Shown: in pieces, positions 1 to 64,000 of the stretch
Layout of the letters: each line of letters begins with the position of its first letter
Position numbering within the stretch: the stretch's first letter is position 1
DNA from: Phyllobacteriaceae bacterium
Lineage (GTDB): Bacteria; Pseudomonadota; Alphaproteobacteria; Rhizobiales; Rhizobiaceae
Direction: 5' to 3'
Length of the DNA: 64,000 nt
Assembly (NCBI GenBank): GCA_024742765.1
Contig: JANSXT010000009.1
Span: 80,586-144,585, forward strand
Notes under the pieces: generated by a model
Seen by the model: only the letters and a program-made list of their open reading frames with translations
Databases searched by the model: none
Told to the model about the DNA's origin: nothing
Program-made: the position numbers and the translations under genes

Positions 1-268
1 CCATGATGGTCGAAGCGATCGCGCCCTCATGGACCATGATGGTCGAGGCGAGAATCGGCACGGCGAGTGCCAGGCCGCCGGCGCGGTAGTGTACTTCCTC
101 GGCCAGCGTGTGGGAGTGGCCGGTGCCGAACACATAGACCAGATTGTCGCCCTGGGCCGCGTCGATGATTGCATCGGCGGCGGCGGCCATGGACGTGTTT
201 TCATGCATTTTCAGAGCGGTCAGCCGCTCGCACAGCGAATCGATATAGGCGTGGGCGACATCATTCAC
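1..268 (-). CDS. SIS-domain sugar isomerase-like protein (UPF0309-type), N-terminal part only; continues past the window start
   Basis: Manual translation of the minus strand from GTG at 268 gives VNDVAHAYIDSLCERL...NLVYVFGTGHSHTLAEEVHYRAGGLALAVPIL. The FGTGHSH..AEE..YRAGGL block is the hallmark I associate with UPF0309/SIS proteins. GTGA start/stop overlap with the upstream GntR gene at 265-268. Absent from the ORF track because it is truncated by the window edge. Confidence 0.6.
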   Translation of the reverse strand, partial: MNDVAHAYIDSLCERLTALKMHENTSMAAAADAIIDAAQGDNLVYVFGTGHSHTLAEEVHYRAGGLALAVPILASTIMVHEGAIASTIM

Positions 269-1005
269 GCGCTGTTCTCCGCCGAGATGGTGAGCTGGAC
301 CTTCATCACAAAAGCATCTCCGCGATAGGTGGAGCGGGCAAACTCGAACGGGCGGCCCTCGGTGTCGCGCGTCAGGCGGGTCTGCCGCAGAACCGGTGCG
401 CCGGGCTCGATATCCAGTGTCAGCGCGGTCGACCGGTCGGCGAGCGCGGCCTCGATTGTCTGCTCGGCGCTGGCTGCCACGACATCGAAATGGCGCCTCA
501 GATTCATATACAGCGAGGCGGTCGCGAAATCGGCCTTCGACAACAGGTCCGGCGCGCGGCCCGCGTCGATCTCGGTGCGTTCGATTGCGACCGGAGTTCC
601 GTCGGCAAGGCGTACACGGGTGAGTTTGTACACCTCGCCGACGGGTCCCAGTGCAAGCGAACGCGCCGCTTCGGCGGTGGCCGCGCACCGTTCGGCTTCA
701 ACGACGATGCTGGATGTCGCGCGGCCCTGCCGCTCCATATCCTCGCTGAATCCCGAAAGGGCGGAGAGTTCCTGTTGAATGACGGGCTGGCCGACAAAGG
801 TGCCGTGGCCGACGCGGGTCTCGAGCATGCCGCGGCTGGCAAGCTGCTGCAGCGCCTTGCGGGCGGTCATGCGGCTGATGCCCATTTTCTCGGCCATCGC
901 CCGTTCGGAGGGTATCTGGTCGCCGGCCTTCAGGCGGCCCGACATGATGTCGGCCTCGAGCGCCGAGGCAATCTGTCGATAACGGGCCTGGCTGGGCGCG
1001 GACAT
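265..1005 (-). CDS. GntR/HutC-family transcriptional regulator (winged HTH plus UTRA-like effector domain)
   Basis: ORF 265..1029 trimmed to ATG 1005, preceded by AAGGAG. N-terminus reads YRQIASALEADIMSGRLKAGDQIPSERAMAEKMGISRMTARKALQQLASRGMLETRVGHGTFV, a typical GntR HTH. Confidence 0.85.
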   Translation of the reverse strand: MSAPSQARYRQIASALEADIMSGRLKAGDQIPSERAMAEKMGISRMTARKALQQLASRGMLETRVGHGTFVGQPVIQQELSALSGFSEDMERQGRATSSIVVEAERCAATAEAARSLALGPVGEVYKLTRVRLADGTPVAIERTEIDAGRAPDLLSKADFATASLYMNLRRHFDVVAASAEQTIEAALADRSTALTLDIEPGAPVLRQTRLTRDTEGRPFEFARSTYRGDAFVMKVQLTISAENSA

Positions 1006-1068
1006 GTGCGGACGGCTCCTTGTGCCCATGCAGCTTGTGCGTGTGCCGGGCTATACCACAAGATTGAA

Positions 1069-1080
1069 TGGTATATACCA
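1069..1080. promoter_or_regulatory. Perfect 12-nt palindrome TGGTATATACCA, candidate GntR-family operator (autoregulation)
   Basis: Seen in the 146-bp gap upstream of the GntR start. It fits the generic GntR GT-N-AC dyad pattern. An extra TATACCA half-site lies at 1052-1058. Confidence 0.45.
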
Positions 1081-1151
1081 ATTTTGACGCTGGCAAGTGG
1101 AAACTTTGGGCGATCGGGGCCGTTGCGCCGTGGGCGCCATGATGTGGCAGG

Positions 1152-2645
1152 TCAGCCCAAAAGGCGGTCGCGGGCCTCGGCGAAGCGCGCGCGCGGTTTG
1201 CGCCATGCCTCGCTCGCGCCCGGCGCCGGTTCGTGGCGGGCATTGACGCTGCCGGCGACGGCCCTTGAGGCGGCGGTGACGCTGTCGAACCGGCCGAGCG
1301 CGGTGGCCGCCAGCAAGGCTGCGCCCCTGGCACCGAATTCGGTTTCGCCCGGCACGATGACGGACCGGCCCGTGACGTCGGCGATCATCCGGCACCAAAG
1401 GGCGCTGCGGCTGCCACCGCCGGTCAGGGTTATCGGCGTTGCGGGCGCGATGTACAGAAGATCGACCAGATCGGCGAAGGCAAAGGCGACGCCTTCGAAG
1501 ACGGCGCGGATCATGTCGGCGCGGCCGTGGCCCGCATGGAGCCCGCAGAACTGCGCGCGCGCGTGCGGATCGGCAACCGGGGCGATGATGCCGCTTTCGC
1601 TCAAATAAGGCAGATAGGTCACGCCGTTGGCGCCGGGCGGCACGGCTTCGGCCATGGCGGTGACCTTGGCGAACCGCTCGGGATCGCCGGCAAGGTCAGG
1701 CGCCATAAGGTTCAGCGCCCAGTCCAGATTGAGCGTTCCGGCGACATTGACCATGGCGCGATACCAGTGCCGCTCCGGCAGCGAGAACAAAAGCCCCAGA
1801 TCGGGCGGCGCAAAGACCGGCTCGTCATGGCAGACGCCGACCATGCAGGTGGTGCCCAGGATGGCGGTTGCCGCGCCCGCCCGCAGCCCGCCGGCTCCGA
1901 TCACATTGGCGATCACGTCTCCGGCGCCGGCGACGACGGGTATGCCGGCCGTCAGGCCGGTCCGCAGCGCCGCCGCTTCGGTCAGGTGTCCAGCAACGCC
2001 CTGCGAGGCCAGCGGTTCGGGCAGCAGCGCTTCGAGATCGGCGATGCCGAACAACCGCATCAGTTCGGCGCTGCGGTCCTGCAGGCGCGCATCGCCCGGC
2101 AGCACCGCCGCTTCTGACCGGTCGGCGGCGAAGGTGCCCGTCAGATGGTGGCGCAGGAAATCCTTGTAGGTCAGCACATGGGCAGCGCGGGCCAGCGCTT
2201 CGGGCGCGTTTTGCTTGAACCATGCCAGAAGGGGCAGCGTGCAGCCCTGCTGCAGCACCGACCCGGAGATGGCGAAGATGTCCGACATCAGCGATGGGCG
2301 GTCGGCGCTCATCTGATCGAGCAGCGACTGGCTGCGGCTGTCTTCCCAGTTGATGCCGGGCCGTATGGCGTGCCCGTCCGCATCGACCAGCCAGGCGCCG
2401 ACCATGGCGCCCGAAACGCCGATGGCGGCGATCGCATCGGGCCGGCCGCAGGCTTCGGCCACTTCGGCGATGACCGCGTCGAGCGCGGTCAGACAGGCCT
2501 CGGGATCGGCCTCGACCCAGCCGGGCCGGGGCCGGTCGAGCGGCGTGCGACGGCTGGCGATCGCCAGACGCCGGCCGGCACCGTCAAAGACGGCGGCCTT
2601 GAGAACGGACGAGCCGGCATCGATGCCCAGAAACAGGTCGGCCAT
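1152..2645 (-). CDS. FGGY-family carbohydrate kinase (xylulokinase/glycerol-kinase-like)
   Basis: ORF 1152..2687 trimmed to ATG 2645, with GGAG 5 nt upstream. Carries MADLFLGIDAGSSVLKAAVFD at the N-terminus and GGGSRSALWCRMIADVTG at the C-terminus, both FGGY signatures. Confidence 0.9.
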   Translation of the reverse strand: MADLFLGIDAGSSVLKAAVFDGAGRRLAIASRRTPLDRPRPGWVEADPEACLTALDAVIAEVAEACGRPDAIAAIGVSGAMVGAWLVDADGHAIRPGINWEDSRSQSLLDQMSADRPSLMSDIFAISGSVLQQGCTLPLLAWFKQNAPEALARAAHVLTYKDFLRHHLTGTFAADRSEAAVLPGDARLQDRSAELMRLFGIADLEALLPEPLASQGVAGHLTEAAALRTGLTAGIPVVAGAGDVIANVIGAGGLRAGAATAILGTTCMVGVCHDEPVFAPPDLGLLFSLPERHWYRAMVNVAGTLNLDWALNLMAPDLAGDPERFAKVTAMAEAVPPGANGVTYLPYLSESGIIAPVADPHARAQFCGLHAGHGRADMIRAVFEGVAFAFADLVDLLYIAPATPITLTGGGSRSALWCRMIADVTGRSVIVPGETEFGARGAALLAATALGRFDSVTAASRAVAGSVNARHEPAPGASEAWRKPRARFAEARDRLLG

Positions 2646-2723
2646 GGAATCTCCGGTTGGCGCAAAGCTCAAAACGGCCGGTTCCATAGCCTCAATCGGA
2701 CCGGTGTGGAAAGGTGCCGCCCT

Positions 2724-3689
2724 TCAACCGGCCTTCGTCGCGCCGGCCGGATCGTCCGTGTTGCGGATGCGGTAGAGGCTGGCTTCGCCCGTCATGGACG
2801 GGGCGAGCGCGCGCGCCGAACCGGGCGGCACAGCGCATGTGTCGCCCGGATTGAGCACGGTGGCAACGCCGTCAACGGTCAGTTTCCAGTGACCGCGTAC
2901 CGGCATCAGCACCTCGTGCCGGTCGGTAGTGGTAGCATCGCCGGAAACCGAGCCGCGCGTGACAAAGTCCACCTCAAAGCCCGGCCTGTCCTTGAGCACA
3001 GCATCGGGTCCGATCACCTTGGCCGGTTCGCCGGCGGCAAGCGCCATCAGGTCCCAATAGCGGGCGACGAAACCAGGGATCACATCGGCGGCGGCGGGTT
3101 CGGGATAGGCTTTGAGTTCCTCGTCGGTCAGAAGCGGCATCGGCGACACGCCGTCTGGCAGGGCGTCGCCTTTCTTGGTGTCGTAGAGCCGGCCCGTCTC
3201 GGCGAGCACCAGCCCGTGGTCGCGCGCATCCTCGATCACCTGCGGCGCCCAGATCACGCCGCCGCCGGCATCGTCGCCGCCCAGGATCGCCATGATCATC
3301 CCGTAGTCGGTGCCGATATTCTCAAAGCCGCGAAAGATGCCGGTCGGGATGTTGAAGATATCGCCTTCTTCCAAGACGACCTCGCCCGCATTGCCCCAGC
3401 GGCCCCAGAAGAAGCGCCAGCGGCCCTTGAGGACGAAGAAGACCTCCGCCGTGCGGTGCGAATGCAGCGAGTTGCGGCATTTGGGCGGCTGGCCCGCCGC
3501 GCCGATGTTGAAGCCGGGCGTGTCCTTGATGTGAACATGCTGATCCGGGCTTTCGGAGACGCCGCCGCCGATGATGGTGAAATTCTCCTTCTGGTCGGAG
3601 CCCGGCGTATGGGCGTCGATGAAGGCGGTCTTGCACGGCACCAGATCGCCATAGCGGACGATGCGGGCGTCAAGCTCTTGCGGGGTCAT
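2724..3689 (-). CDS. Bicupin-domain protein of unknown function
   Basis: ORF 2724..3689. Cupin motif NSLHSHRTAEVFFVLKGRWRF...GDIFNIPTGIFRGFEN, plus a second cupin-like half. ATGA start/stop overlap with the upstream LacI gene at 3686-3689. Confidence 0.8.
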   Translation of the reverse strand: MTPQELDARIVRYGDLVPCKTAFIDAHTPGSDQKENFTIIGGGVSESPDQHVHIKDTPGFNIGAAGQPPKCRNSLHSHRTAEVFFVLKGRWRFFWGRWGNAGEVVLEEGDIFNIPTGIFRGFENIGTDYGMIMAILGGDDAGGGVIWAPQVIEDARDHGLVLAETGRLYDTKKGDALPDGVSPMPLLTDEELKAYPEPAAADVIPGFVARYWDLMALAAGEPAKVIGPDAVLKDRPGFEVDFVTRGSVSGDATTTDRHEVLMPVRGHWKLTVDGVATVLNPGDTCAVPPGSARALAPSMTGEASLYRIRNTDDPAGATKAG

Positions 3690-4798
3690 TTCGGTCTCCT
3701 TGGGGCGGGCGGGGCCGCGTTTGGTCGTGGAAAACGGGGCGCGGGGCTGCGTTTCCAGCCCGGCGGGATGCGGGCACTGCCGCGGACGATCAGTTCGCTG
3801 TCGATCTCAATGCGGTTGCGCTTTGGCGCCTTGCCGGCGATCAGGTCGAGCAGAAGCGAGGAGGCGCTGTCGGCCATGCGCCGGGCCGGCTGGCGCAGCG
3901 TCGTCAGGTCGAAACTCGGCCAGGCGGCCATGGCGACGTCGTCATAGCCGACGACCGAGACGTCGCCCGGCACGTCCAGCTTGAGGCCAAAGCGCAGCGT
4001 CTCGATGACGGCGAAGGCCATGTGATCATTGCCGGCGAAGACGGCGTCGGGCCGGATCGTGCCCTTGAAGAGTTCGCGCGTGGCGGCGGCGGCGATGTCA
4101 CGGCTGTAGTGACTGTCGATGATATCGATCGGTTCAAGCCCGTTTTCGGCCAAGCCGGCGATAAAGCCCGCCTGCCGGTCGCGGCCGTTGAGCGATTTCT
4201 GCCAGCCGGAAATGTGGGCGATGCGCGTGTGCCCGCCGGCGGCGAGGAAGTGCGCGGCGCGCCGGCCGCCATCGAAATTGGCCGAGGTGACGGTTGCGAG
4301 CGCGGTATCTTCCTGGCCCCGGTTGAACAGGACAAACGGGATTTTGGCGCCGCGCAGCCGGTCCGTCAGTGCGTTGGACATGGAGACCGAGGCAAGGATG
4401 ATGCCGTCGACCTGATGGTCGACCATATCGTCCACAACGCCGTCCACCTCTTCGGCGAGGTTGGAGGCGATGCGGACCATGATGTGATACCCGCGTGCTT
4501 CCAAGGCCGTGGAAAGATGCGCAATCGCCTCGGCGTAGAAGGGGTTGTCGAGATAGGCGAGGACAAGCCCGATCGTGCGCGACCGTCCGGTGATCAGCGA
4601 GCGGGCCAAGCGGTTGGGCCTATAGCCCAGTTCGTCGGCGGCGCGGCGCACGCGCTTGGCGAGATCGGGCGAGACCTTGGGATCGGACGAAAAGACGCGG
4701 CTGACCGTCGGCTGGCTGACGCCGGCACGTGCGGCGACATCGTGCGATGTCACCTTACCGGGCCCGCCTCTGGGCGGATCGGATCGATCAGAGGCCAT
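3686..4798 (-). CDS. LacI-family transcriptional regulator
   Basis: N-terminal HTH VTSHDVAARAGVSQPTVSRVFSS, followed by a periplasmic-binding-protein-like sugar-binding fold (GLVLAYLDNPFY..., VVGYDDV). Confidence 0.9.
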   Translation of the reverse strand: MASDRSDPPRGGPGKVTSHDVAARAGVSQPTVSRVFSSDPKVSPDLAKRVRRAADELGYRPNRLARSLITGRSRTIGLVLAYLDNPFYAEAIAHLSTALEARGYHIMVRIASNLAEEVDGVVDDMVDHQVDGIILASVSMSNALTDRLRGAKIPFVLFNRGQEDTALATVTSANFDGGRRAAHFLAAGGHTRIAHISGWQKSLNGRDRQAGFIAGLAENGLEPIDIIDSHYSRDIAAAATRELFKGTIRPDAVFAGNDHMAFAVIETLRFGLKLDVPGDVSVVGYDDVAMAAWPSFDLTTLRQPARRMADSASSLLLDLIAGKAPKRNRIEIDSELIVRGSARIPPGWKRSPAPRFPRPNAAPPAPRRPK

Positions 4799-4804
4799 TG
4801 AGGG

Positions 4805-6136
4805 TCACTCGGCGGCCAGCTTGGGCTCGGCCGCGGCGCCATAGGGCACGTTGCGCCCGCCATAGCGCCGCACGCGCACATTGGCCTGCTCCGCATGGCC
4901 CACAAAGCCTTCCAGCATGCACAGGCGCGAGCAATATTCGCCGATGGTCGCGGCGGCCTCGTCGGTGAGCACCTTCTGGTAGGAGTGGGTCTTGAGGAAC
5001 TTGCCGACCCAGAGACCGCCCGTATAGCGCCCGGCCTTTTTCGTCGGAAGCGTGTGGTTGGTGCCGATCACCTTGTCGCCATTGGCGACATTGGTGCGTG
5101 CGCCCAAAAACAGCGCGCCATAGCAGGTCATCTTGTCGAGGAACCAGTCGTCGCGATCGGTCATCACCTGCACATGTTCGGAGGCGATGTCGTCGGCAAC
5201 GGCAAGCATCTCGTCATAGCTGTCGCAGACGATCACCTCGCCATAATCCTCCCAGCTTTTCGACGCCGTGTCGGCGGTGGGCAGGATTGTCAAAAGCCGG
5301 TCGATCTCGGCGAGCGTGCTGCGCGCCAGCTTCTCGGAATTGGTGACGAGGACGGCGGGCGAATTGTAACCATGTTCGGCCTGTCCCAAGAGATCGGTCG
5401 CGCACAGTTCGGCGTCGGCGCCATGCTCGTCGGCGATGACCATGGTTTCAGTCGGGCCGGCGAACAGGTCAATGCCGACCCGGCCGAAAAGCTGCCGCTT
5501 GGCTTCGGCGACGAACGCGTTGCCCGGGCCGACCAGCATGTGCACGGGATCGATGGTTTCGGTGCCGATGGCCATCGCGCCGACCGCCTGGATGCCGCCA
5601 AGGACGAAGATCTCATGGGCGCCGCCCAGATGCATGGCGGCGATGACGGCCGGGTTCGGTTCGCCCTTGAAGGGCGGGGTGGCGGCAATGATGCGCGGTA
5701 CCCCGGCAACCGAAGCCGTCGCCACCGACATGTGGGCCGAAGCGACCATCGGGAACTTGCCGCCGGGCACATAGCAGCCGACGGACTGGACCGGGATGTT
5801 CTTGTGGCCAAGAATGACGCCGGGCAGCGTTTCCACTTCGATGTCGAGCATGGAATCGCGCTGCGCCTGGGCGAAGTTGCGCACCTGTTCCTGGGCGAAT
5901 TTGATGTCGTCCATGTCGCGAGGCGAGACCCTCGCCATCAGCGCCTCGATCTCGCTTTCGGTCAGCCGGAATGCGGCCGGCGTGTAATTGTCGAACTTTT
6001 CCGACAGGTCCCGCACGGCGTCGTCGCCGCGCGCCTCGATGTCGGCCAGCGTCTGTTCGACGATGGCGCGGACCTTGGCATCGTCCTCGGCCCGTTCGGT
6101 TTCCGGCTTGGCGGTCTTCAGATGACGGATCGACAT
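4805..6136 (-). CDS. Histidinol-dehydrogenase-family NAD-dependent dehydrogenase (HisD paralogue 1)
   Basis: ORF 4805..6145 trimmed to ATG 6136 (GGGAG 8 nt upstream). HisD catalytic and Zn motifs are all present: [44 protein letters not shown]. Confidence 0.9.
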
Positions 6137-6155
6137 GGCAATCACTCCCTGTTGG

Positions 6156-6177
6156 TTTGAGAATACGTATTCTCAAA
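6156..6177. promoter_or_regulatory. Perfect 22-nt palindrome TTTGAGAATACGTATTCTCAAA, candidate LacI-family operator
   Basis: Seen in sequence. It has the central CG typical of LacI-family operators. It lies 20 nt upstream of the HisD-like start, in the divergent region shared with the HMGL-like gene. Confidence 0.5.
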
Positions 6178-6272
6178 AAATGATCAAGCGGTTTTTGGCC
6201 GCCGGTTGACAGGGCCGGCTTCGCCTCGCATGTCCGGTGCAAGCGCGCTGACGGACGCACCGGAGGAAGACG

Positions 6273-7175
6273 ATGACGACCATCGAAATCGTGGAAGTGT
6301 CGCCGCGCGACGGGCTCCAGAACGAAAAGACGCTGCTGTCGACCGATGACAAGCTGATGCTGATCGGCAAGGCGATCGATGCGGGTGTCCGACGCATGGA
6401 GGTTGCGAGTTTCGTCAATCCGAAGAAGGTGCCGCAAATGGCCGATGCGGAAGCGGTGATGGCCGGCCTGCCGGCGCGCGATGATGTTACCTATGTCGGT
6501 CTTGCGCTGAACGAACGCGGGTTCGAGCGCGCCGTTGCGGCCCATGTCGACGAGGTCAATTTCGCGGTGATGGCGTCCGACACGTTCAACCGGTGCAACC
6601 AGGGCGCCGACGCGTTCGAGACGGCGCGACAACTCACCACGATTGCCGAAAGCGCACGCGGCACCGTGCCGATTGGCGTGACCATCGGCACCGCGTTCGG
6701 CTGTCCCTTTGAAGGAGAGGTGTCGCTTGATCGCGTGCTGTCGCTGGTCGAAGCGGTCGCTGCAACGTCGCCGCGCGAGATAGCATTGGCCGATACGATC
6801 GGCGTGGCGACACCCCGCGATGTGGCTGAGCGCATCGGCGCGGTGCGGGCGCGCTTTGCCGAACTTCCGATCCGCTGCCATTTCCACAACACGCGCAACA
6901 CCGGCATCGCCAACGCGTGGGCTGCCATCGAAGCGGGCGCTGCGACGCTCGATTCAAGCCTTGGCGGCGTCGGCGGCTGTCCGTTCGCGCCTGCGGCCAC
7001 CGGCAACATCGCCACCGAAGATCTGGTCTACATGCTCGATCGCGCCGGCATTGCGACCGAGCTCGACCTTGGCGCCTGCATCGAGACGGCCCAATGGCTC
7101 GAAGATAGGCTCGGTCATGCCATTCCCGGCCAGGTGATGAAGGCCGGCGGTTTTCCCGCGCCGGCCTCCGCATGA
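6273..7175 (+). CDS. Hydroxymethylglutaryl-CoA lyase family protein (HMGL-like)
   Basis: IVEVSPRDGLQNE at the N-terminus, CHFHNTRNTGIANAWAAIEAGA and GLGGCPFAP-like GGVGGCPFAPAATGN. These are classic HMGL/DRE-TIM motifs. Confidence 0.9.
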   Translation: MTTIEIVEVSPRDGLQNEKTLLSTDDKLMLIGKAIDAGVRRMEVASFVNPKKVPQMADAEAVMAGLPARDDVTYVGLALNERGFERAVAAHVDEVNFAVMASDTFNRCNQGADAFETARQLTTIAESARGTVPIGVTIGTAFGCPFEGEVSLDRVLSLVEAVAATSPREIALADTIGVATPRDVAERIGAVRARFAELPIRCHFHNTRNTGIANAWAAIEAGAATLDSSLGGVGGCPFAPAATGNIATEDLVYMLDRAGIATELDLGACIETAQWLEDRLGHAIPGQVMKAGGFPAPASA

Positions 7176-9422
7176 TCAGTCCGCGCCGCGCACGCGGATC
7201 GACAGGCCTTCCTTGGGCTTGATGACGCGCTGGACGAAGAAGACCAGCACGGCCATCCCGACGCCGATCACATCGGTGATCACCGAACCCTCGATCAGCA
7301 CCAATGCCGTGCCGATCAGCGCTGCGCGCAGGAACCAGACCGTCCGTTTGCCGAAGAACCAGCCCTGTACGCCCGAGGCGAGCAGGAACACGCCGAGCAT
7401 CGCCGTCAGGAACGCGCGGATGATCTCGAACGTGTGCGCCTCCATCAAAAGCGCTGAGTTGTAGAAGAACATGAACGGCACGACGAAGGCGGCGATGCCG
7501 ATCTTGAACGAGGTGACCGAGGTCTCCATCGGGTTGGCGCCGGACACGCCGGCCGCCGCATAGGATGCCAACGCCACCGGCGGCGTGATCGCCGAGACGA
7601 CCGCGAAGTAGAAGACGAAGAAATGGGCGACCAGTGGCTGGATGCCCAGTTCGACGAGGCCCGGCGCGACCACGGATGCGGCAACGGCATAGGCAGCCGT
7701 CGTCGGCATGCCCATGCCCAGAAGGATGGCGATGCACATGGCAAAGACCAGCGCCAGCAATTGCGAGGCTTCGGCGAGGCCGAGCAGCAGGTTGGAGAAG
7801 CGGGCGCCGACGCCGGTCAGCGAGATGACGCCGACAATGATGCCGGCGCAGGCGCACACGGCGATGATCTGGATCGACATGACGCCGGCGATGTTGAACG
7901 CCTTGACGATTGAGCGCAGGCCCATCCGGTAGGGCGTGAACCAGCTCACCACGGCGGCGGCGGCGGTGGCGAGCGTACCCGCGCGGATCACCGAATAGCC
8001 CTGGAACAGCGCATAGATCAGGATGATGATCGGGATGAACAGGAAGACGCGCCGCGCCATGTCGCGGAATTTGGGCAGTTCGTCCTCGCGCATGCCGCGC
8101 ATGCCGAGTTTCGCCGCCTCGAAGTCGACCATGAAGTAGATCGAGACGAAGTAGAGAACGGCCGGAATGAGCGCGGCGACGGCAATCTCGGTGTAGGGAA
8201 TGCCGGTGATCTCGGCCATGATGAAAGCGCCGGCGCCCATGATGGGCGGCATGATCTGCCCGCCTGTGGAGGCGGCGGCTTCGATCGCGCCGGCGGTCTT
8301 CTTGTGATAGCCGACCTTCTTCATCAGCGGGATGGTCAGTGAGCCGGTGGCGACGACATTTCCCGCGCTGGTGCCGTTGATCATGCCCATCAGGCCCGAG
8401 GCGAAGATGGCCACCTTGGCCGGCCCGCCGCGTGCGCGGCCGGCGGCGGCAAAGGCGAAGTTGACGAAATAGTCGCCGACCTTGGACGCCTGCAGGAAGG
8501 CAGCGAAGATGATGAACAGGATAATATAGGTGGACGAGACCGCCGTCGTCGGACCCAAAATGCCGGCGTCCGTGTAGACTTGGGAGAAGAAGCGCTGCCA
8601 GGAGATGGCCGGCGAATTCAAAAAGCCCGGCAGGTGCTGGCCGGTGAAGACATAGACCAGGAAGACAAGCGAGATCACCACCAGAGCCATGCCGGCGACG
8701 CGGCGCGTCAGCTCCATGATCAAAAGCGCGCCGGCAACCGCCGCGATCGAAATGCCGATCGGCGCGAAGGGCGTGCCGGTCGAGTTGCGCATCAGCGTGC
8801 CGTAGATGGTGATCAGATAGGCGGCGACGGCGACGCCGCAGACCGCGAGCACGAGATCGAGCGGATTGATGGCGCCGCGCGGGCGCCTGTCGAACCAGGA
8901 CAGCGCAATGGCCCCGACGGTTGCGGCCATCAGCGGCGCGCCGAACATCCAAGTCTCGTTGAAGCGGATGCGTTCGTCGATGCCGTTCCACATCACGCCG
9001 CCCGATATCTCGACCGAAAAGGACAGCGCCATGCCAAGCGCGAACAGCGCCGGCAGCATCAGCACCATCGCCGCGCCGGTGAACAGCGCGCCGCCGCCCT
9101 GCCGGTCGTCGGGTGCAAAGCGGGTGCCGCTGAACAAAAGAAAGCCCAGCGCCAGTGCGCCGGCGATATGGACGATCCGGAAGTTCCAGGTCTCCATGGG
9201 GAAGGTGGGCAGGAACGGGATGACAATGGCGCCACCGGTCATCTCCGAGATCGACAGCCCGTTCAGTGCCGCCATGTGGAAGGCGGCATAGACCGTGGCG
9301 ACCAGGCTGACGAGGAGATAGGTGCGCCCCTCGTAAAGGCGGCGGTTGCTCTCGACGGGTTCCTCGTCGACGCCGTCGGCAATGACGGCGCCTTGGTCAT
9401 GTTCGGTGGCTTGGCTCGTCAT
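7176..9422 (-). CDS. TRAP transporter fused permease (DctQ-DctM fusion, TAXI-type)
   Basis: ORF 7176..9461 trimmed to ATG 9422, which has a strong GGGAGG 8 nt upstream. About 750 aa, polytopic and hydrophobic, with a composition typical of TAXI-associated fused TRAP permeases. Confidence 0.9.
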   Translation of the reverse strand: MTSQATEHDQGAVIADGVDEEPVESNRRLYEGRTYLLVSLVATVYAAFHMAALNGLSISEMTGGAIVIPFLPTFPMETWNFRIVHIAGALALGFLLFSGTRFAPDDRQGGGALFTGAAMVLMLPALFALGMALSFSVEISGGVMWNGIDERIRFNETWMFGAPLMAATVGAIALSWFDRRPRGAINPLDLVLAVCGVAVAAYLITIYGTLMRNSTGTPFAPIGISIAAVAGALLIMELTRRVAGMALVVISLVFLVYVFTGQHLPGFLNSPAISWQRFFSQVYTDAGILGPTTAVSSTYIILFIIFAAFLQASKVGDYFVNFAFAAAGRARGGPAKVAIFASGLMGMINGTSAGNVVATGSLTIPLMKKVGYHKKTAGAIEAAASTGGQIMPPIMGAGAFIMAEITGIPYTEIAVAALIPAVLYFVSIYFMVDFEAAKLGMRGMREDELPKFRDMARRVFLFIPIIILIYALFQGYSVIRAGTLATAAAAVVSWFTPYRMGLRSIVKAFNIAGVMSIQIIAVCACAGIIVGVISLTGVGARFSNLLLGLAEASQLLALVFAMCIAILLGMGMPTTAAYAVAASVVAPGLVELGIQPLVAHFFVFYFAVVSAITPPVALASYAAAGVSGANPMETSVTSFKIGIAAFVVPFMFFYNSALLMEAHTFEIIRAFLTAMLGVFLLASGVQGWFFGKRTVWFLRAALIGTALVLIEGSVITDVIGVGMAVLVFFVQRVIKPKEGLSIRVRGAD

Positions 9423-9578
9423 GATGTTCCCCTCCCGCTGGCCGACCGCGCTCCGGGACATTTTTCCGTTCCTGATGTACAGCGGTCAAATTGATCGTGC
9501 ATGGCATGGGTCCGGCGGGTGATCGTTTCGTCGGCCGGCGCCAGTTTGAACAACGCATTTTCGGGAAGGAGAGCGGTC

Positions 9579-10811
9579 ATGGTTCTCAGATTGATGATTT
9601 CACTGGTTGCGATTTTCGGTTTCGCGACGGTCGCCGCGGCGCAGGATCAGATCTGCGGCGGCATTGGCGACGATGGCGCATGGGCGGGCGGCGATGCGGA
9701 CATGTCGGACATTGCAACGGCGGACGCACCGTTCGATGCGTCCGGCGTCAGCGCGCGCGGCGAAAACATCGTCACGCTGTTCGCCGTTAGCGACACCGCG
9801 CAGGTGCGGCTCGAGGCGCAGCCGACCGATGGCGGCGACACGGTGATCGAATTGTTCGGCGATGCGGGCACGCGCATCCTCACCGATGATGACAGCGGCC
9901 AGGGATCGGGCTCGATGGCCGAGACCGAACTGGCGCCCGGCACCTATTGTCTGGTGACCTCGAGCTATAGCGGGGCGGGCCAGACCGCCGACATACGCAT
10001 CGGTCTGACCAGCCATGAACCGATGAGCCCCGACGGCGAAACGTCCGTCAGCCAGGCCTGTGCGCCCGGTGCCGAGGCGGCCGATCTGTATGACGGCCCG
10101 ATCGCCGGGCTTTCGGGCGAGGGCCTGTCGATGACGGCCTCGGTCCGGCAGACGCCGGCCTATCGTTTCACGCTGGCCGAGCCGACTGCGATGACCATCT
10201 ATGCGGAAGGCACCCCCGCCGATCCGGTGCTGCATCTGTTTGACGGCGAAGGCACCCTTCTGGGCGAGAACGACGATGCGGACGGCCGCAATGCGCGGCT
10301 CGATTTCCCCGCGGCGCTGCCGGCGGGCGATTACTGCATCGGTCTGCGTGCCTTGTCGGACGAGAACGCGCCGGTGCGCGTCAGCTTGGTGCCGCACAGC
10401 GTGGAGGCCGTGTTGTCGCGTCTCTATGCGACGGGAAAGGCCGCGCCGCCGCCCGGTAGCGATCATCCGGTCATGGCGCTCGGTGCGGCCGATGGCCGGC
10501 TGATCGAGGATGTCGTGCTCGACAAGGACGCGGTCTGGCTGCGCTTTTCGGTTCCGGCAAGCGGGATGATGGTGATCGAGGCGGTGGCGCTCGGCGAGAT
10601 CGATCCGGCGATCACGCTGTTCGACGAACTGGGCCGCACGATCATGCACAATGACGATATGGGGCAGGGCAACACGGACAGCCTGATCGCCACGCGCATC
10701 GCGCCGGGCGACTATCTTCTGGCCGTCACGCGGATCGAGGATGGCGTGGCGACGCCGGTGCGGCTTGCCATCGAGCGGTTCGTACCCGCCGGCAAGAGCA
10801 TCGACCGCTAG
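9579..10811 (+). CDS. Secreted protein with three pre-peptidase C-terminal (PPC)-like repeats
   Basis: ORF 9501..10811 trimmed to ATG 9579 (GGAAGGAG upstream). Signal peptide MVLRLMISLVAIFGFATVAAA/QD. Three repeats of about 130 aa share the pattern D..[IL].LFD..G..[IL]...DD..G......[IL].[AP]G.Y.[IL].V. Confidence 0.75.
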   Translation: MVLRLMISLVAIFGFATVAAAQDQICGGIGDDGAWAGGDADMSDIATADAPFDASGVSARGENIVTLFAVSDTAQVRLEAQPTDGGDTVIELFGDAGTRILTDDDSGQGSGSMAETELAPGTYCLVTSSYSGAGQTADIRIGLTSHEPMSPDGETSVSQACAPGAEAADLYDGPIAGLSGEGLSMTASVRQTPAYRFTLAEPTAMTIYAEGTPADPVLHLFDGEGTLLGENDDADGRNARLDFPAALPAGDYCIGLRALSDENAPVRVSLVPHSVEAVLSRLYATGKAAPPPGSDHPVMALGAADGRLIEDVVLDKDAVWLRFSVPASGMMVIEAVALGEIDPAITLFDELGRTIMHNDDMGQGNTDSLIATRIAPGDYLLAVTRIEDGVATPVRLAIERFVPAGKSIDR

Positions 10812-10829
10812 GGCCGGCCCATGCAAAGC

Positions 10830-10849
10830 GGGCCGCCCGAAGGCGGCCC
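10830..10849. terminator. GC-rich hairpin between convergent genes (bidirectional terminator candidate)
   Basis: GGGCCGCC-cgaa-GGCGGCCC, a perfect 8-bp stem. It sits in the 61-bp gap between the PPC-repeat gene stop and the TAXI binding-protein stop. Confidence 0.6.
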
Positions 10850-10872
10850 GGCTCGCTGGTTTGATGTGTGCG

Positions 10873-11856
10873 TCAGCCGCCATGGACCATGTCGGCGGCA
10901 ATCTCGGCGCCGGCATTTTCCGTGAACCACTTGGCCGCACCGGGATGCCATTTCATCACGGTGTTCTTGTCCCAGTTCTCGGGCAGGGTCGAGCGGGCGG
11001 CGCGGTGGATGTTCACCATCCGCTCATTGTCCGACATGACGACGTCGACGACCGCTTCAACGAAGCTCTCCGGCAGATCGCAATTGGCGATGGCGAAGTT
11101 CCACATCGACACGGATCGCGCATCGGCTTCAAGCGTCGTATAGGTGTCGGCGGCGATCATGAACTCGGAAACCGGGAAGGCTTCCATGATGGCGGCCTGC
11201 TCTTCGGCGGTGAACTCGATGATGTTCACGTCGGTCTGCACTTCAAGCTGGCTGACGGCGGGGACCGGCACGCCGGCCGCGAACGCGATCACGTCCAGAA
11301 GGCCGTCCTGAAGCTGGCCGCCGAGATCGGACCAGCCGCCATTGCGGCGCTCAAATTCGACGCCGAGCGTTTCCATCATGCGCGGGAAGTAGGTGTCCGA
11401 CGTCGAGCCGGCGGGGCCGAAGCCGATTTTTGCACCGGCCGGAATGTCCGATACCGCTTCAATGCCCGACGATGACAGAGCGGTCACCGAGAAGGGCGTC
11501 TGGTACATGGGAAACATCGCGCAGGCATTGGTCATCTCAAGGCCCGGTGCGATCGGGTTGGTTCCGCCGATCGATTCGGCGGCGGGGCCCATGGTGGTCA
11601 TGCCGAACGCGGCTTCGCCGGTGTGCACGAGCGCCATGTTCTGCATCGGACCGCCGGTGACTTCGCCGCCGCCGGAGATGCCAAGTTCCTCGGCGACCAG
11701 ATTGGCCCAGCCCGAACCATAGGCGAAATAGGTTCCGCCCTGCGAGGCGGTTCCGACGGTGAAGCTCTCCGGCCAGCCTTCGCGGTCCTGTGCGATGGCG
11801 CCCGAGGCGGTGACGGCGACGGTCGCAACGGCGGCCATCAGAATTGACAGTTTCAT
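10873..11856 (-). CDS. TAXI-family TRAP transporter solute-binding protein
   Basis: ORF 10873..12117 trimmed to ATG 11856 (AGGAGG upstream). Signal peptide MKLSILMAAVATVAVTASGAIA, then FTVGTASQGGTYFAYGSGWANLV, the TAXI (immunogenic-protein-type) N-terminal signature. Confidence 0.85.
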   Translation of the reverse strand: MKLSILMAAVATVAVTASGAIAQDREGWPESFTVGTASQGGTYFAYGSGWANLVAEELGISGGGEVTGGPMQNMALVHTGEAAFGMTTMGPAAESIGGTNPIAPGLEMTNACAMFPMYQTPFSVTALSSSGIEAVSDIPAGAKIGFGPAGSTSDTYFPRMMETLGVEFERRNGGWSDLGGQLQDGLLDVIAFAAGVPVPAVSQLEVQTDVNIIEFTAEEQAAIMEAFPVSEFMIAADTYTTLEADARSVSMWNFAIANCDLPESFVEAVVDVVMSDNERMVNIHRAARSTLPENWDKNTVMKWHPGAAKWFTENAGAEIAADMVHGG

Positions 11857-12088
11857 GAATTCCTCCTGTTCGGATCGTTCGGCCGGTCGCGCGGTGTTGC
11901 GCGAGCCGACACCGGGCGGACCGGTCCGTATGCGAAAGTTCCTCCCCACCCGAACGCCCGGCTGGCGGGCGTTGCGGAGGCATCGGGCATGAGCGGCCCC
12001 GGGCGCAAGGGCGACCAAACGGATTTGCCGCATTGGCGGGCTAGAGTTTGCCGCCATGGGTGCGAGGGGGAACATGACGGCCCATATC

Positions 12089-12108
12089 ATGTGTCGGAAC
12101 CGACACAT
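12089..12108. promoter_or_regulatory. 20-nt dyad ATGTGTCGG-AA-CCGACACAT (protein-binding site or weak hairpin)
   Basis: Perfect 9-nt inverted arms. It lies 16 nt past the dctD stop and about 233 nt upstream of the TAXI binding-protein start. No U-tract follows on either strand. Confidence 0.35.
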
Positions 12109-12123
12109 CGGCCGCAAGGCCGC

Positions 12124-13488
12124 TCAGACCGCGTCTTCGGCCTCGATGAAGGCGGCGCGGTCGAGCCCGTATTTCTGCATCTTTTCGTAAAGCGCCTTGC
12201 GCGACAGTCCGAGCGCCTCATAGGTCTCCTTGAGGCTGCCGCCATGGGCGGTCAGGCTCGCGGCGATCAGGGCGCGCTCATAATCGGCGACGCGGTCGGC
12301 GAGATTGGCGTCGGCTCCGTCCGTCGGGGCGCCAGAGGCGCTATCGCCGATCGCCAGATCGAGACCGAGCGCGAAGCGGTCGGCGGCATTGCGCAACTCG
12401 CGCACATTGCCCGGCCAGGCGCGTGCCGACACCGCATTGAGCACCGCGCCGGGAACCTCGGGGGCCGGGCGCTTGTAGCGGGCAGCGGCCTCATTGACCA
12501 GTTGCACGAAGAGGCGCGGAATGTCCTCGCGGCGCTCGGTCAGGTCCGGCACGCGCAGCGTGACCACATTGAGCCGGTAAAGAAGATCGCTGCGGAACCG
12601 GCCGGCAGCGGCTTCGGCCTCAAGATCGGTCTTGCTGGCGGCGACGAACCGCACGTCGAGCTCGACCGGATCGTTGGAGCCGAGCCGGGTGATCGCCCGG
12701 TTCTGGATGGCGTGCAGCAGCTTGGCCTGCATCGGCTGCGGCATGCTCTCGATTTCGTCGAGGAAGACGGTGCCGCCGCGCGCATGTTCGAACTTGCCAT
12801 AGCGGGCGCGGGTCGCGCCGGGAAAAGCGCCAGCCTCGTGGCCGAACAGTTCGCTTTCGATCAGCGCCTCGGGCAGGGCAGCGCAATTGATGTGCACGAA
12901 CGGCCAGTCGCCGCGGGTGCTCGCCCGATGCAACGCGCGGGCCGCCACTTCCTTGCCGGTGCCGGTGGCGCCGACGATCAGCACATCGGCCTCGGTGGCC
13001 GCGATCGCGCGGATCTGGTGGCGCAGCTCCACCATGGCCGCGCTGCGGCCGGACAGGCGGGCCTCGATGGCGTCACGCCCGCCCACCTGCGAGCGCAGGG
13101 CCCGGTTTTCCAGCGTCAACCGGCGCTTGTCGAGCGCGCGGCGCACCGTCTCGACCAGCCGGCTCGGCGCATAGGGCTTTTCCAGGAAATCATAGGCGCC
13201 CTCGCGCATGCACTGGACCGCCAGTTCGACATCGCCATGGCCGGTCACCAGAATGACGGGAAACTCGGGGTCGATTTCCAGCGCCCGGCGCATCAGTTCG
13301 ATCCCGTCCATGCCCGGCATGCGGATATCGGTGACCAGAATGCCGGGAAAATTGCGGCTGATCTGCGCCAGCGCCTTTTCGGCCTGGCCAACACAGGTGA
13401 CCGGCAGGTCCTCGAGCTGCAGCGCCTGTTCGGCGGCAAGGCGCAGATGCTCCTCGTCGTCGACGAAAAGGACCGTCTCGCCAGTCAT
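12124..13488 (-). CDS. dctD: Sigma-54-dependent response regulator, DctD/NtrC family
   Basis: Receiver domain (VLFVDDE...LVTDIRMPGMDG). AAA+ core with GATGTGKEV, VFLDEIE and RSDLLYRLNV. C-terminal Fis-type HTH (ETYEALGLSRKALYEKMQKYG). The L1 loop reads GAFPGA rather than GAFTGA. Confidence 0.9.
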   Translation of the reverse strand: MTGETVLFVDDEEHLRLAAEQALQLEDLPVTCVGQAEKALAQISRNFPGILVTDIRMPGMDGIELMRRALEIDPEFPVILVTGHGDVELAVQCMREGAYDFLEKPYAPSRLVETVRRALDKRRLTLENRALRSQVGGRDAIEARLSGRSAAMVELRHQIRAIAATEADVLIVGATGTGKEVAARALHRASTRGDWPFVHINCAALPEALIESELFGHEAGAFPGATRARYGKFEHARGGTVFLDEIESMPQPMQAKLLHAIQNRAITRLGSNDPVELDVRFVAASKTDLEAEAAAGRFRSDLLYRLNVVTLRVPDLTERREDIPRLFVQLVNEAAARYKRPAPEVPGAVLNAVSARAWPGNVRELRNAADRFALGLDLAIGDSASGAPTDGADANLADRVADYERALIAASLTAHGGSLKETYEALGLSRKALYEKMQKYGLDRAAFIEAEDAV

Positions 13489-15362
13489 TCGGCGGCCACC
13501 TCATGCGTCAGCGGAGTTGTCCCGACCGGTGCTGCCGCAACCTTGAGGTCGATCGCAAAGATGGCGCCGCCGTCCGGATGATTGCGCGCGGACAGCGTGC
13601 CGCCGAAATCCTTGACGATGTTGTAGGAGATCGACAGCCCCAGCCCGAGCCCGTTGCCCGGTCCCTTGGTGGTGAAGAATGGGTCGAAAATCTGCGCCAG
13701 CATGTCGTCGGTGACGCCGGTGCCGCGATCGCGGATTTCCAGCCGGCACTGGGCCCGGTCGGCCTCGACGGCAATCTCGATGACGGGCTCGCTTTGGTCC
13801 TGCATCGCATCGAGCGCGTTGCTGAGCAAATTGACGATCACCTGCTGCAGCCGGACATGGCCGCCCATCACCTGGATATCCCGGGGCGGACGCTCAAAGC
13901 TGACGGTTGCATTGGCCGATTTCAGGCGCGCATCCATCAGCGCCAGCGCATCGTCAACCGCATGCATCAGCGGCACCGGCCCGATCTTTTGCTGCGGCCG
14001 GCGCGCGAAATTGCGCAAGTGCCGCGAGATCGACGCCATGCGGTCGGCCATTTGCGAGATGCGGCCGACATTGTCGCTTGCCTCATCCGTCCGGCCGCGT
14101 TCAAGGAAGGTAGCGGCATTGTCGGCATAGGATTTGACGGCAGCCAGCGGCTGGTTGAACTCGTGGCTGAGCGCGGCGGACATCTGGCCAAGGGCGGCGA
14201 GCTTGCCCGCCTGCACCAGATCGGCCTGGGTCTTGCGCAATTGCTGCTCGGCGGCTTTTCGTTCGTCGACTTCGGCGCGCAGTTTCCGGTTGGCGGTGTT
14301 CAGATCGGCGGTGCGTTCGGCGACGCGCTGTTCGAGCAGTTCCTGGGTGGCGCGCTGGGCCTCGATCCGCTCGACCAGCCGGGCGCGGCGCTGGATGAAG
14401 ATGGCGGCGATCAGGCCGGCAAACAGGATGACGAGCACGACCATCGCCATCACCCAGAGCGCCTGGGTGCGGGCGGGGCCGGTCGGGGTCAGTATGGTCA
14501 CCTGCCACCCGGCTTCTGCGATCGGCGTCGTGCTGGCGACGAAACTCTCCGATGCGCCGTCCGCGCCGATTGTCATCAGCCCGATCCGGCCGGCGAGCGG
14601 TTCGCGCGTCGTCGGCAGTTCGATCACCCGGTCGAGCGGATATTGCCGGTCGGCTTCGATCCGGCCCAACGCTTCGTCCGACAGCGGTGACAGGGCGCGG
14701 AAATGCCATTCGGGGCGGCTCGCCATGAACACCACATCGTTCTGATCCTTGACGATGATGTCATTGTCGCCGGCGCGCCATGCTTCCTCGAACCCATCGA
14801 CCGTGAACTTGACGGCGACGACACCGATCGGCGCGCCGTCCTCGATCACGGGCGCGGCGAAGAAATAGCCTCGTTCGCCCGATGTGGTGCCGAGCGCGAA
14901 GTAGCGGCCGATCGTTCCCTCCATCGCCTCGGTGAAATAGGGGCGGTAATAAAAGGAGCGGCCGACGAAGGAGAGTTGCTTGTGGTGGTTGCTCGCAACC
15001 AGCGTCAGGCCGGTCGTGTCCATCAGATAGATGTCCGACGCGCTGACCGCTTCGGCCGTTTCCTGCAACTCGTCATCGATCCGGTCGCGCAGGGCCATGT
15101 TGTTCGGGTCGGCCAGCAATTGCCGCAGGACGGGGCGCTCGGCGACGAGTGCGGGCAGGGGCTCGTAGCGGCGCAGCGCGCCTTCAAGGCCCTGGACGGC
15201 GAGCCGCAGCGTCGCTTCGCTGCGTTCGCCGGCGCGCAGAAGGAATGTCCGCTCAAGACCGGGCAATGCCGCAAGGCTGGCCGCCACCGCGCCCAGCACG
15301 ATGACCGCCAGCCAGACGGCGGCGTTGGCGCGAACGCGCTTTTGCGTGGCTCCTCCCCACAT
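13485..15362 (-). CDS. dctB: Sensor histidine kinase, DctB-like (periplasmic double-PDC/Cache sensor)
   Basis: One TM segment, a periplasmic domain (FYYRPYFTEAM...ERGYFFAAPV), a second TM segment, an H-box LGQMSAALSHEFNQPL, and an ATPase G-box GNGLGLGLSISYNIV. 4-nt overlap with dctD. Confidence 0.85.
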   Translation of the reverse strand: MWGGATQKRVRANAAVWLAVIVLGAVAASLAALPGLERTFLLRAGERSEATLRLAVQGLEGALRRYEPLPALVAERPVLRQLLADPNNMALRDRIDDELQETAEAVSASDIYLMDTTGLTLVASNHHKQLSFVGRSFYYRPYFTEAMEGTIGRYFALGTTSGERGYFFAAPVIEDGAPIGVVAVKFTVDGFEEAWRAGDNDIIVKDQNDVVFMASRPEWHFRALSPLSDEALGRIEADRQYPLDRVIELPTTREPLAGRIGLMTIGADGASESFVASTTPIAEAGWQVTILTPTGPARTQALWVMAMVVLVILFAGLIAAIFIQRRARLVERIEAQRATQELLEQRVAERTADLNTANRKLRAEVDERKAAEQQLRKTQADLVQAGKLAALGQMSAALSHEFNQPLAAVKSYADNAATFLERGRTDEASDNVGRISQMADRMASISRHLRNFARRPQQKIGPVPLMHAVDDALALMDARLKSANATVSFERPPRDIQVMGGHVRLQQVIVNLLSNALDAMQDQSEPVIEIAVEADRAQCRLEIRDRGTGVTDDMLAQIFDPFFTTKGPGNGLGLGLSISYNIVKDFGGTLSARNHPDGGAIFAIDLKVAAAPVGTTPLTHEVAAE

Positions 15363-15617
15363 GACGCGATTATGGCGCGCCCGGCGGCGCTTGAGAAGAT
15401 GATTCGGGCAATGGCGTTAAGCCTTTCCGCCAATGGTGCTTTTTCGCTTGTCGGCGGTTCTGCGGCGCCGGCCGTCCAGAAGCCGATTTGCGGGAACAGT
15501 CCCGGGGCGCTGCCCTGTCCCGCACGCAGAGTTAGCCGTTAATCTTAACGCCCGCTTATACTTGTCAATGACTTCCGGCCTCGGCTAGCGCGGTAACCCA
15601 AGCGTCGGAGGTGTGTC

Positions 15618-17174
15618 ATGACTTGGAACTTTGCTTGTCGCTTTGCTCGGTGTGCCGATCAGTATTCGGATCGAATGGCGCTCGTCGACGGCAAGACAAG
15701 GCTCACCTATGGTGCACTCGCCGAACGGGTTCAACGCGTCGCCGGCCAACTCCGCCCGGTGCTTGGCGAAGGGCGTGTCGGCGTCCTTGGCTCGCGCAGC
15801 GTCGAGGCATGCACGGGGTTCCTTGGAACCGCCTGGGCTGGCGGGACCTATGTGCCTCTCGGCCTCAACCAGCCCGAAGCCCGCCTGATCGCGCTTTTCG
15901 AAGAGCTTGAACTTGATGCATTGATCGTCGACCGGACGGGCGCGAAACGCCTGTCGCCCGAACTCAGGCGCGCCGCGCCCAAGCTGGTTCTTGTTCCCGC
16001 CAACGAGCCGGGCCATTTCGTGCCGCTCGGCGCTGCCGGCCCGGTGCCGGAGCCGCTCGCCGAACCCGCCACTGTCGATGCCGATCATCTTGCCTATATC
16101 ATCTTCACCTCCGGCACGACCGGCATGCCCAAGGGCGTGATGGTCAATGCCCGGTCCTTTTCGCTTTATCTCGATGCGATCGCGCCCTGGTACCGGCTTG
16201 GCCCCGACGATCGGGCGGCGGAAACCTGCGAGACCAATTTCGATCTGTCGATCCACAACATGATGACGGCCTGGATGGCCGGCGCGTCGCTTTACATCAT
16301 GCGGCCGCTCGACCTGGTGTCGCCGGCGCGCTTCGTTCGCGCTCATGAGATCACGACCTGGCTGTCGGTGCCTTCGATCATCGCGCTGATGCGGCAGGCG
16401 GGCGGTTTGACCGCCGATAGCCTGCCGTCGCTGCGCCTGTCCTGGTTCTGCGGCGAACCGCTTTCCGAGCAGGCGGTGCGCGATTGGGCCGCGGCCGCGC
16501 CCAACAGCGTCATCGGGAACTTTTATGGCCCGACCGAGATCACGGTCGCCGTGTTGCGCCAGCGCTGGCATGGCGATGGTCCGCTGACGCCCGAACGCGG
16601 CATCGTTGCGATCGGCACGCCGATTGACGGCGTCGAAGCGCTGATCGTGGATGAAAAACGCCAGCCGGTTCCCGATGGGACGCCCGGCGAGATCGCCCTT
16701 GCGGCCGAGCAATGCTCGCAAGGCTATTTCCGCAAGCCCGATCTGACCGCCGAACGGTTTCCGCAGATCAATGGCAAGCCGGGCTATCTGACCGGTGACC
16801 GCGGCTACAGGGATGCCGATGGCGTGTTCCATCACCTGGGCCGGCTCGACAACCAAATTAAGTTCAAGGGGCACCGCATCGAGCTTGAAGAGATCGACGC
16901 ACGGCTGCGTGAAGCCACCGGCTCGGCGATGGTCGGCACGGTGACCTGGCCGACAGAGGGCCATGTGGTGAAGGGGCTGGCCGGCTTTTATGCCGTGTCG
17001 GGTCTTGATGCCGAAGAGGTACGTTCGCGGCTGCGCAAGACGCTGCCGGCCTACATGGTGCCCGAGCGGCTGGAGAACCTCGCCAAGATGCCGCTCAGCG
17101 GCAATGGCAAGGTGGACCGCAAGGCGCTCATCGCCGGACTGGACGCCGGCGAACAGAAGCGGGATGTCGCCTGA
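15618..17174 (+). CDS. Stand-alone NRPS-type adenylation enzyme, DltA-like (amino acid--carrier protein ligase)
   Basis: A-domain cores are present: LAYIIFTSGTTGMPKGV, NFDLSIHN, NFYGPTEITV, YLTGDRGY, GRLDNQIKFKGHRIELEEID, LPAYMVP, NGKVDRKAL. GGAGG lies upstream of ATG 15618. Confidence 0.85.
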   Translation: MTWNFACRFARCADQYSDRMALVDGKTRLTYGALAERVQRVAGQLRPVLGEGRVGVLGSRSVEACTGFLGTAWAGGTYVPLGLNQPEARLIALFEELELDALIVDRTGAKRLSPELRRAAPKLVLVPANEPGHFVPLGAAGPVPEPLAEPATVDADHLAYIIFTSGTTGMPKGVMVNARSFSLYLDAIAPWYRLGPDDRAAETCETNFDLSIHNMMTAWMAGASLYIMRPLDLVSPARFVRAHEITTWLSVPSIIALMRQAGGLTADSLPSLRLSWFCGEPLSEQAVRDWAAAAPNSVIGNFYGPTEITVAVLRQRWHGDGPLTPERGIVAIGTPIDGVEALIVDEKRQPVPDGTPGEIALAAEQCSQGYFRKPDLTAERFPQINGKPGYLTGDRGYRDADGVFHHLGRLDNQIKFKGHRIELEEIDARLREATGSAMVGTVTWPTEGHVVKGLAGFYAVSGLDAEEVRSRLRKTLPAYMVPERLENLAKMPLSGNGKVDRKALIAGLDAGEQKRDVA

Positions 17175-18679
17175 TGAGCACCGTCGTCGCACCCGAAGGC
17201 GGCGCCCGGCCGACGCCGACGATCAATCCGCTTGCCTGGCGGCGCTGGTGGCTGGGGATCGACTGCAATGACCGTGTGATCGCCTGGGCCCAGACGCTGA
17301 CCGGGCAGGCGATGATCCATGTCATCCTTCTGACCTGTCTGGCGCTGATGCCGGTCATTCGCCTCAACCATGTGGCGCTGATCGCGGTGTCGCTCTTTCT
17401 GTGCTGGGTTTTTCCGCACCGGCGTATGATGGTCGTCGCCTTGATGGGCACGACCTACTTCCTGCTGCGGCCGTTCAAGCACGGCCAGCTCTACGACTAT
17501 TTCGACCAGACACCGCTGGCGGGCATGACCGCATGGGCAAGCCTTCCGGCCGACCTGCTGCTGCTGCCGTTCGGCCTGGTCTTCCTCGTCTTTGCGTTCG
17601 CGATGATGTGGAACCACACACACAAGCGCGTGCGGTTCGTCAGCGATTACCCGCTATTGTCCATGACGGGGCTTGGCGTCCTTCTGACGTCGCTGACGGT
17701 GATGATGCCGCAGAACCAGTTCGTGTTCCTTCCGGCCTGGCTGGCGCTGTCCTATCTGACGTCGACCTTCTTCTTCCTGGGCTATGTGCTGATCGACATG
17801 CGGAGCAAGACGCCGCTGCCGCTTTCGCTGCGGCTGGGGTTCATGCGGCCGTTCTGGGCCGGGTTCTTCACGCCGATCAAGGGCCCCGCCTATTTCGTCA
17901 AATTCGAAGCGAACTCGGACCGCGACCTGGCCGTCTCTCGACTGAAGGGACTCAAGCTCATCGTCTGGGCGTCGATCCTGTTCTTCATCTGGGAGTGGGG
18001 CTTCCAACGGCTGATCTACGGCCATCTGGCCTTTCCCAAACTGGATGTGCTGATCGCGGCGGTTGCCGCTGGCGATACGGTCTATCTGGGCATGCGCTGG
18101 GCCGCCGTCGGCGTCGACTTCATGGCCATGGTGATCATGATGGGTGCTGCCATGCATGCCATTGTCGCAGCGGTCCGGGTCGCCGGTTTTGCCATTCCGC
18201 GCGGCATGGTGCGGCCGCTCGCCTCGCGCACGATCGCCGAGTTCTGGGGCCGGTATCTGTTCTATTTCAAGGAGATGCTGGTCGACTTCTTCTTCTATCC
18301 GGCGTTCCGCCGCTACTTCAAGAACAGTCCGCGCCTGCGGATGGCATTTGCGACCTTCTGTGCCGCCTTCATCGGCAACGTCTTTTTCGACTTCTTCCAT
18401 GCCTTGCCGCTGATCGCCATTTCCGACAGCCAGGTCATCTGGCAGGGCTTTGTGTCCTACTGCGTCTATGCGGGCATCCTGACCGCCGGCATCATCTGGT
18501 CGCAACAGTTCCAGCGGGCGCCGAAGCCAGAGCATGGCTGGTTCCGCTACAATGTGCTGCCGCGCATGCAGGTGATCGTCTTCTTTGCCCTTTTGCAGGT
18601 CGTCGACGATTCACTGGCGGTCGTGCCGATCGGCGAACGGCTTTCCTACCTCATCGGTCTTTTTGGAGTATCGGTATGA
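17174..18679 (+). CDS. MBOAT-family membrane protein, DltB/AlgI-like
   Basis: Polytopic, 501 aa. GFAIPRGMVRPLASRTIAEFWGRYLFYFKEMLVDFFFYP aligns residue-for-residue, from my memory of the sequence, with B. subtilis DltB GF..P.NF..PF.S..I.DFW.RWH.S.S.W.RDY. FFDFFHALP aligns with GVWHGLAP exactly 47 residues later. TGATG overlap with the upstream gene. Confidence 0.75.
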   Translation: MSTVVAPEGGARPTPTINPLAWRRWWLGIDCNDRVIAWAQTLTGQAMIHVILLTCLALMPVIRLNHVALIAVSLFLCWVFPHRRMMVVALMGTTYFLLRPFKHGQLYDYFDQTPLAGMTAWASLPADLLLLPFGLVFLVFAFAMMWNHTHKRVRFVSDYPLLSMTGLGVLLTSLTVMMPQNQFVFLPAWLALSYLTSTFFFLGYVLIDMRSKTPLPLSLRLGFMRPFWAGFFTPIKGPAYFVKFEANSDRDLAVSRLKGLKLIVWASILFFIWEWGFQRLIYGHLAFPKLDVLIAAVAAGDTVYLGMRWAAVGVDFMAMVIMMGAAMHAIVAAVRVAGFAIPRGMVRPLASRTIAEFWGRYLFYFKEMLVDFFFYPAFRRYFKNSPRLRMAFATFCAAFIGNVFFDFFHALPLIAISDSQVIWQGFVSYCVYAGILTAGIIWSQQFQRAPKPEHGWFRYNVLPRMQVIVFFALLQVVDDSLAVVPIGERLSYLIGLFGVSV

Positions 18680-18924
18680 ACAGCGAGAAACTGAACGCAC
18701 TGCGCCAATCGATCAGCGAGATGCTGGTCAATCGCGGACTGCCTGCCGAATTCGACGATGGCGACTCGCTGTTCGACAGCGGTCGTCTGGACTCGATGTC
18801 CGCAGTCAACCTGCTGATGGAGCTCGAAGCGCAATTCGACCTGGACCTCAGCGACCCGGACTTCGATGTGTCCCGGATCGACACGTTCACCGAGATCAGG
18901 GACATGCTCAAGCAGGCAGCCTGA
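18676..18924 (+). CDS. Small carrier protein, DltC/ACP-like (82 aa)
   Basis: Read from the tail of track ORF 17401..18924. MNSEKLNALRQSISEML...DSLFDSGRLDSMSAVNLLMELEAQFD carries the LDS phosphopantetheine-attachment serine (Ser40, nt 18793-18795). ATGA overlap with the MBOAT gene stop. Confidence 0.8.
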   Translation: MNSEKLNALRQSISEMLVNRGLPAEFDDGDSLFDSGRLDSMSAVNLLMELEAQFDLDLSDPDFDVSRIDTFTEIRDMLKQAA

Positions 18925-19345
18925 GCGCCAGACGCTCGCGCGCATGATCGCGATGGCCATGCTGGCGGTGCGCGCAGCATGGATTGGCCGTCGCCGACTT
19001 CAGAAATCTCGTCGTCCTTTGTAGTAATGGCGGTGACCGCCGCACCCAGGCCCACCCCGCACAGACCGCATCGCTCCGCCGGTCCGGCCTGTCATGACCG
19101 TCATTTGCGTCTTGCTCCGGCCGGTGGTTTCGTGCCCCATGGCGCCGAAACGTCGGGTGGTCGCTCCCATTGATCTGCGTTGATGGTTACAAAAGGACGG
19201 CGGATAAGTGCCGCTCAAGCGCACGATGCCCGGCATCGGCATGAGGCATGGACCGTATCATCGCTCTTCCGGGTTCCGGCCGGGGGCCGAGGCGTGCCGC
19301 CAGAACCGGCCGACATGGCCGGAACCGGAATGCGGTGTTTTATTT

Positions 19346-19368
19346 ATCGACCGGTCGGTGAATGAATT
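19346..19368. promoter_or_regulatory. Orphan PaaR-type box ATCGACCGGTCGGTGAATGAATT
   Basis: 19 of 21 nt match the box in the paaG/pcaB divergent region (43828-43848). About 19 of 23 nt match the box upstream of paaA (34815-34837). The core is ACCG-NN-CG-NN-CGGT with one mismatch. Confidence 0.4.
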
Positions 19369-19528
19369 GCAATTGTCGTCCGATCATGCTTTCGTTCGCC
19401 TCGCGCCGTCTCCGAAGCGCCAGGGGAGATGGTGGCGTTGCGCAGACGGATCCTTCCCGGAAAGGGCGCGCGGACCGCGCTCCCGGTCGGGGGCCGTCAT
19501 CGGCATCAAAATGGGGCTGGCGCTGTGA

Positions 19529-19561
19529 TGCATTATATATCATAATTGGCATTATATTGCC
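19529..19561. promoter_or_regulatory. Degenerate BoxR-type TGCA-repeat operator overlapping an AT-rich promoter-like stretch upstream of dctP
   Basis: TGCATTATATATCA and GGCATTATATTGCC form a direct repeat of GCATTATAT. CATAAT is a possible -10 element. The site lies 45-75 nt upstream of ATG 19604. Confidence 0.35.
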
Positions 19562-19603
19562 TAGGCGATCATTCGCCTCGAGTGTCTGAAAGGGAGGAAC
19601 CAT

Positions 19604-20653
19604 ATGACAACTCGCAGAACTCTACTCGGACTTGCCGCCGGTGTGACGGCGGCGGCGATGCTGGCCGTTTCGGCGCCCGCGGCGCTGGCACAGGAGGTCA
19701 CGCTGCGCCTGCACCAGTTCCTGCCGGCGCAAGCCAATGTGCCCAAGCTGGTGCTCGATGTGTGGGCCGACAATGTGGAAGAAGCTTCCGAAGGCCGAAT
19801 CAAGGTCGAGCGCTTTCCGTCGATGCAGCTTGGCGGCACGCCGCCCGAACTGATCGACCAGGCGATTGACGGCATTGCCGACGTCATCTGGACCGTGGTC
19901 GGCTATACGCCGGGCCGCTTCCCCTCGACCGAAGTGTTCGAACTTCCCTTCATGGTGTCCGATGCCCGTGCTGCATCAAGCGCCTACTGGCAGATGTTTG
20001 AAGAACACATGAAGGATGGCGAATTCGCCGATGTGCACATTCTGGGCACATGGGTGCATGGTCCCGGCATGATCCATGCCAACAAGGAAGTGACATCGCC
20101 TGACGACATGCAGGGCCTGCGCATTCGCGGCGCGACGCGCCAGGTCAATGCGCTGCTCGAACAGCTCGGCGCGACCCCTGTCGGCATGCCGGTCCCGGCG
20201 GTGTCGGAAGCGCTCTCCAAGGGCGTGATCGACGGCACGACGATCCCCTGGGAAGTGACGGCCGCGCTCAAAGTGTCCGAACTGGTCGACAACCACACCG
20301 AGTTCGAGGGATCGCACCTTTACAATGTGACCTTCGTTCTGGCGATGAACAAGGACCGCTATGAGAGCCTTCCGGACGATCTCAAAGCGGTGATCGACGA
20401 AAATTCCGGTCATGACTTCTCGGTCTTTGCCGGCGGCACGCAGTCGGATGCTGACGGCCCGTCGCGGCAGATCGCCGTTGATCTGGGCAACAACATCGTC
20501 ACCGTGTCCGAGGAAGAGGTCGCTGTCTGGCGCGAACGCTCCCAGCCGATCTACGATGCCTGGGTCGCCGAAATGAACGAGAAGGGCATTGACGGCCAGG
20601 CGCTGATCGATCAGGCGATCGAACTGATGGATGCCTACGACGGCGGCAACTGA
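19604..20653 (+). CDS. dctP: TRAP transporter solute-binding protein (DctP family)
   Basis: Tat/Sec-like signal MTTRRTLLGLAAGVTAAAMLAVSAPAALA. DctP-type core (LRLHQFLPA..., YTPGRFPSTEVFELPFMV). AGGGAGG RBS. Confidence 0.9.
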   Translation: MTTRRTLLGLAAGVTAAAMLAVSAPAALAQEVTLRLHQFLPAQANVPKLVLDVWADNVEEASEGRIKVERFPSMQLGGTPPELIDQAIDGIADVIWTVVGYTPGRFPSTEVFELPFMVSDARAASSAYWQMFEEHMKDGEFADVHILGTWVHGPGMIHANKEVTSPDDMQGLRIRGATRQVNALLEQLGATPVGMPVPAVSEALSKGVIDGTTIPWEVTAALKVSELVDNHTEFEGSHLYNVTFVLAMNKDRYESLPDDLKAVIDENSGHDFSVFAGGTQSDADGPSRQIAVDLGNNIVTVSEEEVAVWRERSQPIYDAWVAEMNEKGIDGQALIDQAIELMDAYDGGN

Positions 20654-20729
20654 CGCCTTTCGGTTCGACGCCGCGGCGGGCTAGAACCCGCCGCGGCACG
20701 CACGTTTGCCGTCAGGGGGGCATTCGTTC

Positions 20730-21314
20730 ATGTATCGCTTCTTTTTCGGCATTTCCCGCCTGATGGCGGTGGTCGGCGGCTTTGTGCTCTCGGCGCTGAT
20801 CGTCATGGTCTGCGTGTCGATCATCGGCCGTTCGCTGAACGGTTTCCTGCATGCCGACATGGTGCAGGCGATTGTCCCCGGCCTTGCCAACTGGCTGCTC
20901 GAGTTGGGGATCGGGCCGGTCAATGGCGATTTCGAACTGGTCGAGGCGGGCATCGCGTTCGCCATCTTCGCCTTTCTTCCCTACTGCCAGATCACCTCGG
21001 GCCATGCGACGGTGGCCATCTTCACGGACTGGCTGCCCGAGCGCCCGCAGCAATTCCTGCGCATGGTAATCGAGATCCTGTTCGCCGTGGTTCTGGTCGT
21101 CATCGCCGTCCAGCTCAAGGAGGGCATGGACAGCCGCATCCGCTCCGGCCAGACGACGTTTCTTTTGCAATTCCCGATCTGGTGGGCCTATGCGCTCAGC
21201 CTGGCGGGCGCGGCCATCGCGGCTTGCGTTGCGGTCTATATGGCCATCGTGCGCTCGGTTGAGGCATTCACCGGTTCGGTCCTGATCGCCGACGATCTGG
21301 GAGCCGAGCATTGA
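20730..21314 (+). CDS. dctQ: TRAP transporter small permease (DctQ family)
   Basis: ORF 20706..21314 trimmed to ATG 20730. It has four hydrophobic segments and sits between dctP and dctM. Confidence 0.8.
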   Translation: MYRFFFGISRLMAVVGGFVLSALIVMVCVSIIGRSLNGFLHADMVQAIVPGLANWLLELGIGPVNGDFELVEAGIAFAIFAFLPYCQITSGHATVAIFTDWLPERPQQFLRMVIEILFAVVLVVIAVQLKEGMDSRIRSGQTTFLLQFPIWWAYALSLAGAAIAACVAVYMAIVRSVEAFTGSVLIADDLGAEH

Positions 21315-22624
21315 CGAATTTCGAGATCGGGCTTCTTTCCTTTCCGGCGCTTTTGCTGCTGATCTTCCTGCGCGTGCCGATCGGCCTTGCCATGTTCACC
21401 ACCGGCTTTGTCGGCCTGTGGCTGACCAATGGCAGCGCCTTCATGGCGATGGCGCGCCTGAAGACCGAGACCTTCACCACCTTTTCCAGCTACTCGCTGT
21501 CGATCGTGCCGATGTTCCTGCTGATGGGCTGTTTTGCGACGCTCGGGGGCATGTCGCAGGCGCTGTTCAAGGCGGCCGAAGCCTGGATCGGGCACAAGAA
21601 GGGCGGCATCGCCATGGCGGCGATCGGAGCCTGCGCGGGTTTCGGCGCGATCTGCGGCTCGTCGCTTGCGACGGCGGCGACCATGGGCCGGGTCGCGCTG
21701 CCCGAACTGCGCCAATATGGCTATGCCGGCGGGTTTTCGACGGCAACGCTCGCTGCCGGCGGCACGCTCGGCATCCTCATTCCGCCTTCGATCGTTCTGG
21801 TGATCTACGCAATCCTGACCGAGCAGAACATCGCCAAATTGTTTCTGGCCGCCGTCATTCCCGGCCTTCTGGCGGCGGCCGGCTATGTGCTGGTGATCTC
21901 GATCTATGTGCGCCTCAATCCCGAGGCGGCCGGCGTGCGCGAGCGGGTGGGCTATGGCGAGCGTTTTCGGGCTCTGTTCAATGTCTGGCCGGTTCTGCTG
22001 GTCTTCCTGGCGGTCGTCGGCGGCATTTATGCCGGCATCTTCACGCCGACCGAAGGCGCTGCCGTCGGCGCGCTTGGCACGGGGCTCATCGCCTGGTGGA
22101 ATGGCGGGCTGACGCGGCAATCGCTGGTCAGCAGCTTTTTGTCGACGGGCCGGTCGACGGCGATGATCTTCTTCATCGTGCTCGGAGCGGGCTTCTATAA
22201 CGGGTTCCTGGCGCTGACCCAGGTGCCGCAGGAACTGTCGAACTTCGTCGTCGAGCAGGGCTTTTCGCCCTGGCTGGTGCTGGCGATCATCCTGGTCCTC
22301 TATCTGATCTTCGGCTGCGTGATGGACAGCCTGTCGATGATCCTTCTGACGATTCCCATCTTCTTTCCGGTGATCTCCAGCCTCGATTTCGGCATGACGC
22401 CCGAGCAGGTCGCCATCTGGTTCGGCATTCTTGTCCTGATCGTCGTGGAGGTGGGACTGATCACGCCGCCGGTGGGCATGAACCTTTTCATCATCAATGC
22501 GATGGATCGCGACACGCCGATTACCGCGACCTATCGGGCGGTGATGTGGTTCGTTGCCTCCGACATTGTGCGGGTGATCATCCTCGCCGCATTCCCGGCC
22601 ATCACGCTTTTCCTGATCAGCTAA
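21311..22624 (+). CDS. dctM: TRAP transporter large permease (DctM family)
   Basis: 437 aa, 12-TM-type hydrophobic profile, typical DctM composition. TTG start overlaps the dctQ stop (TTGA). Confidence 0.9.
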   Translation: MTNFEIGLLSFPALLLLIFLRVPIGLAMFTTGFVGLWLTNGSAFMAMARLKTETFTTFSSYSLSIVPMFLLMGCFATLGGMSQALFKAAEAWIGHKKGGIAMAAIGACAGFGAICGSSLATAATMGRVALPELRQYGYAGGFSTATLAAGGTLGILIPPSIVLVIYAILTEQNIAKLFLAAVIPGLLAAAGYVLVISIYVRLNPEAAGVRERVGYGERFRALFNVWPVLLVFLAVVGGIYAGIFTPTEGAAVGALGTGLIAWWNGGLTRQSLVSSFLSTGRSTAMIFFIVLGAGFYNGFLALTQVPQELSNFVVEQGFSPWLVLAIILVLYLIFGCVMDSLSMILLTIPIFFPVISSLDFGMTPEQVAIWFGILVLIVVEVGLITPPVGMNLFIINAMDRDTPITATYRAVMWFVASDIVRVIILAAFPAITLFLIS

Positions 22625-22671
22625 GGGCGCCACGCGTCGTCAGGCGAGACGCATTTGCTTGCACTGATTTA

Positions 22672-22718
22672 TGCATGAAAATGCAAAAATGGCTTGCGAT
22701 GATATGCATTATTGTGCA
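22672..22718. promoter_or_regulatory. Two perfect TGCA-N6-TGCA boxes (candidate BoxR operators) upstream of the bclA operon
   Basis: TGCATGAAAATGCA at 22672-22685 and TGCATTATTGTGCA at 22705-22718. They sit in the 130-bp AT-rich gap before the DUF4863-like gene and bclA. Confidence 0.55.
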
Positions 22719-22760
22719 TCATAGGTCCAGGCAAAGCAGTGACGATCAGGGGAGGTGTCG

Positions 22761-23231
22761 ATGCCGGCGAAGGAATTCAACGCGCTTGTGGGCAGGGTTT
22801 CGGCGGCGATCGCCGACCGCCTGCTCGATGACGGCCTTGCCGCCCATCTGAACGCGACCTTTCCCCAGGACGGGCCGGATTTCGAGCGTCTTGCGGCCTT
22901 GTGCGCCGAGGGCGAGGCGGAGGGCTGGCTGATGGCGCGCGAAGCGGGCGGCATCAAGTTCGGCCGTGCGGTCAAGCCGGGCACCGATGCGGGCCGGTTC
23001 AGCGTCGATGTGGTGCGCATGAAGGATGTGCGCGGGCCGCACCATGTGCACACAAGCGGCGAGATTGGCGCGGTGCTGCCGATCGAAGGGGCGCCGAAGT
23101 TCGATGATTTCGATGCGGGCTGGTATGTTTATCCGCCCGGCAGCGATCATCATCCGACCGTCAGCGGCGGCGACGCCTATGTGGTTTACTGGCTGCCGGA
23201 CGGCGCCATCGAGTTCACCGGCAAACAATAA
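22761..23231 (+). CDS. Conserved hypothetical protein, cupin-like (resembles the DUF4863 family)
   Basis: ORF 22755..23231 trimmed to ATG 22761 (GGGGAGG 5 nt upstream). Contains VRGPHHVHTSGEIGAVLPIEG...GWYVYPPGSDHHPTV, a His-rich cupin-like core. Confidence 0.7.
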   Translation: MPAKEFNALVGRVSAAIADRLLDDGLAAHLNATFPQDGPDFERLAALCAEGEAEGWLMAREAGGIKFGRAVKPGTDAGRFSVDVVRMKDVRGPHHVHTSGEIGAVLPIEGAPKFDDFDAGWYVYPPGSDHHPTVSGGDAYVVYWLPDGAIEFTGKQ

Positions 23232-23272
23232 GCCGGACCAAGAAGACGATCATCGGGCAAGGAGGAAGCGCG

Positions 23273-24826
23273 ATGTCAGCCAAAACGGATATCGCTAACG
23301 GCAATGCTGCCGTCTGGTTCGTCGACCGCCATGCCGGCGAGGGGCGGGGCGATGGGGTTGCGTTCAAGGAGGCCTTTGGCGGCCAGAGACAGATCAGCTA
23401 TGGCGCGCTTTCGGACGAGACTGCCCGGTTCGCCGGCGCCTGTCGCCGTGCCGGCCTGCGGCGCGAGGAGCGCGCCATCATGCTGGTACTCGACCAGGTC
23501 GAGTTTCCTGTGATTTTCTGGGGTGCGCTGAAGGCGGGCATCGTGCCGATCCCGCTCAACACGCTCCTGTCGACATCGGTCTATGACGCGATCTTCCACG
23601 ACAGCCGCGCGTCAGCCCTTTTCGTCTCCCAGGAACTTTATGAGACGATCGCGCCGGCGCTGCCGCTCAACCCGTTCATCCGCGAGGTGATCGTCATCGG
23701 TGACGAGGCGCCCGAAGGCGCGCGGAGCTTCGCCGATTTCATGGAAGATTCCGAACCGGCCGATCCGGTCGAGGTCTGCGATGACGAGATCGCCTTCTGG
23801 CTCTATTCGTCGGGCTCGACCGGCCAGCCCAAGGGCGTTCGGCATGTTCATTCGAGCCTGAAGGCGACCGCCGACACTTATGGCGCGCAGGTGCTCGGCG
23901 TTCGCGGCGACGACACTGTCTATTCGGTAGCCAAACTGTTCTTCGCCTATGGCCTGGGCAACGGTATGACCTTTCCGATGGCCGTCGGCGCCACGACGCT
24001 GCTCTTCAACGGAAGGCCGACGCCCGACAGCGTGTCGCAAATCCTTGCCGACCAGAAGCCGACCGTTTTTTGCGGTGTGCCGACGCTCTATGCGGCGCTC
24101 GTGCACAAGTGGGAGAGCGAGGGCGCCCATCCCGACGCACCGCTCAGAACCTGCATTTCGGCGGGCGAAGCGCTGCCCGAGGAGGTCGGTCGCAAATGGC
24201 AGGCGATCTGGGACGTCGACATCATGGACGGCGTCGGCTCAACCGAGATGCTGCATATTTTCCTCTCCAACCGCCCCGGCGACGTGGTCTACGGCACGTC
24301 GGGCGTGCCGGTGCCGGGCTATGAGGTGCGGCTCGTTGATGAGGCAGGCGCGGATGTCGGCGTCGGGGAGGTGGGCGAACTGCTCGTGCGCGGCGCGTCG
24401 GCGGCGGACGGCTACTGGAACCAGCGTAACAAGAGCCGCGCGACCTTCGAGGGCCACTGGACCCGAACCGGCGACAAGTATGAACTGACCGACACCGGGC
24501 GCTATGTCTATTGCGGGCGCACCGACGACATGTTCAAGGTTTCGGGCATCTGGGTCTCGCCGTTCGAGGTGGAGCAGGCGCTGGTCTCGCATCCGGCGGT
24601 GCTGGAAGCGGCGGTGGTCGCCAGGCGCGATGATGACGGGCTCGAAAAGCCCAAGGCCTTCCTGGTGCTCAAGCCCGGCCAGGTGGCTGACCCTGACGCG
24701 CTCAAGGCCTTCGTCCAGGACAAGATTGGCAAGTGGAAATATCCGCGCTGGGTCGAGATCGTCGATGATCTGCCGAAGACCGCGACCGGCAAGATCCAGC
24801 GCTTCAAGCTCAGGGAGACTGCATGA
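23273..24826 (+). CDS. bclA: Benzoate--CoA ligase
   Basis: AMP-binding motifs WLYSSGSTGQPKGV, YRTGD-like TRTGDKY and KTATGKIQRFKLRE. The overall N-terminus (VWFVDRHAGEGRGDGVAF) resembles benzoate-CoA ligases. Its context next to boxABC supports the call. Confidence 0.9.
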   Translation: MSAKTDIANGNAAVWFVDRHAGEGRGDGVAFKEAFGGQRQISYGALSDETARFAGACRRAGLRREERAIMLVLDQVEFPVIFWGALKAGIVPIPLNTLLSTSVYDAIFHDSRASALFVSQELYETIAPALPLNPFIREVIVIGDEAPEGARSFADFMEDSEPADPVEVCDDEIAFWLYSSGSTGQPKGVRHVHSSLKATADTYGAQVLGVRGDDTVYSVAKLFFAYGLGNGMTFPMAVGATTLLFNGRPTPDSVSQILADQKPTVFCGVPTLYAALVHKWESEGAHPDAPLRTCISAGEALPEEVGRKWQAIWDVDIMDGVGSTEMLHIFLSNRPGDVVYGTSGVPVPGYEVRLVDEAGADVGVGEVGELLVRGASAADGYWNQRNKSRATFEGHWTRTGDKYELTDTGRYVYCGRTDDMFKVSGIWVSPFEVEQALVSHPAVLEAAVVARRDDDGLEKPKAFLVLKPGQVADPDALKAFVQDKIGKWKYPRWVEIVDDLPKTATGKIQRFKLRETA

Positions 24827-25641
24827 TGGCTGATTGGAAGGCGGAAGGCACTCTTGAAGCCGGCGGCAAGAGGCTCGAATATCGCTGCTTCGGACCGGCG
24901 CCATTGGATGCGCCGACCATCGTGATGCTGCATGAGGGGCTTGGCAGCGCCGGCCTGTGGCGCGATTTTCCTCAAAAGGTCGCCGAGGCGACGGGCATGG
25001 GCGTGTGCGCCTATTCGCGCGCCGGCTATGGCCAGTCGGACCCGGCCGATCTGCCGCGCCCGCTCAACTATATGACGCATGAAGCGGTCGATGTGCTGCC
25101 AGACGTGCTCGATCAGATCGGTTTTGAGCGCGGCATCCTGCTGGGCCATTCGGACGGGGCGACGATCGCCGCCATTCATGCGGGCAGCGTTGCGGATTAC
25201 CGGGTGCGCGGCATCATTTTGATGGCGCCGCATTTCTTCACCGAGGCGATGGGGCTGGCGGAGATCGCGAAGGCGAGACGAGCCTTCGATGAAGACGATC
25301 TGCGCGACCGGATGGCCAAACACCATCACGATCCCGATCATACGTTCCGCGGCTGGAACGATGCATGGCTCGATCCGGCGTTTGCGCGCTGGAATGTCGC
25401 CGAGGTGATCGATTATTGGCGAATCCCGGCGCTGGCGATCCAGGGCCGGCAGGACCAGTATGGCACGCTGGCCCAGATCGAAGAGATGGAAAGCCGCGCC
25501 TATTCGCCGGTGGACGTGGCGATCCTCGACGATTGCCGCCATGCGCCGCACCAGGACCAACCCGAAAGGACGCTCGCGGCGATCGCGGAGTTCGCCGAAC
25601 GGCTCGGGCGGATCGAAGCGGCGGAGGTCGAGGCCGCCTGA
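24823..25641 (+). CDS. Alpha/beta-fold hydrolase (esterase/lactonase-like) of the box cluster
   Basis: HEGLGSAGLW oxyanion region, nucleophile elbow GHSDGA, C-terminal CRHAPH. ATGA overlap with the bclA stop. Confidence 0.85.
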   Translation: MMADWKAEGTLEAGGKRLEYRCFGPAPLDAPTIVMLHEGLGSAGLWRDFPQKVAEATGMGVCAYSRAGYGQSDPADLPRPLNYMTHEAVDVLPDVLDQIGFERGILLGHSDGATIAAIHAGSVADYRVRGIILMAPHFFTEAMGLAEIAKARRAFDEDDLRDRMAKHHHDPDHTFRGWNDAWLDPAFARWNVAEVIDYWRIPALAIQGRQDQYGTLAQIEEMESRAYSPVDVAILDDCRHAPHQDQPERTLAAIAEFAERLGRIEAAEVEAA

Positions 25642-26102
25642 TGCGGGCATCGGTCCCGCTGCCGCCTTACGCGCATGTGCCGGGCCGGAACGCCCGGCAT
25701 GAAGAAGGGCGGTGGGACGATGTGCGGGCGACGGCCGAGCCGGGCATGGGCGCTGAGGCGCTGGCCGCGTCACCGGCCTTCATTGCCGGCATGGATTTCT
25801 TCGAGAACGGATTCTTCTGGGAGGCGCATGAGGTGTGGGAGGCGGTGTGGATGGCCTGTCCGCCGAACTCGGCCGAACATCGGTTCGTTCAGGCGCTGAT
25901 CCAGTTGGCCAATGCCGAGCTGAAGCTGGCGATGGAAAAACCCAAGGCCGCCACGCGGCTGTGCGCGATCGCCGAAGCGCTTCTGTCGGAAGCGGCACGC
26001 GGCGGACACGATCAGGTGCTCGGCGTCGGCGTTCCGTGGCTGGAGGGCGCCATTGGCCAATGTCGCCATCGCGCCGAGCGATTGGCTGATAGTGCAATAT
26101 AA
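25641..26102 (+). CDS. DUF309-like protein
   Basis: Tail of track ORF 25365..26102 from ATG 25641 (TGATG overlap with the hydrolase stop). GFFWEAHEVWEAVW...RFVQALIQLANAELK matches my memory of the DUF309 signature. Confidence 0.7.
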   Translation: MRASVPLPPYAHVPGRNARHEEGRWDDVRATAEPGMGAEALAASPAFIAGMDFFENGFFWEAHEVWEAVWMACPPNSAEHRFVQALIQLANAELKLAMEKPKAATRLCAIAEALLSEAARGGHDQVLGVGVPWLEGAIGQCRHRAERLADSAI

Positions 26103-26135
26103 TACATACATAGCATTATCTCGCGCCAAAATATT

Positions 26136-26149
26136 TGCATTATGATGCA
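26136..26149. promoter_or_regulatory. Perfect TGCA-N6-TGCA box (candidate BoxR operator) upstream of boxC
   Basis: TGCATTATGATGCA. A second near-match, TGCAATATAATACA, lies at 26093-26106. Both sit in the AT-rich gap before boxC. Confidence 0.55.
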
Positions 26150-26213
26150 AAATTGGATTTACATCGTCCGGTTTGGGCGATAAGAAGCAACATAACGCAT
26201 GTGGGAGAATGTC

Positions 26214-27875
26214 GTGCCCGACATCATCGATTTCCGGACCGATCCGTCGCAATACCGCCATTGGCGCGTGGAGTATGATGGCGCCGTCGCCAATCTCTAT
26301 ATGGATGTCGACGAGGATGGCGGGCTTTTCGACGGCTACCAGCTCAAGCTCAATTCCTATGATCTGGGTGTCGACATCGAACTGGCCGATGTCGTCCAGC
26401 GCATGCGCTTCGAACACCCCGAGGTGAAGGTGGTCGTGATGCAGTCGGGCAAAGACAATGTGTTCTGCGCCGGTGCCAACATCCGCATGCTGGGTGGCGC
26501 GGCGCACGCCCACAAGGTCAATTTCTGCAAGTTCACCAACGAAACGCGCAACACGTTCGAGGCGGCCGAAGCCGATTCCGGCCAGAAATATATCGCCGCC
26601 GTGAAAGGCGCCTGCGCCGGCGGCGGCTATGAACTGGCGCTCGCCTGCAACCACATCATGCTGACCGACGATTCCTCGTCGTCGGTGGCGCTGCCCGAAG
26701 TGCCGCTTCTGGCCGTGCTGCCGGGCACGGGCGGGCTGACGCGTGTGACGGACAAGAGGAAAGTGCGCCGCGATCTGGCCGATGTGTTCTGTTCGATCGA
26801 GGAGGGCGTCAAGGGCAAGCGCGCCACCGAGTGGCGTCTGGTCGACGAGGTGGTCCCGAACTCGAAATTCGCCGACACGGTGCAGGAGCGGGCCCGCGAG
26901 TTTGCCGCCGCATCGACCAGGAACGCGCCCGAAAAGGGCATCGCGCTGACCCCGCTCGAGCGGACCATCGCCGAGGACGGTTCTGTCACCTATTCGCTGG
27001 TGGAAGTCGCGGTCGAACGCGACGGGCGCCGCGCGGCGATCACCATTCACGGTCCGGACGCCGAGGCGCCGACCGATGCCGAGGCGCTGACCGCGCTGGG
27101 CGATCAGAGCTATTTTCTGCGGCTGGCGCGCGAACTGGACGATGCGATCATGCATCTGCGCCTCAACGAGATGGAGCTTGGCTTGCTCGTCTTCCGCTCG
27201 CAGGGCGATGCCGACAAGGTGCTCGCCGAGGAGCAGGTGCTCTTCGATAATGCCGATCACTGGCTGGCCAACGAGATCATCCAATATTGGAAGCGGGTGA
27301 TGAAGCGCATCGACGTGACGTCGCGCTCGCTCGTCGCATTCGTCGAGAACGGCTCGTGCTTCGCCGGCATGCTCGCCGAAGTGCTGTTCGCGGTCGACCG
27401 GACTTACATGATGGAAGGCGATTTTGAGGGCGACAATCGCCCTGTCGCCTCGATCACCCTGTCGCAGGCCAATTTCGGCCCGTTTCCGATGGCCAACGAT
27501 CTAACGCGGCTCGAAACCCGGTTCCTTGGCGAGCCGGAGCGGGTCGAGGCCGCGAAGGAACAGATCGGTGAGACGCTCGAAGCGTTCGACGCGAACGAAC
27601 TGGGTCTCGTCACTTACGCGTTCGATGATGTCGACTGGGAAGACGAGGTGCGCATCTTCTTGGAAGAACGCGCCAGCTTCTCGCCCGATGCGATGACCGG
27701 CATGGAAGCCAATCTGCGCTTTGCCGGCCCCGAAACCATGGAAACGCGCATCTTCGGCCGGCTGACCGCCTGGCAGAACTGGATCTTCCAGCGGCCCAAT
27801 GCGGTCGGCGAGGACGGCGCCCTGCAACGCTACGGAACCGGCGTGCGCGGCCAATACAACATGCAGCGCGTCTAG
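26214..27875 (+). CDS. boxC: 2,3-epoxybenzoyl-CoA dihydrolase (benzoyl-CoA-dihydrodiol lyase) BoxC
   Basis: ORF 26199..27875. GTG 26214 is preferred (GGGAG 6 nt upstream). IDFRTDPSQYRHWRVEYDGAVANLYMDVDE and VFCAGANIRMLGG form a double-crotonase fold typical of BoxC. Confidence 0.9.
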   Translation: MPDIIDFRTDPSQYRHWRVEYDGAVANLYMDVDEDGGLFDGYQLKLNSYDLGVDIELADVVQRMRFEHPEVKVVVMQSGKDNVFCAGANIRMLGGAAHAHKVNFCKFTNETRNTFEAAEADSGQKYIAAVKGACAGGGYELALACNHIMLTDDSSSSVALPEVPLLAVLPGTGGLTRVTDKRKVRRDLADVFCSIEEGVKGKRATEWRLVDEVVPNSKFADTVQERAREFAAASTRNAPEKGIALTPLERTIAEDGSVTYSLVEVAVERDGRRAAITIHGPDAEAPTDAEALTALGDQSYFLRLARELDDAIMHLRLNEMELGLLVFRSQGDADKVLAEEQVLFDNADHWLANEIIQYWKRVMKRIDVTSRSLVAFVENGSCFAGMLAEVLFAVDRTYMMEGDFEGDNRPVASITLSQANFGPFPMANDLTRLETRFLGEPERVEAAKEQIGETLEAFDANELGLVTYAFDDVDWEDEVRIFLEERASFSPDAMTGMEANLRFAGPETMETRIFGRLTAWQNWIFQRPNAVGEDGALQRYGTGVRGQYNMQRV

Positions 27876-27877
27876 CC

Positions 27878-28252
27878 TTGGGGAAAAACACCGTGAAAAA
27901 GGCCGTCAACCTGAAAGAAGAGCTGGCGCTTTTCGAGGAGCATTGGTCGCCGAAGATCGTTGGCGAATACAACGGCAACGAGGTGATGGTGGTCAAGTTC
28001 AAGGGCGAGTACCCGTTTCATAGCCACGCCGACACCGATGATTTCTTCCTCGTTCTGGAAGGGCGGATGACGATGGAGTTGCGCGACCGGAAAATCGAAG
28101 TCGGTCCCGGCGAGTTGTTCATCGTGCCCAAGGGCGTCGAACACCGCCCCGTGGCGGAGGAAGAAGTGAAAGTGCTTCTGATTGAGCCGAAAGGCGAACC
28201 GAACAGCGGCGACAGCACCGAACGTGCACCGGCCGTCAAGGAATGGATTTAA
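27878..28252 (+). CDS. Small single-domain cupin protein
   Basis: FHSHADTDDFFLVLEGRMTMEL...GELFIVPKGVEHRPVA contains cupin motifs 1 and 2. The start is ambiguous (TTG 27878 or GTG 27893). Confidence 0.75.
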   Translation: MGKNTVKKAVNLKEELALFEEHWSPKIVGEYNGNEVMVVKFKGEYPFHSHADTDDFFLVLEGRMTMELRDRKIEVGPGELFIVPKGVEHRPVAEEEVKVLLIEPKGEPNSGDSTERAPAVKEWI

Positions 28253-28263
28253 GGGAGACTGGA

Positions 28264-29715
28264 ATGCTCGATCTCATCAATGTCAGCTACGACACGCAAA
28301 TCCCCAACAATGTCAGGCTTTCGTCGGACAAGCGCGTGCTCAAGGCGCTGGAGAAGTGGCATCCCGGTTACATCAATTGGTGGAACGACCTGATCCCGGA
28401 CAATTTCCAGCAGTCGCTCGTCTATCTGCGCACCGCCGTCTCCGTTGACCCCAAAGGCTGGGCCAAGTTCGATTATGTGAAGATGCCCGAATATCGCTGG
28501 GGCGTGCTGCTGGCCCCGCAGGTCGAGGACCGCACGATCCCGTGCGGCGAACATGCGGGCGAGGCGGCCTGGCAGGAAGTGCCGGGCGAATACCGCGCCA
28601 TGCTGCGCCGGCTGATCGTCATCCAGGGCGACACCGAACCCGCGTCCGTCGAGCAGCAGCGGTTTTTGGGCAAGACCGCGCCGTCGCTCTACGACATGCG
28701 CAACCTATTCCAGGTCAATGTGGAGGAGGGGCGGCACCTTTGGGCGATGGTCTATCTGTTGCACAAATATTTCGGCCGCGACGGCCGCGAGGAGGCCGAC
28801 GATCTGCTGCGCCGCTCGTCGGGCTCGGAGGAAGCGCCGCGCATGCTGGGCGCCTTTAACGAGGAAACGCCGGACTGGCTCAGCTTCTTCATGTTCACCT
28901 ATTTCACCGACCGCGACGGCAAGATGCAGCTTGAATCGCTCGCCCAGTCGGGTTTTGACCCGCTGTCGCGCACCTGCCGCTTCATGCTCACCGAGGAAGC
29001 GCACCACATGTTCGTCGGCGAGACCGGCGTCGGCCGGACCATTCAGGCGACGTGCGAAGCGATGGCGAAGGCCGGCATCGAGGACCCCTACGACACGGAC
29101 GCGATCCGCGCTCTGGGCGTCATCGATCTGCCGACGATCCAGAAGAAGCTGAACCTGCACTACACTCTGTCGCTGGACCTGTTTGGCCAGGAGGTTTCGA
29201 CCAACGCGGCAAACGCCTTCAATGCCGGCATCAAGGGCCGCTATATGGAAAGCCGGATCGACGACGACCACAAGCTGCATGGCGACACCTATGAGGTCTG
29301 GGACTTCGAGGACGGCAAGCTGGTGCGCAAGGAGGTGCCGGCGCTGACGGCGATCAACATGCGCCTGCGTGACGACTATACGCGCGATGCGTCGGGCGGT
29401 GTCGGCCGCTGGAACAAGATCATCGAGAAGGCCGGCATCGATTTTCAGATGAAGCTGCCGCATGAATCCTTCAACCGGAAGATCGGTGTGTTTGCCGACA
29501 AGCTGTTCGACCCGGACGGCACGCTGGTGTCGGGCGCGGACTATGATGCGGGTCTGCCCAATTGGCTGCCGACCAAGGCCGATGGCGACTTCATCCAGTC
29601 GTTGATGGTGCCGGTCTACGAGCCCGGCCAGTATGCAAGCTGGATCGCGCCGCCCAAGGTCGGCATCGACAACAAGCCGGGCGACTTCGAGTACGTCAAG
29701 CTGCACATGGCCTGA
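28264..29715 (+). CDS. boxB: Benzoyl-CoA 2,3-epoxidase subunit B (diiron oxygenase) BoxB
   Basis: ORF 28243..29715 trimmed to ATG 28264 (AGGGAG upstream). Diiron ligand blocks VEEGRHLWAM and LTEEAHHMFVG. Its length and context match BoxB. Confidence 0.92.
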   Translation: MLDLINVSYDTQIPNNVRLSSDKRVLKALEKWHPGYINWWNDLIPDNFQQSLVYLRTAVSVDPKGWAKFDYVKMPEYRWGVLLAPQVEDRTIPCGEHAGEAAWQEVPGEYRAMLRRLIVIQGDTEPASVEQQRFLGKTAPSLYDMRNLFQVNVEEGRHLWAMVYLLHKYFGRDGREEADDLLRRSSGSEEAPRMLGAFNEETPDWLSFFMFTYFTDRDGKMQLESLAQSGFDPLSRTCRFMLTEEAHHMFVGETGVGRTIQATCEAMAKAGIEDPYDTDAIRALGVIDLPTIQKKLNLHYTLSLDLFGQEVSTNAANAFNAGIKGRYMESRIDDDHKLHGDTYEVWDFEDGKLVRKEVPALTAINMRLRDDYTRDASGGVGRWNKIIEKAGIDFQMKLPHESFNRKIGVFADKLFDPDGTLVSGADYDAGLPNWLPTKADGDFIQSLMVPVYEPGQYASWIAPPKVGIDNKPGDFEYVKLHMA

Positions 29716-29787
29716 TCGGCCCATGTCAGACATGGCCGGCGCTCCTTCAGGCTGCGCCGGCCGCTCTCTTCAATTCGGGAGGCACCG

Positions 29788-29952
29788 ATGGATATCAGCA
29801 GAAATGCCAAAAAGCCGGAGACGGCCGCGCGCTGCGGCGATGTTCCGAGGGTCTGCCTTGGCTGCAAGGATTGCCAGGGACCGTGCCTTTTGTTCGCCGA
29901 ACTCTATGGCGGGCTTGCCGTTGAAGGTCCGCGACCGGGTTCGGCCGCATGA
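29788..29952 (+). CDS. Unannotated 54-aa Cys-rich small ORF between boxB and boxA (hypothetical)
   Basis: Translated manually: [60 protein letters not shown] at 29777-29782 lies 5 nt before the ATG. Its TGA forms an ATGA overlap with the boxA start (29949-29952). It falls below the apparent length cut-off of the ORF track. Confidence 0.4.
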
Positions 29953-31145
29953 ACAAGCCGCTCAAGCAGCATCTGATCGATCCGGAAATCTGCATCCGCT
30001 GCTATACCTGCGAGATGACGTGTCCGATCGGCGCGATCACCCATGACGACAACAATGTCGTGGTCGACGCCGCCCAGTGCAATTTCTGCATGGACTGTAT
30101 CCCGGTCTGCCCGACCGGCTCGATCGATGAGTGGCGCATCGTCAACGAGCCCTATTCGCTGGACGAGCAGTTCGGCTGGTCCGAGCTTCCACCCCAGGAA
30201 GAAATCGCGGCCGACGGCAACGGCGCCGACACCTCGATTGAAGCGTTCGACGATGCGATTGCCGCGCTTCTGGCCGAAGCCCATCAGGGCGCGGGCGGCA
30301 AGGCCAAGGCACCGGCGAGTGCAGCCAAACCCTCCATCAATCTCTACAATCTGGCCAAGCCGGCGGAGGCGACCGTTACCGGCAATTTCCGGCTGACGAG
30401 CGAAGCTGGCGACAATGATGTGCGCCATATCATTCTCGACTTCGGCGCGACGCCGTTTCCGGTGCTCGAAGGCCAGTCGATCGGCATTATCCCGCCGGGC
30501 ACGGACGACAAGGGCGAAGCGCATCTGCCGCGGCTTTATTCGGTCTCGAGCCCGCGCGACGGAGAACGGCCGAACTACAACAATGTCTCGCTGACGGTGA
30601 AGCGCGAGCCGGGCGGGGTCTGCTCGAACCATGTCTGCGACCTCAAGCCCGGCGACACGGTCAAGGTGACGGGGCCGTTCGGCTCGACCTTCCTGCTTCC
30701 GTCCGATCCTGACGCGCATCTGATGATGATCTGCACGGGCACGGGGTCGGCGCCGTTCCGCGCCTTCACCATGCGCCGGCAGCGCGAGAACCCGCGCCTT
30801 CAAGACACGATGTCGCTCTATTTCGGTGCGCGGACGCCCGAGGACCTTCCCTATTTCGGCCCGCTCAAGAAGGTGCCCGAGACGTTCATGAAAAAGGTCT
30901 TCGCCTTTTCGCGCCAGCCCGAAAGCCCCAAACACTATGTGCAGGACAAGCTGCGCGAGAATGCCGACGATGTCGCCGCGCTGATGCGCAACGCCAATGG
31001 CTACATCTATATTTGCGGGCTCAAGGCGATGGAGCACGGTGTAGAGGAGGCCCTGTCCGACATCGCCCGGAGCGCCGGGCTCACCTGGACCGAGGTGCGC
31101 GACACGATGCGCGAGGATGGCCGCTATCATGTCGAGACCTATTAG
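29949..31145 (+). CDS. boxA: Benzoyl-CoA oxygenase/epoxidase reductase component BoxA
   Basis: Two N-terminal 4Fe-4S motifs ([24 protein letters not shown]). They are followed by an FNR-like FAD/NADPH module ([21 protein letters not shown]). Confidence 0.92.
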
Positions 31146-31152
31146 GTCATAG

Positions 31153-31626
31153 ATGCCGCCACAGGCGAATCGGGCGGGCGACGGCATGGGCGACAGCATT
31201 TTCGAGCATGAAATCCGGGTGGGCTGGGGCGACTGCGATCCGGCCCGGATCGCCTATACGGGCAAGCTGCCCATGTTCGCGCTCGAAGCGATCGAGGCAT
31301 GGTGGGAGCACCATCTGGGCGGCGGCTGGTATCAGATGGAGCTCGATCAGGGGGTCGGAACGCCGTTTGTCCATATGAGCCTGAATTTCCGGTCGCCTGT
31401 CACGCCGCGCCACCGGCTCAAATGCAGGGTCTGGCCGACGCGGCTGGGCGATACATCGATCGCTTTCAGGGTCGAGGCGTTTCAGGACGGCACATTGTGC
31501 TTCGAGGGCGATTTCGTGTGTGTGTTCGTGGTGCCCATCGAACTGAAGAAGACCCCGCCGCCCGATGATATCCGGGCGATCGTCGAGGCGCAGATTCGCA
31601 CCGGCGCGGGACCGTCCGCCGGATAG
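31153..31626 (+). CDS. Acyl-CoA thioesterase, 4HBT/YbgC-like hotdog fold
   Basis: FEHEIRVGWGDCDPARIAYTGKLPMFA is a typical 4HBT N-terminal catalytic Asp region. An alternative start lies at 31186. Confidence 0.8.
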   Translation: MPPQANRAGDGMGDSIFEHEIRVGWGDCDPARIAYTGKLPMFALEAIEAWWEHHLGGGWYQMELDQGVGTPFVHMSLNFRSPVTPRHRLKCRVWPTRLGDTSIAFRVEAFQDGTLCFEGDFVCVFVVPIELKKTPPPDDIRAIVEAQIRTGAGPSAG

Positions 31627-31688
31627 TAACCGTGTCGGCGGGCACTGCGATTGCAGGCATTGAGAAATACCCGCGCTGGGGTATTTTG

Positions 31689-31702
31689 TGCACTATTGTA
31701 CA
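31689..31702. promoter_or_regulatory. Near-perfect TGCA-N6-TACA box upstream of boxR (possible autoregulation)
   Basis: TGCACTATTGTACA lies 17 nt upstream of the preferred boxR ATG (31719). Confidence 0.35.
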
Positions 31703-31718
31703 CATTGCGACGGCCAGC

Positions 31719-32636
31719 ATGAGCGAAATCACCAACTTCAAGGGCGTGGCGCAAAAGACCACCGCCGAGAGCCAGTCCGAGGCGATGGTGGCGACGCTGC
31801 TCAAGCGGGTCGGCGAACGGGTGCGCAAGGCGCGCGAGCTCAAGGGCATTCCGCGCCGCGTGCTGTCGGAGATTTCCGGCGTGTCGCCGCGCTATCTGGC
31901 GCAGCTTGAATCGGGCGAGGGCAATATCTCGATCGGCCTTCTGCAGAAGGTGGCGGTGGCGCTCGACTACCGGATCGAATGGCTGGTCGGCGCCGAAGAC
32001 CCGTGGTCGTCGGACACGATGCGTGTCGCCGACCTGTTCCGGCGGGCCGGCTTTCACACGCGCCAGGAGGTGATCGATCTTCTGTCGCCGGACACCGAGA
32101 CCGACATGCGCGCCAGCCGCATCTGCCTGATCGGGCTGCGCGGCGCCGGCAAATCGACGCTTGGCGCCAGGGCCGGCGAGCGCCTGGGCGTCCCCTTCGT
32201 CGAACTCAACCGCGAGATCGAGGAGCAGAGCGGCATGCCCGTGAACGAGCTCTTGGCCTTTTACGGGCAGGAGGGCTACCGCAAGCTGGAAGCCCAGGCG
32301 CTCGAACGGGTGATCGCCACCCATGACGCGATGATCCTGGCCGTTGCCGGCGGCATCGTCTCCGACCCGCAGACCTACAATATGCTGCTGGCGCACTTCC
32401 ATACGGTCTGGCTGAAGGCGGCGCCCGAGGATCATATGGAGCGGGTGAGGGCGCAGGGCGACACCCGCCCCATGGGCGGCAATCCCGAAGCGATGGACGA
32501 ACTCAAATCGATCCTGACCAGCCGCGAGGCGCTTTACGGCCGCGCCCTGTCGCAGATCGACACCAGCGGCCGCAGCCTGGACGAGACGCTCGACGATCTG
32601 ATCGGCGTCATCGGCGAGCGGGGCTTTCTGCGCTAG
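31719..32636 (+). CDS. boxR: BoxR/BzdR-type regulator (XRE HTH fused to a shikimate-kinase-like domain)
   Basis: ORF 31632..32636 trimmed to ATG 31719. HTH region RVRKARELKGIPRRVLSEISGVSPRYLAQLESGEGNISIGLLQKVAVAL. It is followed by the P-loop ICLIGLRGAGKSTLG of a shikimate-kinase fold. Confidence 0.85.
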   Translation: MSEITNFKGVAQKTTAESQSEAMVATLLKRVGERVRKARELKGIPRRVLSEISGVSPRYLAQLESGEGNISIGLLQKVAVALDYRIEWLVGAEDPWSSDTMRVADLFRRAGFHTRQEVIDLLSPDTETDMRASRICLIGLRGAGKSTLGARAGERLGVPFVELNREIEEQSGMPVNELLAFYGQEGYRKLEAQALERVIATHDAMILAVAGGIVSDPQTYNMLLAHFHTVWLKAAPEDHMERVRAQGDTRPMGGNPEAMDELKSILTSREALYGRALSQIDTSGRSLDETLDDLIGVIGERGFLR

Positions 32637-32691
32637 GGCTCGCCGGCCGGGCGAAACCACATTCGAACACACCAATTCTCAGGAACATCCG

Positions 32692-34761
32692 ATGACAGTG
32701 ACATGGAGGCGCGACGGCGACGCCGGGCTGGTCGAACTTGCCAATCCGCCGGTGAACGCGATGGGTCTGGCCGTGCGGCAGGGCCTCATCGACGCGGTGA
32801 CATGGGCCGAAAACGAGCCCGGTCTGTCGCGCGTCATCGTCTCCGGACAGGGCAGGGCGTTCGCCGCCGGTGGTGACGCGCGCGAGTTCGACGACGATCC
32901 CGTTCCACCGCACCTGCCCGACGTTCTCGATGCGATCGAAGCCAGTGCGGTGCCGTGGATCGCCGCGGCCCATGGTGTTGCGCTCGGCGGCGGCGCCGAA
33001 CTGATGCTTGCATGCCGCTACCGGATCGCGGCGCCGGGTACGAAAATCGGTCTGCCGGAAGTCACGCTGGGCGTGGTGCCGGGCGCGGGCGGCACGCAGC
33101 GTCTGCCGCGGCTGGTCGGTCTTCAAACGGCGCTCGACATGATCGCCAACGGCAAGCCGGTCGGCGCGCTCGACGCCCACGAAATGGGGCTGGTCGATGC
33201 GGTGGCCGACGAACCGGTCGCCCATGCCATGGCGCTCTATATTGCGTTGGTTCAGGACCGGCCGGTCCTGTCGGCGCTTGACGGTCCGGCAACCGACGAT
33301 GACGCCGTCGAGAAGGCGCGCGCGATGGCTGAAAAGCGCATGCGCGGGCAGATCGCCCCGCAAAAGGCCATCGATCTTGTCGCGCTTTCGGCGCGCCTGC
33401 CGTTCCGCGAAGGGCTGGCGCAGGAGCGCGCGACCTTTGTCGATTTGCGGTCGACCGAACAGGCGCGAGCGCTGCGCCACATATTTTTCGCCGAGCGGGC
33501 GGCAAAAGCGCCCGACTGGCTTGATGCTGAGCCGCGCGAGATCGGGAAGGCGGCGGTCGTCGGCGGCGGCACGATGGGTGCGGGCATTGCCTATGCGCTG
33601 CTTCTGGCCGGGATCGGCGTGACGCTCTTGGAGACCGATGCGGACGGTGTCGAACGGGCCAAGGCCAATATCGGCCGGATCATGGATCAGAGCGCGAAGC
33701 GCGGTCTTTTGTCGGGCGACAAGCGCGGCCAGATCGAGGCGGCGCTGACCGTGACCGACGATTATGGCGCAGCGGCGGAGGCGGACCTCGCCGTCGAAGC
33801 GGCGTTCGAAAGCATGGAGGTCAAGAAGGCCGTGTTCGGCGCGCTCGACAAGGCGTTGCCGGCCGATGCCGTGCTCGCCACCAACACATCCTATCTCGAT
33901 GTTAACGAGATCGCGTCCGGCCTTGCCGATCCGTCGCGGCTGGTGGGCCTGCATTTCTTTGCACCCGCGCACATCATGAAGCTCCTGGAGATCGTGCAGG
34001 GCGATGCGACGAGCCATGATGCGCTGGCGGCCGGCTTTGCGCTCGCCAAACGCCTGCGGAAAGTGCCCGTCCTGTCTGGCGTCTGCGACGGGTTCATCGG
34101 CAACCGCATTCTCGCCCGCTATCGCGAAGCGGCCGACACGCTTTTGATGGACGGCACCAACCCGTGGGAACTGGACGAGGCGATGGTCGAATTCGGCTAT
34201 GCGATGGGCCCCTATGAGGTGCAGGACCTGTCGGGCCTCGACATCGCCCATGCCAACCGGAAGCGTCAGGCCGCCACCCGCGATCCGAACCGGCGCTACA
34301 TCCCGATCGGCGACCGCATGGTTGCCGAAGGCCGGCTTGGCAAGAAGGTCGGCGTCGGCTGGTACCGCTATCCGGGCGGCGGCGGAAAGGTCGTCGATCC
34401 GCTGATCGAGGATCTGGTTCGTGAGGAAGCGCATTTCGCCAAGGTCGAGCGGCGCGCCTTCACCGACGATGAAATCCGGCGCCGGCTGGTGCTCGCGATG
34501 ATCAACGAGGCCGCCGACATATTGGCCGAAGGCATCGCGCAGTCCGCAGCCGACATCGATCTGGTGACGGTGTTCGGCTATGGCTTTCCGCGCTGGCGCG
34601 GCGGTCTGATGCACCATGCGGACACGCTCGGCGCAGACGCAATCCTCGCCGAACTGCGGGCGCTGGAGGCCGAAGACCCGATCGTCTGGAAGCCGAGCGC
34701 GGCCATCGTTGCCTGCGCGGAGCAGGGCATCGCGCTTCGCGACTACCGGACACGGTCTTAA
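32692..34761 (+). CDS. Fused enoyl-CoA hydratase / 3-hydroxyacyl-CoA dehydrogenase (FadB/FadJ-like)
   Basis: N-terminal crotonase ([32 protein letters not shown]) and a Rossmann fold [13 protein letters not shown]-terminal 3HCDH domains follow. Confidence 0.9.
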
Positions 34762-34803
34762 AGGTGTGAAATGCGGCGAGAACCCTTTTCAAACCGGCGC
34801 GAA

Positions 34804-34827
34804 CGGTTTATAAACCGACCGATCGGT
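34804..34827. promoter_or_regulatory. PaaR-type operator region upstream of paaA
   Basis: Core ACCGACCGATCGGT at 34814-34827 fits ACCG-NN-CG-NN-CGGT perfectly. It overlaps the perfect 14-nt palindrome CGGTTTATAAACCG at 34804-34817. The region lies about 55 nt before ATG 34881. Confidence 0.55.
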
Positions 34828-34880
34828 TAATTAATTGTGGCGGTATCGCCGCCTGACCGGGAGCGGAGGAGGCTCAGCCC

Positions 34881-35870
34881 ATGTACGCCCAGATGGTGCA
34901 ATCCACCGGCACGCTGAAGACGCGTGAGGAAATGGACGAGCGCGAGCGCGCCTTCCAGGACCGTATCGATGCCGGCGAGAAGATCGAGCCGCAGGACTGG
35001 ATGCCGGAAGGCTATCGCAAGACGCTTGTGCGCCAGATCGGACAGCACGCCCATTCCGAGATCGTCGGCCAGCTTCCCGAGGGCAACTGGATCACCCGCG
35101 CGCCGACCCTCGAAAGAAAAGCCATTCTGCTCGCCAAGGTGCAGGATGAGGCCGGTCACGGGCTCTATCTCTACTGCGCGGCGGAGACGCTGGGCGTCAG
35201 CCGCGACGAGATGACCGAGAAGCTGCATGACGGGGAGATGAAGTATTCCTCCATCTTCAACTATCCGACGCTCACATGGGCCGATATCGGCGCGGTCGGC
35301 TGGCTGGTCGACGGTGCGGCGATCATGAACCAGGTGGCGCTGCAGCGCACGTCCTACGGACCCTATTCGCGGGCAATGGTGCGCATCTGCAAGGAAGAGA
35401 GCTTCCACCAGCGCCAGGGCTATTCGATCATGATGAAGATGGCCGCCGGCACGCCCGAGCAGAAGCGCATGGCGCAGGATGCGCTGGACCGGCTCTGGTA
35501 TCCCTCGCTGATGATGTTCGGTCCGTCCGACGCCGAAAGCGTCCATTCGGCCCAGTCCATGGCATGGAAGATCAAGGTCAGCACCAATGACGAACTGCGC
35601 CAGAAGTTTGTCGACCAGACCGTACCGCAGGCCGAATATCTGGGCCTGACGATCCCCGACGACAAGCTTGCCTGGAACGAGGAGAAGGGCGGCTACAACT
35701 TCTCCGAGCCGGACTGGCAGGAGTTCCACGATGTGCTGGCGGGCAACGGCCCGTGTAATGCCGACCGGATGGCCGCGCGGCGCACCGCCTGGGAAGATGG
35801 CGCCTGGTATCGCGATGGTCTCGTCGCCCACGCAAACAAGCGCGCCGCACAGCGCATGGCAGCGGAGTAA
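34881..35870 (+). CDS. paaA: 1,2-phenylacetyl-CoA epoxidase catalytic subunit PaaA
   Basis: Diiron motifs [24 protein letters not shown] and [10 protein letters not shown]. Context paaABCDE. Confidence 0.92.
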
Positions 35871-35873
35871 GAG

Positions 35874-36158
35874 ATGTCTTCTGAATGGCCCCTTTGGGAA
35901 GTCTTCATTCGCGGCCAGCATGGCCTTAACCATCGCCATGTGGGCTCTTTGCACGCGCCCGATGCTGAAATGGCGATCAAGAATGCACGCGATGTCTACA
36001 CGCGCCGCAATGAGGGTGTGAGCATCTGGGTGGTGCCGTCCAACCAGATCACGGCCAGCGTGCCCTCCGAAAAGGGCCCGATGTTCGAACCGTCCAAGTC
36101 GAAGATCTACCGCCACCCGACCTTCTACGACATCCCGGATGAAGTGGGGCACATGTGA
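35874..36158 (+). CDS. paaB: 1,2-phenylacetyl-CoA epoxidase subunit PaaB
   Basis: 94 aa. WPLWEVFIRGQHGLNHRHVGSLHAPD...FYDIPDEV is typical PaaB. Confidence 0.9.
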   Translation: MSSEWPLWEVFIRGQHGLNHRHVGSLHAPDAEMAIKNARDVYTRRNEGVSIWVVPSNQITASVPSEKGPMFEPSKSKIYRHPTFYDIPDEVGHM

Positions 36159-36910
36159 TGAGCGCGCTTTGTGAGTTTGCGCTGCGCATGGGCGACAACA
36201 CGCTGATCCTCGGTCATCGCGTGTCGGAATGGTGCGGCCATGCGCCGGTGCTGGAAGAGGACATCGCGCTTGCCAACACCGCGCTCGACCTGATCGGTCA
36301 GACGCAGATGTGGCTTGGTCTGGCGGGCGAAGCGGAAGGCGAAGGCCGGACGGCCGACGATCTGGCCTACAAGCGCGACGCGTGGGATTTTCGCAATCTG
36401 CTCCTGGTCGAGCGGCCGAACGGTGATTTCGGCCAGACGCTGATGCGCCAGTTCCTGTTCGATGCCTGGCACCATCCGATGCTCACATGGCTTGCGGAGA
36501 ATTCCAAAGACCAACGTGTCGCCGAGATCGCCGAGAAGGCGGTGCGCGAAGCGGCCTATCATCTGGAGCGCTCTTCGGACCTCGTGATCCGGCTCGGAGA
36601 CGGGACCGATGAGAGCCATCGCCGCATGCAGGATGCGCTCGCCTATCACTGGACCTATACGGGCGAGATGTTCGAAGCGGATGCGATCGATCGCGAACTG
36701 GCGGACGCCGGCATTGCACCCGATCCGGCGGCGATGAAGCCGGGCTGGGACGCGCTGATCGGCGAAGTGCTGGCCGAAGCGACGCTGTCCGTTCCGGAGA
36801 ACGATTTTGCGCACAAGGGCGGCCGTCGCGGCCAGCACACCGAGCATCTGGGCCACATTCTCGCCGCCATGCAGTTCCTGCCGCGGGCCTATCCCGATGC
36901 ACGCTGGTGA
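36155..36910 (+). CDS. paaC: 1,2-phenylacetyl-CoA epoxidase subunit PaaC
   Basis: LRMGDNTLILGHRVSEWCGHAPVLEEDIALANTALDLIGQ is a PaaC-type N-terminus. It overlaps paaB and paaD. Confidence 0.9.
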   Translation: MMSALCEFALRMGDNTLILGHRVSEWCGHAPVLEEDIALANTALDLIGQTQMWLGLAGEAEGEGRTADDLAYKRDAWDFRNLLLVERPNGDFGQTLMRQFLFDAWHHPMLTWLAENSKDQRVAEIAEKAVREAAYHLERSSDLVIRLGDGTDESHRRMQDALAYHWTYTGEMFEADAIDRELADAGIAPDPAAMKPGWDALIGEVLAEATLSVPENDFAHKGGRRGQHTEHLGHILAAMQFLPRAYPDARW

Positions 36911-37415
36911 GACGCTGCCGAGCCGCGACGATGTGATGGGCTGGCTCGCCGAGGTGCCGGACCCGGAAATCCCGGTCGTGTCCGTCGTCGATCTGGGCAT
37001 TGTGCGCGATGTGGCTTTTGACGATGACACGCTGGTCGTGACCATCACGCCGACCTATTCGGGCTGCCCGGCGACTTCGGTGATCGCTTTTGAGGTCGAG
37101 GCGGCAATCCGCGCCAGAGGTATCGACAAGCTGCGGCTCGAAAACAAGCTCTCGCCGCCCTGGTCGACCGACTGGATCGGGCCGGAGGCGCGCGAAAAGC
37201 TGCGCCGGTATGGCATCGCACCGCCGATCGACGGCACTGCGGCCGACGGCAAGCGCGTGGCGCGGCTGCTCGGCGAGGGCAATGCCAGGGTGGAATGTCC
37301 GCGCTGCGGTTCGGCCCACACGGCGGAGGTAAGCCGCTTCGGCTCGACCCCCTGCAAGGCCGCCTGGCGCTGCAATGACTGTCTGGAACCGTTCGACTAT
37401 TTCAAGTGCATTTGA
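36897..37415 (+). CDS. paaD: Phenylacetate-CoA oxygenase subunit PaaD
   Basis: ORF 36807..37415 trimmed to ATG 36897. EVPDPEIPVVSVVDLGIVRDV (SufT/MIP18-like) plus a C-terminal CPRCGS...CNDC zinc-ribbon. Confidence 0.88.
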   Translation: MHAGETLPSRDDVMGWLAEVPDPEIPVVSVVDLGIVRDVAFDDDTLVVTITPTYSGCPATSVIAFEVEAAIRARGIDKLRLENKLSPPWSTDWIGPEAREKLRRYGIAPPIDGTAADGKRVARLLGEGNARVECPRCGSAHTAEVSRFGSTPCKAAWRCNDCLEPFDYFKCI

Positions 37416-37423
37416 GGCCGATC

Positions 37424-38500
37424 ATGGCGCAGTTTCATCCGCTCACCGTGACCGATGTGAACCACGACACGCGCGATGCGGTGGTCGTCACGCTCGCGCC
37501 CAGCGACAAGGACCGCGCGGCGTTCGACTTCACGCAGGGGCAATATCTGACCTTCCGGCATGATTTTGGCGGCACCGAAGTGCGGCGTTGCTATTCGATC
37601 TGCGCGGGCAAGGATGACGGCATCTTGCGCGTTGGCATCAAGCGCGTCGATGGCGGGGCGTTCTCGTCCTGGGCCAAGGAGAATTTGAAGCCCGGCGACG
37701 TGATGGAAGCCATGCCGCCCATGGGCAATTTCTTCGTGCCGCTCGACCCCGATGCGGAGCGGCACTATCTTGGCTTTGCCGGCGGCTCGGGCATCACGCC
37801 GGTCCTGTCGCTGGTCAAGACCGTTCTGGCGCGCGAGCCCAATGCGCGCTTCACGCTGGTCTATGCCAACCGCGCGGTGAACACGATCATGTTCCGCGAG
37901 GAGCTGGAAGACCTGAAAAACCTCTATCTGGGCCGGTTCACCGTGCTACACATCCTCGAAAACGATGCGCAGGAGATCGACCTGTTCACCGGCCGCGTCG
38001 ATGCGGACAAGCTCGACGCTTTGTTCACCCACTGGATCGATGCGGCGTCGGTCGACTACGCGTTCATCTGCGGTCCCGAGCCGATGATGCTGACCATCGC
38101 CGAGGGGCTGAAGGCGCGGGGCTTGGCCGAAGACCGGATCAAGTTCGAACTGTTCAAGAGCGCCCAGCCCGGCCGCTTGCCCAAAAAGGCGAATGGTCAC
38201 GCGGATGGCGCTAAGGTCGACAGCGTCAAGGCAACCCTTTTTCTCGAAGGCGTCACACGGACGATCGAGGTGCCGAAGGACGGCACGACCTTGCTGGACG
38301 CAGCGCTCGATGCCGGGCTTAACGTGCCCTATGCCTGCAAGGCCGGCGTCTGTTCGACCTGCATGTGCAAGATCACCGAGGGCGCCGGCGAGATGCTGGC
38401 CAACAATGCGCTCGAAGACCATGAGGTCCGCGACGGCTTCACGCTGAGCTGCCAGACCGTGCCGACGACGGACACGATCAGCGTCACCTACGACGTTTGA
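37424..38500 (+). CDS. paaE: Phenylacetyl-CoA epoxidase reductase subunit PaaE
   Basis: ORF 37406..38500 trimmed to ATG 37424. FNR-like module (RCYSIC, GGSGITPV) and a C-terminal plant-type 2Fe-2S motif CKAGVCSTCMC. Confidence 0.9.
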   Translation: MAQFHPLTVTDVNHDTRDAVVVTLAPSDKDRAAFDFTQGQYLTFRHDFGGTEVRRCYSICAGKDDGILRVGIKRVDGGAFSSWAKENLKPGDVMEAMPPMGNFFVPLDPDAERHYLGFAGGSGITPVLSLVKTVLAREPNARFTLVYANRAVNTIMFREELEDLKNLYLGRFTVLHILENDAQEIDLFTGRVDADKLDALFTHWIDAASVDYAFICGPEPMMLTIAEGLKARGLAEDRIKFELFKSAQPGRLPKKANGHADGAKVDSVKATLFLEGVTRTIEVPKDGTTLLDAALDAGLNVPYACKAGVCSTCMCKITEGAGEMLANNALEDHEVRDGFTLSCQTVPTTDTISVTYDV

Positions 38501-38528
38501 CGACAGAACATCGATTGGGAGACATCCG

Positions 38529-40601
38529 ATGAACGTTGCCACCGCGACGACGCGCCGGCTTGAAAGCTATGTGAAGGGCCAGTGGGTCGCCGGCGACGGC
38601 GACGGCACGCTCCTGACCGATGCCGGCACCGGCGAACCCGTCGCGGTGATCAGTTCCTCGGGCCTCGATTTTGCCGGCGCGCTCGCCTATGGCCGCGAGA
38701 AGGGTGGACCGGCGCTGCGCGCGATGAGTTTTCACGAGCGGGCGCTAATGCTCAAATCCATCGCGCTGATGCTCAACGAGGCGCGCGATGTGTTCTATGC
38801 CGAGAGCTACCGCACCGGCGCGACCAAGACGGATTCGATGATCGATGTCGACGGCGGCATCGGCACCTTCTTCGTCTATGCCTCCAAGGGCCGCCGCGAA
38901 CTGCCAAACACGCGCGTTCTGCTCGATGGCGATATCGAGCCGCTGTCCAAGGACAATAGCTTTTCCGCGCAGCACATTCTGACGCCGCTTGAGGGCGTTG
39001 CGGTCCACATCAATGCGTTCAACTTCCCTTGCTGGGGGATGCTGGAAAAGCTGGCGCCGACGCTGCTGGCGGGCATGCCGGCGGTCGTCAAACCGGCCAG
39101 CCAGACCGCCTATCTGACCGAACTGATGGTCCGGAAAATCATCGAAAGCGGGATTCTTCCCGACGGCGCGCTACAACTGGTCAGCGGCTCGGCGGGCGAC
39201 ATGCTCGACCATGTGACGGGCCAGGATGTCGTCACCTTCACCGGATCGGCCAGCACGGGCCGGATGCTGCGCACCCACAAGGCGATCGTCGAGAACTCGA
39301 CCCGCTTTTCGATGGAGGCTGACAGCCTGAACTCATGTGTGCTGGGCGCCGACGCCGAGCCCGGCACGCCGGAGTTTGACCTCTTCGTCAAGGAAGTGGC
39401 GCGCGAGATGACCGCCAAGGCGGGTCAGAAATGCACCGCCATCCGCCGTGCCTTCGTGCCGCGTGGCCATGTCGATGCCGTGATCGAAGCGCTGCGCGCG
39501 CGGCTCGGCAAGACAACCGTCGGTCTGCCAGCGGAGGAGGGCACGCGCATGGGTGCGCTTGCCAGCCAGGACCAGCGCGCCGAAGTGCGCGCGCGCATCG
39601 CCGATCTTGCCGCCGATGGCGAGATCGTCGCCGGCGATCCGGACCATCCGGTGCTCGCCTCGGGCGATGCCGAAGCCGGCGCCTTCCTCAACCCGGTGTT
39701 GCTGCATTGCCCGGAGCCGCACGGCGCAAAGAACGTCCATGATGTGGAGGCGTTCGGGCCGGTGGCGACTGTCATGCCCTATGACGATGTCGAGGAAGCA
39801 GTTGCGCTGACCCACAAGGGCAAGGGCTCGCTGGCGGCATCGGTTTTCACCAACGATCCGGCGATCGCCGAACGGATGGTGATCGGCATGGCGCCGTTCC
39901 ATGGCCGCATCCTGATCGGCAATCGCGACAGCACCAAATCGTCGACCGGGCATGGCTCACCGATGCCGGGCCTTGTTCATGGCGGCCCGGGCCGCGCCGG
40001 CGGCGGCGAGGAACTGGGCGGCATTCGTGGCGTCAAGCATTTCATGCAGCGCACGGCGGTGCAGGGCACGCCGCGCTTGCTTGCGCCGGTCACCGGGCGC
40101 TGGATGGAAGGGGCGGGCGCCGGCGACGTGTCGGTGCATCCGTTCCGCAAGTCGTTGGCCGAACTCTCCATCGGCGATCAGGTGGTCACCGAGCCGCGCG
40201 AAGTGACGCTTGCCGACATCGAGCATTTTGCCGAATTCACAGGCGACACTTTCTACGCGCACATGGATGAGGATGCCGCCAGGGCCAACCCGTTCTTCGA
40301 CGGACGCGTGGCGCATGGCTATCTGATCGTCTCGTTTGCGGCCGGCCTGTTCGTCGATCCCGAGCCCGGTCCGGTGCTGGCCAATTACGGCGTCGACAAT
40401 CTGCGGTTCATGACGCCGGTCTATCCGGGCGATGTGCTCAAGGTCCGGCTGACGGCGAAGGAGATCAATCCGCGCGCCACGGCCGATCATGGCGAGGTGC
40501 GCTGGGACGCGCAGGTGACCAATCAGGACGATGAAGTCGTCGCCCAATATGATGTGCTGACCATGGTCGCCAAGGAATGGCCGCTGTCGGCGGAAGAGTG
40601 A
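38529..40601 (+). CDS. paaZ: Bifunctional PaaZ (oxepin-CoA hydrolase / 3-oxo-5,6-dehydrosuberyl-CoA semialdehyde dehydrogenase)
   Basis: 690 aa. N-terminal aldehyde dehydrogenase fold (FNFPCWGMLEKLAP, GQKCTAIRR) and a C-terminal MaoC hotdog (FAEFTGDTFYAHMDEDAA). Confidence 0.9.
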   Translation: MNVATATTRRLESYVKGQWVAGDGDGTLLTDAGTGEPVAVISSSGLDFAGALAYGREKGGPALRAMSFHERALMLKSIALMLNEARDVFYAESYRTGATKTDSMIDVDGGIGTFFVYASKGRRELPNTRVLLDGDIEPLSKDNSFSAQHILTPLEGVAVHINAFNFPCWGMLEKLAPTLLAGMPAVVKPASQTAYLTELMVRKIIESGILPDGALQLVSGSAGDMLDHVTGQDVVTFTGSASTGRMLRTHKAIVENSTRFSMEADSLNSCVLGADAEPGTPEFDLFVKEVAREMTAKAGQKCTAIRRAFVPRGHVDAVIEALRARLGKTTVGLPAEEGTRMGALASQDQRAEVRARIADLAADGEIVAGDPDHPVLASGDAEAGAFLNPVLLHCPEPHGAKNVHDVEAFGPVATVMPYDDVEEAVALTHKGKGSLAASVFTNDPAIAERMVIGMAPFHGRILIGNRDSTKSSTGHGSPMPGLVHGGPGRAGGGEELGGIRGVKHFMQRTAVQGTPRLLAPVTGRWMEGAGAGDVSVHPFRKSLAELSIGDQVVTEPREVTLADIEHFAEFTGDTFYAHMDEDAARANPFFDGRVAHGYLIVSFAAGLFVDPEPGPVLANYGVDNLRFMTPVYPGDVLKVRLTAKEINPRATADHGEVRWDAQVTNQDDEVVAQYDVLTMVAKEWPLSAEE

Positions 40602-40604
40602 CCG

Positions 40605-41213
40605 CTACCGCGGCGGCCTCACCCCACCGACACCGTCGAGGATGATGCGCGTGGCGATGCGGGCATAGTCCTCGCGGCTGACCGGGCCGTCTTCCTTGAA
40701 CCAGGTGTAGACCCAGTTGAGCATGCCGAAGAGGCTCATCGTCACCGGTGTCAGAAGATGGGTGCCCGGCTCGGCAAGCTTCGGGTTCAGTTCTTTAAGG
40801 ACATTGGCGAAGCGGGCAACGATGCGCTTTTCGGTGTCGCGCAATTGCGCGCGCTGCGCTTCGGACAGGGCGCCGAACGCGTTGAGCTGCACCTTGTGCG
40901 CATCATCGGCGCCGCGATAGGTTTCGAGCACCGCATGCACCAGCCGTTCGAGCCGCTCGCCTGCCGGCAGCGCCGGGTCGTCGGCGGCGATCACCGCTTC
41001 GTCCAGATGGCTGATATGGGTGTTGATGATCGCAAAGATCAGCGCGTCCCTTGACGGATAATAGTGATAGAGCAGGGCCTTGGAGACGCCGCACTCGCGC
41101 GCGATCTGCGACATGGACGCCTTGTCCATGCCCAGTTGGGCAAAGACCGTGGCGGCGCTGGCGAGGATATGCGCCTGCTTTTCAGCGAAATCGGCGGCGC
41201 GGGGGCGGGCCAT
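40605..41213 (-). CDS. paaR: TetR-family regulator, PaaR-like
   Basis: ORF 40605..41303 trimmed to ATG 41213. HTH region ILASAATVFAQLGMDKASMSQIARECGVSKALLYHYYPSRDAL. It is the last gene of the paaG-I-K operon. Confidence 0.8.
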   Translation of the reverse strand: MARPRAADFAEKQAHILASAATVFAQLGMDKASMSQIARECGVSKALLYHYYPSRDALIFAIINTHISHLDEAVIAADDPALPAGERLERLVHAVLETYRGADDAHKVQLNAFGALSEAQRAQLRDTEKRIVARFANVLKELNPKLAEPGTHLLTPVTMSLFGMLNWVYTWFKEDGPVSREDYARIATRIILDGVGGVRPPR

Positions 41214-41226
41214 CGGGCCTCTCCTT

Positions 41227-42537
41227 CTAGCCCTTGGGCCGGTTGTCGACGACGCGCCTGGCCTTGCCCTCCGAGCGCGGGGCCGAGCCGGGCTCGCCGA
41301 CATTGATCTTGGCGGTCACGCCGATCACCGACTTGATGTGATGGGCGAGTTCGGTAGCGCTTGCCCTGCGCGCCTCTTCGCTGGCCGCGTCCTCCAGCGC
41401 TTCGAGATGCACGGTCATTGTGTCCATACGACCCTTGCGGCCCAATTCGATCTGGAAGTGTGGGGCAAGGCCGACGCATTTGAGGATCTGTTCTTCGACC
41501 TGGGTGGGGAAGATGTTGACGCCGCGCAGGATGATCATGTCGTCGGAGCGTCCGGTGATCTTTTCCATGCGCCGCATCGAGCGCGCCGTGCCGGGCAGGA
41601 GCCGGGTCAGGTCGCGCGTGCGGTAGCGGATGATCGGCAGGCCTTCCTTGGTGAGCGTGGTGAAGACCAGTTCGCCCATTTCGCCGCCGGGCACCGGCTG
41701 GCCGGTCTCCGGATCGATGATCTCGGGATAGAAATGGTCTTCCCAGATGTGCAGCCCGTCCTTGGTTTCCACGCACTCATTGGCAACGCCCGGGCCCCTC
41801 ACTTCCGACAGGCCGTAAATATCGACCGCATGCATGTCGAAGGCCTGCTCGATCTCGCCGCGCATGGCGTTGGTCCAGGGTTCGGCGCCGAAAATGCCGA
41901 CAACCAGCGATGAGGTGCGCGGGTCGATGCCCTGACGGCGATATTCGTCGAGAATCGACAGCATGTAGGAGGGCGTGACCATGATGACGCGCGGCTTGAA
42001 ATCCTCGATCAGCATCACCTGGCGCTCGGTCATGCCACCGGAGACCGGGATCACCGTGCAGCCGAGCCGTTCGGCGCCGTAATGGGCGCCAAGCCCGCCG
42101 GTGAACAGGCCATAGCCATAGGCCACATGCACCGGATCGCCGGACCGCCCGCCCGAGGCGCGGATCGAGCGGGCGACCATGTCGGACCACATGGAGATGT
42201 CGCCTTCGGTGTAGCCGACGACGGTCGGCTTGCCGGTCGTGCCCGAGGAGGCGTGCAGGCGCACGATCTTCTCGCGTGGCACGGCGAACATGCCGAACGG
42301 GTAGTTGTCCCGCAGGTCCGCCTTGGTAGTGAAAGGGAATTTGGCCAGATCGGCCAGCAATTTCAGATCATCGGGATGAACGCCCGCCTCGTCGAAGCGC
42401 TGGCGGTAGAAGGGTGCATTCTCATAGGCATGGCGCAGCGACCATTGCATGCGCTCAAGCTGCAGCGCCGCGATCTCGTCACGCGAGGCGGTTTCGATTG
42501 GCTCCAGATCGCCGGGCTTGGGGGAAAGGTCTTCCAT
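41227..42537 (-). CDS. paaK: Phenylacetate--CoA ligase PaaK
   Basis: ORF 41227..42933 trimmed to ATG 42537 (436 aa). Carries IETASRDEIAALQLERMQWSLRHAYENAPFYRQRF and LHASSGTTGKPTVVGYT. Confidence 0.92.
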   Translation of the reverse strand: MEDLSPKPGDLEPIETASRDEIAALQLERMQWSLRHAYENAPFYRQRFDEAGVHPDDLKLLADLAKFPFTTKADLRDNYPFGMFAVPREKIVRLHASSGTTGKPTVVGYTEGDISMWSDMVARSIRASGGRSGDPVHVAYGYGLFTGGLGAHYGAERLGCTVIPVSGGMTERQVMLIEDFKPRVIMVTPSYMLSILDEYRRQGIDPRTSSLVVGIFGAEPWTNAMRGEIEQAFDMHAVDIYGLSEVRGPGVANECVETKDGLHIWEDHFYPEIIDPETGQPVPGGEMGELVFTTLTKEGLPIIRYRTRDLTRLLPGTARSMRRMEKITGRSDDMIILRGVNIFPTQVEEQILKCVGLAPHFQIELGRKGRMDTMTVHLEALEDAASEEARRASATELAHHIKSVIGVTAKINVGEPGSAPRSEGKARRVVDNRPKG

Positions 42538-42545
42538 GCTTTGTC

Positions 42546-42977
42546 TCAAATATCGTCCAGAATTGTGCCGGGCACGGTGCGCGAATGGCCGCGAAACTCG
42601 CCGATCACGTCGCCGTCCTGGTTGGTTACGGAAATGTCGTAAATGCCCGACCGTCCGGTGCGCGAGACTTCGCGTCCCGTCGCGGTCAGCCGGTCGCCCT
42701 GCTTGCCGGGGCGAATGAAGGTGAGCTGGGTGTGCTGGGCGACGGTGCGCTGGTTGTAGCCGTTGCAGGCAAAGGCAAATGCGCTGTCGGCAAGGGTGAA
42801 AATGTAGCCGCCATGGCAGGTGCCGTGACCATTGACCATCTGCGGTCCCACGGTCATCGCGAGCGTCGCTTCGCCGGGCGCGACATGCTCGATTTCCATG
42901 CCCAGATGCTGGCTGGCCTTGTCTTCGCACCACATGGCATCGGCGCAGGCGCGGGCGAGTTCATCGGGCGTCATCAT
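42546..42977 (-). CDS. paaI: Hydroxyphenylacetyl-CoA thioesterase PaaI
   Basis: Hotdog fold with GHGTCHGGYIFTLADSAFAFACN, the PaaI signature. Confidence 0.88.
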   Translation of the reverse strand: MMTPDELARACADAMWCEDKASQHLGMEIEHVAPGEATLAMTVGPQMVNGHGTCHGGYIFTLADSAFAFACNGYNQRTVAQHTQLTFIRPGKQGDRLTATGREVSRTGRSGIYDISVTNQDGDVIGEFRGHSRTVPGTILDDI

Positions 42978-43768
42978 TGCCCCCGGAAGGTCGGTGCGCG
43001 CTTGTCGAGAAAGGCGGTCACGCCTTCAGCATAATCCGCCGTGCGGCCGGCGATGCGCTGCGTGTCGCGCTCATGGTCGAGCTGGGCGTCGTAGTTGTTG
43101 GTCGATGCCGTCTGGATCGACTGTTTCGTCAGGCCGAGGCCGCGTGTCGGGCCGCTTGCGAATTGCCGGGCGAGGGCGGTTGCCTCATCCATCAGCGCGT
43201 CATCGTCGACCGCTTTCCAGATCAGACCCCAGTCTGCGGCCATTTCGGCGGGCATCGGCTCGGCGGTCAGGGCCAGCCCCTTGGCGCGCGCTTCGCCCAG
43301 AAGCCGGGTCAGCATGAAGCTGCCGCCCGCGTCCGGCGTCAGGCCGATCTTGGCGAACGCCTGGATGAATTTGGCGGATTTGCCGGCCAGCACGATGTCG
43401 CAGGCGAGCGCGATGTTGGCGCCGGCACCGGCGGCCACGCCATTGACCGCGACGATGATTGGCTTTTCGAGCGACCGGATCAGCCGCAGCGTGGGATTGT
43501 AGAAGGTTTCGAGCGTGCGGCCGAGATCGGGCGGGCCGTCCATGGTGCGCGGATCGCGGTCACCCAGATCCTGACCGGCGCAGAAGGCCCGGCCGGCGCC
43601 GGTGATCAGGACACAGCGCACGTCGGCCTCGTCATGGGCGCGCTGGATCGCGGCGCGGAAGGCGCCGTGCATGTCCTCGTTGAACGAATTGAGCTTGTCG
43701 GGCCGGTTGAGCGTGACGCGCAAAACGCCGTCATCAAGCTCGCAGAGCACCGTGGCGTCCTGCGCCAT
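42974..43768 (-). CDS. paaG: 2-(1,2-epoxy-1,2-dihydrophenyl)acetyl-CoA isomerase PaaG (crotonase family)
   Basis: LNRPDKLNSFN, GAGRAFCAGQDL and VNGVAAGAGANIALACD. It is the first gene of the paaG-I-K-R operon. Confidence 0.85.
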   Translation of the reverse strand: MAQDATVLCELDDGVLRVTLNRPDKLNSFNEDMHGAFRAAIQRAHDEADVRCVLITGAGRAFCAGQDLGDRDPRTMDGPPDLGRTLETFYNPTLRLIRSLEKPIIVAVNGVAAGAGANIALACDIVLAGKSAKFIQAFAKIGLTPDAGGSFMLTRLLGEARAKGLALTAEPMPAEMAADWGLIWKAVDDDALMDEATALARQFASGPTRGLGLTKQSIQTASTNNYDAQLDHERDTQRIAGRTADYAEGVTAFLDKRAPTFRGQ

Positions 43769-43825
43769 ATGATCCCTCCCATGCGCCTCTTTGGAGCGCG
43801 ACTTCCACCGCGGACAAAACCATAA

Positions 43826-43870
43826 ACCGACCGGTCAGTCAATGAATTCGGTCGATGAATTCTGACCGGT
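43826..43870. promoter_or_regulatory. PaaR-type operator plus 9-nt inverted repeat in the paaG / pcaB divergent region
   Basis: Core ACCGACCGGTCAGT at 43826-43839 matches ACCG-NN-CG-NN-CGGT in 13 of 14 positions. ACCGGTCAG (43830-43838) and CTGACCGGT (43862-43870) are inverted repeats flanking a direct repeat of ATGAATTC. Confidence 0.5.
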
Positions 43871-43920
43871 GTAAACGGGGCGGGGTTGCGCTGGGCGCGT
43901 GCGGCGCGGATATTCCGAAA

Positions 43921-44985
43921 ATGATTCAAACGGCCTCCGCATCTGTCTGGCATGCTTCGCTTTTCGGCGACGATGAATTGGCGTCGCTGTTCTCCGGGGT
44001 GGCGTTCCTCGAGCGCTTCGGCGCGTTCGAGATGGCGCTGACGCGGACGCTTTCCGAACATGGCATGATCGATGCCGACCTGGCCGAAAAGGCCATGGCA
44101 GCAATGCGCGGCTTTGCGCCCGATGCCGACGCGATGGCGGCAGGCATGGCGACCGACGGCGTGCCGGTTCCGGCTTATGTCCGGCAATTGAGAGCAGTGG
44201 CCGGCGATGCGGCGCCGGCCATTCATGTCGGTGCGACCAGTCAGGACCTGATCGATACGGCGACCGCCATGGCGCTGCGTGATGCGAGCGGTGTCCTCGC
44301 CGGCCGGATCGAGGCAGTGCTGTCGGCGCTGGGCGATCTGGATACGCGGTTCGGCACCAACATGCTGACCGGCCGCACGCGGATGCAGGTGGCGTTACCT
44401 ATGACCGCCGGAGACCGGCTGTCGGCATGGTCGACGCCGCTTTCCAGCGGCCTCGACCGGCTTGCGCGTGTGCGCGACGATGCTGCGCAATTGCAGTTCG
44501 GCGGTCCGGTCGGGCTGGGCCCAGAAACGCTTGGCGAGGCGGGACCGGCGGTGGCCGGCGCGATGGCCGCCGAACTCGGACTGCGCCTGCCGGCCCGGTC
44601 CTGGCACACCGACCGCAGCGCGTTCGTCGCCTTCGGCAATTGGCTGTCCATGGTCACCGGCGCGCTCGGCAAGATCGGCCAGGATGTGGCGCTGATGGCG
44701 CAGCAAGGCATTGACGAGATCGGGCTTTCTTCCGGTGGCAGTAGCTCCGCCATGCCGCACAAGCATAATCCAGTGCTGGCGGAAAAGCTGGTGACGCTGG
44801 CGCGGTTCAATGCCATCCAGATCGGCGGGCTGCATCAGGCCCAGGTGCACGAGCAGGAGCGCTCGGGCGGCGCATGGATGCTCGAATGGATGATCTTGCC
44901 GCCCATGGTCGAGGCAGCGGGACGGGCATTGATCGATGCCGAGGCGATGCTGCGCCTGGTCAAAGGCATGGGCAGGCCGGGCTGA
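43921..44985 (+). CDS. pcaB: 3-carboxy-cis,cis-muconate cycloisomerase PcaB
   Basis: ORF 43855..44985 trimmed to ATG 43921. Fumarate-lyase superfamily motifs HVGATSQDLIDTA and GSSAMPHKHNP. Confidence 0.85.
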   Translation: MIQTASASVWHASLFGDDELASLFSGVAFLERFGAFEMALTRTLSEHGMIDADLAEKAMAAMRGFAPDADAMAAGMATDGVPVPAYVRQLRAVAGDAAPAIHVGATSQDLIDTATAMALRDASGVLAGRIEAVLSALGDLDTRFGTNMLTGRTRMQVALPMTAGDRLSAWSTPLSSGLDRLARVRDDAAQLQFGGPVGLGPETLGEAGPAVAGAMAAELGLRLPARSWHTDRSAFVAFGNWLSMVTGALGKIGQDVALMAQQGIDEIGLSSGGSSSAMPHKHNPVLAEKLVTLARFNAIQIGGLHQAQVHEQERSGGAWMLEWMILPPMVEAAGRALIDAEAMLRLVKGMGRPG

Positions 44986-44995
44986 CCGGCCGGCT

Positions 44996-45613
44996 TCACA
45001 TGTCGAAGAAGATCGTCTCGTTCTCGCCTTGCAGGCGGATATCGAACCGATAGGCGCCGTCGCCGGTCTTTTGCGCGATCAGGGTCGGCACACGGTGCTG
45101 GTGTTCGATACGCATCAGCACCGGATCTTCGGCGTTGGCCTCGCCCTCATCGTCAAAATAGAGCCGTGTGTGCAGGCCGATATTGATGCCGCGTGCAACG
45201 ATCCAGACCGAGATATGCGGCGCCTGCAGACGCCCGTCGCGCCACGGCACGCGGCCGGGCTTGACGGTGTCGAAGCGGTACTCGCCGGTCTGCAGGTCGG
45301 CGGCGGCGCGGCCCCAGCCGGAGAATTCGGGGTCGGCCGCCCCGCGCGTCTCGCCCGGCGTGTTGAAAAGGCCATCGGCATCGGCCTGCCAGATTTCGAG
45401 GACAACATCCTTGAGGATGCTGCCCATGCCGTCGGTGACCGTGCCGGTGATGGTGATTTCCTCGCCGTGCACGGCGCCGGTCTTCATCGCCGCGCCCAGA
45501 TCGGCCTCATAGACACCGTGAATGCCGGTGACGTTCGGGTTCATGCCGATATGGACATAGGGGCCGGCAGTCTGCGACGGGGTTTCCTTGAGCATCGGAT
45601 AGCGCCTTGTCAT
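44996..45613 (-). CDS. pcaG: Protocatechuate 3,4-dioxygenase alpha subunit PcaG
   Basis: ORF 44996..45685 trimmed to ATG 45613 (alternative 45595). Carries ETPSQTAGPYVHIG and APHISVWIVARGINIGLHTRLYF. Confidence 0.9.
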   Translation of the reverse strand: MTRRYPMLKETPSQTAGPYVHIGMNPNVTGIHGVYEADLGAAMKTGAVHGEEITITGTVTDGMGSILKDVVLEIWQADADGLFNTPGETRGAADPEFSGWGRAAADLQTGEYRFDTVKPGRVPWRDGRLQAPHISVWIVARGINIGLHTRLYFDDEGEANAEDPVLMRIEHQHRVPTLIAQKTGDGAYRFDIRLQGENETIFFDM

Positions 45614-45615
45614 CG

Positions 45616-46356
45616 TCAAAGGCCCTCCAGCCGGTTTTCGAACAGGGTTTGCCGCTTGCCGCGCAGGACGATGTCGAACCGCCATGCGCGGGCGTCCATC
45701 GGTACCGTACGGGTCATATCCAGTTCCGCGATCAGGCTTTGGACGGCGTCCTTGTGCGGGATCGCGCCGACGATCGGGCAGAGCGGGATCAGCGGATCGC
45801 CTTCGAAATACATCTGCGTGATCAGGCGCTGTGCGAAGGCGTCACCGAAGATCGAGAAATGGATATGCGCCGGGCGCCAGTCATTGCCGCCATTGGGCCA
45901 GGGATAGGCGCCGGGCTGAATGGTGCGAAACTCATAAAAGCCCTGTTCATCGGTCAGGACGCGGCCGCAGCCGCCGAAATTGGGGTCGAGCGGGGCGAGA
46001 TAGCCCTCCTTCTTGTGCCGGTAACGGCCGCCGGCATTGGCCTGCCAGACTTCCAGAAGCGCGTTGGGCACGGGACGCCCCGCCTCGTCGGTGACGCGGC
46101 CATGGACGATGATGCGCGGGCCGATGGCGCTTTCGCCCGGCTCGGCATAATTGTGGACCAGATCATGATCCATGTCGCCGAGCATGGCCTGGCCGAAGAC
46201 GGGGCCGGTTTCTTCACCCAACGATGTGGGCAGCGACAGGAGCGGCGCCGACGGCGACCGCAGGACCGAAGTCTTGTAGGGCGGATGGAGCGCCGGCGGA
46301 TGCCAGGCGCGGTCGCGCGCGGCATAGCCCGCATTGGGTTCGGGCGTGTTCTTCAT
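45616..46356 (-). CDS. pcaH: Protocatechuate 3,4-dioxygenase beta subunit PcaH
   Basis: ORF 45616..46602 trimmed to ATG 46356 (ATGA overlap with the pcaC stop). Carries [16 protein letters not shown] and [11 protein letters not shown]. Confidence 0.9.
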
Positions 46357-46757
46357 GTCACCGTCTCCTCCTGCTCCATCGCGCGATAGGTCTGCTTGGC
46401 GATCTTGATCGCGCGGTTGGCGCGGGGCACGCCTGCATAGACGGCGACGTGCATGAAGGCTTCCATGACGTCGGCCTTGCTGGCGCCGGTGCGCTCGCAG
46501 GCGCGCACATGCATGGCGATCTCGTCGAAATTGCCCGTAGCCGCCAGAAGCGCCAGCGTCAGGATGGACCGCTCGCGCAGCGAGATCGTGTCGCGGGCCC
46601 ACAGATTGCCCCAGGCGGTCTCGGTGATCAGCGTCTGGAAGGGGGCGTCGAAATCGGTCTTGTCGGCTTCGGCGCGGTCGACATGGTCGTCGCCGAGCAC
46701 ATGCCGGCGCATCTTCATGCCGTTCTGCAGACGGTCACCGTTCATATGGTCGTTCAT
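46353..46757 (-). CDS. pcaC: 4-carboxymuconolactone decarboxylase PcaC
   Basis: 134 aa. [23 protein letters not shown]...EIAMHVRA is an AhpD/CMD-fold signature. Confidence 0.9.
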
Positions 46758-46790
46758 CGTGGGGCTCCCATCGTCGTCCGTCCCGATGCC

Positions 46791-48046
<1,256 letters not shown>

Positions 48047-48048
48047 AT

Positions 48049-48963
48049 ATGAATCTGGAGAAACGCATCAAACTTCGCCATCTCAGGGCGTTCTGCGAGA
48101 TCGCCAGGCTGGGCAGTTTCAAGAAGGCCGCGTCGGCCCTGCATGTCACCCAGCCGGCCATCTCACGGACGCTGGCCGAACTTGAACAGATGGTCGAGGC
48201 AACGCTCCTGATCCGCGATCGTGGCGGTGTGGCGCTGACGCCGGAAGGCGCGGTCTTCCTGCAATTTGCCCAGATGGGGCTCGATGCGATCCAGCAAGGG
48301 GTCAATCGCCTGAGCCGGTTGCGCTCGGGCGATGCGGGCCGGGTGCGGGTCGGCGCGCTGCCGAGCGTTGCCGCGCGGCTGCTGCCGGATGCGGTGCAGG
48401 CGTTCGCGCATCTGTCGCCGGGGACCGCAGTGATGGTCGAAGAAGGGCCGCACGAGTTCCTCGTCAACCGGCTGAAGGCCGGCGAACTCGATCTGGTGGC
48501 CGGTCGGCTGGGCACGCCCGAGACGATGGCCGGCCTTTCCTTCACCCAGCTTTATCTCGAACATGTGGTGTTTGCGGCAAGGCCCGGCCATCCGCTGGCC
48601 GGCACGGCGGACATGTCGGCCATCGGCGATTATCCGATCATCTATCCGGCGCAGAACGCGGCGATCCGACCGCTCGTCGACCGGCTGATGATCGCCGGCG
48701 GCGTCAGCGATCCGCCGCGCACCATCGAGTCCGTCTCGGGCTCGTTCGGCCGCAGTCTCGTCCTGTCATCCGACGCGGTCTGGATCATCTCGGCGGGCGT
48801 CGTCGCCCAGGATCTCGAAGCGGGCCGGCTGATCAGCCTCGATATCGACACGCAGATGACGTCGGGCCCCGTCGGCATCATGATGCGGGCCGATGAGCAG
48901 AGCCCGGTTCTGGTGCAGCTTTTTTCGCGCGCCGTCGGTCAGGTGCTCGAAGCGCGCCGCTGA
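48049..48963 (+). CDS. pcaQ: LysR-family transcriptional regulator, PcaQ-like
   Basis: ORF 48022..48963 trimmed to ATG 48049. IKLRHLRAFCEIARLGSFKKAASALHVTQPAISRTLAELE. It is divergent from pobA-pcaCHG. Confidence 0.8.
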   Translation: MNLEKRIKLRHLRAFCEIARLGSFKKAASALHVTQPAISRTLAELEQMVEATLLIRDRGGVALTPEGAVFLQFAQMGLDAIQQGVNRLSRLRSGDAGRVRVGALPSVAARLLPDAVQAFAHLSPGTAVMVEEGPHEFLVNRLKAGELDLVAGRLGTPETMAGLSFTQLYLEHVVFAARPGHPLAGTADMSAIGDYPIIYPAQNAAIRPLVDRLMIAGGVSDPPRTIESVSGSFGRSLVLSSDAVWIISAGVVAQDLEAGRLISLDIDTQMTSGPVGIMMRADEQSPVLVQLFSRAVGQVLEARR

Positions 48964-48972
48964 GACGAAAAA

Positions 48973-48997
48973 CCGCGCCCGAACGGTTCGGGCGCGG
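48973..48997 (-). terminator. Rho-independent terminator for the glycerol ABC operon
   Basis: 11-bp stem CCGCGCCCGAA/TTCGGGCGCGG. On the minus strand it is followed by TTTTTCGTC. Confidence 0.6.
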
Positions 48998-49010
48998 CGT
49001 GAGATGTTGG

Positions 49011-49030
49011 CCGGAGCCCTTAGGCTCCGG
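49011..49030. terminator. Second GC hairpin CCGGAGCC-ctta-GGCTCCGG
   Basis: Perfect 8-bp stem, 9 nt downstream of the minus-strand binding-protein stop. No clear U-tract. Confidence 0.45.
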
Positions 49031-49038
49031 CGGCCGGC

Positions 49039-50766
49039 TCAGTTGTTCCAGGAGGCGACCAGCTCGTCATAGCTGATGGTGACGGGGTCGGGATCCTCAT
49101 TGTCGAGCTTGGCCTTGGGCGAGCCGGCTTCGGCCAGCCACTCGGCCGGATCGCGCGGTTCGTTCATCACCGGGCCCAGATCGCCCTGGACGCCGGCACG
49201 CTCGAGACGCTCAAGCACGCTTTCCTGCTGCTCGCACAGGCTGTCGAGCGCTTCCTGCGCGCTCTTGGCGCCGGAGGAGGCGTCGCCGATGTTCTGCCAC
49301 CAGAGCTGGGCGAGACGCGGATAGTCCGGCACGTTGGTGCCGGTCGGCGACCAGCGCACGCGGGCGGGCGAACGATAGAACTCGATCAGGCCGCCCAGAT
49401 TGGGTGCGCGCTCGGTGAAGCTGTCGTGCTGGATGGTCGATTCGCGAACGAAGGTCAGGCCGACATGGGACTTGCGCACGTCGACGGTCTTGGAGCTGAC
49501 GAACTGGGCATAGAGCCAGGCCGCCTTGGCGCGGTCGACCGGGGTCGACTGCATCAGCGTCCAGGAACCGGCGTCCTGATAGCCGACCTTCATGCCCTCT
49601 TCCCAATAGGCGCCATGCGGCGAGGGTGCCATGCGCCAGCGGGGCGAACCGTCATCGTTGAGAACGGCGGCTGCGCCATCGCCCACCATGTCGGCGGTGA
49701 AGGCGGTGTACCAGAACATCTGCTGGGCGACATTGCCCTGGGCCGGGATCGGTCCGGCTTCGGAGAAGGTCATGCCGGCGGCTGCGGGCGGGGCATAGTT
49801 CTGCAGCCATTCGACATATTTCTCGATGGCGTAGACCGCGGCCGGCGAATTTGTGGCGCCGCCACGTGCAACGCATGAGCCGACCGGCTGCGAGTTCTCG
49901 TTGACGCGAATGCCCCATTCATCGACCGGCAGGCCGTTCGGCTCGCCCTTGTCTCCCATACCGGCCATCGACATCCACGCATCGGTGAAGCGCCAGCCGA
50001 GCGAGGGGTCCTTCTTGCCGTAGTCCATGTGGCCGTAGACATCGCCCTCGACGCCCAGATGGCTCAGATCGCGGCCGGTGAAGAACGCCGCGATGTCCTC
50101 ATAGGCCGACCAATTGTCCGGCACACCGAGCGGATAGCCATATTCGGCCTCGAAGTCCGCCATGTTCTTTTCGTCGGTGAACCAGTCGTAGCGGAACCAG
50201 TAGAGGTTGGCGAACTGCTGGGTGGGAAGCTGGTAGAGCTTGCCGTCCGGACCGGTGGTGAAGGACGTGCCGATGAAGTCGTCAATGTCCAGCGTCGGCA
50301 GGGTGACGTCGGCGCCTTCGCCGGCCATCCAATCGGTCAGGTTGCGCACCTGCTGATAGCGCCAGTGGGTGCCGATCAGGTCGGAGTCGTTGATATAGGC
50401 GTCATAGACGTTCTCGCCGGTCTGCATTTGCGTCTGCAGCTTCTCGACGACATCGCCTTCGCCGATCAGGTCATGGGTGACCTGAATGCCGGTGATGGCG
50501 GTGAAGGCCGGCGCCAGAACCTGGCTTTCATATTCGTGCGTGGTGATGGTCTCGGAGACGACGTTGATCTCCATGCCGGCAAAGGGCTGGGCGGCATCGA
50601 TGAACCATTGCATCTCCGCTTCCTGATCCTCGCGGCTCAGCGTCGACTGATCGCCGATCTCCGCATCCAGGAATGCCCGTGCGGCGTCCATGTCGGCGAA
50701 GGCCGGTGACGACAGCATGCCCAGCGCAAGCGCCATGGCCGTTGTGGTCGTGAGGTATTTTCTCAT
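49039..50766 (-). CDS. ABC transporter extracellular solute-binding protein (family 1), glycerol-locus type
   Basis: ORF 49039..50808 trimmed to ATG 50766. Signal peptide MRKYLTTTTAMALALGMLSSPAFA. Its position corresponds to glpV of the rhizobial glpD-STPQUV locus as I recall it. Confidence 0.85.
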   Translation of the reverse strand: MRKYLTTTTAMALALGMLSSPAFADMDAARAFLDAEIGDQSTLSREDQEAEMQWFIDAAQPFAGMEINVVSETITTHEYESQVLAPAFTAITGIQVTHDLIGEGDVVEKLQTQMQTGENVYDAYINDSDLIGTHWRYQQVRNLTDWMAGEGADVTLPTLDIDDFIGTSFTTGPDGKLYQLPTQQFANLYWFRYDWFTDEKNMADFEAEYGYPLGVPDNWSAYEDIAAFFTGRDLSHLGVEGDVYGHMDYGKKDPSLGWRFTDAWMSMAGMGDKGEPNGLPVDEWGIRVNENSQPVGSCVARGGATNSPAAVYAIEKYVEWLQNYAPPAAAGMTFSEAGPIPAQGNVAQQMFWYTAFTADMVGDGAAAVLNDDGSPRWRMAPSPHGAYWEEGMKVGYQDAGSWTLMQSTPVDRAKAAWLYAQFVSSKTVDVRKSHVGLTFVRESTIQHDSFTERAPNLGGLIEFYRSPARVRWSPTGTNVPDYPRLAQLWWQNIGDASSGAKSAQEALDSLCEQQESVLERLERAGVQGDLGPVMNEPRDPAEWLAEAGSPKAKLDNEDPDPVTISYDELVASWNN

Positions 50767-50824
50767 GTTTTCCTCCCAGAAAACTGCAGGGGGACGATGC
50801 GCGCGCATCGTCCGGTGAAGCCCG

Positions 50825-51097
50825 TCAGACCCAGCGGAACACCGCCGCGGCGAAGACGAGACAGACGATCAGTGCGCCCCATTGCGGACCACTGATCAGA
50901 CCGAGCCAGGCCAGATTGATGAAGGCCGAGCCCAATAGGGTGATGAAGAGCCGGTCGCCGCGCGTCGTTTCGATGCGCAGGATGCCGACCCGGGGCGTCT
51001 CGGGAAACCGGATCGCCAGGACGGTGAAGGCGATCAGAAGGCTGGCGATGACGATGAAGAAGATCGCGGTCGGCCAGGTCCATGCCATCCATTCCAT
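50825..51097 (-). CDS. Small membrane protein (DUF2160-like)
   Basis: 90 aa with three hydrophobic segments. It is conserved between the permeases and the binding protein in rhizobial glycerol ABC loci. Confidence 0.75.
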   Translation of the reverse strand: MEWMAWTWPTAIFFIVIASLLIAFTVLAIRFPETPRVGILRIETTRGDRLFITLLGSAFINLAWLGLISGPQWGALIVCLVFAAAVFRWV

Positions 51098-51109
51098 GAC
51101 GGTCCTCCC

Positions 51110-51969
51110 TCAGACCCGGCCCAGGGCAAAGCCCTTGGCGATGTAATTGCGGACGAAATAGATCACGAGCGCGCCGGGAATGATGGTCAGGACGCCGGCG
51201 GCGGCGAGGACGCCCCAATCAAGGCCCGAGGCGGAGACCGTGCGCGTCATGGTGGCCGCGATCGGCTTGGCATCGACCGAGGTCAGCGTGCGCGACAACA
51301 AGAGTTCGACCCAGGAGAACATGAAGCAGAAGAAGGCGGCGACGCCGATGCCCGACGCGATCAGCGGCATGAAAATCTTCACGAAAAAGCGCGGGAAGGA
51401 ATAGCCGTCGATATAGGCGGTCTCGTCGATCTCCTTGGGCACGCCGCGCATGAAGCCTTCGAGGATCCAGACGGCGAGCGGCACGTTGAACAGGCAATGC
51501 GCCAGCGCGACCGCAATGTGCGTGTCGAACAGGCCGACCGACGAATAAAGCTGGAAGAAGGGCAGGGCGAAGACCGCGGGCGGCGCCATGCGGTTGGTCA
51601 AAAGCCAGAAGAACAGGTGCTTGTCGCCCATGAAATGGTAGCGGCTGAACGCATAGGCGGCGGGCAGCGCCACGGCGAGCGAAATCACCGTGTTCATGAC
51701 CACATAAATCAAAGAGTTGACGTAGCCCATGTACCAGGCCGGATCGGTGAGGATCGTGCGGTAATTGTCGAACGTGATGTCGGCCGGCCAAAGAGTGAAG
51801 GTGTTGAGGATCTCGGAGTTGGTCTTCAGGCTCATATTGACGAGCCAGTAGATCGGCAAAAGCAGGAACGTCAGATAGGCGATCATCACCAGCGCGCGGC
51901 CATTGATGCGCGGCAGCGCGATGCCTGCCGATCGCGTGGCGGTTCCGGTGGTTGCGGCGGCGTTGGCCA

Positions 51970-51970
<1 letters not shown>
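51110..51970 (-). CDS. Carbohydrate ABC transporter permease
   Basis: ORF 51110..52021 trimmed to ATG 51970. EAA-loop-like region GVPKEIDETAYIDGYSFPRFFVKIFMPL. Confidence 0.9.
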
Positions 51971-53921
<1,951 letters not shown>

Positions 53922-53930
53922 GGAAGTTCC

Positions 53931-55019
53931 TCACGCGGCCTGCGCATAGGCCGCAGGCGCGACCAGCGCGCCGTCATCGGCGAAAATGTAGACATGGGCG
54001 GGATCGAGATGGACCGTCAGCGGATCGCCGATGGTCAGTTCGTGCACGCCATGGACGACGCCGACCCAGCGCTCGCCGTGATGATCGAGATGGACGAAGG
54101 TTTCCGAGCCGGTGATCTCGGTGACCGCCAGATCGCAGGTGAATTCCAGAGCGTCGGGCACATGCTGGTCGAGTTCGAGATGGTTTGGCCGGAAGCCGGC
54201 GAGGTAACGGCCGTCTTCGAGTTCGCCCAGCCGTCCCGTCGCCGCGCAGGACTGGCCATCGCCGAACATCAGCTTCGGCCCGGCCTTGGAGATGCGCAGG
54301 AAGTTCATCGGCGGGTCGGAGAAGACGCGCGCCGTGGTCGCGTCCTGCGGGTTTCGGTAGACATCGGGCGTTGGCCCGAACTGAGTTATGCGGCCTTCCC
54401 ACAGCGTCGCTGTCCGCCCGCCGAGCAGCAGCGCCTCTTCGGGTTCGGTGGTCGCATAGACGAAGATCGCGCCCGACTCCTCGAAGATCTTGGGAATTTC
54501 GATGCGCAGTTCCTCGCGCAGCTTGTAGTCGAGATTGGCGAGCGGCTCGTCGAGAAGCACGAGACCGGCATCCTTGACCAGCGCGCGGGCCAGCGCGCAG
54601 CGCTGCTGCTGGCCGCCGGACAGTTCCAGCGGCTTGCGGTCGAGCATCGGCGTCAGCTTCATCAGGTCGGCCGCCTTGCGCACCGCCGCGTCGATCTCGG
54701 CCCTGTTTTTGCCGAGCAGCCGCATGGGCGACGCGATATTGTCATAGACGGTCATCGCCGGATAGTTGATGAACTGCTGGTAGACCATGGCGACGCCGCG
54801 CTTTTGGACCGGCACGCCGGTCACATCCTCGCCCTGCCACAGGATGCGCCCTTCGGCGGGGCGGTCGAGGCCGGCCATCAGCCGCATCAGCGACGTCTTG
54901 CCCGAAAGCGTCGGCCCGAGCAGCACGTTCATCGTGCCCTTTTCCAGCGTCAGGTGCGTTTCGTGGATATGCACCTGACCGTTCACCAGCTTGGTGACGC
55001 CATCGAGCTGCAGCGTCAT
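53931..55019 (-). CDS. ABC transporter ATP-binding protein (MalK/UgpC-like)
   Basis: ORF 53931..55181 trimmed to ATG 55019. Walker A GPTLSGKTS, signature LSGGQQQR, Walker B VLLDEPL. Confidence 0.9.
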   Translation of the reverse strand: MTLQLDGVTKLVNGQVHIHETHLTLEKGTMNVLLGPTLSGKTSLMRLMAGLDRPAEGRILWQGEDVTGVPVQKRGVAMVYQQFINYPAMTVYDNIASPMRLLGKNRAEIDAAVRKAADLMKLTPMLDRKPLELSGGQQQRCALARALVKDAGLVLLDEPLANLDYKLREELRIEIPKIFEESGAIFVYATTEPEEALLLGGRTATLWEGRITQFGPTPDVYRNPQDATTARVFSDPPMNFLRISKAGPKLMFGDGQSCAATGRLGELEDGRYLAGFRPNHLELDQHVPDALEFTCDLAVTEITGSETFVHLDHHGERWVGVVHGVHELTIGDPLTVHLDPAHVYIFADDGALVAPAAYAQAA

Positions 55020-55044
55020 CGTCCGATCCTCCCGCGCGCAGGCA

Positions 55045-56649
55045 TCATTCGGCCGCCGCGTTGTTGTTGCCCAGGCCCTGACGTGCCCGCATGGATGCGT
55101 CGATGGCGGCGATCTGGTCGGCGGCCAGACGCAGGCCCAGCTTGCTCCGGCGCCAGAGCACGTCATCGGCCGTGCGCGCATATTCCCTGTCGATCAGCCA
55201 GCCAATTTCCGCTTCGGTCAGCGTGGCGCCGAAGTCGGTGCCGAGATCCTCGACGCGTTTCGCATCGCCGAGAATTTGCCGTGCATCGGTGCCATAGGCG
55301 CGCACAAGGCGCCGCGCCCAGCGATCGTCCAGGAACGGATAGTCGCCCGCCAGGTCCTCGACCAGATCGTCAAACCCGTCGACGGCAAAATCGCCGCCGG
55401 GCAGCGGAGCGCGCGCCGTCCAGGCATGGCCCATCTGCGGCAGGTGCGGCTTGAGCTTCGCGAGCGCACCTTCGGCAAGGCGCCGGTAAGTGGTGATCTT
55501 GCCGCCAAAGACGTTCAGCAGCGGGGCGCCGGCGGCTTCGTCCAGCGACAGGACATAGTCGCGCGTTGCGGCCGTCGCCGACTTGGCGCCGTCATCATAG
55601 AGCGGGCGGACGCCCGAATAGGTCCAGACGATGTCGTCACGCGTCACCGGCGTCCTGAAATAGCGCGATGCGAAGGCGGTCAGATAGTCCTGTTCCTCAG
55701 GCGTGCAGACCGCATCGTGGGGCGCGCCTTCATGTTCCTGATCGGTGGTGCCGATCAGCGTGAAATCGGTCTCATAGGGGATGGCGAAGATGATCCGGCC
55801 ATCCTCGCCCTGGAAGAAGTAGCACTTGTCGTGATCATAGAGCCGTTTGGTGACGATGTGGCTGCCGCGCACCAGCCGCACGCCTTCGGACGTGTTCAGC
55901 CGCACGGTGTTGCGGACGACGTCCTCGACCCATGGGCCGCCGGCATTGACGAGTGCCCTTGCGTGGTGGGTTTCGGTCGCACCCTGTTCGTTGCGCGTGG
56001 TAACCGCCCACAGTTCGCCGTCGCGTTCGGCCGAGATGACGCGGGTGCGCGTCATGATCCGGGCGCCCTTGGCCTCGGCATCGCGGGCGTTGAGGACGAC
56101 GAGCCGCGAATCCTCGACCCAGCAGTCGGAATATTCAAATGCCTTGGAGAAGCGCTCCTGCAGCGGCGCGCCGGCCGGATCGGCCGTCAGATCGAGCGTC
56201 CGGGTGGCGGGCAGCAGCTTCCGGCCTCCCAGATGATCGTAGATAAACAGGCCAAGCCGGATCAGCCAGGCCGGGCGGCGCCCCTTCATCCAGGGCATGA
56301 TAGCCGACAGGAGCTTCGATGTCGGCGTCTCGCTTTCGAAACGCATGTCCCGGTGGAACGGCAGGACGAAGCGCATCGGCCAGGAAATGTGCGGCATCGC
56401 GGCCAGCAAGGTCTCGCGTTCGATCAGCGCCTCGCGGACCAGACGCACCTCGAAATATTCAAGATAGCGCAGGCCGCCATGGAACAGTTTGGTCGAAGCC
56501 GAGGAGGTGGCCGAGGCCAGATCGTTCATCTCGGCCAGCGCCACCGACAGGCCACGGCCAGCGGCATCGCGCGCTATCCCGCAGCCATTGATGCCGCCGC
56601 CAATGACGAAGATGTCCACCGCCGCGTCGCGGCGCCGTTCCGTGGCCAT
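55045..56649 (-). CDS. glpD: FAD-dependent glycerol-3-phosphate dehydrogenase GlpD
   Basis: ORF 55045..56700 trimmed to ATG 56649. DIFVIGGGINGCGIARDAAGRGLSV, plus the C-terminal GlpD-type domain. Confidence 0.92.
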   Translation of the reverse strand: MATERRRDAAVDIFVIGGGINGCGIARDAAGRGLSVALAEMNDLASATSSASTKLFHGGLRYLEYFEVRLVREALIERETLLAAMPHISWPMRFVLPFHRDMRFESETPTSKLLSAIMPWMKGRRPAWLIRLGLFIYDHLGGRKLLPATRTLDLTADPAGAPLQERFSKAFEYSDCWVEDSRLVVLNARDAEAKGARIMTRTRVISAERDGELWAVTTRNEQGATETHHARALVNAGGPWVEDVVRNTVRLNTSEGVRLVRGSHIVTKRLYDHDKCYFFQGEDGRIIFAIPYETDFTLIGTTDQEHEGAPHDAVCTPEEQDYLTAFASRYFRTPVTRDDIVWTYSGVRPLYDDGAKSATAATRDYVLSLDEAAGAPLLNVFGGKITTYRRLAEGALAKLKPHLPQMGHAWTARAPLPGGDFAVDGFDDLVEDLAGDYPFLDDRWARRLVRAYGTDARQILGDAKRVEDLGTDFGATLTEAEIGWLIDREYARTADDVLWRRSKLGLRLAADQIAAIDASMRARQGLGNNNAAAE

Positions 56650-56710
56650 GAAAGAAGTTCCTCCATTGGCAAGAACATCACAGCGACAAGGTGGGCGCAA
56701 CCAGTTTTTT

Positions 56711-56756
56711 CGTTTTTTTGCGTTTCCAGCGAATTTTCACGTTTTGATGTTCGTTT
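56711..56756. promoter_or_regulatory. Phased CGTTT repeats in the glpD / glpR divergent region (candidate DeoR/GlpR operators)
   Basis: CGTTT occurs at 56711, 56721, 56740 and 56752 within a T-rich tract. TGTTCGTTTCATG resembles the TGTTCG half-site of enteric GlpR operators. Confidence 0.35.
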
Positions 56757-56919
56757 CATGATAAACAGGAAAATAGTAGAAAATCTACATCCAAATCGCT
56801 TTGGCCGACGCCAAACCGGTGGAAAGCGGATCGAACCTGCCGAAACCGGCCTGGTTGGGCGGTGATTGTGTTCCGCGCCGGTCTGCGGCACGGTTCGCAA
56901 AAAAACAGGAGGAGAGGCG

Positions 56920-57681
56920 GTGGCTTCGGGGCTCAGACGCAACGAGATTCTCGCATATATGCGGGCGGAGGGAAAAGCGTCCGTCGAGGCGCTGGCCGAG
57001 CGTTTCGATGTGACCGTCCAGACCATCAGGCGCGATCTGGGCGAACTTGCCAATGAGGGCAAGATCGATCGGGTGCATGGCGGAGCGACGATGCGTCAGG
57101 GCGTCACCAACATCGTCTATGAGGAGCGCCGCAAGCTCAACGCCGAAGCCAAGGAGCGCATTGCGCGCCTGGTCAGCGCCCATGTGCCCACCAATGTGTC
57201 GCTGTTCATCAATATCGGGACCACGACCGAGGCGGTGGCGCGCGAACTGGTCGACCATGAGAACATCACGGTGGTCACCAATGACATGTATGTCGCCAAC
57301 ATCCTGTCAGCGAACGAAAGCTGTGAGATCATCGTGTCGGGCGGCACGCTGCGCCGCTCCGATGGCGGGCTTGTCGGCGATCTGGCGACGCAGATGATCG
57401 AGCAGTTCAAGGTCGACATCGCCATCATCGGCGCGTCGGCGCTGGACGAGGAGGGCGATCTTCTCGATTTCGACCTGCGCGAGGTGCGGGTGTCAAAATC
57501 GATCATCCGCCATGCGCGCAAGGTCTATCTGGTGACGGACGCTTCGAAATTCGAACGGACGGCGCCGGTCCGGATCGCCTCGTTTGCCGAACTGGACGCG
57601 ATCTTCACCGACCGGCCGCTGCCGCACGGTCTGCAGGCCCGCTGCCGCGAGTGGAACACCGAAGTGTTCGTCGCGGATTGA
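56920..57681 (+). CDS. glpR: DeoR-family repressor GlpR
   Basis: ORF 56866..57681 trimmed to GTG 56920 (AGGAGGAGAGG upstream). RRNEILAYMRAEGKASVEALAERFDVTVQTIRRDLGELA is a DeoR HTH. A sugar-phosphate-binding C-terminal domain follows. Confidence 0.85.
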   Translation: MASGLRRNEILAYMRAEGKASVEALAERFDVTVQTIRRDLGELANEGKIDRVHGGATMRQGVTNIVYEERRKLNAEAKERIARLVSAHVPTNVSLFINIGTTTEAVARELVDHENITVVTNDMYVANILSANESCEIIVSGGTLRRSDGGLVGDLATQMIEQFKVDIAIIGASALDEEGDLLDFDLREVRVSKSIIRHARKVYLVTDASKFERTAPVRIASFAELDAIFTDRPLPHGLQARCREWNTEVFVAD

Positions 57682-57729
57682 CCGCTCTCTTCCACGGGAG
57701 CCGATACCGCACTTCGCGCGGTCGCCTAA

Positions 57730-58731
57730 TCAGGCAATGAAGAGCTTGACGAAGACGATCGCCATGGCGAGCAGGAGCGTGGTCTCGGCAACCACCAGCA
57801 TGATGTAACCGCCGCCGAGATCGGCCATCTGCTTGAGCGCGGTCTTCACGCCCAGCGCGGCGATGGCGGTGATCAGCAGGATGCGCGAAGCGGACTCGGC
57901 GGCCGAGGCGACCGGCGCGGGGATCAGCCCGAAACTGTTGATGGCGGCCAGCGCGATGAAGGCGACAAGGAACCAGGGCAGGGTGATCTTGCCGCCATCG
58001 GCCTTGCTGTTGGCGAGCGCGATGATCACGGCCAGAAGCACGACCGGCAAAAGCGCCACGCGCATCAGCTTGACCATGACGGCGGTGTCGCCCGCTTCCT
58101 GGCTGACCGAATAGCCGGCGCCGACCACTTGCGCCACATCGTGGATGGTCGCGCCGATCAGCATGCCGGTCTGCGCGTCGGTGGCATCGAGCGCGGCAAA
58201 CAAAAGCGGGTAGGCGACCATGGCGATCGTCGACAGGGTGGTGACCGCGACCACGGTGAACAGCGTGTCGCGTTCGAGGCGCGCGTCGCGCGGCAGCACC
58301 GATGCAAGCGCCAGCGCCGCCGACGCGCCGCAAATGGCGACCGAACCGCCCGTCAATATGCCGAGGCGTGCGCCGCGGCCCAGAAGGCGCGACAGGCCGA
58401 TGCCGGCGAGGATCGTCAGCGCGACCAGCACGATCACGGCGATGACCGGGTAGAGGCCAAGGGCCTGGAAATCGGCCCAACTCAGCCGCACGCCGAGCAG
58501 CGCCACGCCGAGGCGCAGGCAGGTGGACGCGGCAAAATCGACGCCCGGCTTGATGTGGCTTTCATTGGCCAGAAAGTTGAACGCCATGCCGATCAGAAGG
58601 GCGAACAGCATGGCCGGCGCGCCATAATGGGCGCCAAGGAAGGCCGCGGCTGCGGCGATCGTCAAGGCAAGGCCAAGCCCGCGGAAGATCGTGACCGCCT
58701 GTTCGGAGCGTTCGCGGATCAGGCTGCGCAC
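57730..58731 (-). CDS. YeiH/UPF0324-family membrane protein (putative sulfate/anion exporter family)
   Basis: ORF 57730..58860. GTG 58731 is preferred, 5 nt after the upstream stop; the start is uncertain. Carries LLIGMAFN, LRLGVALLG and LTGGSVAICGASAALA, all typical of YeiH. Confidence 0.8.
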   Translation of the reverse strand: MRSLIRERSEQAVTIFRGLGLALTIAAAAAFLGAHYGAPAMLFALLIGMAFNFLANESHIKPGVDFAASTCLRLGVALLGVRLSWADFQALGLYPVIAVIVLVALTILAGIGLSRLLGRGARLGILTGGSVAICGASAALALASVLPRDARLERDTLFTVVAVTTLSTIAMVAYPLLFAALDATDAQTGMLIGATIHDVAQVVGAGYSVSQEAGDTAVMVKLMRVALLPVVLLAVIIALANSKADGGKITLPWFLVAFIALAAINSFGLIPAPVASAAESASRILLITAIAALGVKTALKQMADLGGGYIMLVVAETTLLLAMAIVFVKLFIA

Positions 58732-58735
58732 GGTG

Positions 58736-60034
58736 TCATTCCGCCGCCGTTCGCGCCCATTTGGGGTCGGGCGTGAGGCGAAGGTCTGCGGCGCGGGCAT
58801 GGCCTTCCATGCCTTCAAGGCGCGAAATGCGGGCCGTGGCCTCGGCGACGGGGCGTGCACCGTCGGCCGTCGCGCGCTGCCATGTCACGGTCTTCATGAA
58901 TTTGTGCACCGACAGGCCGCCCGTATAGCGCGCGGCGCCGGAGGTCGGCAGCACATGGTTGGGGCCGGCGCACTTGTCGCCGAAAGAGACCGTCGTCTCC
59001 GCGCCCAGAAAGAGCGAGCCGTAATTGCGCAGCCTTCCCAGCCACCAGTCGAGATCGGCAGCCTGCACATGCAGATGTTCGGGCGCATATCGGTCAGAGG
59101 TTTCGGCCATCTCCTCCCGGCTATCACAGACGATGATTTCGGCATAGTCGCGCCATGCCGCCTCAGCGGCCGGCCCGTTCGGTTCGGGCAGGGCGGCGAT
59201 GCAGTCCGGAATATGCGCGATGACCGCGTCTGCCAGCGCGCGGTCGTCGGTGATGAGCCAGACCGGCGAATTGGCGCCATGCTCGGCCTGGCTGACCAGA
59301 TCCCAGGCGACGGTGTGCGGATCGGCGGTCCGGTCGGCGATGACCAGGCTGTCGGTGGGGCCGGCGAACATGTCGATGCCGACGCGGCCGAACAACAACC
59401 GCTTGGCTTCGGCGACATACTGGTTGCCCGGGCCGACGAGAATATCGGCGGGCCGTGCGCCGAACAGGCCGAATGCCATGGCGGCGATACCCTGAACGCC
59501 GCCCAGATTGAGGATCGTGTCGGCGCCGCACAGATCCATCGCATAAAGGATGGCCGGCGGAATGCCGATATCCGGACGCGGCGGCGAGCAGGCGGTGATG
59601 TGGCCGACGCCGGCCACTTTGGCCGTGGTGATCGTCATGATGGCGCTGGCGACATGGCTGTAGCGGCCGCCGGGCACGTAACAACCCGCCGACGAGACCG
59701 GTATGTGCTTCTGGCCCGCCCGAAACCCTGGCTGGACCTCGATTTCCGCCGGTTGAATGGTGGCCAACTGGGCCTCCGCAAAGCGCCTGATATTGTCGTG
59801 GGCGAAGGCGATATCGGCCTTGAGTTGCGGATCGAGCTCTTCATGCGCGCGGTCGATCGCGTCGCGGCTTACGACGATGTCGCCCTCCCAACGGTCGAAC
59901 TGGCGCGCAAAGCGCAGCGCGACATCCTCGCCGCCGGCGTCGATTTCGGCCAGCATGGTCTCGACGCGGGCCTTGGTTTCGCCGGCGTCGGCTTCGGGCG
60001 AGCGGGCCGCTCGCTTGAGATAGGTGATGGCCAT
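58736..60034 (-). CDS. Histidinol-dehydrogenase-family NAD-dependent dehydrogenase (HisD paralogue 2)
   Basis: 432 aa. Carries VSQAEHGANSP, APEHLHV, GDKCAGPNHVLPT and GHARAADLR, so all HisD Zn and catalytic positions are retained. Confidence 0.9.
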   Translation of the reverse strand: MAITYLKRAARSPEADAGETKARVETMLAEIDAGGEDVALRFARQFDRWEGDIVVSRDAIDRAHEELDPQLKADIAFAHDNIRRFAEAQLATIQPAEIEVQPGFRAGQKHIPVSSAGCYVPGGRYSHVASAIMTITTAKVAGVGHITACSPPRPDIGIPPAILYAMDLCGADTILNLGGVQGIAAMAFGLFGARPADILVGPGNQYVAEAKRLLFGRVGIDMFAGPTDSLVIADRTADPHTVAWDLVSQAEHGANSPVWLITDDRALADAVIAHIPDCIAALPEPNGPAAEAAWRDYAEIIVCDSREEMAETSDRYAPEHLHVQAADLDWWLGRLRNYGSLFLGAETTVSFGDKCAGPNHVLPTSGAARYTGGLSVHKFMKTVTWQRATADGARPVAEATARISRLEGMEGHARAADLRLTPDPKWARTAAE

Positions 60035-60043
60035 GATGCCCTC

Positions 60044-61606
60044 TTATTTGTGGTCGGCGCGGCGGAAGGCGCCCTGGACGATCCGGTCGATGACCATGGC
60101 GCACAGCAGGATGGCGAGGCCGCCCAGAAGGCCCGGGCCCTTGGCCGCAAATTGCAGCGCTTCCAGAATGACCTTGCCCAGCCCGCCGCCGCCGATCAGC
60201 GAGATGATGACGACCATGGAGAGGCACATCAGGATCGTCTGGTTGACGCCGGTCATGATGGATGGCCGCGCCAGGGGCAGTTCCACGTCATAGAGCACGT
60301 TCCAGCGCGAGGCGCCGAAGGCGGTGGCCGCTTCCTTGATGCTTTCGGGCACGCCCCGGATGCCGAGTGCGGTCAGGCGGATCAGAGGCGGCATGCCGAA
60401 AATGATCGTCGCGAGGATGCCGGGCGGGTTGCCGGTGCCGAAAAAGGCGATGATCGGAATGAGATAGACGAAGGCCGGCAGCGTTTGCATGAGATCGAGC
60501 ACCGGCTCGGCGAACTTGTAGGCGCGCTCCGATTTGCCGAACCAGATGCCGAGCGGAATGCCCAGGATCACGCAGATGACCACGGCGGCGCCGACGAGCG
60601 CGACCGTTTCCATCGCGATCTCCCAATAGCCCATCATCGCGATATAGGCGAGGGCGGCGGCGGTGAAGATCGCAACGCGCGGGCCGGCCGAACGCCACGC
60701 AACCACGCAAATGACCGTCATGACGACCGGCCACGGTGTCGCCACCAGCGCCAGCGAAATCGTGTCAAGCACCGTGCGCACGCCAAAGACGATGGAGTCG
60801 AATGCGCCGGCGCCGTTGCGCGCGGCCGCATCGATCTGCGCTTCGAGCCAGCGCGCCGTGCCGGAATAATGGTCAGGATCGGCGGGGAAGGCGGTGAGTG
60901 CCGGCCACACATCCTCGATGGTAAAGCGGTAGACCGTCAGCGGCGCGATCGCCAGCGCCATGACCAGACCGAAGATCAGGTTGCGCGGCTGGACGCCGGA
61001 GACAACCGCATCGGGATTGATCCGCCAGCGCGAATATTGCTTCTCATAGGCGATGTTGCCCCAGACGCCCTGGATCAGCTTGATGATCACGAGGAAGGCA
61101 AGGCCGGCCAGAAGGATGCCGAACGCACCGGCGGCGGCGGCCTCGGCGGTCTCGCGGCTGCTTTCGGCAGCGCGCATCAGATTGTTGCCGAGCGTCTCGA
61201 AACGGGTCGGGTCCTCGCCGGCGGCACGCGCCTGTTCGGCGCGTTCGAGGAACTGCTGGGCGCGGGCCTCCTGCTGGGCGGCGCGGGCGAGTTCGTCGGC
61301 GCCCAGTTGCCCCCATGTGCCGCGGCCGATCTGCACCCAAGCGATGATTTCGAGGATCAGGAAGAACCAGAAGAAACCCCAGACACCGCGCGCCGCGGCC
61401 CAGAGCGGGCCGAAGACGGCGGCCGCCCAGTTGAACGTCTTCGGGATGCCGCTTGTCGTGTCGTGGATGCGGTGGAAGGCGTTGGCGTAATAGTCGGGAT
61501 TGCGCTCGACGAACTGGGCGATCGATGCGTCAAGTTCGGCGCGGTCGACCTCGATATCGGCGACGGCGGCGACGGTGCGCACCGGGGTGGGGTCCTGGAT
61601 GTTCAT
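60044..61606 (-). CDS. Glycine-betaine/proline-type ABC permease (ProW-like) with an N-terminal extension of about 230 aa
   Basis: The C-terminal half is ProW-like (LMQTLPAFVYLIPIIAFFG, PESIKEAATAFGASRWN). The N-terminal half carries FNWAAAVFGPLWAAARGVWGFFWFF (DUF2628-like) and a coiled-coil-like Ala/Glu/Arg stretch. Confidence 0.88.
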   Translation of the reverse strand: MNIQDPTPVRTVAAVADIEVDRAELDASIAQFVERNPDYYANAFHRIHDTTSGIPKTFNWAAAVFGPLWAAARGVWGFFWFFLILEIIAWVQIGRGTWGQLGADELARAAQQEARAQQFLERAEQARAAGEDPTRFETLGNNLMRAAESSRETAEAAAAGAFGILLAGLAFLVIIKLIQGVWGNIAYEKQYSRWRINPDAVVSGVQPRNLIFGLVMALAIAPLTVYRFTIEDVWPALTAFPADPDHYSGTARWLEAQIDAAARNGAGAFDSIVFGVRTVLDTISLALVATPWPVVMTVICVVAWRSAGPRVAIFTAAALAYIAMMGYWEIAMETVALVGAAVVICVILGIPLGIWFGKSERAYKFAEPVLDLMQTLPAFVYLIPIIAFFGTGNPPGILATIIFGMPPLIRLTALGIRGVPESIKEAATAFGASRWNVLYDVELPLARPSIMTGVNQTILMCLSMVVIISLIGGGGLGKVILEALQFAAKGPGLLGGLAILLCAMVIDRIVQGAFRRADHK

Positions 61607-62640
61607 CCCTTGCCTCCCTGAATGCCGCGCAGCAGCGTCGACTTGGTAACGATGCCGACCTCGGTGCCCTGTTCGGTGATCACCACCGGCGCGTCGGCGG
61701 CGACCGACAGGTCGATCAGCGTATCGAGGTCGGCTTCGCCATCGGCGCGCGGCGCGCCATTGAGCGGCGGGCCGGAATAGTTCGCCAACGGTTCCATGAT
61801 GGTGTGGGCGCGCACCAGCTTGAGCCGGGAAATGCCCTGGACGAACTCGCGCACATAATCATCGGCCGGATTGGTGACGATCTGTTCGGGCGTGCCGATC
61901 TGCACGATCACCCCGTCTTTCATGATGGCGATGCGGTCGCCGATGCGGATCGCCTCATCGAGATCATGGGTGATGAAAAGCGTCGTCTTTTGAAGCTCGT
62001 CGACCAGCGCCTTGAACTGGTCCTGCAATTGCAGGCGGATGAGCGGGTCGAGCGCGGAGAAAGGCTCGTCCATCAGAAGGATTTCGGGATCGGAGGCGAG
62101 CGCGCGCGCAATGCCGACGCGCTGCTGCATGCCGCCTGACAGTTCCTTGGGCAGCCGGTCCTCATAGCCGTCGAGATTGACGAGGCCGAGCGTGTGGTCG
62201 GACACGGCCCAGCGCTTGGATTTGGGCACGCCGCGCACTTCAAGCGGGTAGGCGACATTGTCGCGCACCGAACGGTGCGGCATCAGCGCCATGTGCTGGA
62301 ACACCATGCCGATATGGCGCGAGCGCATTTCCCGAAGGTCGCGGTCGGAGAGCGCGCCCACATCGCGGCCCAGAACCTTGATGGTGCCGGCGGACGGTTC
62401 GATCAGCCGGTTGACGTGCCGGACCAGCGTCGACTTGCCGGAGCCGGACAGGCCCATGATGCAGAAGATCTCGCCGCGCGCGACCGAAAAGGACGCATCG
62501 CGGACGCCGATGACCGTGCCGAAGCGCTCCAGCGCCTCGGGCTTGGTGATGCCGCCCGATTGCGCCGCCTCGATCGTTTCCGGCGCCTGGCGGCCGAAAA
62601 CCTTCCAGACATTGGCGAGTTCGACAACCGGCTCGGTCAT
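61603..62640 (-). CDS. Glycine-betaine/proline-type ABC ATPase (ProV-like) with C-terminal CBS pair
   Basis: ORF 61603..62712. ATG 62640 is preferred (MTEPVVELANVWKVFG; GGAG upstream); alternatives are 62694 and 62712. Walker A GLSGSGKST, signature LSGGMQQR, Walker B LLMDEPF. Confidence 0.9.
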   Translation of the reverse strand: MTEPVVELANVWKVFGRQAPETIEAAQSGGITKPEALERFGTVIGVRDASFSVARGEIFCIMGLSGSGKSTLVRHVNRLIEPSAGTIKVLGRDVGALSDRDLREMRSRHIGMVFQHMALMPHRSVRDNVAYPLEVRGVPKSKRWAVSDHTLGLVNLDGYEDRLPKELSGGMQQRVGIARALASDPEILLMDEPFSALDPLIRLQLQDQFKALVDELQKTTLFITHDLDEAIRIGDRIAIMKDGVIVQIGTPEQIVTNPADDYVREFVQGISRLKLVRAHTIMEPLANYSGPPLNGAPRADGEADLDTLIDLSVAADAPVVITEQGTEVGIVTKSTLLRGIQGGKG

Positions 62641-62696
62641 GGATGCGATCTCCGGGTGCAGGGGGCCGCCGGCCGAAGCCGGCGGCTGCGCCATGG

Positions 62697-63653
62697 TCAG
62701 TTGGTCAGCCATTCAAGAACGACTTCCTCGTTCTCGTCGACCCACTGGCGGGCATAGTCGGCCGCATCCATGTCGTTGAGCGTCAGCTCGAAGCCCATGT
62801 CGCTGAGCCATTCGGCCGGCATCTGGTAGGCATCGAGCATGGCCGCAACGTCCGGATGGTTCTCGCGCACGCTTGCCGCATAGTGCAGGTGAAGGGTTGC
62901 GCCCTTCCATGCGGTGGACGCCTGCGATTTGGCCAGCCAGTCCGGATCGTCGGTCGGCTGGACGATGGTCCAGGTGTCGGGATCGTGCTCGGGCTCTTCG
63001 AGATAGGTCAGGTCGTAGGCGACGAAGATGAAGTGCGGCTCGTAGCAGAAGCCGATCCAGGGTTCGCCGTTTTCGATCGCCGTGCCCAGTTCGCCCCAGG
63101 CGACGGTGCCATCATATTCCTGAAGCTCCATGGTCTGGTCGTAGCCGTAGGATTTGGCGCGGATGCGCTCGATCACGGTCGATGCCCAGCCCGGCGCGCC
63201 GATCCAGACTTCCGGCGTGCCGTTGCCGTCCTTGTCGAAGATGGCGATCTTTTCGGGATCGGTCAGGTCCTCGATCGACTTGATGTCATATTCCTCGGCG
63301 ATCGCGGTCGGCACGCACATACCCTGCACGGCCTGCACCGGATTGTCGTTCATGACGACCGTGGCACGGTCCTTGACATAGGTGTCGTGCAGGTTTTGCT
63401 GGTTGGGCATCCACACTTCGGGGTGCAGGTGCATTGAGCCTTGGTCCATCGCCTCGAAGATGATCGGGTTGGTGCCGTTCTGCAGTTCGACCTCCAGGCC
63501 GAAATTCTCTTCGATGACGACTTTCAGGATGTTGGCGGTCGCGTTGGCGGCGGGCCAGTTGGGCACGCCGAGGACCATGTCGGCAGACAAGGCCGTTGTG
63601 GCGGTGCCGGCCAACATGGTGGCCGCCGCGAGGCAGGTGACGGATTTCTTCAT
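62697..63653 (-). CDS. Glycine-betaine-type ABC substrate-binding protein (ProX/OpuAC-like)
   Basis: Signal peptide MKKSVTCLAAATMLAGTATTALSA. VPNWPAANATANILKVVIEENFG and the Trp-rich region (EVWMPNQQ, WIGFCYEPHF) are typical of the OpuAC fold. Confidence 0.85.
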   Translation of the reverse strand: MKKSVTCLAAATMLAGTATTALSADMVLGVPNWPAANATANILKVVIEENFGLEVELQNGTNPIIFEAMDQGSMHLHPEVWMPNQQNLHDTYVKDRATVVMNDNPVQAVQGMCVPTAIAEEYDIKSIEDLTDPEKIAIFDKDGNGTPEVWIGAPGWASTVIERIRAKSYGYDQTMELQEYDGTVAWGELGTAIENGEPWIGFCYEPHFIFVAYDLTYLEEPEHDPDTWTIVQPTDDPDWLAKSQASTAWKGATLHLHYAASVRENHPDVAAMLDAYQMPAEWLSDMGFELTLNDMDAADYARQWVDENEEVVLEWLTN

Positions 63654-64000
63654 GCTTTTTCTCCCTGTGGCATGGATTGAGGTGGGCGGGTGGTGGATGT
63701 GAAAGCGCCTGCCGGAGGCCGCGCGAACGCGACGATCGCATCGGCGAGCACGTCAAGCGCGTCGAGAGCGGGAATGGCGTCGGGCAGCGCGCCGTCGAGC
63801 GCCGAAATCTCCGTGCAGGCGATCACCAGTGCGTCGGCGCCCTGGGCGCGCAAATCATTGGCTGCTGCAAAGATGCCGGCGCGCTGGGTGGAGCCTGCCT
63901 TGCCGGCCTTGACCGCCTTGATCACCGCCAGAACGTCGTCCTGGTTGGATGGGTAGAGCGCTTGCAGGTCGCGTTCGGCCAGCGCCTGATCGTAAAGTCC
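63650..64000 (-). CDS. Asp/Glu/hydantoin-racemase-family protein (aspartate-racemase-like), C-terminal part only
   Basis: The minus-strand frame is open to the window end: GLYDQALAERDLQALYPSNQDDVLAVIKAVKAGK...GADALVIACTEISAL, which includes the second catalytic Cys motif. ATGA overlap with the proX-like start. Confidence 0.7.
   Translation of the reverse strand, partial: GLYDQALAERDLQALYPSNQDDVLAVIKAVKAGKAGSTQRAGIFAAANDLRAQGADALVIACTEISALDGALPDAIPALDALDVLADAIVAFARPPAGAFTSTTRPPQSMPQGEKA

Follow-up and report, generated by a model that had tools for sequence, protein, structure and literature searches.

A putative three-gene Dlt-like aminoacyl-transfer cassette with a remote MBOAT-fold membrane protein and no linked DltD or DltX in diderm bacteria

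A bacterium's surface charge, its resistance to cationic peptides and its interaction with a host depend on aminoacylation of envelope molecules, as in D-alanyl teichoic acids, glycyl lipid A and lysyl-PG. The closest described relatives of the locus reported here are the DltABCD/DltX system for D-alanylation of teichoic acids in Firmicutes, the Bordetella dra locus and enterobacterial dltXABCD, all of which, like our locus, have translationally coupled genes; in the dlt and dra loci the genes for the DltD and DltX partners are linked to the others. The hosts of the cassette are diderm bacteria, which lack teichoic acids. A Gram-negative counterpart is AlmEFG of Vibrio cholerae, which places glycine on lipid A: AlmE loads the small amino acid on the carrier AlmF, and AlmG is a cytoplasmic-face acyltransferase of the lysophospholipid/LpxL type and does not have an MBOAT fold. 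MBOAT-fold proteins are present in the MBOAT-SGNH acetyltransferases PatA/PatB, AlgI/AlgJ/AlgX and WssH, which use acetyl-CoA as donor, carry two extra MBOAT helices ending in FxYxxF and always have an SGNH partner (PMC12148441). Eukaryotic MBOATs such as DGAT1, ACAT1, LPCAT3, HHAT and PORCN take fatty acyl groups from acyl-CoA donors and transfer them straight to the final acceptor with no relay.

The locus lies in a 64,000-nucleotide stretch of DNA from a Phyllobacteriaceae bacterium, referred to here as the window, and has the following features.

15618-17174, + strand: gene A, a 518-aa stand-alone NRPS-type adenylation enzyme (open reading frame and profile searches)
17174-18679, + strand: gene B, a 501-aa polytopic membrane protein, putative remote MBOAT-fold relative closest to DltB
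18676-18924, + strand: gene C, an 82-aa DltC-like carrier protein (PP-binding match)
15607-15611, + strand: GGAGG ribosome-binding site, 7 nt 5' of the gene A start codon (sequence reading)
18925-19603, no strand: non-coding spacer of 679 bp, separating the cassette from a TRAP transporter gene

The three genes are all intact and are translationally coupled, with direct reading placing the A/B overlap (TGATG) at 17172-17176 and the B/C overlap (ATGA) at 18676-18679, exactly as the first-pass annotation of this DNA had them. The neighbours it named, dctBD and a long non-coding spacer, are also there: a DctB/DctD-like two-component pair lies 5' of the cassette, and a TRAP transporter (dctPQM-like) lies 3' of it, beyond the 679-bp spacer. 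The genes around the cassette in the window serve catabolism and transport and do not hint at an acceptor. The spacer marks the 3' boundary and is probably outside the cassette proper; it contains only short ORFs and has no similarity to the DNA that follows the trio in 85 related loci, and the whole window, spacer included, has no match in Rfam. A scan for sigma-70 promoters and terminators gave no score above the shuffled expectation. Two sigma-54-like elements, at 15434-15447 (5' of gene A) and 19547-19560 (5' of dctP), were rejected because their GG-GC spacing, judged by eye, is 9 nt and not 10 nt.

The product of gene B had been described as an MBOAT protein aligning with the DltB core, and a failure to match MBOAT models had been listed as evidence against the proposal as a whole. 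The profile searches recognize A (AMP-binding) and C (PP-binding), but no Pfam or NCBIfam model, those for MBOATs (PF03062 etc.) included, recognizes B at E≤0.1. None of 51 B homologues matches the MBOAT models even at E≤10, none of the homologues found in database searches has a precomputed Pfam domain, and the B family profile searched against PDB sequences with default filters gives 0 matches at E≤10. The alignment with DltB does stand, although the homology is visible only by hhalign, by HMMER with filters off (--max) and by Foldseek. Against DltB sequences the family HMM reaches 17-23.5 bits (p about 1e-9 to 1e-8), and over residues 246-452 hhalign of the family with a DltB alignment gives probabilities of 86.8% and 92.2% (E 4e-6 and 6e-7). 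Both methods detect the homology in the conserved MBOAT core (the ...SxxEFWxRWH... region), in which the B motif PRGMVRPLASRTIAEFWGRY aligns with DltB PINFDKPFISRDMKEFWNRWH and the two have P..RP..SR...EFWNR in common; by hhalign, the basic helix and Arg389 of B align with DltB Lys312-Arg317. An AlphaFold model of B (pLDDT 93.1, pTM 0.91) has DltB (6bug and 8jem) as its top Foldseek matches, followed by PORCN, HHAT, DGAT1, LPCAT3, MBOAT7 and ACAT. The 23 best matches in the PDB are all MBOATs, the first being 6bug_C (E 7.2e-5, TM 0.42/0.49), with TM-scores against MBOATs no higher than 0.42-0.49; the eukaryotic members are matched with probabilities of 0.99-1.0 at sequence identities of 11-14%. 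This remote-homology evidence points to an MBOAT fold, in which tilted helices encircle a reaction chamber, with DltB as the nearest relative, and the predicted fold is of the acyltransferase type, not the transporter type. B is not a DltB orthologue, and is a member of a separate, unannotated family.

Conservation of the trio as a unit, which the first-pass annotation had made a test of its reading, is borne out. A, B and C are adjacent in ~73 of 85 alphaproteobacterial loci (about 85%), and the trio is also present in Acidobacteriota, in Desulfobulbaceae and on metagenome contigs of no assigned lineage; the cassette is not confined to Alphaproteobacteria, in which Hyphomicrobiales and Sphingomonadales are among the carriers, and occurs in several Gram-negative phyla. 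Its spread covers 403 species-level genomes and >1,000 clusters at 50% identity, and the annotation is almost everywhere 'hypothetical protein'. The gene order is A-B-C, A-C-B or B-C-A, or else B lies convergent to C and A, and the flanking genes are unrelated from lineage to lineage (Hyphomicrobiales, Sphingomonadales, Acidobacteriota, Desulfobulbaceae and the metagenome contigs). A tblastn search with B found no match in 72,556 plasmids. A search of a literature library found no publication on such a trio.

Clustering of ORFs of at least 90 aa around 84-85 loci revealed no further conserved neighbour, and neither there nor among the window genes scanned is there a linked DltD/SGNH, glycosyltransferase or EPS gene, as had been noted for this locus. 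Among ORFs of 25-95 aa around the 85 loci only carrier C is conserved, with no DltX-like small ORF, and a search for a fourth component in these loci returned antisense shadow ORFs and lineage-specific genes and nothing else. In about 95 loci from several phyla no SGNH gene or conserved small ORF is linked to the trio. A 361-aa membrane protein encoded 3' of C in Hoeflea was rejected as an extra component because it is present at 4 loci only and there is no remnant of it in the spacer of this window. The C-terminus of B does not have the FxYxxF shuttle motif, and the family motif there, [ED]R..F[LF].[SH]LFG, contains no conserved Tyr; the architecture is that of DltB, without the two extra C-terminal helices bearing a shuttle.

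These observations bear on an explanation with the same chemistry as the reading favoured below, in which B is part of a canonical MBOAT-Tyr-SGNH relay to a periplasmic polymer, with DltX-like and DltD-like (SGNH) partners encoded elsewhere in the genome. Precedent supports it, as a Tyr shuttle and an SGNH protein operate in all bacterial MBOAT acylation systems whose mechanism has been studied (PMC12148441). The DltB-type architecture of B is also in its favour, since in DltB this accompanies a separate DltX. However, the about 95 loci without a linked partner contrast with the linkage seen in known dlt and dra loci, and the fact that these three genes, and no others, move together time and again argues for self-sufficiency. 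We consider the relay unlikely, and direct transfer by B is favoured because in none of the lineages is an SGNH/DltD or DltX gene linked or a C-terminal FxYxxF present.

The key codons of B, for putative catalytic residues, are as follows.

18155-18157, + strand: His328 of B (family residue statistics)
18377-18379, + strand: Asn402 of B (family residue statistics)
18389-18391, + strand: Asp406 of B, a position that is His in 76% of the family
18398-18400, + strand: His409 of B, present in the closest relatives (family residue statistics)

Position 406 is His in 204 of the 267 family members, Asp in 39 (this B included) and Ser or Thr in 21. Of the 267, 264 have His328, His406 or both, and three have neither. 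In MBOATs the catalytic His is invariant (His336 in DltB) and is accompanied by a second polar residue, which is His289 in DltB and Asn or Asp in others. By hhalign, neither of these catalytic residues of DltB has a His counterpart in B, since His289 falls on Leu362 and His336 on Val421, which is not conserved. The family has a conserved His of its own in the same helix, His406, which hhalign does not align with DltB His336, whereas spacing from the conserved FKN/Arg motif would match the two. The conserved Asn402 and His406 are inside a long helix (386-416) and not at its tip, a depth that, compared by helix boundaries and not by superposition, may recall DGAT1 and ACAT1, whose His is also mid-helix (PMC11035591).

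The departure at position 406 raises the question of whether B in this genome and its clade is catalytically impaired or repurposed, perhaps as a subunit for binding or translocation, or whether the cassette is decaying. The Asp at a predominantly His position and the Leu at the DltB His289 position speak for this reading, but the intact and coupled state of the three genes argues against it. Moreover, the clade without His406 extends over many genera (Hoeflea, Oricola, Roseitalea, Bosea), with identities of 38-71%. It retains all of the other invariant residues (R335, G338, Y364, K366, E367, R389, G401, N402, S443), His328 is invariant within it, and a mere three family members are without both histidines. 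We regard this reading as improbable.

The adenylation enzyme bears on what is transferred. The A product matches Pfam AMP-binding (5.9e-70) and just misses the cutoff of TIGR01733, the amino-acid adenylation domain (3.7e-93; 312.5 bits, cutoff 317.4), and it is not a DltA orthologue by the equivalog models, scoring far below the cutoffs of TIGR01734 and NF003417 (241.5 and 246.7 bits against 559.85 and 476). Cores A1-A10 are all recognizable by eye in the translation, with A6 degenerate, and the other elements that had been read from the sequence are also in place: FDLS is residues 208-211, with Asp209 (GrsA Asp235) at 16242-16244, and NGKVDR near the end is residues 496-501, with Lys498 (GrsA Lys517) at 17109-17111. 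A has the residues expected to bind the alpha-amino and carboxylate groups, and this D and K pair (GrsA numbering 235 and 517) is also present in 71 of 76 family members. The pocket code extracted with GrsA numbering is DLHLWCFVAK, which in the family as a whole is DLH[LM]xC[IF][VI][AVI]K; compared with the DltA code (DLMT[ML]CTVAK), six of ten positions are common (D, L, C301, V330, A331 and K), making the pocket DltA-like, and the shared Cys is one that we take to be the D-Ala selector of DltA. The pocket residues by themselves suggest a small alpha-amino acid the size of D-Ala, Ala or Gly. A glycine specificity first suggested by a strong LgrA match (3.9e-94) was dropped because that match adds together two A domains of a single chain (148.9 and 167.1 bits). 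The best solved relatives of A are NRPS A domains, AlmE (PDB 4oxi, E 1.3e-62) and DltA.

The carrier resembles that of the Dlt systems in being small and acidic with a Ser-Met-x-x-Val docking face. Its identification as an 82-aa DltC-like protein with an LDS serine holds: it matches Pfam PP-binding (1.8e-7), and the phosphopantetheine serine is Ser40 (18793-18795), within LDS-M-S-A-V. Its best NCBIfam matches are the DltC models NF003464 and TIGR01688, although at 38 and 33.7 bits these are well below the cutoffs (68 and 52.35), and C is not a DltC orthologue by these equivalog models. The best solved relatives are the D-alanyl carrier proteins 1dv5, 8jf2_F and 6bug_A, which rank above generic ACPs. 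The retained Ser-Met-x-x-Val surface includes the residues equivalent to Met36 and Val39, with which DltC contacts DltB (PMC11035591).

Alternatively, A could activate a fatty, hydroxy or aryl acid in place of an amino acid, with B an ordinary O-acyltransferase using an acyl-carrier-protein donor. The near miss of TIGR01733, weaker matches of A to acyl-CoA ligase models in the NCBIfam scan and the common transfer of fatty acyl or acetyl groups by MBOATs are compatible with this. Against it are the conservation of Asp235 and Lys517 in the A family, best matches to NRPS A domains, DltA and AlmE rather than fatty-acyl ligases, and a carrier resembling DltC rather than AcpP, and we think it very unlikely. 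A minimal non-ribosomal pathway for a secondary metabolite, with B as exporter or tailoring enzyme, is less credible still: pairs of a stand-alone A domain and a carrier are common in natural-product clusters, but no condensation, thioesterase, reductase or other biosynthetic gene is conserved beside the trio in the loci examined, and the predicted fold of B is not that of a transporter.

On balance we favour a self-contained Dlt-like aminoacyl-transfer cassette in which B transfers directly, and this part of the earlier proposal, a Dlt-like trio of A domain, membrane transferase and carrier, is supported. By family chemistry, A would adenylate a small alpha-amino acid and load it as a thioester on the phosphopantetheine arm at Ser40 of C. 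The Ser-Met-x-x-Val face of the acidic C would then dock on a basic horizontal helix at the cytoplasmic side of B (363-389), as DltC does on DltB, judging from the conserved docking residues. The fold suggests that B would hand on the aminoacyl group, by way of a reaction chamber within the membrane, to an acceptor accessible from the membrane or periplasmic side. That acceptor would be membrane-anchored, either a lipid or a lipid-linked glycan, with B acting directly as the eukaryotic MBOATs do. In the clade of this genome, with Asp406, the catalytic base would have to be the invariant His328, joined in the closest relatives by His409. Membrane crossing, the catalytic residues and the identities of the amino acid and of its acceptor are all inferred here.

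So viewed, the cassette resembles AlmEFG in using an adenylating enzyme and a carrier for modification of an envelope lipid, but its transferase has a predicted MBOAT fold, and no AlmG-like gene or other acyltransferase is conserved nearby. With the MBOAT-SGNH acetyltransferases it shares the predicted fold and presumably also the passage of an acyl group, taken from a donor in the cytoplasm, to the outer side of the inner membrane. It differs from them in the absence of FxYxxF helices and a linked SGNH partner and in the putative use of a carrier protein instead of acetyl-CoA. A more far-reaching and tentative reading, less likely than not, is that this is a third architecture for acyl transfer across the bacterial inner membrane: a carrier-fed MBOAT that directly aminoacylates (with D-Ala, Ala or Gly) a diderm membrane lipid or lipid-linked envelope glycan without Tyr shuttle or SGNH protein, using a catalytic center of Asn402 with His406 and/or His328, unlike that of canonical MBOATs.

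The cassette probably attaches a small amino acid to a molecule of the membrane or envelope with none of the helper proteins on which the known systems rely, and would add an unrecognized envelope-aminoacylation system in diderm bacteria. If the third architecture is correct, the Gram-negative envelopes of Hyphomicrobiales, Xanthomonadales, Desulfobulbaceae and Acidobacteriota would carry an aminoacyl modification not seen before. The cassette also tests the generalization that bacterial MBOATs always act via a tyrosine shuttle and an SGNH partner, and because it is small, at three genes, and has hosts that can be cultured (Bosea, Shinella, Rhizobium, Hoeflea), the question of the acceptor is directly testable.

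The three genes lie on the same strand and overlap at both junctions (TGATG at 17172-17176 between A and B, ATGA at 18676-18679 between B and C), as the first-pass annotation had claimed, and a GGAGG sequence lies 7 nt 5' of the A start codon. The motif positions given there were likewise all correct on re-reading. A Phyllobacteriaceae MAG contains a protein annotated as 'hypothetical protein' (P0001) that matches B with 100% identity.

Features of the A-B-C cassette
15618-17174, same strand as B and C: A, stand-alone NRPS-type adenylation enzyme, ORF of 518 aa
16242-16244: A Asp209, in FDLS
A residues 496-501: NGKVDR
17174-18679, same strand as A and C: B, membrane protein, ORF of 501 aa
18676-18924, same strand as A and B: C, carrier, ORF of 82 aa
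18793-18795: C Ser40, the LDS serine

Earlier B had been called an MBOAT protein, and this kinship stands as a remote one, with DltB nearest, although its visibility to plain sequence models was overstated. B has no match in Pfam or NCBIfam, MBOAT models do not match any of 51 B homologues even at E<=10, and a B family profile finds no match among PDB sequences with default filters. Three more sensitive tests agree with each other. First, in an AlphaFold model of B built with 51 homologues (pLDDT 93.1, pTM 0.91), the 23 best Foldseek PDB matches are all MBOATs, with DltB first (6bug_C, E 7.2e-5; 8jem), followed by PORCN, HHAT, DGAT1, LPCAT3, MBOAT7 and ACAT, at modest TM-scores of 0.4-0.5. Second, hhalign matches the B family to aligned DltB sequences over residues 246-452 at a probability of 86.8%, or of 92.2% once the family alignment is broadened. 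Third, DltB sequences reach 17-23.5 bits against the B family HMM when its filters are off (p ~1e-9 to 1e-8). The shared core reads ...aRmaGF.alRNtyrPLeSrtiaEFWNRyy... in B and ...SNLMGIKSPINFDKPFISRDMKEFWNRWH... in DltB, and the three tests thus place B as a distant member of the MBOAT fold, closest among known proteins to DltB. The B C-terminus stops where that of DltB does, and the family's C-terminal motif, [ED]R..F[LF].[SH]LFG, lacks a conserved Tyr and is more likely the counterpart of DltB FLIFSG, of which Phe400 and Phe403 line the DltB pocket (PMC11035591).

When one genome per species was scanned, relatives of B turned up in 403 of 185,579 species, and the best 80 of the 403 are almost all Hyphomicrobiales (Hoeflea, Oricola, Roseitalea, Bosea, Shinella, Rhizobium, Mesorhizobium, Nitratireductor, Lentilitoribacter), with a few Sphingomonadales and one Roseovarius. 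A B profile search of 1.84 billion representatives returned 1,054 clusters at E<=1e-3, and a profile of distant members drew proteins of Xanthomonadales/Lysobacterales, Desulfobulbaceae, Bryobacteraceae, Candidatus Acidiferrum and others, all 'hypothetical' and lacking a Pfam domain; one JGI record is titled 'DltB (MBOAT superfamily)'. The first-pass annotation had made conservation of the trio as a unit a test of its reading, and A, B and C are adjacent in ~73 of 85 related loci and in every remote locus examined, where the flanks are unrelated; the cassette is thus not peculiar to Alphaproteobacteria. The genes occur as A-B-C, as A-C-B, as B-C-A, or with B facing C and A in a convergent arrangement.

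There are also several departures from the simple trio. A second, 'orphan' B paralogue with A and C not nearby occurs in several Rhizobiaceae and Lentilitoribacter genomes, and for four of the five orphans the genome has a full trio as well, making the orphan a second copy. In three of the related loci a gene of ~400 aa for an Acetyltransf_6 protein (PF13480, CelD/FemAB-like GNAT) directly precedes the orphan B (L048:6755-7966 (+), adjoining the paralogue at L048:7980-9461; likewise L049 and L053), and the same observation also covers positions ~1 kb 5' of A in L050, L060, L064, L065 and L068. This arrangement may point to another cytoplasmic donor serving this family of membrane enzymes. In a Hoeflea/Oricola sub-clade the carrier gene is directly followed, on its 3' side, by a gene for an additional polytopic membrane protein of 361 aa without a Pfam match (L001:11761-12846 (+); also L013, L014 and L015), which is missing from the window and the other loci. 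A complete A-B-C is also present at locus L082 (CBDDIJ010000004.1), whose contig was placed in a 'Candidatus Obscuribacterales' MAG, with best hits otherwise alphaproteobacterial, reflecting either horizontal transfer or a binning error.

The ORFs of 84-85 related loci were clustered in two size classes, one of 90 aa or longer and one of 25-95 aa, and antisense shadow ORFs aside only A, B and C proved conserved. The absence of a nearby DltD, noted at first pass, extends across these loci, with neither DltD nor DltX found in cis. Bacterial MBOAT acylation systems described so far pair an FxYxxF tyrosine shuttle at a C-terminus with an SGNH transferase, the shuttle being on DltX or fused to the MBOAT via two extra helices (PMC12148441), and a relay of this kind using unlinked DltX-like and DltD-like partners is a possible, though rather doubtful, alternative for B. 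Since relay components travel with the cassette in no lineage, we lean towards direct transfer to a membrane-anchored acceptor, either a lipid or a lipid-linked glycan.

The remaining window genes are catabolic or transport genes (TRAP transporters, a DctBD-like sensor pair, CoA ligases, a paa cluster), and the window flanks are not common to the related loci. A 679-bp spacer (18925-19603) between the cassette and a TRAP transporter gene has no Rfam match, long ORF, or likeness to DNA 3' of the cassette in relatives. GC content is 0.61 in the B/C region, slightly under the flanks (0.65-0.68). Sigma-54-promoter-like TGG...GC elements at 15434-15447 (5' of A) and 19547-19560 (5' of dctP) adjoin the sigma-54-dependent DctD-like regulator, with GG-GC spacing, judged by eye, of 9 nt vs the canonical 10. 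Elsewhere, 7176-9461 (-) encodes a 761-aa protein with a DctM domain, possibly a fused TRAP large and small subunit, adjoined by genes for an NMT1_3 (TAXI-type) binding protein (9501-10811 (+)) and a secreted-looking PPC-domain protein (10873-12117 (-)). A 490-aa ORF with high GC3 and no Pfam match (28243-29715 (+)) is surrounded (26.2-43.8 kb) by enoyl-CoA hydratase, ferredoxin-reductase and phenylacetate (paa) catabolic genes.

Essentially invariant among 267 B family members are R335, G338, Y364, K366, E367, R389, G401, N402 and S443. The histidines follow a different pattern from DltB, with hhalign placing DltB His289 opposite B Leu362 and DltB His336 opposite a non-conserved residue. His406, in a GNxL[YF]H motif, is present in 204 of the 267; the window B has Asp406 (GNVFFDFFH; codon 18389-18391), as do 39 members in all, and a Bosea-type clade has Ser. 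His328 (codon 18155-18157) is invariant in the window B's clade and present in 234 members; hhalign places it within the helix equivalent to DltB FDFAGYSMF, which contributes Phe250 and Tyr253 to the active pocket (PMC11035591). Both histidines are found in 174 members, His328 only in 60, His406 only in 30, and neither in 3. The two are thus almost complementary, and the window B is of the His328-only type with an additional His409 common only to its closest relatives. This is suggestive of overlapping roles for these candidate catalytic residues, and is not proof, the sequences being phylogenetically non-independent. In the AlphaFold model residues 402-409 are inside a long helix (386-416) and not at its tip, and this placement, read from helix boundaries, is more reminiscent of the mid-helix His in DGAT1/ACAT1 than of the tip His in DltB. 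That B is impaired or repurposed in the clade lacking His406 is unlikely, with Asp or Ser replacing that histidine on the one hand and His328 invariant in the window B's clade on the other.

A matches Pfam AMP-binding (5.9e-70), and of the NCBIfam models TIGR01733 (amino-acid adenylation domain) scores best (312.5 bits vs a cutoff of 317.4), with two DltA models second (241-247 bits vs cutoffs of 476-560). Because the DltA models are well under cutoff and TIGR01733 is best, A is classed by sequence as an NRPS-type A domain and not a DltA orthologue. Among solved structures it is closest to NRPS A domains, stand-alone A enzymes (6akd, 8k4r), AlmE (4oxi, 1.3e-62) and DltA (7r27, 1.8e-54); a very low E-value to LgrA was dropped as a sign of special kinship, being the sum of two domains. 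Pocket codes were read against the GrsA-PheA sequence, with residue numbering and the B. subtilis and B. cereus DltA sequences confirmed.

Ten-residue adenylation codes
A (window): DLHLWCFVAK
71 A proteins adjoining B homologues: DLH[LM]xC[IF][VI][AVI]K
DltA: DLMT[ML]CTVAK

Retention of both Asp235 and Lys517 favours an alpha-amino acid as the substrate. A shares with DltA a Cys at position 301, the residue that in DltA discriminates D-Ala from L-Ala, and the remaining pocket positions are bulky and hydrophobic; the side chain accepted is probably a small one (D-Ala, Ala or Gly). A substrate that is not an amino acid, for which the shortfall against TIGR01733 leaves some room, is quite improbable with both residues in place.

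C matches Pfam PP-binding (1.8e-7), and its best NCBIfam matches are two DltC models, both under cutoff. Its six top PDB matches are all D-alanyl carrier proteins (1dv5, 3.6e-6; 8jf2_F and 6bug_A, ~5e-5), with generic ACPs following at E of 7e-3 or worse, and the alignment pairs slfdsgrLDSMsaVnLLmELeaqF of C with nlfetglLDSMgtVqLLlELqsqF. In the DltB-DltC structure DltC Met36 and Val39 pack on the DltB horizontal helix HC (PMC11035591), and the equivalents in C are Met41 and Val44. In the direct-transfer mechanism that we favour, A would adenylate a small amino acid and load it on the Ser40-phosphopantetheine of C, C would dock on a basic cytoplasmic helix of B (residues 363-389, with Arg389 aligned to DltB Arg317), and B would pass the aminoacyl group, inside its chamber, to that acceptor. 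A small secondary-metabolite pathway, with A of NRPS type and no genes other than A, B and C conserved across the 84-85 related loci, is very improbable.

The cassette works most like Dlt and is not a member of it, because A and C are under the equivalog cutoffs, B has no MBOAT HMM match, and DltD and DltX are missing in cis. It differs from AlmEFG because its transferase is of a different class, and from PatA-/AlgI-type systems in having a carrier protein as donor and in lacking a shuttle and a linked SGNH partner. A full-text literature search found no description of such a trio. Dlt-like genes in diderm bacteria alone would not astonish a specialist; what makes this a worthwhile and easily testable lead is that B represents a widespread, unannotated MBOAT-fold family with relay components consistently missing and an altered histidine pattern.
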